Assembly: GCA_000934665.2 (NCBI GenBank) | Contig: JYFJ02002896.1 | Span: forward strand, 1-49,226 | Length of the DNA stretch: 49,226 bases | Direction of reading: 5' to 3' | From: Catajapyx aquilonaris | Lineage: Eukaryota | Part shown: positions 1 through 49,226 of the stretch, piece by piece | Layout: each line of letters begins with the position of its first letter | Position numbering within the stretch: the first letter of the stretch is position 1 | Program-made: the position numbers and the translations under genes | Notes under the pieces: model-generated | What the model saw: the letters and a program-made list of their open reading frames with translations, nothing else | The model's database searches: none | What the model was told of the DNA's origin: nothing

Positions 1-636
1 GAAATTGCATTTCGCGGGGTAGGTTACCTTTCCTGTGAAATACCATCATTTCAGTTTTATTTAGATTGATACTTAATCCTTTAACATCTAAATAATTTGC
101 TAATCTATCCAAGGCTCTTTGAAGATAAATTTGTTTATCAGCCAAAAGCACTAAATCATCCGCAAATTGTAAGCAGTGCAGGTCATTCGTATTTGGGCCA
201 AAATGTACTCCAGGGACCTCATTGTTGTCCCAGAGTTCAGCTATATCCGCTAAAAATAAATTGAATAATATAGGTGATAGTCTTTCGCCCTGTAGCACTC
301 CTCTAGTTATTCTGATTTTTGGTCCGTTGTCAATTTCTCATTATTGTGGCCGTCCCATAGATCGCACGAATCAGCTGTAGAAATCTTCCTCCCAAACCCA
401 AGCTGGTAAGTTTGCGGAATAATTTATCATGAGATATGTTGTCAAATGCCTTGGTTAGGTCGATGAAGGCTGTGTAGAGTTTACCTTTCGGTTTGACCGT
501 GTACTTCTGGATTAAAATATTTAGTGTGAATAAATGGTCCATTGTGCTTCTACCAGGGCGAAAACCTGCTTGGAATTCCGGCAGAATATTCCAATCTCTT
601 ACCCATTTCCTTAATCTATCGTCCATCATAGCCATG
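1..636 (-). mobile_element. Non-LTR retrotransposon (LINE) reverse transcriptase fragment, 5'-truncated and frameshifted, running off the window start
   Basis: The minus strand reads DDRLRKW..ILPEFQAGFRPGRSTMDHLFTL..AFIDLTKAFDNISHDKL. After a frameshift near 330 it continues RGVLQGERLSPILFNLFLADI..CLQFADDLVLLA..GLSINLNKTEMMVF. These are the QxGFR, DxxKAFD, GVxQG..LSP and [Y/F]ADD motifs of LINE RT domains. Confidence 0.95.
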
Positions 637-638
637 AC

Positions 639-2668
639 ATGGAGATCAACATGGATGTACTGAAGCTCAACCCTGGGGTATTCTCGATGAAAGTGAAGGT
701 GCTGCGAGGCAAAGACATCCCGCAACCCCTAAGAAGCTTCGCCCAAATGGATCTGAGTCCCGTCCTGTGCCAAAGTCTGAAGCAACATAAGATGAAAGTG
801 CCAACCTCCATTCAGAGCCATGTGATTCCCACTTTGATCCAAGGCCGGGATCTCATGTTGTGTGCTCCGAGAGGATTAGGAAAGAGCATGGCCTACTTGC
901 TCCCCATTCTGAACAGCACCTTTGACGTTATGGAGAGGACTCAGCCAGCGACGAAGATCAGTCCGACAGTCCTGGTGTTGTCCCCAACTAGGGAGGAGGC
1001 AACTCGGATATACTACAAAATCATGAAGTGGACGTACTACTCGCAAATGAAGACAGTCCTCTTGTGTGGCGGGGTTTACAACTTTCATAAGGCCAGGAAG
1101 TTGGAGGGAGGTGGTCACATCATTGTGGCCACTCCAGGTAGACTCATCTACTTCATTGAAAAGGAGAAGATCAGCTTCCAGCAGATCAAATGCCTCATTA
1201 CAGTTGATGCGAGCATGCTCCAACATGCAATGTCCACCGTAGAGATCAATGATAAGATCCTGCAGCACAGCTCCATGCCGCCCAAGGTAAAGATAATTTC
1301 CGCTTGTTGGTGGACGTCAATGACTGTTACCAAGCTGTTACCTATTTACAGAGCCAGCGCTTAAATGTGCTTCTAGCGACCACAATTCCTGACGAGAATA
1401 TCCAAAGCACATTCCTGCAGGACGACTTCGTTTCTCTCAGCATTGGTGGTGGCGCCAACGTGATTCAAACATTCTACCAGGTACGTAACGCAACTATTGG
1501 AAGTACTCTTGGAGGCAAAAATGCAGTAACAATATTTCTACTGGGTTTTTTCATTAGCTGAAGTGTACTGAGAAGAAGAACAAACTGCTCCAGATCCTGA
1601 GAGAGAAGAAAAAGACGGACCATACTATCATTCTGGTAGGATCAAAGTGCGCTGCAGATGCCCTGCCCACGATGCTGCTCCAGAATGGATTTTGCACGTT
1701 TGGGATACATTCAGACTCCGACAAGACCTCAGTCAATTGTGCTGTTCGCATGTTCGTCAACGGAAGGCAGCCCATCCTCGTTACCACGTCCTTTATCCTC
1801 AGCTTTTGTGAGTCCTAGCATAAGCAGTCACGTACTTCATGCATGTTAATGTAAGGAATGGGTTGTGCTTATTTGGTGATTTTTCTACTATCTTTGAAGG
1901 ACTTACATGGAAAGAAAAAGTGAGTCGATGCATACTCTCATTTCAAGTCTGGACTGGCAGCTTTGTTACAATTTATTTGCTGACTTGCACAGTAATAATA
2001 ATAATAATAGTAATAATAATAGTAGTTTATTAACCTCCTTTTAGGTAAACCCCATAACAGGAGGGGGAAGCGTTTACAAAGTAATCTCAGCGTGTTTCAA
2101 TAATCTTGTGGCTTGTACAAAGTATGAATATAGCTGATACAGGATGTGGGGGGGTGGGTCTTGTAACAATGCATACACTTTGTCCGGGGGGACTCTAGGC
2201 CAGTCATTGAGGTGTGTTTGTCGACTTGCACAGTAATGACAATGTCAGTCCAAACTTTAACATATCAGAGTATGGTCCAATGTGTTCAAATGAAAAATGT
2301 ACAAGTCATGCTTATTATTGTTTCGTTGTAGACCTGAAGGAGGTGGCTCCTGTCCACATCATAAATTTTGACATGCCAAGAAACATAGAGGAGTACCTGA
2401 AACGCCTTGGACTCACCAGGTGCCTGAGCACCACTGTTGGCGAAGCCATAAGTTTTGTCGAATCCCCAAGGGATGACCACCTCATCTACCCCTTGCTCCG
2501 CCTCCTTAAAGATGTGAGTGGGTCTCTCGTGTTCATACCAGAAGTGTGTTCATGCGTTTTCTTGTGCAGGAGGGAGATGACATCCCGGATTTCCTGATTG
2601 AGCTGGCCAAACAGGGTGGATCGTCTGGGCCAAACATACACCAAATGTCTTTCTGCCCAAGTTCATGA
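639..2668 (+). CDS. Divergent Vasa/DDX4-DDX3-like DEAD-box RNA helicase homolog with degenerate catalytic motifs (~435 aa; 5' end possibly cut by the LINE)
   Basis: Exons 639-1286, 1352-1480, 1558-1807, 2332-2513, 2570-2668, all GT-AG with a continuous frame (1308 nt). Retained: Q motif (F..MDL..PTSIQ), GRDLMLCAPRGLGKS (motif I), LSPTRE (Ia), GG doublet, IIVATPGRL (Ib), IINFDMPRNIEEY, IPDFL. Segments such as SMPPK/SQR, VIQTFYQ, GIHSD and PILVTT are colinear with Vasa/PL10 proteins. Confidence 0.85.
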
Positions 2669-2816
2669 TCTGAAGAGGGTCGATGGAGCTTTCTGTGGAA
2701 ATTGACAATTTTACTTTGAGACAAACAGTTTTCATGCCAAAACATGCCGTTAGCTTTGCTGACAGCTTCCTTTCCTGCACAGACAAAGGGAATAGGCGAG
2801 AAATAGGCGTAGATAA

Positions 2817-3515
2817 CCGCGGTTCCCCATAACGCGCGTAATGGGCCGAATGTAAAGTCCATTTTTGCCATTTTTCAGGAGAGCAGTTTGAAAGTTTCAA
2901 ATAATGTTTGACGTACCTTTCGTTGACATTGGAGTCTCGGTAATTTTTCTGTGGTATCACTACTATTGTAAGTTAATGATTGTAATGTAAATATGGAGTA
3001 TCTAGTGCCTACAATGCAGGAGAAAAAAATAATTACCGCCTTGGACTTCTGGCCTGTAGAAATTTTAATTTTAATTTTTTAACCACTTAAGTGAGGAAAT
3101 ACAGGGAAATAATATCTCCTAAATTAATTTTAGTCCCTTAATTATGCCTGAATGTGATGACAATAATTCTAAATTGATTTTTTTAAAGGCCTTTTTTGGA
3201 CTTATCAACATCTAGCCCGAAATTTCTCTTCAGTGCTAAGAGTATCCCGAAAAGGGGACTTGTAATCATCTGGCTGGGATAAAACATTTTTCTATGAAAA
3301 TATGCCGGATAGAGGCCTAGAATTTGCCCTTATCTCAAAAACCGTCAAAAATGGACTTAGCAACTTCTGGTTCTAGCTTCTTCAATTTGCATATTCGAAC
3401 TGTGTCAGTGAGGAATTCCCTCGCATCTTGCACAGTCATTGGTTCTCCCGAGTGGCGCATCATTTAATAGCGTTCAAGATTTCAAGTGGACATTACGCAG
3501 TGATGAAACGATACA
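2817..3515. mobile_element. Degenerate non-autonomous TIR DNA-transposon remnant (possibly Sola-like)
   Basis: The left end CCATAACGCGCGTAATG partly pairs with GGACATTACGC near 3488-3498, and the interior is AT-rich and non-coding. Boundaries are approximate and the superfamily call is from memory only. Confidence 0.35.
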
Positions 3516-4124
3516 TAAAATTGCCAGAAAAACACCTAAAACCCAATAAAACACGTGTGGGGTTGGTTTAAAAAAAAACGGGTTTTTTTCAACGTTTTCT
3601 TCCAACCCTGACAGGTGCCTGACAGGTTGTAAAACAGGTTGTGAACACGCCTGACCTCTGACGGATTTTCACCTGAAAATGGGGCCCAAGAAAGCAGCGT
3701 CCGGAATACCGCGGCATACTATGTAATTCTAGGTACCGGCTTGCCAAAGAGTAATAAAAGCCCTAATTTTTTTAAAAATAACCCACCACCGACAATTTAC
3801 CCAATGTGATTTACCTGTATATGAAACACACGCATGTGTTAGTATGGCAAAATAATAGTTACATTGTAGAGGACTGTAATATATAATAGCTGTTAATATT
3901 AGCTTGTTTGATAGATGTGGTGCACATTTAAGACACTTCTTTCGCAATTTGTCGATTTATCATGGAGAATGAGCGCAAAATGGTCACACAGAGCCCATGA
4001 AACACACAAGACACTTCAATAGGATGTGCGAAGGTTGTTTGAAAGCATCAATCAGGCTAAAAAATATTAATAGCTAATTTAAATTTCTATCTATATCGAG
4101 CGTAGCTGCTATATTGGCATACTA

Positions 4125-4135
4125 CAAAATGGCGG
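4125..4135 (+). promoter_or_regulatory. YY1/Pho-type motif (CAAAATGGCGG) in the probable NFXL1 promoter/5' region
   Basis: The motif lies upstream of a putative non-coding exon ending at 4314 (CAAG|GTATGC). That exon would splice through intron 4315-4388 (TCTTGTAG) just before the ATG at 4401. Confidence 0.4.
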
Positions 4136-4400
4136 ATGGACACCATGTCTATGTAATATATTTTGATGGTTTGCATCGTGGCCCTATGTGGAACTGGAAC
4201 TATCTGAGTATCACATCAGCAGTTGCACATTCGGAGGACCGTGTTCGGAGGTCTCGTGCATAATGTGCTGCGCTGGTGTTGTGAAGGAGTGAAGGCGCAC
4301 TTGTGTAGTGCAAGGTATGCATAGGGCTGCTGGGACAGGGTTAGTCTTGAATGGTGTGGAACTTGCTAGAAATTTTATTTTCTTGTAGTCAAAACTTGTG

Positions 4401-7400
4401 ATGGAATGGCGAGGAAGAGGTGTTGGGAGAGGGAGAGGTGCCAGGAGAGGAAGAGCAGTTGGGAATCTATGGGTTTCCGATCCAGATGAGCTGCCTGTTG
4501 GTCAGAGGTCCAACAATGGTGTGTGGAGAGAAGGTGCCAGAAGTCGCGGAGCGGTTCCGCTAGATGATTTGAGAAGGAGCGCAGCAAAGGCAACAGAGCT
4601 GCAGAAAGACATGAGAGGAGAACATGAAGCAGATAATGCTATTGATATGGATGACTTGGCTTCATCCAATCCAGATGGGCTGCCTGTTGGTCAGAGGTCC
4701 AGCAATGGTGTGGGTAGAGGAGCAGATAGATTTTGCCGAACGGTTCAGCAACAGGAAGTGAGATCGGGGCCAGGGAAGAAAACGAAGCTGCAGAAAGACA
4801 GGAGAGGAGAACATGAGGCAGATAATTGTATTGATATGGATGACTTGGCAACAACCAATCCAGATGACAAGCCCGATTATGATGATTCTTCCTCTGAAGA
4901 GGAATTAGATGTCAAGGGAGTATTGAGTAAGTTAATATAACAATTATTGGGTAAGAGGTTTTTAAAAAAAAGCCTAGTTGCAAGGTTCCATGCAATGGTC
5001 TGAATGTTTAGCTCCGTCTGTACTGTTCATGTTAATATGAAGTCAGTTCAATGTATTCTATTTGAGAAATTAATTTTAAAACTTGCCAAAAATCATAAAA
5101 ATTGAAGCAACTGACTTGAAATAACTCTCTGTAAGACTATTGATTTTAAAAACGTGTACTCTTTTAAATGCTGCTCTCTGTGTGACTTTGCAGGATTTTT
5201 TTCATACTAGGCAAAAAATTCTGACATTGCCCAAATACCCTTTTTGTGGTAGAAAGTTAAGATTCTAGTGATACAAAAGTGAAAGAGTGACACAAAAACC
5301 ACGTTTCTTTTTAGAAAAGTACTTGAGTTTTACCCTTTAACTCCCACTATCCTGATATTCTGGATAACAGAAAAATCGCTGTACCCTGAGTGTCAAGGTC
5401 ATGATGTTAATACTTGAGATGTCGTTGGAATCGTTACAATATAAGCTTCATCTGACAAACATTTGATATTTTAAAGTCAACTAGGAAAACCCTCACTCCG
5501 CTCGCATTTTTCTAGGGCACAGGCCTAGAAAACCACTCGCTTCGCTCGCTCATTTTTAGACCTGCGGCTTGCGGTGTAGGCCATGTTATTAATGATGCTC
5601 ATCCGATAATTATCAGCATCATACCCCCCTCCCCAGACCTCCTTCCCGCCTGCCTCCCCCGCCTCCTTATATTAACCCTTTGACGGCTAATGCCTGGTTG
5701 CACCAACAAAATTACCTGTCCGATAGCTCCTAACGGACCCATAGCCCATGTTAAAAGGTCTACCTATCTGTCCGTTAGGAGCTGTCGGTTAGGAGCTATC
5801 GGACTGGTGAAGGGGGGACACATGGGGGGCACAGGTAGGGTGGGTGGAGAAGGGGAAAAGGTCCCGGTGCGGGAGAGACGGAAAAAACCGACCTTCACCC
5901 GCGGAGGTCAACATGCAACTGAACAGGTCCCACCCCCATTGCGCATGCTGGGAACGGGGGCCAATCGGAGGCGTCATGGTAACAATGCGTCTTGAATACG
6001 TCGCAGTAACAATGGACGGGGGCTAATAGGAAGCGGTGGCTGCAACAATATGGGGGCGGACCAATCAGAGGGCATATATACACAACGCAAGCATTTTAAT
6101 ATTATAGATGACTTGGTTATAAAATGTTGATGTGAAAAAAATTCACAAAAATTTGAATTCGCACCATTATCTAGCTCTTCGAAGTGCAATAATGCTTACA
6201 TGGAGTGAGAAACTGTTCGTGTGCATGACTCAGGTCCTCTTCTTTACAGCGCATGAGTTTGACATGTTTAGGTAAAGCGATAAGACGGTAAAAAAAAGAG
6301 GGTTACAGTTGCCTGCGCTCGTGTCCGATTCAATGCAGCGTTGCCTTACATTTCCTTCCTTATGCTAAATTAACCCATGAGAACGTTTTGGGAGTTGAAG
6401 CAAGTAATTATTGGCATTATTTAGTTACATTATGGTGAAAAACAAGGCATAACAAAGTACGTAATTAGAAAATACCGAATGACATGGCATCCATCTTTGA
6501 TATAGATAACAGTAATTTCTGATTTTCACAATTTATTTCCTAAACTGTAATGAATGGTCATTAATTTCTTTACTCTCATTGGGCCGATTTAGTGAACGAC
6601 TATGAAACACGGATGAAACATTTCTGGACTTTGAATTTTGGTCGTTACAGTTGATTCATTGGAATAGTTAATGAAAGAATGCAATAAATGTCCCCCCATA
6701 GCCAATTGTCAATAGCTAGCTCTGGTTAAAAGGTTGGTTTTGGTGGCCTTGAGGGCAAGGAAAAAAAGACGACTGACTCATCCAGATGTGGCCGATGACA
6801 AGGCGGGGGTTTAAAATATAATATAATCCCACCTGGGTGAAATTCCTCATGGCGGTAGATAAAGGGTTAAACAGCAGAATTCTTTTTGCTGCTTTCGGGA
6901 TGGGTGCAATGCCCATCTTATTAGGGCTAATCTGTGAGGGTAGAAAATCTCCACCCAAGTGTATGGGGTGCTTTCGTGTGCTAAAGGCTACAATAAAGAT
7001 GCTTTATACTTTTGATACCATCCTGCTCATAGCTCTTTACGTGTTATGTGTTGAATTATTCTCTTTCTCAATTTCATGCCAGAAATTTATGCTGGCTAGA
7101 GTGTTCATTTTTTAAATATTTTTCAGACAAAATGGTAGGAGCTAGTGGACTCTCCCCAGCGGAAGATGGCCTGGGTCGAACAACAAAGTTTTTGATGGAT
7201 GGTGTTACATCACGAGCAACTATTTGCTTAATATGCATATCTTCTGTAAGGCGCATCGAACAAGTAGGTGTTGGACATGTCTACAACATGGTTCTCTATT
7301 TTATTGCAGCAGGTGTATTACTTGTTGCCTGCATAATAATGGGGAGCTTAGTGCCAAAAATTATCTTAACAACTGCTGCCATTTCATTTGCACATATTGT

Positions 7401-10400
7401 ACATACAAAATGTGGTGGGAAGAGATGTTTACATAATGTAAAACAAAACGAGTCAGCATTTTACGTATTTATTTAATTCAATTAATTAATTTAATGTAAT
7501 TATCATCTTTTATGCTTATTCTGGGTGTAATTTTCAGGTGTGGAATTGTAAGGAATGCTACGTTACTCTACATTTACTATGCATCAAACGTTGGGCAACT
7601 GATTCCATGTATCACCAGATGACACTGAATGAGCAGGAACCAGCTGCATTCAAAAATGTGCAATGGAGCTGGCAAGTTACTGACCAATATGTTTTAAGTT
7701 TGTGACTAGATCTTATGGATCAGTAGGGTATAGGGAAGGAGAATGCCTAACCTGTTGAGGGCCACTTCCATCATATGATGGTCTGCGGATGTTTAAATTT
7801 GGCACGCTAAAATATGCACAGAGAATTCGAACTTTGTGGTTCCAAATTTGGTTCATTATACTGGCATCTCTTGGATGGTGACTAAACTACCATGACATCC
7901 CCCACAATGCACTGGGTGGGACCCAAGCTGAGTCAAACATGCCAAGGCCATGCCATCTTCCATTTTCATAATTAAGTTAATTGCACACCTCTGTTATATC
8001 GGCTGTTTATAATCCGAATTGCTTCGCGAATGTACCGACGGAAAGCCAGAAATGTGCGTGATAAAATTACATAGTGCTACACTAAAAAATTTTAACGTAT
8101 TTAAAAGTATTGCCGTCTATTTTCGCCAGAAATCGGGCTGAGTACTTGTCTATTAAACTTACTAAAACAATACTTAAATTTTAGTGTAATAGAGCGCAAT
8201 GTAATTTTATCACGCACATTTCTGGCTTGCCGTCGATACATTCGCGAAGTAATTCGGATGAGAAACGGCCGAGATAACTGAGGTGTGCAATTAACTTAAT
8301 TATGATTACACATAGTTGCAATTTCTAAGTTTCAAATATATCATTAGAAAGACAAAGATTTGCACTATCTGTGGTTCACAGGGGGGAATTTTTTGGCCTC
8401 CGAAAAGTGCCATAAAAACTCATTTTGCGGAGTAACGTCGGCAACTATAGTCAAAAAATGGCACCTTTCATTGTTGTTCCCGGCATTCCAAACCCGGTTT
8501 ATTTCCGATAACGGCTGGCAATCGGGCCGTCAGATGTGAACCGAGTTTAAACCGTATCCATGGTTTACTTTTGCCTCGAGAAATGGAAATTTCTCTGAAC
8601 TGGGTTCAAACCGGACTTGAACCTTGTTTACATTTGAACCACTGTTCGAGAAATCGGCCCTCAGTCCCCAATTATTCAGAATCCCCAGTAGTGCCTGGGA
8701 ACTCTGAAAACTAGCACTCAGGAAGTTAAATCTGAGTCAGTGTTATAGAAAACACGATAGTTATGGAATTCCAAGTTCCAGGACTCATAATTCTTGGTTT
8801 CATAGCGGCATGTAAACATAGTCATTGTAGGAATAGTCCGGGCCCTAAGCGTCTTAACCTTGCACTTGTGATAAGAAGGTGCCACTTGGCGCATATGTTC
8901 CTTAGGCCTATATAGGAGCAATTCCAGAGTTGCAGGCAACTGATCGGCCCCTTAGGTCACGAGTAATGCGGTGTTGCCAACATGGCCTGGGATGACCTGA
9001 GCGTTTTTAACGTTGCATTTTGTGATAAGAAGCTGCCGCTTGGCACATATGTTCCCTAGGTGTGTAGGAGTCATTTGAGAGATGGTGGCACTTGATCGGC
9101 TCCTTAGGTCAGGAGTTATGCGGTGTTGCCAACCTGGTCCTGGACCTAAGCGTTTTGAACCATTTTTAACTTTGCATTTTGGGATTTTGGCAAGCATGTT
9201 CCCCAGGCCTAGAGGTTCCATTTGAGAGTTGGCGGCACCTGATCTGCCCCTTAGGTCACGAGTTATGCGGTTATGCTTAGGTTCCGGACCAGGTTGGAAA
9301 CACCGCATAACTCCTGACTTAAGGAGCGGATCAAGGGCCGCCATCTCTCAAATTACTCCTACAGACCTAGGGAACATGTCTGCCAAGTGGAACCTCCTCA
9401 TCACAAAGTGCCGAGTTAAAACGCTTAGTTCCCTGATCAGGTTGGCAACACCGCATAACTCGTGACCTAAGGGGCCGATCAGTTGCCTGCAACTCTGGAA
9501 TTGCTCCTTTAGGCCTAAGGAACATATGTGCCAAGTGGCACCTTCTTATCACAAAGTGCAAGGTTAGGCCTGATTTTTGCGCTTAGGGCCCGGACTAGAA
9601 GAATGAGCTGGGAATTTCTGCAACCAGAGCAAAATAGTGTAGAACAGAAACTGGTTGCAGTAGAATATCATGCACACTTTAAAACAGGTAAGGGCCGGTT
9701 GCACGAACCGTTCCTAGCCCGCTCCTAGGAGCCCTCCTACGTAGGGGCCCCCTACGGGTGAGACCGCTCCTAGGTGGCCGAGGGTTGCACCAACCCAAAG
9801 TAGGAGGCATCCTACGTACGGGCCTTCCTTCCCTTGTTATCGGGCAGTCGCACCTGGCTTCCACACCCATCTTAATGAACTGGTTATTTATTAATAAAAT
9901 AACTGTTCTTCCATGCATTAAAATAATATTACACAGCTGGAGAATATGTTTCATACACTTAAAAACATAAATTAGCTTATTTAGTCATGCACGTGGTCGT
10001 GCATGACGCAATCCCGGCAGGCAAGTTTTGGGCCAAGGCAAGGAGCCCGAACAAGCCAAAATATGCAGCAAATTTTAGTGAGGCTGAGAAAAATTTAATT
10101 TTGGGTAGCGCTGTTTAATTTTATCACCCACATTTCTGGCTTGCCACCGAAACATTCGCGAAGTAAATCGGATGACAAACGGCCGAGATAGCAGAGGCTT
10201 GCAATATACTTAATTGTGATTGCCCAAATGGTAATTTCTAAATTTTAAATATATGGTCAGATAGAGAAAGATTTGCACTATCCAGGGTTCACAGGAAAAC
10301 CTTTGTGGCCTCCGGTAAGTGTCGAATAAAAAACCTTTTTTGGCAATGTATCAACGTATCAAAAAAATACACCTTTCCTCCACCTTTTGGGGATAAAAAA

Positions 10401-13400
10401 TTACGCAAACAACATAGGAAAGCAACTTGCACATATCCTACGAGGATTGAAAGAAGCTTTCGAATGATATATATAATATGATTTTTTGGATCATCTGCCT
10501 AGGAGTTGTTTCGAATCAAACACAGGGCTCACCGGATTAGGGAGGAAATATCTTGGACTGCTGGGAGCGCTCCCAGCCGGTAAGAGTGGGTCCGGACCTT
10601 CCTAGCAGCTAGGAGCGCTCCCACCACCTGGGAGGGGTTGGTGCAATGAAATCAGTTCCTAGGAGCGCCCCCACCTCCTAGGAACGGTTTGTGTAACCGG
10701 CCCTAAGGGTGGATGCTATCTTGCCTTTTGGAAAATAGATGGTGTTTTTTTTCACTGCCTTATGAGGTGACTAAAGTTTTTACCATTAGGGCTACATCAT
10801 ACAAATTCCATTAGTGTAAGAGTGACTCTTTGCAAATTTTTGAAGAACAGGTATTTTCTTTTAAAGGGACCATGCAACATTCATGACCAGGGACATGGTG
10901 CGTATATTTTTGGACATATCTACTCATTTACAGCCCCAAGTGCCGTCACAATTACGGCAAAGGAAGCGCTCCAGCAAAATATTGGTGTTACTGTGGGCAG
11001 GTCTCCGATCCAGTTACAGACCCATGGATTATCCCCCACTCTTGCGGACAAGTTTGCAGCCGGTTTTTGCAACCTGCTTGTGGACACATTTGCATGATCC
11101 TATGTCATCCAGGTATGAGCCAGTACAAGTATGTTGCCAATGTACATTGACAGTGTATGACTTGTTTTTTCAGGACCATGTCCCCCATGTCCTAAGACCG
11201 TGCCACGTTCATGTCTATGTGGAAAGGATACACCAACAATTGAGCGCTGCTCTGCATCACTTCGGTGTTGTGGACGGCCCTGTGGAAAGGTGCTCAAGTG
11301 TGGACATCACACCTGCATTGAGACATGCCATGGTGGGGATTGTCCTCCTTGTCCAAAGCAGAGCTCCCAACCATGCCAATGTCAACAAGATGTTAAGAAG
11401 CGGCCCTGTGCTGATCCAGTGTGGAAGTGTGGAAGGGTGAGATTTATTTCTTCCTGCTGCCCATTATACACTAGCAGATTATTTTGTTCTGCCTTTTTAT
11501 CGCTGTGCTTATTGAATAGTTTAGAGCTTGACCTCTGTGTTACCCACACTGCACTGCAGTGAAAAATATCAGTTTGGAGCAGCATATTCATTGTTAGAAT
11601 TGGTTAACTATCTGGCAACTAACTTCTTGTTGATGTTTAAGAAGCTTGGTGGCACACATTTTAAAAATCTGAGAAGTTAAACCATGATTGAGGGACTAGC
11701 TGACACTCAAATGAACTGGGAGATAGGTTGTAGAACTGGGCATAAGACAGCTCAGAATGCCCAAAGTATTAAATTTAATAAATAACTTTGCCTAAATTTT
11801 ATTAACCAATTTGATGCTTGAGGATACACTGAAAATGGCCCTGAAACTGGATGTGACGGTGCTTCAACCTGCCTTTTGTGAGATTTTTTCCTGTCCATTT
11901 GTACTAACAGACCCATTAAGCACTGAATAGCTGATGTAAGGATCCAAAAATTACTTTGTACTATGTAACACTCTATTTTATCTTAGGCCCGTATTCATAA
12001 TGGAATTCGAACGCGGGGTCGGGGTTGAACCCAGGGTTGAGGCGGAGTTGACCCCGGGTTCGTATTCATAATGGCTTTGAAACCCCGCGATCCGGGGTTG
12101 AGTCGGGCGAGGAGTTGACCCCGGTCCTCGACCAGGGTTCAGTTCTGAACTCGGGGTTGAGGTCGATTGCAAATGGCGGAAGGGGTCGAAATTCAAGCCG
12201 TTCTGAAGCGGCTAGACCTCCGACGCGTGTGTCTGAGGGACCGGGAGAACCCGATGGAGGTGTACGACGACGCGACGCGTCCCTCCGGCAACGACACCGC
12301 CTGCGGAAAGACTGCGTGTTGAACCTGCTCGAAATAATCGCGGCAGACCTCGTTCTTCCTCTGTAGACAAGCGGGCCATTTCAGGGCCACTGATAAATTG
12401 ACATCAGTCATGCAACGACAGTGATTTTATTGGGTGGGCTACATATACAGGGAGTCATCCCAAGTTCAAGTGACGATTTAACGGTTATAAATAGCAGTGA
12501 TTTTGTGCTATTCATGTAGCAGCTACGTCTGAACTATTACCTCTTCGGCGTCATCGAAAATATTAGCTGCCAATAGCAGCATACATGTAATGAATCTGCT
12601 GGAACCACATGCCACATGCGGCACCAATGCCAATCCGGCAGTCCGCAAAGAAGGCTGCCACTCCCGCGCCACAGGGCACTGTATTTTTTCCAGGTCAACC
12701 AGACAGGATTCATTACATGCTTGATTACATGTATGCTGCTATTGGCAGCTAATATTTTCGATGAAGCTGATGTAGCTGCTACATGAATGGTGCAAATAAC
12801 TGCTATTTGTAACTGTTAATCGTCACTCGAACTTGTGACGCCCTGTAGCTAGTAGGCTACATAAGTATTCTGATGTATGTACACCTTCTACAATTTTTGT
12901 AGGAAAAGAATGCGTCTCGTACCACCCCGCCATGAAGTACAAAATAATGGTCACTGTTGCTCCTCACCCAAAATCTTACCTCAACCAGCCCCCTGAGTTA
13001 ATTATAGCTTATTCGGTACAATAGATGCTGGTCAGCCCTTGCTATTTGGTCCAATAGTCAGCTCATTTACTGCAGAAGTTGGGTGACAATAATGGCTAGT
13101 GATGGGTCTGAACTTGAGATCGAAAGTGGCCAAGTCCACTGCAGAAATTATGCACTTTAATGTCATTGGGTATTAATATTGCACATTTGCGTATTATGTA
13201 GCAGACGAGCTATTATGCGGCAACGTAAAAATTATGGTCGTACAAGAGGTTAACGTAAACGCACCCGATTAAATCCTTAGCTTTAGCTATTTAGCAAAGG
13301 CGAATTTTTTAGTTAGCTTATTAGCTGTTAGAGAAGTTAATTTTTCGGATAGCTGTGCCCACCTCTGTTTTGTTAGTAAGTTAGGGTGGAATTTTTGTCG

Positions 13401-16320
13401 TACTACTAGTTACTTCTAACTTATTGCAGTACCAGTGTAGTGCAACACTGCAAATGTACTGCTAAGTTAGCAGTAACTCGTAGTACGACGAAAATTCCAC
13501 CGTTCGAAATTAAATAGTTAGTCACCAGTTATTTTCACTCATTTGCCAAGCACAGGGCCGTTTCGCGACCCGTCCGCGTGAGAGTGCTAGCGCCGCGTCC
13601 GATACGGTACCGTATTTTGTAGTGTGACGTCACTATATGGACGCCTGTTTCCAAGCCTGGTAAGCCCTGGGGTTGGAACGCGGAGTCGACTCAACCCCGC
13701 GGATGTTCGACATTATGCATACGGATCGGACTCAACCCCGGGGTTAACCCCAACCCGCTCTCAACCCGGGGTTACTCAACCCCGGGTTGAGAATGTCCAT
13801 TATGAATACGGGCCTTAGTGTTAGCTGATTGATTTACAAAGCACTGCAATCCCTACCTTCTAGGTCAGGGAATTGGATTTATAGTATCATATGCTGATTT
13901 TCTCTGGTCTGAGTTCATGTTAATAGGGTTTTACTCTACATGAAAGCCTTTAGTCAGACATGATGTAGCTCCCAGTCAGAAAATTACATGCTTTTGTTGT
14001 CACATTGCACCTTTAGAGCCACTGTCATAAATTAAGGTTAAAATTCACCAATAATGTTTGCTGCAGGTCTGTGACAAGTACCTGTGCTGCGGTTACCACA
14101 CTTGCGAAGTAGTGTGTCATTCAGGGGACTGTGGCGAGTGTTCCCTTAATCTTCCTCGGTCCTGTCCATGTGGGAAAACCAAGCAGACTCTGCCTTGCAT
14201 TGAAAAAGTAAAGCCTTGTGGTGATACGTGTGGAAAAAATTTGTCATGTGGATTGCACAAGTGCATGGAGAGATGCCATTATGGGCCTTGTGGACAGGTA
14301 AGTTGTTTATGAGCTACATTAATAGCATATCAAAAATAATGGTTCTTTTCAGTGTCTCCAAGTAGGTGAGAGGCGATGTCGCTGTGGCACACATAAGAAA
14401 TCTGTTTCATGTTTGAAAGAATATTTGTGTGAGTCCAAATGCAAGAAGATGAGGGATTGTGGTCGACACCCTTGCAACAAACGGGTATGATCATAGTTGG
14501 TGGTTTTTTGGAACTCACTGAAATGTAGTTTACTTACAGTGCTGTGCTGGGGAGTGTCCTCCATGTGAACAGGAGTGTCGTCGAAGTCTAAGATGTAAGA
14601 ATCACAAGTGCACTGCTCGTTGCCACCCAGGGCAATGTTTTCCTTGTGATAGCATGGTGGACATGAAATGTCGTTGTGGAGCAACAAAAGTGACAGTACC
14701 ATGTGGGAGAGAAAAGAAAATGCGACCACCTGCTTGCGAGCTGAATTGCAGGTCAGGTTCGTTTCAATGGACACTGTTCATTGAAGGTGCTGTTGGTATC
14801 AGGTTTGATATTTCTTACAGGGTTCCTCCAACATGCCATCATGAGAAACGGGAGGCTCATAAGTGCCACTTTGGTCCCTGCCCACCTTGTAGGCAAGCTT
14901 GTGGAAAAGTGCTGCATTGTGATCACACATGCCCTAAGCCTTGCCATTCCCAGGTCAAAGTGAAATTTTCAGAAAACCGAAAGCTAGAAGGACCATGGGA
15001 TAGGTTGCATACTTACTATGAGATTAAAAATCTGCCATGTCCACCATGCCTGGTGCGTAACAAGTGATATTCTTATGCAGGCTCATTATGCCTGAAATTA
15101 ATTTATTCGCCTATTTTGGGAAGCCCTGTATGAAAATGTTTTTCTACATATCCATATTGCAGGTAAAAGTGCCAGTTACTTGTTTTGGCAAACACGAAAC
15201 AGTTGACACACCATGTTGTGAGTGTCGTCCAACATCATGTTCACAGCCATGTGGACGTATGTTGGCATGCGGCAGTCATAAGTGTGAGAAGCCTTGCCAC
15301 ATCCCGTCAGAATCTTTGGATTATGAAGATAAGTTTGACGCAGCAGGTTCAGTGTTGGTGAGTGTCTGTTTGTAAAAGTTATTGAACTTGTGTCATATTA
15401 AACAATATTCCAGGCGGGACCAAATTGCGAATATTGTGAAAAGCAGTGCACAAAGCGAAAGAAAAACACCTGTCAACATGGATGCCCTTCGAAATGTCAT
15501 TTGGGTCCATGTCCACCATGCAAACGTTACATCCGCATTCGCTGTTACTGTGGAGTCCATGAACTCCATAAGCCTTGTTCTGAGATGACAAATAGTGATG
15601 GGACTGAAAATCTGCAAGCACGTGTCTGTGGAGGCACATGCATGAAAGAGGTATGTATACAGATTGCTGTAACAAGGAAGAACTGCTGCTTACAGAAATA
15701 AAACTCCCCAACAGTGGGTCTTCCAGGCTCTGACAATGCTGAGAGCTATATCATACACAACTTTGTGTACTGGTGTGTGGTAATTTGCATCTTGATGTTG
15801 GATTTCTTTTCCAGAGATCTTGTGGACACAATTGCAAATTGACATGCCATTCTGGGTCTTGCGATGAGCCTTCAAACAAGTGTAAGTTTAACACCACATT
15901 ATTTTGTGCTTGTAAGAGAACCAAGAAGACTGTTTTGTGTTGGGAACAAGATGCAAAAGAACCAAAGTGCAACAAAGTGTGTGAAAAGTTTCAAGCTGAA
16001 GAGGAACAGGTAATATTTTACTATCATATTCATGTGTGTAGGTGCTTCTTACAAGAGCACCTTCAAGAAAATTCCATTTATCCTCCCTTTAGAGGAAACG
16101 CGAGATTGCAGAAAAGCTTCAACAGGAAGCTGTCGAGAAGGAGAAGGCTGAATTAGAGGAGTTCATGCGCAAGATGTCACGAGCCGGGCGGAAAAAGCCG
16201 AAGAAGGCGTCTTTTGAAGAAGAGAACAACAACAGTAGATGGTCTAAGGTTGCACTCTATGCAGGCATTATGTTAACACTGGTTGCACTGGCAATTGCAG
16301 TGCATATAGCGTGGAAGTAG
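4401..16320 (+). CDS. NFXL1: NF-X1-type zinc finger protein NFXL1 (RING-like finger, multiple NF-X1 Zn fingers, coiled coil, C-terminal TM helix; ~966 aa)
   Basis: Exons 4401-4926, 7127-7263, 7538-7671, 10934-11112, 11174-11436, 14067-14297, 14353-14484, 14540-14751, 14821-15052, 15163-15357, 15414-15650, 15815-16009, 16093-16320 join in frame (2901 nt). The protein has an RG-rich start, [61 protein letters not shown], repeated CGxHxCxxxCHxGxCxx[14 protein letters not shown] and a hydrophobic tail. This order matches NFXL1, and there is no R3H domain as in NFX1. Confidence 0.95.
4476..4868 (+). repeat. 189-bp (63-aa) in-frame tandem repeat, two full copies plus the start of a third, in NFXL1 coding exon 1
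   Basis: Units start at 4476 ([16 protein letters not shown]..), 4665 ([16 protein letters not shown]..) and 4854 (TNPDD). Both full units end with [21 protein letters not shown]. Confidence 0.9.
7967..8303. mobile_element. Inverted-repeat (MITE-like) element in an NFXL1 intron; related copy at ~10115-10320
   Basis: CATAATTAAGTTAATTGCACACCTC..AGCCAGAAATGTGCGTGATAAAATTACAT (7967-8071) is the reverse complement of 8199-8303. The right arm plus its flank recurs, diverged, at ~10115-10320. Confidence 0.75.
8834..9597. mobile_element. Foldback-like palindromic element with internal ~150-bp subrepeats
   Basis: Termini are TAGTCCGGGCCCTAAGCG and CGCTTAGGGCCCGGACTA. The subunit GGTCA(C/G)GAGT(A/T)ATGCGG occurs forward at ~8955, 9107, 9254 and inverted at ~9301, 9449. 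The arms are near mirror images. Confidence 0.85.
9692..10703. mobile_element. PIF/Harbinger-type non-autonomous element
   Basis: TIRs are GGGCCGGTTGCACGAACCGTTCCTAG and CTAGGAACGGTTTGTGTAACCGGCCC, flanked by TAA on both sides (9689-9691, 10704-10706), the typical Harbinger TSD. Confidence 0.85.
12448..12845. mobile_element. Tc1/mariner-type MITE nested in the Harbinger element
   Basis: TA-CAGGG...CCCTG-TA with long imperfect inverted arms (e.g. CATCGAAAATATTAGCTGCCAATAGCAGCATACATGTAAT versus its reverse complement at ~12724-12763). Confidence 0.85.
13385..13501. repeat. Short palindromic MITE-like hairpin
   Basis: GGTGGAATTTTTGTCGTACTAC..AGTTACT pairs with AGTAACT..GTAGTACGACGAAAATTCCACC. 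Confidence 0.75.
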
Positions 16321-17764
16321 TGTACAATTTCACCATGTTCCTTGTAGCATTAGTTAGTTATTTTGGGTTACAATCAATGCTATGGCTGACCCTGTGTTTC
16401 CTGCGCGATTCTGAACTCTTCGGGTGGTGGTTTAAAAAGAGCGCCCTGGATGAAAATCACTGGATCTGGCACCATTGGTTTCGCGCTCTATTCATGCACA
16501 AGAATGGGCTGAACATTGCAAAACATACCAAACTATGCTGTATATGGAGAGAGGGCAGCAACCGCCTCATAAACTATGCACAAGACGGTGACTTCATCCC
16601 ATTGCTTCATCTACGCGATTTTTTAAAGGCGGCTTCTACCCCTCGAAGAAATCCAAGATAATTCTATATGGTTGCCCAGTCTCTCTGATGAATTATGAAA
16701 GCATCAAGTGTCCGTTAAATTTTTTTTAAAATTCCGGTTTAAACAGAGGTAATGTGATCCGCCAGATGCAAAAAAAAAAAAAAAAAAGGTGCCTCAGGTG
16801 GCAAGCGGGCAACGCCCAGACCTCGGAGCAGTCCGCCTGGCCAATTAGGTGCGAGGATGCTTTTTACGACCAAAAAGGCACCGGGGGAGATTGCCTACCC
16901 TTCACAGATCGTTCGGATTTTTTCCCCGGCGAATAGTAAAGTCGCAGAATTTCGGGGTTTTCTTAAAATGGTTTTCAACTGTATGTCCACAAACTGTGAA
17001 ATAAGCGGTAGGGAGCTGTGTGTATTTAAATTCGTGCACTAAGTGTTTGTTTCGGGTTGTTTACAATGAATGAAACCTTGGCCTATGACGTCGTGCCATT
17101 AAAAATATCACGCGAGTGGCGTAAATATTCATGATCATAGAAACTATGAACATTTCCTAAGGCTATTGTGAAAGAAATTTCCATCGGGTTTACACCAGTG
17201 AATTTTTAAAAAATTATTTTGTTTCGTCGTATTATAATACAACCAAATCGGGCAGTGGGAGACAAAGGGTTAAATTTCGCAGAAAACTTTGTAAAATGGG
17301 AGGCACAATTTTGTTATTTCCACAAATTCCTTTGTTGAAAGGAGAAAGAGAAAAACCGACAAATATTAATGTTGAATGGAATGTTGATTGTTGACAGTTG
17401 CTCTCCAACTGTTTGGTAATGCTTTCCCAGTTTCTTATCAGTGAGCATAGCTGTGCAGTTGGCTTGGGCCTCCATTCTCCTTACTCCACTGTAATAATGC
17501 AACTGGTAGTTCAGCATTTGAGACCTTCCTGCTGCCAATACACAATGGTAAGAAAGGAAGACATTGAAAAAAAAAAGAATCAGAAGGAAGGAAAGAAAAT
17601 GCTATTTCTACCGTTGTTTGTGTCCAGCCCCCTGCAACTCCTAAGATACGGTATTTCATTACTGATGCTCCATTACACCAGGGATTTTGGTGCTGGCTTC
17701 GCTCACTGGGGCTACTCAGGGTGATTTGGTTGCCCGACTCACTCATGTGGCAGTGTGCGAATTT

Positions 17765-17945
17765 GGACCTGTATACTGGACCCCGACGTCTTGAGTTGAA
17801 CTCGAGGATGTGACTGTGTGACGTCAAAATGACACACGCTGGGTGCCTCCCCTGCCCCGGATTGGTCTGCATACGTCATTTTGACGTCACGCAGAGTCGC
17901 ATCCTCGAGTTCACCTCGAGACGGCGGGGTCCAGTATACAGGTCC
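17765..17945. mobile_element. Palindromic MITE
   Basis: GGACCTGTATACTGGACCCC..CTCGAGGATG..TGACGTCAAAATGAC is mirrored by GTCATTTTGACGTCA..CATCCTCGAG..GGGGTCCAGTATACAGGTCC. Confidence 0.8.
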
Positions 17946-18748
17946 TGCAGAATAGGACTGATTGTGCTACACTATTGACTGTATGGGTTGGTTCAGAAGG
18001 CGTCTGCACGAATTTGCTTGGCAGCTGGATTCCCCCCAGTGAGCGACGCCAGCGCCAGAGGAGACTCTGTAATTAAACTACCGTTACCATATAGTAAGGG
18101 TGGGAGTTTCAGGGGGCTAATTGTGTCTGTGCTGCACTGCTGGGTTATTTCGCGCAAGGGCAATGCAGGATGTGAAATAACGTTGTGAGGTTCATAAAGG
18201 GCTAAAGTGTAATTTATTTAAGTTTTTTGAATAAGAAATGAAGTTATGTTGCTTGTGAGTTGTATGGTACTGCCACAGTACTGTACTGATGGCCCAAGTG
18301 AAAACCCTGTATCTCGGCTTTTTATCATTTCCAGTTATATTTGTGTTTGAAGTTTTTTGTTTTCATTATCGTATGTGGAAGTGCATGATTTCAATTGGCC
18401 AAAACTTGGCAGGGTTGCTCCTACTGTTACGGGCTTGTACCAAAAGGTGTGGCTTGCAAAGAAGAGTGCAGTGGTGGATTTATCTCCATTTAGGGATTTT
18501 CGAAGCTACGGGTTTTCACTTGGGCAGTCAGTGTACCACTTTGTGTAACAGTTTGTATATGCCCAATAGGAGAATACAAATATATTGTTCACATGAGCCA
18601 GTTGTATTTATTGGGGCGATTTCAGCATGTGAAGTGAAATCACTCTTGTGTGCTTTTAGCACTGAGCCTTTCCTACACCCAAAATTAATGAGCAAATGTG
18701 CACTAAACTTGTGTGCATGATAGGCATTTCCTAACAATTGCTCCAGTA

Positions 18749-18910
18749 CAGTGTTGGACATTAATCGAGGCATACCGCTAGCGACATTTTCAGAAGTGGC
18801 AGAAGAAGGAATCGAAGATAAGGATACTGCAAGCGGGGCGAACAAGATTCCTTCTTCTGCCGCTTCGAAAAATGTCGCTGGCAGTATGCCTCGATTAATG
18901 TCCAACACTG
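18749..18910. mobile_element. TA-flanked palindromic MITE
   Basis: TA-CAGTGTTGGACATTAATCGAGGCATAC... is mirrored by ...GTATGCCTCGATTAATGTCCAACACTG-TA. Confidence 0.8.
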
Positions 18911-19053
18911 TACACTGATGAACATTATGGTGTTGTACTGGTGGCACCATGAGACTCGGGCTGCAAAAGAGCAAATGGAAGTGATGAATTAGCAATCAAT
19001 ACATCACTTCAATTTGCTCTTTTTCAGCCAGATGCTAGTGGAGCCACCAGTAC

Positions 19054-19054
<1 letters not shown>

Positions 19055-19084
<30 letters not shown>

Positions 19085-19339
19085 GATACCCCGTGATAAG
19101 CCCCTTGGGCCTCTTAGGGGATCATCTTTTGAATAACCGACTTTAATCATTTGCCTGTAATGTGATGGATTTTGATAGTGGGAGGAAATGGGAGAACCCT
19201 GAGAAAACCCACGCGAACACGGAGAGAACCCATCGAAACTCTATCCACATAAGTATCCTCCGTCCGACCCGGGGATCGAACTCGGGACCTTAGAGGTGGA
19301 AGGCTGTGGCGCTAACCACTCGGCCACCGTGTCGCCCTA
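19055..19339 (-). mobile_element. Full-length tRNA-derived SINE with a V-domain-like core and (ATT)n tail
   Basis: The minus strand shows an A box TGGCCGAGTGG, a B box GAGTTCGATCC, the core GTGGGTTTTCTCAGGGTTCTCCCATTTCCTCCCAC (V-SINE-like) and an (ATT)n tail. It is flanked by the direct repeat CCACCAGTACA at 19044-19054 and 19340-19350. Confidence 0.9.
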
Positions 19340-19654
19340 CCACCAGTACAACACCATTAATGTCCAGCATTGAACTGAAGAAATTGGGACATAACTACCA
19401 GCAATAATTTGTACCAATTCCAATGCTATCTGAAGAAGATCCTTTTTGAACCCTTCCTTTCCAGTATATTATTTTCTATAGTCTACCTGGCTAGACACTC
19501 TCAGCCACCCATTAGCTCCGGTGTGCACTCCAAATATTTGAAAGCACAATTTCTAAGTCTCCGAGAAGACAGTGATATGTTTCAAAAATTTGCAATGGAT
19601 TGTTGCCATTGGAGCAACAAACATGTTCCAACAGCATGTTGCTTACATGAGATA

Positions 19655-20216
19655 CAGTAAAACTTCTATAAGTTGAACTTCCCTAAATCGAAGTTTTCTA
19701 TAAGGCGAATAAAATTATGATCTTGGTTGGTAACAATGTAAAAGAATAGGAAATAAACTTCCCTAACTCGAATTTATAATAACTCGAAGTGCTGGCAGGG
19801 CCTTACGATGGGATATCAATGCATTTTCAGTCTCCCTAAGTCCAAGTTCATGTTGGCGAGTACGGAAAATTTTCTCATTTCCCAGCCGACATGTACAGAA
19901 AGGCTCAATTTCCTGAGATCCATCTACCAGACGTACCGAAAGAAGTGTTTGACTCGATTGTGACAATTGAATCCTTGAATCTAAAAGTAGGAAAATGTCC
20001 ATAACTGAGATTTTTTTTTACAACAAAACGAGCAGCATTGTAAGTGTGATAGTGACAGTAATTTTTAAGTTTTGAACACCTTTCGTTGCTGGATGTAAAG
20101 GTAGGCTTCCTTATAGAGTTCTGTGCTTTAAAAAACCAACTTCTCTAACTCGAATCTTCTATAACTTGAAGTTTTTTCCCCGTACCATGGAGATTCGACT
20201 TATAGAAGTTTTACTG
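19655..20216. mobile_element. Tigger/pogo-like MITE
   Basis: TA-CAGTAAAACTTCTATAAGT.GAA pairs with TTCGACTTATAGAAGTTTTACTG. Internal TAACTCGAA-type subrepeats are present. Confidence 0.75.
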
Positions 20217-20512
20217 CAATTCTGAAGGGAAGGAGGGAAATTATGCAAATTACTTAGGTTTATACTGGCCAGCTGGTTGGCTCCCTGGGTCTGTGGGCAG
20301 GGTGGGGTGACTGAGAGGGGCAGTTCAAGATGCAAGTGCAGTTTTCATTGTTATCAAAAGTATTAGCTGCTAATATTAGATTATGTATACCCATTCTTCA
20401 TGGACAGCAGGGAAAAGCATGGGGTCTCCCTGTTCTAAAGCTTTTTTTTTTTTTTTTTTGAACTGATGATGTTGCCTGTGCATCATGCCTGATGATGTTA
20501 ACATACACTATA

Positions 20513-21708
20513 CAGGGTGATCCAACTTCATGGCACCAGTAGTTATTGGAAAAATCGCGCAAGCTGCTTGTTTATAAGCAGGTCGTTGCTAAGAGATGCT
20601 TTCTGGCTCTTTCTGGAGAATCGGGAATAGCACCTGCTGATATTAGGTCCAATGCCCATGTAACAATATTAATGAGCGAAAAAAGGGTCATCCGTGGGAA
20701 ACAGGCCTGTTCTGGTGTTCGCTGGAGGGTTTCACATGAGGTCACTAGCTGCCAAACCAGAGGCCTAATCCGTCGGAACTACCCGGGTGTGTCAATAAAT
20801 AGGCCTTCGGGTCTGTTCATTGTTGGCCGCAGTTGGCGCAACTGGGACAGGTCAACAGGCAGCGTTGTTTAGTTACCAGTCTTAGCACCTGCTGATATTA
20901 GGTCCAATGCCCATACATGTACCAATTAATGAGAGAATGCCCAATGCAGACTGTACTGTTAGAACCCTGGAAGCCCTTGGGCGGCCCTCGAACAGGCCCC
21001 CTGAGTAAGGCATGTCCTGGTCCTGACTCTACAAGAACTATTTATTTAAACTGGTAACTAAACAACGCCGCCTCAGTTGCGCGAACTGCGGCCAACAATG
21101 AACAGACCAGAAGGCCTATTTATTGACACACCCGGGTCTGTCCAGTTCCGACGGATTAGGCCTCTGGTTTGGCAGCTAGTGACCTCATGTGAAACCCTCC
21201 AGCGAACACCAGAACAGGCCTGTTTCCCACGGATGACCCTTTTTTCCCTCATTAATATTGTTACATGGGCATTGGACCTAATATCAGCAGGTGCTATTCC
21301 CGATTCTCCAGAAAGAGCAAGAAAGCATCTCTTAGCAACGACCTGCTTATAAACAAGCAGCTTGAGCAATTTTTCCAATAACTACTGGTGCCACCAAAGA
21401 GTTCTGCTATTATATAATATAATACCTAGAGGAGGTACTCCCTATCCTTTTCCATTAGACAGGCTGAGGCAGCCGCCATCTTGTTGGAGGTCATATTGTT
21501 GTTCTAACAGTTGTCTAGCAACTGGGACAACAACCAATAATGACAACTGGGCGACAATTAGTTCAATAATGTCAGGCGTCCGCCATCTTGTTGGAGGTCA
21601 TATTGTTGCCTGCATTGTTGCCTGCCTCACATTTCAGGCCTAGTACCTCCTCTAGGTGTATATATAATATAGCCGAACTCTTGGGTGCCACAGAGTTGGA
21701 TCACCCTG
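20513..21708. mobile_element. Tc1/mariner-type MITE with ~340-bp near-identical inverted arms, interrupted by a nested element
   Basis: TA-CAGGGTGATCCAACT...AGTTGGATCACCCTG-TA. Arms ~20532-20879 and ~21050-21392 are near-perfect reverse complements, which explains the twin ORFs 20546-20872(+) and 21073-21378(-). Confidence 0.9.
21395..21683. mobile_element. Non-autonomous element with 8-bp TSD (P-element- or hAT-like) nested in the mariner MITE arm
   Basis: TSD GGTGCCAC at 21387-21394 and 21684-21691. TIRs are CAAAGAGTTC.GCTAT..ACCTAGAGGAGGTACT and AGTACCTCCTCTAGGT..ATAGCCGAACTCTTG. An internal direct repeat CCGCCATCTTGTTGGAGGTCATATTGTTG is present. Confidence 0.8.
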
Positions 21709-21714
21709 TATATA

Positions 21715-22150
21715 CAGGGTGTTCATGAACAACACCGACGAACCTATACCACCCCCTACCTAGGCACCAGAGGATCACTTTATGTAGAGGAGTCATTATG
21801 TCTAGACTGCCTCCTTACTGAGATATTGACCCACCTGCTCTTCAGCGATTTTTGCCTAATCGCTCCTTCTGACTTTTAAATATAATTTGCAGGTATAACT
21901 AGCCATAGAGGCCTTCCCACCTGTGGACAAGAAACCAACAAAGTCCGGCCCCCAGACCACCCAGAGCCTTCTGACTGGGGTAGAGTTCGTTGGGTGGCCT
22001 AACTTCCAGGATATTTTATACTACCTGCTTGAAGGCAATTTGCGTGGTAATGAGGCGGCCCAGGCATAATCACTCCTCTACATAAAGTGAATCTCTGGTG
22101 TCTAGGTAGGGGGTGGTATAGGTTTGTCGGTGTTGTTCATGAACACCCTG
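21715..22150. mobile_element. Tc1/mariner-type MITE directly adjacent to the previous one
   Basis: TA-CAGGGTGTTCATGAACAACACCGAC..CCTATACCACCCCCTACCTAG is mirrored at 22102-22150, followed by TA. Confidence 0.9.
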
Positions 22151-24454
22151 TATATTCCTACATGATGCTCAAAATTCTCCATTTTTCATCCTGAATCTTA
22201 AAAATGTCCTGGACAGCAACAATGTCACAATTATCAGTATGGCTCACTGATGAAATGTAGTCCAGGTCGTAGAAAATCTTTCCCCACGCGATGGTAGTTG
22301 CAGTCACCTGTTACCATAATGACACATTTAATTAAGAAATACACCAAAGCGTTTTGAAGTTAACAGTTCAACTTTATTATTTTGTAAAGTACACTTTGGC
22401 AGATTTCACAAGTTGATCGTGGTCTCTTTAAGTTATCCCCAACAAGGCGAGGGGCAAAGGATTAAGTCTACGTCTTTTCACATCATTTTTTTCAGCCATA
22501 TAAATAAACTGAAGACTTTGTTTTAGTTACAATTTTGGTATTCCATAGTTAGATCAGAAGTAGATGCAAAGAGCATACTAATGCAAGTGTGTTCAATGTA
22601 TTTTCAACACTCTAATAAAACAATTTTTTCACAAACAGTATAGTCCAATTCAAAATTGAGGTGGTTAGAAAAATGTGACATTAGTCCAAGTATGGCTGAA
22701 GAAAACAAACCATGAGGGGGTAGCAACTTCTCATCAAGGGGTGCACCAGTTACTGGTTACAAGTGGATATTCATCAGCTACCAACAGTTACTTGACATTG
22801 TACAGTGGTTACTTCGAGGTTTCTAACCCCTCATATAAGGACAGATTGTAGCATATCTGCAGGAAGGAAGTATCCAAATAAAACTTGCCCATGTCAAACT
22901 GGCCATTTCTCAGGTTTTATAACTGCTCCCAGAACATGAAATAAGTAGGAGTGCTCATTGGCAAGGCATCATCTATTAGAGGCAATCTACTCGAACTAAC
23001 AGAATGAATGTGCCAAGAGATGTGTCAACTCAGAGCTTACTGGGATTATGCAGGAAAAGAGTAGAAGTGGTATAATAGCACAAAATGTTTAAAAAAAAGT
23101 AATATTGCACAAACTATAGGGTGATCAGAAAGTTTGCAACCTTCATGATTCACCTCATTTTCACTAATTACCTCAGGAAAGGAAAGGATTCTGACACAAT
23201 ACATTCTGATAATTTTCCTCCTAGCCTCTGAGCATCATGACATTCTACTGTAGAGAATATACTTGGTTTTAGTTTGATGTAGCCATAGTTCATGCATCCG
23301 CTTCAATAGAATTTATCTCCCAAGTCCAGGAGTGGAGGTTCCAAATTCAAGAATACAGGCACGTTTGATCACTAGGAGGAACAGTGTTTGAAAAAGAGGA
23401 AAGTGATTATGTCGTCTTCATATGATAATGTTTCTAAAATTTAATTTTTAATGCAAGGGCTGGAGAGAGGAAGGGGGGGGGGGGGGGNACTTTCTGACCA
23501 CTGGGTAGTAATACAGTTAAACCTGTGTAGAGTGGAACCTGAATATCGCAGAAACCCTGTCTTTTGTGGAAATATTTTGCCAGGTTGACGAAAATATTGT
23601 GGCAGGTATCTCAAATTCAGAAAAAAAAATTGCCTTTGACCCAAGTTTCGACCTTACTTGAGGAGGTCACAAAGGCTACAATCTTTCTATTCTCCTCTTT
23701 TGTCACTGCTTCAGTGATTTGTTGACCACCAACTTGTTTCTTTTTTCAGCCACAATTTTCCAAAAACCATTTACAGATATGTAGGCCTATGGATGATCTC
23801 GTGTGTATATCCCATGAAGCATTACATTATTTTTCCAAATGGAGCATTGTCCTAAGCAGGAGAACTTGCCTAATACAGAAATTTTTTCACTGAATGGAGC
23901 CATTTCAATAAATGCAGGTTTCACTGTACTAGTACTGGCATGCTGACAAGAAAAGGATGCTTTGATGTTTTCTCAAATCATAAGCTGTTGAAGTAGGACA
24001 GTCAGTGTCACTAGCAGAACAATTTAAGCCTCCCTGTTTTGGTATTTAAGTTATTATGGCTTTTCCTTTTGAATTGGCACCTCTGCCAATGCACCCGTAA
24101 GGCCTGTGCTAGCATATCTAGGCATAACCTCCTGGCACATACATTGTTAAGGGTCAAGTCATTATTCAACATATCAAGGGATTCCTTGCCAATACTGATG
24201 TCCCAAGGAAACAAGTCCAATTTACAAAGCCAGTAAAGATGAAAGTCGTGTGCATGGCATGCATTTGACTTTCGTCCACTTTCGTCCATACTGGTTTTGC
24301 TGAAAAGGCTTTTTTTCTTGGGGCTGCAGAATAGTGGATTAATGGCCAGATAAAATATCAGCTAGTTTTTGAAATGATAGAGGATAAGAGAAAGTTGTGT
24401 AACTATTTCAGGGCAGGAATGATAGCTAGAAGTCAAGAAACACTGTAATGCATA

Positions 24455-24833
24455 CAGGGTTCTCCAATTGAAATGTCTATTTTTTACGTGGCAATTTTTG
24501 GCACTAAGCTGCTTATTTTTAACCAATGCCTTTTGAACAGTTGGTTTAGCAGTTATCACAAGCATTAGCAGTTTATGTTAGGGTGTGCCCTTTCTAATAT
24601 CTGAAATGGGACCTGACTTTCAAAAATGGGTTCAATCATTGACATTTAATGCCAATTGTTCCAATGGACCATTCCCAATTGAAATATCATTGCAGTCGGA
24701 GCTTGGTTAGAAGATTAAGTTCTACCTAGCATTAACAGCTAATACTTTTGATAATAGAAAGTAGCTTCAAAAATAAGCAGCTGTGTGCCAAAATATTGCT
24801 AATTACCACAGACGTTTCAATTTGAACACCCTG
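24455..24833. mobile_element. Old TA-flanked mariner-type MITE
   Basis: CAGGGTTCTCCAATTGAAATGTCT pairs imperfectly with AGACGTTTCAATTTGAACACCCTG, and both ends are flanked by TA. Confidence 0.6.
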
Positions 24834-25442
24834 TATTTGATGTGTCCATATCACTTCCTCACATGATTCTTTAAAAGTACTTACAACTCACTTGCAAAAT
24901 TTATTTTTCAAAATACTTTTCAAATGTAATGTGCAGTGTTGTTGTTGTTGTTGTTGTTGTTGTTTGTTTTTTTAAATATGTGCTCGCCATTGTAATTGGG
25001 GAGACTTGCAGCTTTTAATCGTACCGTACTTCAACAGATGTGAAACTGAACAAGTCCTTTAAACAAATCACATGATCAGATGCTTCCAGTAGGCCTACTT
25101 GAAATTAATGCGTCAGTAGTTTACCCAGTCTTGGCACATTCTGCACTACCTTTCATCAGATTTAATAGAATAATGGTTGACGTAATGATGTGAATTGGTG
25201 ACAAAAGTGATGCACAGTTTACTATTAAACACACCTGTTAGTCAAGTTTGTACTATTACATGCTTGCTTCACAAGTCAACATAATATTCACTAACTGTCA
25301 CCTGCTCCTGTTGCACTGGAATCTCACATACAGAACATGGACAATAAAATTACTTCCAAATGTGACCAGTTGCAGTCCTGTACAACTCTTTAATAATTAC
25401 AAACTAATGCAAGCACCATACATATTTTTCAGCAGATGTTTC

Positions 25443-25505
<63 letters not shown>
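25443..25505 (+). repeat. (AAT)n microsatellite
   Basis: About 21 perfect AAT units, read directly. Confidence 0.95.
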
Positions 25506-25506
<1 letters not shown>

Positions 25507-28411
25507 GGTCTTAAATCATGCTCTGTGAGGTACAAGCATTACTCTCAGGTATGAAAATTAATGCAATAATTTTGCTTCAGTTAGCTGCTAAGTCATGAAA
25601 ACAAGTTCTGAATTGCTTGATGCGAGGTTTTGTTTGTCAAATTATATATGAATGGTGTTTAAAGGCTCATTCCCAAATCTGCGATTCAACAGTGGCAGCA
25701 AGCAATTTTTCCAATTTGGAGGTTTAAAAAATCCATAACTGCAAGGTAAAGTGTTGCTAGTCTGACTGCATTTGTCTCAAAGAGTCAAGCAAGTATCACA
25801 TTACATTGTCACTCATTGTAGTTACAAATTTGTTTGAAACTCCCAGTCAGCAAAAAGCTCGCTTTTGGTACCAAGTTGTGGATATGTGAATGGACCTATG
25901 CCAATAAATTCATAATGAAACTTCTCATGGCCATATCCATATTAATGCAGTTTGACAGTAGCACAAGTTTGTTGATAAATCTCATTTGGTAGTGCAAACA
26001 CTGCATCTTGCTGTATAAGAGAACCTGTACATCAGATCGAGATCGTACACAAAGCATTTACATAATATATCAGCTTCAAGGCATCAGACCTGTTGCGATC
26101 ATGCTCAAATAAATGCTATTGAACATAGCTCACATGAACATTTATTTTACTAATTTGCCATTAACTTTAGTTTTGTCAAGTTATTTCAACCACTGGATGC
26201 CATGAGACATGCAAAAACACAACACATGTTGGAAAATACTGTGTAACAAAAACTTAAAAAGTTTAAGACCTAGGACTTTTCACAGAAGTCAAAAGAACTT
26301 CATAAATATTCTTGCAGTAAAAATTGCACCACCATTAGGAAAACCATAATCTGCCTCCTCCAATTAAACCAGGGATGTTCAACTTTGTTGGCAAGTGGGC
26401 TATACTGAGTGTGCTTAGCCACTGCTCCCCAGTTTTAAATACACAAATGACAGATACACAAAAATGACATAATAATGGAACCAAGCTGAATGGCCCTCGC
26501 ATATTGTAGAACACCAAAACATTCTCCAAATCTGTTCACAGCCACATGCGGCCCGCCATTATATGATGAGCATCTCTAGTTTAATGGTGTTAGCTTCAAC
26601 ATCTACTTCTAGATACAATTATGCTGTGTGCTAGCAACTTTCACAGAGCACAAAAAATATCAGCAACTTTTGTACGAAAACAACATCAGAGGCATACTCT
26701 ATGACAACAATTGATCTCATCCATTTGTACCCAAGGGAAGTGTGTAAAAGTATAATTATTATGCCGTCATAATATACTTAAGCATATAAAAGGGATGATC
26801 ATATGGACTGGCAGTTACAACCTAGTGGTTGACCCCACTTCTCCCCCCAACATCATCCTCCATGCTCCCTCCAGGCCCCCCTCTTCCCCCTACTTAAGAA
26901 AGAAGTTCCTCAACAGCTACGGGAGCTTTGCAGGACATTCATATTATAGTCATACAGAAGGGGGTTCAATTACCTCCTAGAAGCTGCCCAGAACAAGGAG
27001 GAGGTATGGTTGGAGAGTGTATGACATCACACTTGTAAGGCTATCTGGTCTGCAATGTCTGTGGGTGAGTAAATGAATGCATCCTTCCAACTCTAAACAT
27101 TCCATGGCCAGCTGCCAAAATCATTTTCGTCTTCCACTGTTTCAGTGTAACTACTGTGTGATGAAAATGCTTTCCTTAAAATAATATCATGCTGTTTGAA
27201 TAGTATGAACAGTTATAATTCAATTTCCAATCTATAGTTTGCATAATTTGATGTGGTACCCCTGCATAAGCAGTAAAACCATGATTAGACAAACGCTGAT
27301 GAGACGAAACCCTTATCTAGGGAATTCAATGCTTTGTTGGTTGGATACGACAAACTTAGGATATTTCATAAGTTAGTACAAAGTTACTTGAGGGTCCTGC
27401 CTGCTAGTATGAAAAACAGATGGGGAATAAGCCCATGCAGAAATGCAATTTTCATACCCTGCCACTTTCAATATGGGGAGGGAGGAATGGACTGTTATCA
27501 GTTTGCATATCCTGTGCATCAAAATGGTTGACAAGTGTGAAAGTGGCCCAGGTATATAATCCTCTGGGGAATGCAAGGAGGAGGGTGGGCGAGAAGAGCC
27601 TGTGGAGGAAAATCCAATGGCATACAGCCAAGAGGAAAGCAAAGTCAAATGGAAGTATGGGCCCACTAAGATTGTTGCGATGACATTTGCCAATTATGTA
27701 AATGCTGATGACTACGTAGAAATGTATGACAGATGAACCAACAACTGCCACTGCTGGGGGTAAGGCAGATCAGTAAGAAGGCATAATGTTGCCAAAAAAT
27801 AGGCATGATTGATTTCAAACTTAACGTCCGAAAAATTATAAGTGCTCATGCAGGCAGCCAGACAGACCAACGGAGCCATTCTATAAGTTGTTGTTTTTAA
27901 AAGAGAAGAGGTCTAAAAGATGGGGACGATTTTGCATTTTATTTCAATGCAAAATTGTCTATATCTTTTTGAGTGATATAGTACATTTCATGGTGGTGGA
28001 TGAAATTATTTTCAGATGGGGCACACACCACTCTCATGGGTATCTTCTGGCCTTTGATCCCAATGCAACTAAACTCTTAGCCACTGCCATTCCTGGTTTA
28101 GAAACCTTGTAAGTACCTTATAACTACTAAAACAATCACGGTGTTTGATTTGGGAGTTTGTAGTAAAGGTTATTTACCCCGAGATGGTGCACGAGGGAAG
28201 TGGCACCACAGTATCCCTATGCCCTAGGTGGGGGCTTGGGGAACTCCCAGCCAAATCTGGTAACAAGGGTAATATTGTGCTGAAGGAGTCTTACAAAACA
28301 ACATAATACTCTTAGCCATGTTATGTTGGTTCTACTGGAAATTGGTAACCATCAAGTTGGACCTGCCAGACCATAATTTCTGATGAGGAAACAAACTGCT
28401 ATGAACACCAA

Positions 28412-32135
<3,724 letters not shown>

Positions 32136-34207
32136 AGGGCAATTTCCATGCAGAAAGTGCTGCAAAATAAATTCAAATGATTAGTGTTTGATCCTACCAA
32201 TTTCACGGTTAATGAGATTTTTCGTGCTGCCTAATACTAACATGTAGCATGATGCAGGTAGTGAATGACGACTGATGTAGTTATATGGGAATTATTGGGG
32301 CTCATGGTCAAGGGTAAATTGATAACACTGGTCCAGCTCATTATCACTCATAAGGTCATGGGGAAACTCCTGCAAGCAAAATGCAGGCAGTTTCCTCACA
32401 CATGACCTTTACTGAACTTCAAGAAGATCACACTAGATGTAGGTTATCAAAAAACTTGACTAATAATTTCCTGCTTAAGACACTGAACTTCAATATGATA
32501 AGATGGAAACAATGTGGTGCAGGAGTAATACGTACTTGGTCCCATGAACCATGGTAATCTAGAATTGATGCCAAATGCAGGGTTTCTTTATCATTCTAAT
32601 GGAGTTGGCAGTCTCTCTCCTCTGTTAGAGGAGTAAATTATTGATGTAATACCCACCTAATGAACTCTATGCAAAGGAAGTGCAACAACACCACTGAACT
32701 TGGACCTACATGTACTGCCGTAGCCAAAATGATGAAGATATTCCATTACTTAACAGAAAAACATTTGATTTGCCTTTTATTTGATTGAGAAAAACATAAA
32801 AGTATGCTCTAATAATTATACTAGAGCATACTTTTATGTTTTTCTCGATCAACAGAGAATTATTCTATGTTGCTTTTGTTGTAAAATTCTGATAGTTAAC
32901 CAACACACCTCTAGCCCCCCCNCCCCCCCCCAAACCCCCCGTATCGAAAATGGCATATCAGTGTGTCATAATGAAGGTGAATACTTTTAAATCCTTATTA
33001 AAACTCTGTTGATACGTTCTACAACCCGTACATTACTCAGACAAAAATATGGCAACGAGCCAGGACCAGGTTCATTACAAAAACCGGTGATATCTCATAT
33101 CTCTTATTCAACCCTAATACCGTACACAGTCGCGGACACTGTCGCATGTCGCGGACAATAAGCAGAGCCACCACCGGTGTGACACCATACTTGTTACATC
33201 ACCTGACATTACTTCTCGAGCCAACAGATGGCTTTCTAGAAAGAATCGGACATTCCGCCACCAAGGTCCTGAGTTCGATCCCCGGTTCCGGTTGATACAA
33301 AAAAAAAAAAAAAAAAAAATCGTGCCGCGACGCGACGCCAGCATGACCAACCTGTGCATGGTGCCTCCCTGTTGGCAGCCCTTAAGTACCGGCTTGCCTA
33401 AAAATTTCAAAAGGTTATCAACCCCCCCATTACTTTGAACCTCCATATATTATAATCTAGCCATGGTGCGACATATGCAATGGCGTGAAGGCAGCCCAAT
33501 CTGGGCCAATCGATGTCACGGATGGATTCCCTTCCTTCGACTCACTGCAGGCTTCCCAAGCCAGAGTTTACAACAAGGTAGAGCTTCTCTCGCATGTGTG
33601 TCCCTCAAGGTTAAAATGGGCGCTGGCAGTGGTCCAGCCCCGCCTACATGGACAACCATCTTTTTTAGCCATGGCTTCGGCCGTTAGCCCTACAGCCTTG
33701 TAATACATCCCAATCCTAGTTTGAGGCAGGTCGTACCAATAACCCAACCTTGACCTGTGTCACTCAATTTTTTTTTTTTTTGCAACTAACGATTTTTTAA
33801 AGTCAGCTTGACATTGGCCCAGTTTGTCCCATCATTGTTCATATCCGATTTGTACCTACAGAAACACCTTAAACTCAATGGCTGCTAGATCCCCGCCCTC
33901 CAATTAATCAATACGAGTCTAGGGACACGTCACTTATCACGTGACTCAACTCTAGCTCCAACATAGTCCTATCCTATTCGGAATAGACGGCGGGAACTCC
34001 GTCATTGTTGTTGCCATGGTAACCCAACGGCTGTGGTCCCCCTTTTAATTCATGAGTTGTGCACCCCTCGAGCTAACGACCTGCTCTCGCCGGAAGAGGA
34101 CCACAGCAATGCAGAAAAGATCATCGATTGGGTGTGGTCTGACTCTAAAATAGGGCCATGTCACTCGAGGTCATAATAATGGTGCACTGCGCCCACTGAG
34201 TGCGAAA

Positions 34208-34456
34208 TCCCAAGGAGAAACACCCTAACTGCAAAAACTAGTAAGGGTGAAAGTCGCATGCATGTTCTGCACTAATCCTTCCTGAGTCATATGGGATTAG
34301 TGCATGACATGCACGCGATTGTCACCCTTACTAGCCCAGGTAGCACAAAATGTTGGGCCAATATTGGACGAATGTTGGGCCAATATTGGCTCGAATATTG
34401 GCCCAACTTTTTGTGCTACCTGGGTAGTTTTGTAGTTATGGTGTTTCTCCTTGGGA
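34208..34456. mobile_element. Palindromic MITE carrying a nested 90-bp CCCAGGTAGCAC element (34335-34424)
   Basis: Host arms are TCCCAAGGAGAAACACC.TAACT.CAAAAACTAGTAAGGGTGA and TCACCCTTACTAG[insert]TAGTTTTGTAGTTATGGTGTTTCTCCTTGGGA. The insert has TIR CCCAGGTAGCACAAAA / TTTTGTGCTACCTGGG and a TAG duplication; CCC termini suggest the CMC/EnSpm group. Confidence 0.8.
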
Positions 34457-34468
34457 CTGCAGATATAT

Positions 34469-34587
34469 CCTCCTGAGACCCGGAGTACAGTATACTGTAC
34501 CTTTGTTTTTGGTTTTTTTACGCGTTTGAGTTAGAAGGTGCTGGAAAAAACAAAGGTACAGTATACTGTACCAGGGGTCTCAGGAGG
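34469..34587. mobile_element. ~120-bp palindromic MITE, copy 1
   Basis: CCTCCTGAGACCC..GTACAGTATACTGTACCTTTG...CAAAGGTACAGTATACTGTACCAGGGGTCTCAGGAGG. A second copy lies at 46265-46380. Confidence 0.85.
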
Positions 34588-35289
34588 ATAAGCTCACCTG
34601 TCATAATTATGCCTTTTGAGCAATTTTACCAGATAGATGGCTTCTATCGGCCTATTGGCTTTTGAATTATGGCAATCGAAACAGCGCTTAGCGGTTCAAA
34701 AAAAAAAAAACAACAGAGATCCCCGACTGCCCGTATTATGTTTACACATGTTCTAATTGGAGAGGCAATGTTTAGCGCCCTTGGTACACGAAAAAATACA
34801 GGGGGTTCTGTCGGATCCCCGACGAAATAACGTTACACGTGCCCCCTGGTGTGATCAGCGACTAATCAACGCGCATTATTATTAAATGATTAGGGAGATA
34901 TTCGAGCGGATAATGCCTGCCGCTGGATAATCACATGTGCTTTTTCCCCCCCTCCCACCCCCTCACTCGCGGTACATTCATGCCGTTATTTTTCATCTCG
35001 TCAAAATGCATTATAGTCGGACAAATCAGGAGGATTATCGCCGCCATTTAAACCAGTTATGGTGCTCCAAACGCGGTTTTAATATACATTCTGAAATGAA
35101 CTCGCCGCATAATAAGGGACACGATTTTCCAGATTTTAACAGACGTCACTGATGCGTCATTCCTATTGGCCCAGGTCCAGGTTTTGGGCTAAGAAAAACA
35201 TAACATACGACTAGGTTTTACACTAGTGGGCCCGGGATTCGAACCCGTTCGAAGTACCCGCAACATTAAAAAAAAAAAAACTAAATGAC

Positions 35290-35490
35290 GGTCATTATCA
35301 AAACCAGGCTATCTCATGTTGCCAAATGTGTGTTAATTCCTGGTAACATGCAAAATTCTTATTTTCAATATATGGGACATTTTCAACGAGGGCAAGGGTC
35401 ACCAGGGCAGTGAAAAGACTCACTAAATCTGAATTTCCTGTTTTCTGAATGATTCGTACTGAAGAAGATAGCCTGGTTTTGATAATGACC
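35290..35490. mobile_element. MITE with a 25-bp perfect TIR
   Basis: GGTCATTATCAAAACCAGGCTATCT pairs with AGATAGCCTGGTTTTGATAATGACC. Confidence 0.7.
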
Positions 35491-37628
35491 TACTGTTAGT
35501 TCATTTATTCGTAAAAATATTTAAATATATTTTTTTTAAATAATGTGGCTGCCACATAACTATGATTTGATATTAAGCTACTGCAGTTATTGAATCTGAA
35601 AAAATCGCGGCTAAATAAAGGCTTACGTCATATTTTAGGGGTCAGGTCAACCCCTTGTTTCTATGCAGATTGAGTCGACAATCAGGACCAATCTGGAAGC
35701 AGTGACATTGAGCCCTATGGTGACCTCAGGTTCAAATAGTTGCCGTATACCTGTTGCGCAAGTAGTCACGAGGTACAGTGAGTTAACATGTATGCACCCC
35801 CCCCCCCCCTCCTTTTCTTTGATGTGTGTGTATGTGTGTGTAAGCTATCGCACAAGTTGATTCGGGGGCATTTATTAGCATATTTGCACTAGTTCTATCC
35901 GGTTTTGATCGGGTGATTCCGCAAGTTGAGGTCGTGACCTCCGACCTCCCTGCAATGTTAAGGCCACCCGGCCTAATGCCAAGGTCAACTACTGGCACCT
36001 GTAGGATTGTTTTGATTCGGACAACTTGAGCGTGACCTCTTGACCCACTGGACATAATGTGATTTTTGGTGAGTTTTTCTTACTAGTTCTGATAACCTCC
36101 ATAGCATTTCTGATAGGTTTGGGGGCACAGGCGCTGTAGCCTTCCGCGGACACGCCTAGCGATAGTCGCTTGATAACATAACCGATATACTCTTCGAAAC
36201 ATCAACAATCCGTTGCGGAAACAACGTGGTCCTATTTTTGTACAAATTTGTCAGACATAAAACCGGTTTTACATACAACCAAATTTTTTGGGGGGGTATT
36301 ATTTTAGTTCATCGCACTGCCGGTGTGTATGTTGGCGTTGTTGTTATTGATCAAGTTAAATTCGGTCAAGTTCTAGTTTCAGGAATGTCCAGTGAGAATG
36401 GGGGGGGGGGGGNGGGGGGGTTGGTCAGTATGCAAATTACATTTTTGTAACGAATTTTTCGGGGATAAAGCAAAACTGGTTGTGTCTATGGGAGCACCGG
36501 GTGTATAGAAATGCGACTGTGTTTACAATCATAAATTGACCAAAACTTCAGTTTTAGCTTATAAATTACCGTATGTATTTTTTTTATTTTTTTAATTATG
36601 AGCCACATTTTTTTTTTAATGTATACATTCCACAGGGAGGTATATCCGTGTGTATAACCGGGCAGGTTAGCATCCACAACTTTATGCTCGTGACTATACA
36701 AGTCCGGTTCATCGCCCTAAAACCCACGCTAAAATGTACCGGCAATTTTTAAACCCCCTGCACCACCATAGGGTGCGCCGGGTACACCCCACTCCCCATT
36801 GATCCGTCGAGGACCACTATAAAAAAAAAGAAAGAAAAAAAAGGCGTGCCCCTTAGAATACTCCTATTGCCGGTACTACATACATAAAATGTACTCACCC
36901 TGTATCCAGCTCTTTTACCCCACTCAGGCACCACCAGGGTCCCTCCCTCCCCGCCCGAACCGGAGGGCCCTTGGGCGCTCAAAGGCCTTGAATAAACGTC
37001 CGGATGCAACACACTATATATGTGTATACCCAAATTGTAGAATATCGGTATTCAAATATCGGATACACAATGGTGGTTGGATATGTTCTTATATGAGTAC
37101 AGATTCTTCGTTGGTACTGTCCTCTTTTTTGGTATGTACTCCGCCCTCGGTGCGCGCCCGCCCGCTTGTCCCGTCCACTAGTTCCACTGGATCCGCCAAC
37201 AAAAGCAACGCTGCTAGCGCCAAAATACGGAAGCTATTGGAGTTGGGCCACGGCGGGAGTGACGCCATTTTTGGTCCTGGTTTATACAGGTGAGAGATGT
37301 AGAAGTGGTACAGGAATCATTAGGAGGGATGAGTCATTTGATCGATATTTTTTGTTCAACCTTGTCTGGTGACCTGGAATACAAACAAATAAATAAAAAA
37401 TGTTACTATTTGGGTGTCAACAAGTCGATTTAAATAGTAGGGGGAAACTGAGGAAAACAGTCCTTAATGAGAAGATTGATTAAAATGTTGTAAGCAATCC
37501 AAGGATAGGGTCACAACCTGTCAATCAGTGACATCAAAAAATAGATTCTGATGTTTATGAATAGTGCTGCTTTTTTTTTGTCTTCGAATGTCTATACTGT
37601 ACAGGCGGTTATAAAGGACGAGTATCTT

Positions 37629-37742
37629 CCCAAGTAGCACGAATCGCCCTGGTATATCCCATGGATATCCAGATATCCACTGAATCGCCACTGGATATTT
37701 GGATATTCATGGGATATTCCAGGGTGATTCGTGCTACTTGGG
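37629..37742. mobile_element. Small CCCAAGTAGCAC palindromic element (same terminal family as 34335-34424)
   Basis: CCCAAGTAGCACGAATCGCCCTGG pairs with CCAGGGTGATTCGTGCTACTTGGG, with TT on both sides. Confidence 0.8.
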
Positions 37743-38601
37743 TTACCAGACGACACCGAGAAATTAGCCTCCAACAGAGGCCTCTTGGTCTGGTATGAAA
37801 AGATACTCTTAACCGACTACTATGCAGTTAGCATGATAAACATTATCCATCTTAACAGTTAGTAATAAATAGCTAACTTGACAGATAATATGTTCATATA
37901 GCTACGTTGCTATGTTTGGTGCCGCATGAACTGCACTAAGATCAATAATAATTGTTCCGTCTAGTGTATCCTTGGTAATTGTCTCTCACGGATAGGCATA
38001 CAAGCATGTGGATTCCCAGCCAGAGCTTCAGGTGGACGTTCCCTTGCCATGTTCTAAGGTCAAAGTACTCTGCATCAATTTTAGCATCCAGGCTTAATTA
38101 CACGCATGCAGCGGACTTCGGTTTTAATTATTTTGCCATAATTGCATAGGGAATATCCTGTATGTAGCACACGCCTCGACGGAAGATATGCCCTTAAGGC
38201 CAAATACCATTCACGGGTAATATGATCAAAACTTAATTGCCCCGGTAATTAAGTCTCGCAAAAATTATGGTCTTAGAAAAGGCAATAATCTTACATATTA
38301 TATAAGCTTACAGTATATCTAATATATGTATATATATTATAATAATAATATAAAGTGCAAATAGTTTGTGTGTAATAATAATGTCCGGGGTACCTAACCC
38401 ATCACTCCGGCGTACTGAGAGTGCTGAAACTTGGCACACTGACGTCTTACGTGCCGCTGATCGAGAGAAAAGTCTGAAAACTACACTTTTTTGAGTCTGA
38501 ATTTTATCTAAAATTTATGTTTTTTTTGTTTTTCATGAAATTATCTCGCATCTGCCGCAATTGTTATCAATCACCGTGCGAAGAACGGGCCCCATGCTAA
38601 C

Positions 38602-38622
38602 AAGAAGAAGAAGAAGAAGAAG

Positions 38623-38678
<56 letters not shown>
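38602..38678 (+). repeat. Compound (AAG)n(AAC)n microsatellite
   Basis: About 7 AAG units followed by about 18 AAC units, read directly. Confidence 0.95.
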
Positions 38679-40662
38679 AACAAATAAATAAAGTCGATAT
38701 CAGTTACATGTAATATCGGTTACATAATTATGCATCGTGTCTTGTCAGACAGGACGCTGTTTCAATAGGTCTCCCTTGATACCTTGAACCCTATAGGCAG
38801 CTCGATTAGTTAATACAGGAAATCATTGTTAAAACAGCACATTAATGCGATGAGAGGGAGACACAAGGGTCAGAAGCGATCAGCTTCATCCAATTAGGTA
38901 CCATGCTGAATATCGACCAGAAGATGTGTCCGATAACAACCCTGAGTCATAAGGGGCATTTATACTCTTATAGCTTGTTACCTCACGAAGCCACTAACGA
39001 TGTGTCTGGTCTGTGTACCTGTATACAAGGTATCTTTGAGAGGCTCCCCATTTTTTCCCTCTAGTCAAGGACGTGTTACGCAGTCAGGCGAATCCAGCAT
39101 CATTTTGGTATCACGGCAACTACAGCGTGTCGTTGAACAGTTCATCACCAATTACATCGTAGTGCCAGAGGTTTATCAAAACACGTGGACTTTGCCTAAT
39201 GCATATTTTTTGATAAACAAACAAATTTTTGCGTCATATAATATGTATAAAAAAATGTGCTTGCAAAAGTTTTTACTAGTTAGGCGTGATAAGACAGTGA
39301 CGATCTTAAGAAACCGATTGGTAGAATTATCCGGAATTTCTAGAAGAAACGCAGATATGCTGTTGTTATTTTTTTTACGGCGTATCACGCACTAGAGTAG
39401 CATGTTTAACCGAGTGTAGTGTAACCCTATATGAACACTCTCTATGTAATAACAAGTTCTGATTTATTAATGTTTGACTACAATTATAATTACGCCTAAA
39501 CAATGGCATGCATGCAGGATAATGTAATTATGCATGGGCTACACTGCTGGGTCACAATAACGCAACATGTCACAGGGCATTATGAGTTTCGTATTCATGT
39601 TTATATTGCTTAATAATTGCGGTCATGGTCACGTTTAGCCCAGTAACATGGCTTTCTCGAAAATTAAATATCGCTCTGACATCAATGGATCGGTGTAAAC
39701 CCGTATATGTAATCGACAACGGTGGGAAGATCAGCATACATGGTGTGTATAAGCAGCCAAGGTGAACAAACTATCAAGCGTGTGGTGAGGTATTACGAAG
39801 CTATATAAATATTTATATCACATTTTATCTAGACGGAATATTTCGCAATGGTATAGTTCCCCTTTGGTCCAATAGTGAGGAAGTAATGTTGGGAGTAACC
39901 GATGGAGGGAGACACTGGATTTACCATCCAGGATACGAATTGGCTGCCACTAGTGGCAGTTTTTGGAATGTTATGTCTGACTTTACATATGTTTTGTGGC
40001 ATGCTGCAAACTACAAATGAACATATCAGCATGTAGAAATAATATTGGGATCCAACAAAATAATCCAGCTCTCACATACCGCCATATCTGAAGCGATAAT
40101 TTGGTACGACAAGGTGCGTGTGCAATATCTTGGACATTACTGTAATTAGTATATTACTGTATAAAATCTGGTTGCTAGGCATCTAAGCTTATTTACACAA
40201 TATTGTTTGAATCATCTGATCACACAAAATAGTTTTACCCGAATAATTTACTCTAATATATAGACCTTGCCATACTTTTCCAATAGTAGCGACGAATTCG
40301 AGCTTGGGTTGATGATACTACCCGTGTAATAATTACAGGTGAGAATATATGTAGCACATATGGTTTAGTTAGTAGGATTTTGAATGGTTAATACTGGCAA
40401 TTTTGTTCCTGATGTTGTTATCCGTTCTCTACTTATTAACCATGAAACGCGGCATTTCCTTTCATAAAACATGCCTCAATTACCGGTATGTAAGGTATCC
40501 CATATCAAATATTCTCAATTTAATTCGAATAAACTTCCGTTCCCATTAGTGATAATTTACTTGGTGATGTTGTGCATGACTTGCACGACTTAATCTATTT
40601 TAATAATGAAAAACTTTTTATTAAGAATACTCCCGATTACAATGTTATTCTTCAGCCCAGTG

Positions 40663-41207
40663 ATGTCAAAAAAGATATGTAGACTTGAAGAGATAGCGTC
40701 TAGGACGCCTATGGTTCTACGCTCCCAATGTAGCCTTAACCCTGGCCAAAATATGATGAAGAAAGAGACTAGAAACAAAGGAACCACGTACGATATTAGA
40801 ACATTCACTGCAAGCAATGCAGCAACAGGAGACGCCGACACTAAAGAGGACAAAGAAATCAAAATACACATACCTGGTAAGGAAAATGCTTTGAGATTTT
40901 ACTGAATAATGGATGGTCCTGTCATTTGCATCCACTGCTTACTGTGGGCTGTACCACACAAAGTTGTTTGATTGTCGATCGAGGATTGATTATTGTTACC
41001 AGTAATACTTTTTATTCTACAGTAGAGTGGAACAACACCAACTCCCATTTACGGGCCCTATGCAAGGTGTGCCAGGTGAACGATCTGGGTGTCGCTTTTC
41101 GTCCATGTGGTCATGTCCTGTGTTGCCAGAAATGCGCCATGGGATTTGTGAAGTGTCCCATCTGCGGCAAGGACATCCGTACAAGGGGACAAATATTTGT
41201 CCCCTAG
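40663..41207 (+). CDS. Small protein with a C-terminal C3HC4 RING finger of IAP/MDM2 type (putative E3 ligase; 5' exons uncertain)
   Basis: Exons 40656/40663-40876 (CCTG|GTAAGG) and 41023-41207 (TTCTACAG|) join in phase 1. The RING is CKVC..NDLGVAFRPCGHVLCCQKCAMGFVKCPICGKDIRTRGQIFVP-stop, placed at the extreme C-terminus as in IAPs. AATAAA occurs at 42052. Confidence 0.75.
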
Positions 41208-41757
41208 AAATCGTGTCCTGTCCTGACTCCTGAAAACTTCTGAGAAAACTTTTCGCTCCAGACCAGCAGCCTTTAATGGATCCTAAAATAGTATCGTCAT
41301 TGATTACACCAGAGAATTAAATTAATACAAAGTGAACGAGATATGCATTTTTATTATTGATCAGTGACTGAATTTTATTTGGTGTAAATAATTTTCTCTT
41401 GCTATCGTGATGTTATTATGGGTAGTTATTTCAGCCAAGCAATGACGAAATCGGACGTGTCTCCACAGCTCATGACCGGTCCGTCGGGCTTTTGGGGGGT
41501 CTAATTGGCCAAACGAGACCGGGAAGTGGTGTTTCTCTTCAACCTCTTTGGTGGTGAGTGCTGTGTAAACAAACATCTCACATCGCTAACAGACAGCATG
41601 GGGAGTAATTTGAATTTATTAGGCCTTCCAAAATTATCCACTTGGAGTAATGGAATTACAGGGAAATTAGTGCCAGAGGTCACAGAGAGCAGTCCATCAT
41701 CAATATTCTACATCTTTGATTTGATATAACTTAAGTTAGTAGAGTAGCATAATAATA

Positions 41758-41909
41758 CAGTTGACTCCGGATATAACAGCCTCGACTATAACAGATTCTT
41801 GGTTATAGCATACTGGAAAGGCTGGTCCCGCCATAACAGACCTCGTCGGTTATAACATACTGATTGTCCTCCGCGGTCCCTTGAAGTATGTTATAACCAG
41901 AGTCTACTG
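41758..41909. mobile_element. Tigger/pogo-like MITE
   Basis: TA-CAGTTGACTCCGGATATAACA pairs with TGTTATAACCAGAGTCTACTG-TA. Internal TATAACA subrepeats are present. Confidence 0.75.
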
Positions 41910-42323
41910 TATATAATAATGTCAATACGTTTAGTAATCAATTAGTATGAGACGAATATTCCCTGTCTCTTTCCATCGAATACCTTCGGTATGAGCTGGC
42001 TGTATCTGTTACCACCATCACAAGAAAAATGAAAAACACACTTTGGATAACAATAAAAACTATTTACTTGTATTTTTTTCTGTCTTATTTATTTTTCCCA
42101 TATTGTTTATATTTTTCCCGAAATTTCGATCTTGTTGACTTCTAGTGGGTACTCGCGATGGTAAAGATGGAACATCTTCCAGTACCTGCACAGAATGGCA
42201 TATTTTAAGATTAAAATAATAATAAGTGTACCTACTTGTACAATATTGTAGGTGAGGGTCAATTATTCACTGGTTAAAATACTGATGACTCAAATTGTTA
42301 CCTTTCGTTTGGCCTTGACATCA

Positions 42324-43562
42324 CTAAGACGTTTTAGGGTCGGGCTTCTTTCCCTGGTTAGGAGGTTTGGTAGCAGGTGGTGAGTTGGTTAGGGCCCATG
42401 CATCTCTCTCCTTGTACCACACCCTCTCATACTGACATCCAAGCAATGGGCCAATTTCCGTAGGCGTCTGTTTTTATGTGTGTAGAATTCAATCAATGCA
42501 TATTACATTAAAAGGTATTTTAACAGAGAAGGCAATACTCACGCTTTCGTAAGATGGAACGAAGGGTTGATATGCTGGGGGCCGATTGGGCTGAAAAGCC
42601 AACATCATAAACAATATTTAATATGCGAATGAAATTTCTCACAGAAAAATAAAGCTGTTATATGCATAAATTCATTTAGCTGAGTACAAAATGACATACG
42701 TCGTTGCAAGGACATGGGCCAGGATCCCTCCACTTCTTGCTAGGTTTGGCAGCTATCTTGATTGGTGGTGGAAGTGGCTGTTTTTTTTTGTAGAATTTCA
42801 TGATTGTATATCACATTAAAAGTTATTTTAACTGGGTGTAAATTCTTATAACAATATTTAACAGGTGACTTAAATTGCTCATACAGGTAAATAGAGCTCT
42901 TATGTGCATTATTATATTCAGCTGAATACATAATGACATACCTCGCAAATTGATGGATCACACTTGTGGTCGATAGGCCTGCGGGCAGTGTCGTGTGGGT
43001 AAGCCTCTCGGAGCCATTGTTTAAGCTCTTTGTAGTACATCTTCTCGTAATTGTTACTGAGTAACTGGGTGATCTCAGGGCGATCCTGTTTTTGTGTAAA
43101 ATTACATGAATGGCATATCACATTAAAAGTTATTTACATTGAATATAGGCCTACTCACATATACGTAGGACGGGACAAAGGTAACTGGGGGTGGTGGGTA
43201 CACTTTACTCTGAAAACACAAAAACATATTTAACAATATTTTAATAGGCGAATTACATTTTTCTGAGTAAATAAAGCTGTTATAATAATTGAGCTGAATA
43301 CAAAATAATATATTCTCCAGCAATAATGATACCAGAGGGTAATTATTGTCGGTTGACAACTGTCAACATGGCAAACTACAATACAATAAAATTACCTCTG
43401 TGACCAGACTTTTGGGTAGCCCTGTATATAGGGGAGGTAATAGAGCTTAATAGATCTTACCCGGACTAGGTCAGCGTAGCACATTTGTGGTGCAGGCATT
43501 CCGCTGTCGCTGCTGGTCTGGGTGGGGGTGGTCTGAGTGTTGTCGGTACCGTTATCGTTCAT
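42324..43562 (-). CDS. Uncharacterised 5-exon Pro-rich protein (~171 aa) with two related helical motifs
   Basis: Exons 43562-43461, 43085-42942, 42777-42700, 42590-42543, 42467-42324 have canonical donors (GTAAGA, GTATGT, GTATGT, GTGAGT) and CAG acceptors. All introns are phase 0 and there is no internal stop. Minus-strand AATAAA occurs at ~42093-42088. Confidence 0.65.
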
Positions 43563-44959
43563 TTTTATGGGATTTTCTGGAGCACAAAAATTTTGAAATG
43601 TTTTGTCCAAATGTGGTAGAGTAAATGTGTGGTTGCTTAGTGATCGGAAACAAGGACTGCACTATAGCATTGTTGCAGTGAGTTGGGATTGTTGTTTACT
43701 CTCAAGGTGCCACAAACCACCGTTTGTGGACCACAGTCTGCCCAATTTGCCTCGATTCAGCATATATGCCATTATATACTGTGTTTGTGAAAGTGTTGAA
43801 TCATTCCTGTAATATGTAATATTTGGTGAGACTCACCACTGCACTGTCGAGGTTTCATCGCGGCAATATAGCCGTCGAAGAGAGGATGGGATATCAAAAG
43901 CATCGAACAACTTCTAGAATTATTTGACCAGTTTGATGCTTGACTGCCAATGGAATGGTATTATGCATCACAGTGCAAGGGGATGGAAACAAAGTGGAGC
44001 CTGATGGGGCTCAAAACCTCCATGTGATCGAAATTGTAATGACAGAATAATGAAGTTGGTGGAATAATGAAATTTTAGTGTTACAGCACTTTGCTCTCAC
44101 ATACCTGATAAGAACTAGCTCACAAACTGCATGGTTGTTCTAATACTGCCTACACTATTTCTTACATAGCAGTGGATAGTGCTATTACTATACGCAATCA
44201 TTTTTGTAATTCTTGGGATGATAGTACAAGTACGTGAACCCATCTTTTTAAAGCCTACAAGGGAGTCTGGATTGCACCAAGTGGGATTCTGTCATTGACC
44301 TGACTCTCTCAGGAACACACTAAATTAGCATTAACCAATGGCATCCTTGTACGAAAAAAGTCCCATGAAATTTTAAACGCAGGTAAATTGATCTCTTTAT
44401 TAATGTGAAAATTAGCAGTCGAAGTGATGTTTGAAATAAGGCAAAAAATTTCAAAATTCTGGGGAGTAAAAAGAGTAAGTTTGGTTGTCAGTGTGTGATG
44501 GCCATTAAAGCAGTCATTTCACGATTCTTTCCGGTGAAAGTGAAGGGCGAAATCCATCTGCCAAAGTCATCTTAAAGTTTGACTACATACAGGCCCAGGA
44601 CTTTTAGAGCCTGAGATTTGTCATTTAAGCCCACTTTCACCGAAATGGAAAGGGTCGTGGAATAAGAGTGTTCATATAGGAAGTCAATGAAAATCCGGGC
44701 CACGAATGCAAAGGACAGGCCATGACATCACAACTTTGGTGAACCTTCTTTCGAATTTCGTCGCTGATATTTAAACGAGATTGACAAATCATGTGAGCAT
44801 GACTAGAGTAGACTTTTTCATACCACCCATAACTCATTTTCGGCCAAAAGTGGACTTACCCTTTTCATCCTCCCTCCCCTACCCCCAGACTGCCCCTTTC
44901 CCCCTTTAAAAAATCTATCCTACGGCAAACCCATCTTTTATAGACATTTTCTCATCCAT

Positions 44960-45219
44960 AAAAAGTCTTATAGCACGGCTCTGTCCGTCCGTCCGTCTGT
45001 GGACAAGTATCAGGTATCAGGGGGTAGGAGGAGGGAGGGAGAAAGGGTGATCTGGGGAAGGGGTCGCGGGCGGTGAGGGGACTGGGAGGTCAGGGGTAGG
45101 GGGTAGTAGGGGGAAGGGGCTGATTGAGTGAACCCGGAACCCGAAAATCGAAAAAAGTCTTATAGCACGGCTCTGTCTGATACCTGTCCACAAACAGACA
45201 GAGCCGTTCTATAAGACTT
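44960..45219. mobile_element. DINE-1/HINE-like (Helentron-associated) element remnant
   Basis: AAAAAGTCTTATAGCACGGCTCTGTC is followed by a (GTCC)n microsatellite. The same block is repeated at 45152 and inverted at ~45194-45219. Confidence 0.5.
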
Positions 45220-46264
45220 ATTTCTCGAAAAAGTCTAAAAGGACGAAGAAAATATTTAGGTTTTCTGCTTGCCATTCACAAGAATATCTTAGTGCGACCT
45301 GTCACTACCGGCATTGGAAAGTATGTTGCATGTCAGATCTAAATTGACTAGGTGGTGTGGAATAATGTGTAGACTATATCGGACGTCACTTGGCTGCATT
45401 TCCTCTCTGTAGAACCATCGTAGAACCGGGTAGAACTAATATTTCGTGTACCTGTCTGTGAGGTGTTTTGTTCTGGTGGACGCAGGATTGTCCGCATGGA
45501 CGCTCCAAAAGACTCAATTCACACGGGTCATGTGTCAAAAATAATTACACAATTTTCAGTGTCATTATGTGAGTGTGGTGTGTGCACGCGGAAGTAATAT
45601 GAGGAGGCCATGCCGTCAGTGACAATTGACACATAGGCCTACCCAGGGAATTCATAGTGCCGATGCCGTGGCAACTGTACTACAGTTGGAAGGTTCTGAC
45701 AACGAGATGGATGGGTGACAAAGTTGATCACGTTGTTCCATGAATGTGTCAAAATTATTTGCTGTTATATGAGGGAGTTTGGAGGAGCTTGATGATTTGG
45801 GATGGGCTGCTCAAGACAAACGAGCATTAATTGGGTTAGTGTCATCAGGCTGACTTGTATATTAGGTTCATGCAACGTAATTTCTACAGTATCTCCATAT
45901 TACATGGAGTAATTTGACAGGTGGAGTTACTAGGGGATACAGGTAATACTGTAATTAGGAAAAACTATTAACAACAAAATAGGATTGTTTTGTTTCTGTA
46001 TAAACTTTGCCGAACCCCGAAAACATAGTGACACTATTAATAAAAACCACAACACTGCACTAACAGGGGGTCCCAGAATATATGCATTATTGTGATATTC
46101 ACAGGTACTATACAGTACAGTAAATCTAAAAATTCTAATGAGTAACATATGGTACAGTACGGCACATTCATTTGAAAATGAATTAACTCAATCCATCGGG
46201 CACCTATACCATTCAATTCTAGGTGAGTTTTCAGCGCCTTCAGAAACGTGAGTTCTGAGATTAT

Positions 46265-46380
46265 CCTCCTGAGACCCCTGGTACAGTATACTGTACCTTT
46301 GTTTTTTTATGCGTTTGGGTTAGTCAGAAGGTGCTGGAAAAACCAAAGGTACAGTATACTGTACCAGGGGTCTCTGGAGG
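46265..46380. mobile_element. ~120-bp palindromic MITE, copy 2
   Basis: Near-identical to 34469-34587, including the loop GCGTTTG.GTTAG..AGAAGGTGCTGGAAAAA. Confidence 0.85.
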
Positions 46381-49226
46381 TTATTACGAGACGTACAGTA
46401 TACCATTTCTCAATCCAAAAAATTAAATTGATTTAAAAATAATTACGCAACTCTCTGCTGGGCTTTCATGTACTGGTAAATATACTGTATAAACTGACAA
46501 TATGAACTTATTACAAGTACATGAAAAGTGTGCTTATTTGATACACTAATAGGTTAGTAAATTGAGTGTACTTGATAATGATGTGCATTGGAGGATCAAT
46601 CGCAGGGATGATGAACTCCACTACCCAGTCTCCCCATCCCATCTGTATGGCGCAAATGACACATCCTGTGTCGTCACCTGCGTCATTTCCTACTACCGCT
46701 CTCCAAGAAGGAATGGGTGACGCCAAACAATGACACTAACTAGAGTGCATTTCAAGCGCAATCGCGGGCACCTCTTGTGCTGTTGAACCCTGTTGGTGCT
46801 ATATGCAGAATATACAGCCAGTTTTGCTCTCATGCCTCTGGGTATTCGGTGTACAGTACCATGTAATTTTATTGCATTTTGCGAAAATGAACATCCAGGT
46901 TATAGGCGGCTACATATTTTGTAGTCAGCACACCAACTGTTGTGCCAGTTGCACTGGGAAGATCTCTGTCAAGAAAGTACATCAAAACAGATGTCATAGC
47001 ATGTCGCCATGACAACAGATTTCCTCTTGCGTAAGAAGTAAAGTATTCCGCATAAGACCCCACTGTAGTACAATATCTCAATTTTTGATCCGATTGACTA
47101 CAATTGACCCAAAAACATTAGGATCTTCTCCTAATTCCGGTGTCCTTAATTAGAAAGCAGTGTATTCATTCTGTGGAAAACATCCCAAATAGGCGTAACT
47201 GATAAATGCAATGGGGGATCTGAAAAAGCGGTGCATGGGATGTGGTGGTGGGTCGAGGGGAGGGAATATGAAGGGAGGGAAGGGAAGGTTCAGGGGGTGG
47301 AGGGGAAGGCAAATGGATCGATGGCGCAGAGTTTCTAGAGGGCCCTCGTCTATGTGTAGCAGACGCAGTCACCACGCCCCGGCACCAGCACTAACATCAG
47401 CATTCTCGTTATCTATCGGTAAGTCACTCTAACATGAATTCTAGGTGTCTCAAATCATATGGTGGTTGGAGGTTTTTATCCGGTCTTCTGGTTGGGGAGA
47501 GCAGAGGGTGGGGGGGAAAGGGGACAATGGTTGACAATCAGCTCGGGAAGGCCTCCATTAGTCGAAAGGTGGTTAAATGTCCATGACATTGTCGTAGCCA
47601 AAGAGGGTTGGGATCTATAAATCGTTAGGTGAATTATGTCGTGCGTCATGGTTGTATCATTTAAAGGATATGTGTGACTAGAGTTAGTGGCAGGATGGGA
47701 TGAACACGTGTCGATATGTGGATGTGTTACACGCATGAAAGATAGCTCTTAGGAACCAGATGGAATTGTAAATTGTTGGGAGTTATTTACATATGATTCT
47801 GCACAGGTGTGAATTCGTGAATGTGTCTTGTATGACGTTTATAGAAATGGCATGTTCTAGTTTCGTGCTAGTTTTTTTTCTCTCTGTATGCGCATTATGC
47901 GGTATACTGTACATGGGAAGAATAGTCCTATAGTCAGTATAGTGTATTGAAGATTAAAACCTCGCATGAAGCATTCTTTTTTTACAAACATTTCTCTGTG
48001 GGACTGTAATGATACTGGCTCAAAATAGAAAGACCGCTTATAGAGTACTGTACAACAATATATGTACTTTAGACCATGTCTGCGTATAAGATTTTCATAT
48101 ATTTACAACATTTTAGAAATATGTTAGAACATTACCGTATACATTTCGAAGACACACAACGAATTTGTAAATAATTTACAGCCATCAATAAATACATTTT
48201 AGACTGTAGATATTGATATTGCAATAAATATCATTTTTCTGTTGTTCTATTTATAAAATAATATGACAAATAGTTTCTGCAGACTTGTAAACAACAGGTT
48301 ATTCTTCCCGCGACATTGGTATCTTATGTTTATTTTTTTCCACCCCTCAATCGAATGCCCCTAAAGGCTTGAAACTAAAGTTCCTAAGGTGTCCCTGTAT
48401 TTCACAAGCATCTCATCTTCGCCTTAGGCTCCAAATTGCTCCCTGGAGAGTCCTGAGTTGGATTCGCGAGCCATAAAATATTTTACCTATGAAAAGACTG
48501 CTTGTATAACTCCCCTGTTGGGCTTTAATACCCCCCCCCCCCAACGTTGTCATTTACATCCTCCTACATTTATCTAACTCCACGATGAATAAATTTTTGG
48601 CACACAATATCACCAAATAAATTGGTCTGCTGAACGAGTTACTACCAGACGCGGAAAGTTTGCAAAATCAGAGCCCCGAACAAATTCGACCGAAATGTCA
48701 CGCTGAGGACGTGCCAAATGGTAGACTCCGAATCCAAGCGGAAGCAATACCTCCAGACGGTAATGCAACGCAAAGCACGTAATATCCGGCCGCAATACCA
48801 ACAAGCACCTCATCCCGGAGGTGACGTCAGATATTGAAACAAAAAAAAGGGGGGGGGGGCGCTAGATATGCATATGGACAAAGGGTCGTTGACATTTTCA
48901 AACGATCGTCCTGTGGATGCTATCTAGCTCAGGTATTGATTCTTGGTTTCACTCACAGCAGTTTGGCCCTCAGGCAGGTACGGTATATTAGGTGGACAGC
49001 CGACTTGGGACAAATAACAAACAGTTGAGGATAGAAAAAAAATTCGGGAGTCATCCTTGTCGCAGTAGTACCAAAGTTAGCAAAAAAATATATATTGGGT
49101 TGGAACTCACGAAACAGTGCGTGACTGCCATTGTGAAGGATGGGTCACCTATTATACAATCGGTGGACAAACGTCATACCGATACTTATTAATGACGTGC
49201 CATTTGTTAGGAAATCCGGAAAAATA

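Follow-up and report, generated by a model that had tools for sequence, protein, structure and literature searches.

Results

Organisation of the locus and gene model

The window, by which we mean the whole stretch of 49,226 nucleotides that was analysed (positions 1 to 49,226 of contig JYFJ02002896.1 of Catajapyx aquilonaris, assembly GCA_000934665.2), carries near its left-hand edge a LINE reverse-transcriptase fragment and, abutting it, a five-exon gene for a Vasa-like DEAD-box protein on the opposite strand (Table 1). The spliced coding sequence of this gene is 1308 nt long, comprising 435 codons and a TGA stop, with no internal stops, and all four of its introns are of the GT..AG type with pyrimidine-rich acceptors. 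Exon 1 matches the Pfam DEAD profile (E 3.7e-24) and exon 3 alone matches Helicase_C (E 2.9e-5, 24.7 bits, the cut-off being 23.5). The spliced product is colinear with DDX3/DDX4-type proteins from approximately residues 18/24 to 412/425, at 31-36% identity (E ~1e-69), the RecA1 DEAD and RecA2 Helicase_C domains both being present and in order.

The alignment passes through all four exon junctions without the loss of a residue, which implies true introns and not a means of hiding stops; a single residue is added, at junction 3. The splice sites were picked from the sequence, without transcript data, and a model of this kind could in principle be stitched by eye across the exons of a decayed copy. 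Four GT-AG junctions with pyrimidine tracts nevertheless restore a colinear alignment from which nothing is missing, and we find such an artefact barely credible. The splice sites, Pfam matches and colinear alignment thus agree with the preliminary description of this locus, which had proposed a canonically spliced, stop-free frame of about 435 residues in five exons, spanning both RecA domains. A tblastn search of the window found no second copy of the gene, the sole other match covering 30 residues (E 2.7).

Table 1. Coordinates of the LINE fragment and of the Vasa-like gene and its motifs, numbered from the first base of the window.
Feature	Position	Strand	Description
LINE reverse-transcriptase fragment	2..632	-	5'-truncated, frame-shifted; abuts the Vasa-like gene
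Exon 1	639..1286	+	216 codons; putative ATG at 639; RecA1 domain
Q motif (exon 1)	738-740 and 801-815		
Motif I (exon 1)	864-887		APRGLGKS
Motif Ia (exon 1)	984-1001		PTREEA
Motif GG (exon 1)	1068-1073		
Motif Ib (exon 1)	1131-1145		TPGRL
Motif II (exon 1)	1203-1214		VDAS, eroded
Intron 1	1287..1351	+	65 nt, GT..AG, phase 0; junction without missing residues
Exon 2	1352..1480	+	43 codons
Motif III (exon 2)	1376-1384		ATT for SAT, eroded
Intron 2	1481..1557	+	77 nt, GT..AG, phase 0
Exon 3	1558..1807	+	First part of RecA2
F504 equivalent (exon 3)	1660-1662		A (Vasa numbering)
F508 equivalent (exon 3)	1672-1674		M (Vasa numbering)
QxxR stretch (exon 3)	1705-1734		IHSDSDKTSV, eroded
Motif V, start (exon 3)	1783-1807		Eroded
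Intron 3	1808..2331	+	524 nt, GT..AG, phase 1; AAT/AGT-rich run near 1992-2030
Exon 4	2332..2513	+	Remainder of RecA2; NFDMP..IEEY kept
Motif VI (exon 4)	2400-2423		KRLGLTRC, eroded
Intron 4	2514..2569	+	56 nt, GT..AG, phase 0
Exon 5	2570..2668	+	DIPDFL at 2582-2599; TGA at 2666-2668

The 5' end and the neighbouring LINE

Two reverse-strand open reading frames, lying in different frames, match the Pfam profile RVT_1: ORF 333-728 over profile positions 24-106 (E 2.2e-13) and ORF 2-337 over positions 114-193 (E 5.3e-15). The fragment also matches residues 546-638 of human L1 ORF2p (phmmer E 8e-6), from ORF residue 34, equivalent to base 629, and weak, motif-level similarity possibly extends it to base 680, so that the LINE would end somewhere from base 632 to base 680. 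The helicase family HMM aligns only from base 684, at residue 16 of the model. With homology starting only there, beside the LINE, the LINE may have supplied the ATG at 639; another ATG, out of frame, precedes this putative start by 6 nt, at 633. A proposed N-terminal equivalence of EINMD with GINFD, from a MAFFT alignment, was rejected, as the HMM gives no alignment before 684 and a 7-residue insertion would be needed. The entire N-terminal region of Vasa/PL10 proteins, including the Gly-rich/zinc-knuckle region of Vasa, was not found within the window, whose edge lies just upstream. The gene had been described as intact. This holds for its stop-free spliced frame but is doubtful for its 5' end, where the start lies at or inside the LINE junction and the N-terminal region is absent from the window.

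It is here that a different history for the gene has to be considered, in which a divergent but once-functional Vasa-like paralogue was beheaded by a young LINE, losing its promoter and N-terminal exons, and is now a recently dead pseudogene in which stops have yet to accumulate. The reverse-transcriptase homology comes close to the start of the helicase homology (a gap of 7 to 50 nt); the fragment has 244 codons without stops and a single frame shift, and such long open frames imply that the insertion is young. The missing N-terminal region would fit, as would the position of the nearest AATAAA 3' of the stop codon, the only one downstream, which is 877 nt away. On the other hand, a pyrimidine tract with AG at 630-631 is a possible acceptor that would allow upstream exons, and the ATG has G at both -3 and +4, which would allow a new start. 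We consider recent death a real, but lesser, possibility.

Family placement and divergence

When exon 1 was compared with solved structures (PDB, phmmer), the highest scores were those of Vasa (2db3, 115 bits), Ded1 (112), Bombyx Vasa (106), planarian VLGB (103) and DDX3X (~100), with the next family, DDX46, at 83 bits. Exon 3 matches the Vasa C-terminal domain (5nt7_B, E 2e-7), and exon 4 matches DDX41 (E 2.4e-8) and the Vasa C-terminal domain (E 9e-7). The best solved match is thus Vasa for both RecA1 and exon 3, and the order of the domains is the same. Two further stretches are kept that are seen in the aligned DDX3/DDX4-type relatives: NFDMP..I.EY, and the C-terminal L..LL...(V/I)P(D/E)(W/F)L, in which the DIPDFL of exon 5 aligns with the VPEWL/VPEFL of nine such relatives.

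The RecA1 scores of the PL10/DDX3/Ded1/Belle proteins are nearly equal to that of Vasa, and their core architecture is the same. In contrast to these likenesses, the catalytic motifs of the model are lost, and it groups with the metazoan Vasa-type set and not with the fungal, amoebozoan and Naegleria rows of DDX3/Ded1 type. A maximum-likelihood tree of 36 rows places the model on one side of a branch (support 100/98) with 14 Vasa-type rows, among them Lithobates DDX4, Linepithema vasa, Brachionus DDX4 and Oopsacas vasa A; the grouping was drawn up once the first tree and its names had been seen, and a long-branch caveat applies. The model falls in the same place in a quick tree of 77 rows (SH-aLRT 95), and an AU test does not discriminate between a position inside the 14 sampled Vasa rows and one as their sister (p 0.468). 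By these trees the protein would be a member or neighbour of the metazoan Vasa/DDX4 set, not of PL10/DDX3, and the earlier Vasa/PL10-like identification is upheld and at the same time narrowed.

The model has diverged to an extraordinary degree. Its end branch in the 36-row tree measures 4.4, against a median of 0.63, or about seven times as long. It departs from the consensus at 45 of the 96 sites conserved at 90% or more, where the 80 relatives have a median of 2 departures and a maximum of 23, and at 14 inspected sites that are invariant in all 80 relatives it alone deviates.

No close relative emerged when 1.84 billion representatives were searched exhaustively, identity never exceeding 42% among 27,122 matches (four of these having E up to 1e-30). 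The best identity was 38% in a word-index search for longer proteins (579 matches from 959 candidates) and 39% in a word-index 'near' search (30 matches from 117 candidates), and the ESM Atlas yielded nothing but generic DEAD-domain clusters. Sampling may, however, account for the lack of orthologues. A neighbouring CTDSPL2-like exon reaches at best only 81-83% identity, to Logan-derived entries and to bivalve, mite and insect proteins, implying that the proteins of the window itself are absent from the collection.

As sister of the model, the 77-row quick tree gives a divergent Vasa-like protein from the ostracod Cyprideis torosa (A0A7R8WG40, P0241; SH-aLRT 90), a placement flagged as a meeting of long branches. 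Of the 80 relatives, this protein alone shares the model's Pro in place of the motif I Gln, and it also has Ser for Gly in IHG, as the model does. It differs in that DEAD, SAT, SRGLD and HRIGRTGR are all kept, and its identity to the model is 31.5% over 419 residues.

State of the helicase motifs

Motif states were read in an alignment with nine relatives and in an 80-protein family alignment. The Q motif (F34 and PTSIQ, with Q59), PTRE, GG and TPGRL are retained. Motif I reads APRGLGKS, compared with AQTGSGKT in the family, and thus retains GLGKS: G79, G81 and K82 are kept and T83 is conservatively replaced by Ser, whereas T78, invariant in the relatives, has become Arg and S80, near-invariant, has become Leu.

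The remaining motifs are eroded. Motif II has V-D-A-S in place of D-E-A-D, whose D, E and D are invariant in 80/80 relatives, and motif III has A-T-T in place of S-A-T. In the stretch IHSDSDKTSV that now occupies the position of QxxR, R318 is replaced by Val; in motif V, where LSFYL stands for ARGLD and one residue is inserted across the exon 3/4 junction, R342 is replaced by Phe, G343 by Tyr and D345 by Lys; and in motif VI, where KRLGLTRC stands for HRIGRTGR, H366 is replaced by Lys and R370 by Leu. Every one of these six sites is invariant in 80/80 relatives. A further motif VI residue, R373, is Arg in 79/80 relatives and Cys in the model. Intron 3 splits the codon that in the relatives specifies the Asp of ARGLD, and this codon now reads T+AC; the Tyr at the Asp position is due to the last base of exon 3. 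No hidden exon that might restore motif V was found when intron 3 was read in three frames. The C-terminal tail that follows DIPDFL has 22 residues, with one acidic residue, no Trp and no acidic run.

Both alignments confirm each of the kept and lost motif states listed in the preliminary description, including the loss of the ATP-hydrolysis motifs; its string for motif II, ITVDASML, is present as quoted but was set one residue out of register. The absence of a Vasa-type acidic, Trp-containing C-terminus is likewise evident from the short tail. The idea that only RecA2 has decayed finds no statistical support, since conserved sites are retained at 29/51 positions in RecA1 and 22/45 in RecA2 (Fisher p 0.54).

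Selection or decay

Is this a protein under selection or the remnant of one? In neutral simulations, which used a simple mutation model with ancestral codons unknown, copies taken to 47% residue change had a mean of 9 stops and none of 400 remained stop-free, and at 20% residue change 4 of 400 did so. At least five indels are specific to the model in the alignment with relatives, and all are in frame. Hydrophobic residues persist at 67 of 78 hydrophobic consensus sites; where such sites have changed, 27/38 stay hydrophobic, compared with an expected fraction of 0.51 +/- 0.085, a value reached by 4 of 500 neutral runs. The mean BLOSUM62 score at changed sites is -0.22 (expected -0.73 +/- 0.18), and none of 500 stop-free neutral runs reached it. 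GC3 is 0.639 (278/435), against a GC content of 0.388 (280/722) in the gene's own introns (Fisher p 1e-16); it lies within 0.53-0.67 in each of the five exons, and the GC content of the downstream flank is 0.393.

The stop-free frame, the in-frame indels, the conservative replacements and GC3 argue against a long-dead pseudogene, and the earlier suggestion that heavy divergence without stops implies selection has survived these tests, which point to selection that was both long and recent. Retention is nevertheless barely higher at sites conserved at 90% or more (51/96, 53%) than at sites of 50-90% conservation (61/139, 44%). The old family constraints, even at invariant sites, therefore seem to have been all but wiped out, much as in a pseudogene, and this is a further point in favour of recent death. 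By extrapolation, the absence of stops and the GC3 signal would put the time since any death at no more than about 0.08 substitutions per site, which is compatible with a recent event. Yet the frame, splice sites, indels, replacements and GC3 are still those of a coding sequence, and even a gene that died recently must have spent a long time under selection with its motifs already eroded. What the analysis shows is the gene model, its placement in the family, the loss of the motifs and statistical signatures of past selection preserving frame and fold; recent death differs from the explanation that we favour only about the present.

Discussion

DEAD-box closure on RNA requires contacts from RecA2 together with the arginines of motif VI. 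This bears directly on the proposal, made in the preliminary description, that the protein is an ATPase-dead RNA clamp or dominant-negative form of Vasa, closed on ATP and RNA and holding piRNA intermediates. The proposal draws on the retention of the Q motif, of the P-loop Lys and, for RNA binding by RecA1, of motifs Ia, GG and Ib, and on the DQAD mutant of Vasa, which is summarised in a review citing Xiol et al. (2014) as being locked closed on RNA and disturbing nuage and piRNA silencing. DQAD is, however, presented there as a single point mutation. Here the Arg of QxxR, the R-G-D of motif V and the His and both Arg residues of motif VI are replaced in addition to DEAD, and motif I has lost its Thr and Ser.

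The partner surface has been altered as well. In Drosophila Vasa the invariant Phe F504 and the aromatic F508, on helix alpha2 of RecA2, are described as binding eLOTUS domains (Jeske et al. 2017), whereas in the alignment to 5nt7_B their equivalents, needed for eLOTUS recruitment, are Ala and Met. An ATP-dependent RNA clamp is unlikely because both the RecA2 contacts to RNA and ATP and the LOTUS-binding aromatics of Vasa are gone, and we judge it improbable; a scaffold acting through the known partner surface of Vasa, which had also been suggested, fares no better, given these two replacements. A Gly-rich N-terminus and a negatively charged C-terminus, given in a review as Vasa-defining, are likewise not seen, there being no such N-terminal region in the window and no acidic or Trp-containing tail.

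Could the protein still be active, as an unorthodox helicase or ATPase working with substitute residues? The P-loop GK[ST] and the Q motif are present, and an Asp stands where DEAD has its glutamate. Non-equivalent residues have nevertheless taken the place of the first Asp of DEAD, of SAT and of the motif V and VI residues at sites invariant in 80/80 relatives, and no DEAD-box ATPase is known to tolerate their combined loss. Retained activity is, we believe, highly improbable.

Pseudohelicases derived from DEAD-box proteins keep two RecA-like domains with degenerate ATPase motifs, as the model does. Utp25/Def, of the SSU processome, has a DEAD-box-like fold and has been termed a validated pseudohelicase, its helicase motifs being reported as dispensable. 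The C. elegans protein MUT-15 is described in a preprint as a pseudohelicase of DEAD-box-like type without ATPase activity that acts as a scaffold of the CPUG complex in a small-RNA pathway. Both differ from the model. Utp25 is ancient, and across eukaryotes it is both conserved and essential, whereas the model has no detectable orthologue and lies on the Vasa-type branch. The likeness to MUT-15 is drawn at the level of class, as a DEAD-box-derived pseudohelicase: according to the preprint it lacks the Q motif and keeps the eLOTUS-binding surface of RecA2, and the model shows the reverse, with both aromatic LOTUS contacts lost.

We suggest that the gene is best explained as a lineage-specific, fast-evolved Vasa paralogue that has been kept as a candidate non-catalytic pseudohelicase, a reading in which our confidence is about evenly balanced. 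More broadly, it is a candidate Vasa-derived pseudohelicase that is either alive or only recently dead. On this explanation a paralogue from the DDX4 clade or its immediate sister would have evolved extremely fast and been reduced to little beyond its two-RecA core, losing the residues expected to serve ATP hydrolysis (motifs II, III and VI) and those expected to close RecA2 on RNA and ATP (QxxR, V and VI). Its reading frame would nonetheless have been retained, open, spliceable and codon-biased, with the hydrophobic core preserved. The predicted protein would be unable to hydrolyse ATP and, if still expressed, would probably serve as a non-catalytic binding module, most plausibly through the better-kept face of RecA1 (the Q motif, P-loop Lys, Ia, GG and Ib) or through new protein contacts. 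Neither an ATP-driven RNA clamp nor the canonical Vasa-eLOTUS surface would be used.

A more specific version is that selection in an invertebrate lineage has kept the protein as a germline decoy or regulator of Vasa-dependent RNP/piRNA complexes, with RecA1 binding nucleotide or RNA in a stripped core that would be unable to hydrolyse ATP, to close on RNA or to dock on LOTUS proteins. This we regard as doubtful. If true, the engineered ATPase-dead alleles of Vasa would have in this protein a counterpart from nature, and the Vasa branch its first pseudoenzyme; in the literature searched, at the level of listings, we found no Vasa-branch pseudohelicase described.

Finally, no germline marker is more widely used than Vasa, whose ATPase cycle lies at the heart of both germ-granule dynamics and the amplification of piRNAs, while pseudohelicases derived from DEAD-box proteins, such as Utp25 and MUT-15, are only now gaining recognition. 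If the gene is freshly dead, it would represent ordinary paralogue turnover beside a LINE insertion. If it is expressed, it would reveal the parts of the Vasa core that can persist in a non-enzymatic role, and would provide a natural experiment on an ATPase-dead Vasa-like protein in vivo.

Gene structure and motif states

The Vasa-like DEAD-box gene was delineated by reading bases 1-3600 together with their three-frame translation, which gave five exons (see the table of features). All four introns (65, 77, 524 and 56 nt) are GT..AG with pyrimidine-rich acceptor sites, and the joined coding sequence of 1308 nt runs uninterrupted through 435 codons to a TGA. The spliced product, hereafter the model, is colinear with DDX3/DDX4-type proteins from residue ~18/24 to 412/425 (31-36% identity, E ~1e-69). 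Alignment with nine relatives shows that none of the four junctions lacks a residue and that junction 3 has gained one, implying that the introns are real and do not hide damage. The preliminary description of a canonically spliced, stop-free frame of ~435 residues covering both RecA domains is thus upheld. Searched singly against Pfam, exon 1 matches DEAD (E 3.7e-24, profile 1-123 of 167) and exon 3 Helicase_C, barely over the cut-off (24.7 versus 23.5 bits); exons 2, 4 and 5 gave no match. No second copy of the gene was found across the window. Intron 3, the sole long one, contains an AAT/AGT-rich low-complexity run at ~1992-2030.

Features of the window, with supporting evidence
Feature	Position	Strand	Evidence
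LINE RT ORF	2-337	-	Pfam RVT_1 profile 114-193, E 5e-15
LINE RT ORF	333-728	-	Pfam RVT_1 profile 24-106, E 2e-13
Exon 1	639-1286	+	open frame, GT..AG boundary
Exon 2	1352-1480	+	open frame, GT..AG boundaries
Exon 3	1558-1807	+	open frame, GT..AG boundaries
Exon 4	2332-2513	+	open frame, GT..AG boundaries
Exon 5	2570-2668	+	open frame, ends in TGA
NF-X1-type zinc finger ORF	11161-11559	+	Pfam PF01422, E 7e-6
NF-X1-type zinc finger ORF	14055-14309	+	Pfam PF01422, E 1e-10
CTDSPL2-like NIF/FCP1-type phosphatase, three exons	28335-29811	-	Pfam NIF, E 1.6e-19, 3.4e-15, 4.5e-7
C3HC4 RING finger ORF	40881-41204	+	PF13920, E 1.3e-10

Motif states were read from the alignment of nine relatives and from one of 80 relatives taken from the exhaustive protein search described below, and both agree with those first reported. 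The Q motif (F34 and Q59), motif I residues G79, G81, K82 and S83, including the Walker A lysine of GLGKS, and PTRE, GG and TPGRL are all kept. Motif II is lost, DEAD reading VDAS within the string ITVDASML (a register on which HMMER and MAFFT agree), as are motif III (SAT to ATT), QxxR (IHGD..Q..R to IHSDSDKTSV), motif V (ARGLD to LSFYL, with one extra residue) and motif VI (HRIGRTGR to KRLGLTRC). Motif I, compared with the 80 relatives, has also lost its invariant Thr and a near-invariant Ser, and at 14 inspected positions that are invariant in 80/80 relatives the model alone differs. At the Asp position of motif V stands a Tyr whose codon spans a junction, T (last base of exon 3) being joined to AC (exon 4); translation of intron 3 in three frames revealed no hidden exon restoring this motif. 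Near the C-terminus, DIPDFL corresponds to VPEWL/VPEFL in the nine relatives and is followed by 22 residues with neither Trp nor an acidic run, so that the acidic-Trp Vasa C-terminus is, as described, absent.

Family placement

Among solved structures, exon 1 scores highest with Drosophila Vasa (115 bits), followed by Ded1 (112), Bombyx Vasa (106), planarian VLGB (103) and DDX3X (~100), with DDX46 (83 bits) the next family after these Vasa/DDX3 types; the top structure for exon 3 is the Vasa C-terminal domain. Searched exhaustively, 1.84 billion representatives yielded 27,122 proteins at E <=0.001, only four of them at E 1e-30 or better, and none of the representatives exceeds 42% identity to the model. 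Names were obtained for 20 of the best-scoring matches; they include Linepithema vasa, Brachionus DDX4, Oopsacas vasa A, Lithobates DDX4 and a Lytechinus protein with CCHC knuckles, together with a group of fungal, amoebozoan and Naegleria DDX3/Ded1-type proteins. The lack of an orthologue may be a sampling effect. The CTDSPL2-like exon in the same window finds best identities of 81-83%, to Logan-derived entries and bivalve, mite and insect proteins, but lacks an identical match in the protein collection, implying that the source genome's proteins are absent from the collection searched.

A quick tree of 77 rows places the model within an all-metazoan set of 26 (SH-aLRT 95), paired with the long-branch P0241, a Vasa-like RNA helicase of the ostracod Cyprideis torosa (605 aa), in what was flagged as a meeting of long branches. 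With P0241 left out, a more careful tree of 36 rows, its bootstrap not fully settled, joins the model to 14 Vasa-type rows with support of 100/98, a group defined only after the first tree and the names were known. The Vasa/PL10-like identity proposed earlier is therefore supported by both similarity and phylogeny. Placement inside the 14 rows is indistinguishable from placement just beside them (AU test, lnL difference 1.18, p 0.468). The model's terminal branch is 2.9-4.4 substitutions per site in the two trees, against a median of 0.62-0.63.

P0241 deviates at 20/96 near-invariant sites and keeps all catalytic motifs. A Gln-to-Pro change in motif I is common to it and the model only, among the 80 relatives, which hints weakly at a divergent paralogue group of crustacean type. 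The top-scoring representative, P0121 (Macrostomum lignano, 1780 aa), is predicted as a single protein with three DEAD-domain stretches and may be a tandem Vasa-like array fused by its gene model.

The 5' end

The gene had been called intact, a term that its 5' end does not bear out. A family HMM built from the 80 relatives with their N-terminal flank included matches the model no earlier than base 684 (residue 16), the first 32 positions of the HMM itself being unmatched, so that neither the ATG at 639 nor the 15 opening codons have demonstrable helicase ancestry. The N-terminal region carried by aligned Vasa/PL10-type relatives is absent from the window. Immediately upstream lies a LINE reverse transcriptase fragment, its two ORFs in different frames and truncated at the 5' side, which ends at or within the initial codons of the helicase frame. 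Its match to human L1 ORF2p residues 546-638 (E 8e-6) starts at base 629; translation beyond this point bears a faint likeness to what we take to be the first RT motif, and only as a lead, if that likeness is real, the LINE may reach ~base 680. The 5' end of the gene is, at the least, rearranged. A pyrimidine tract followed by AG at 630-631, read by eye, is a possible acceptor that could join upstream exons beyond the window edge; the ATG at 639 carries G at both -3 and +4, and a further ATG, out of frame, is present at 633.

The LINE insertion looks young because the RT fragment retains long open frames. This is consistent with the view that the gene is a recently decapitated, freshly dead Vasa-like paralogue, which has a substantial chance of being correct.

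Decay or selection

Of 96 sites at least 90% conserved in the 80 relatives, the model retains 51 and differs at 45, where the relatives themselves deviate at a median of 2 and a maximum of 23. Retention does not differ between RecA1 (29/51) and RecA2 (22/45; p 0.54), and at sites 50-90% conserved (61/139) it is hardly below that at the most conserved, implying that the ancestral constraints are largely gone.

Four independent signals nevertheless point in the same direction, and say that the change did not arise by neutral decay. Neutral point-mutation simulations from the coding sequence gave a mean of 9 stops and 0/400 stop-free runs at 47% residue change, and 4/400 at 20%. Where the family is conserved in length, the model has at least five indels of its own, none of which breaks the frame; for five, we calculate a neutral expectation of ~(1/3)^5. 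Hydrophobic consensus sites remain hydrophobic at 67/78 positions; against a null model in which stops are forbidden and replacement is otherwise neutral, 27/38 changed hydrophobic sites stay hydrophobic (0.51 +/- 0.085 expected; reached in 4/500 runs), and mean BLOSUM62 at 73 changed sites is -0.22 (-0.73 +/- 0.18 expected; 0/500 runs). All these simulations are crude, the ancestral codons being unknown and kappa fixed at 2. Finally, GC3 is 0.639 (278/435; 0.53-0.67 in each exon) compared with a GC of 0.388 (280/722) in the gene's own introns (Fisher p 1e-16); the downstream flank has GC 0.393. Elsewhere in the window GC3 is 0.40-0.43 in the neighbouring CTDSPL2-like exons and 0.60 over 43 codons in the RING finger ORF. 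The two NF-X1-type ORFs are probably parts of one large NFX1-like gene on the + strand.

Taken together, stops, indels, replacements and codon composition imply that the frame was selected for most of its divergence, until recently at least. Extrapolating from the stop simulation, a stop would very probably have arisen had selection been absent for longer than roughly 0.08 substitutions per site. Alternatively, the frame is a recent copy of such a long-selected gene. The earlier argument from heavy divergence without stops or frameshifts thus holds for the history of the frame, but the recently dead paralogue keeps its place beside it.

Possible function

ATP hydrolysis by DEAD-box proteins requires the DEAD acids, SAT and the motif VI arginines, and the closed, RNA-clamping state requires RecA2 contacts (IV, QxxR and V) with motif VI on the gamma-phosphate. 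With all RecA2 elements replaced and the motif I Thr and Ser lost, we consider ATP hydrolysis by the model excluded, and an ATP-dependent RNA clamp appears unlikely. The proposed ATPase-dead clamp is further disfavoured by comparison with the clamping Vasa allele, which a review describes as a single point mutation, DEAD to DQAD, giving a permanently closed Vasa. Jeske et al. 2017 show that Vasa has an invariant F504 and invariably an aromatic residue at 508, two positions on helix alpha2 of the C-terminal domain on which eLOTUS binding and localisation to nuage and germ plasm both depend. Alignment to the crystal chain from that study, 5nt7_B, gives Ala and Met at these positions, with a Pro between, implying that the known Vasa recruitment surface has been lost. 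The model does retain its hydrophobic core, the nucleotide and RNA elements of RecA1 and the C-terminal helix region, and the most likely role, if any, would be that of a non-catalytic binding module with new partners.

DEAD-box-derived pseudohelicases are a known class, Utp25 among them. A preprint reports that C. elegans MUT-15 has NNAE in place of DEAD, lacks a Q motif and shows no ATPase activity, and that the protein retains the eLOTUS-binding RecA2 surface and acts as a scaffold. The model shows the opposite pattern, keeping the Q motif and losing the LOTUS contacts. Titles and opening lines of abstracts on motif-lost Vasa paralogues and DEAD-box pseudoenzymes contained none of this kind. 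Selection on a non-catalytic Vasa-like protein is plausible, having survived several tests. The model is thus a candidate new member of the DEAD-box-derived pseudohelicases, and would have arisen independently, from the Vasa-type branch.
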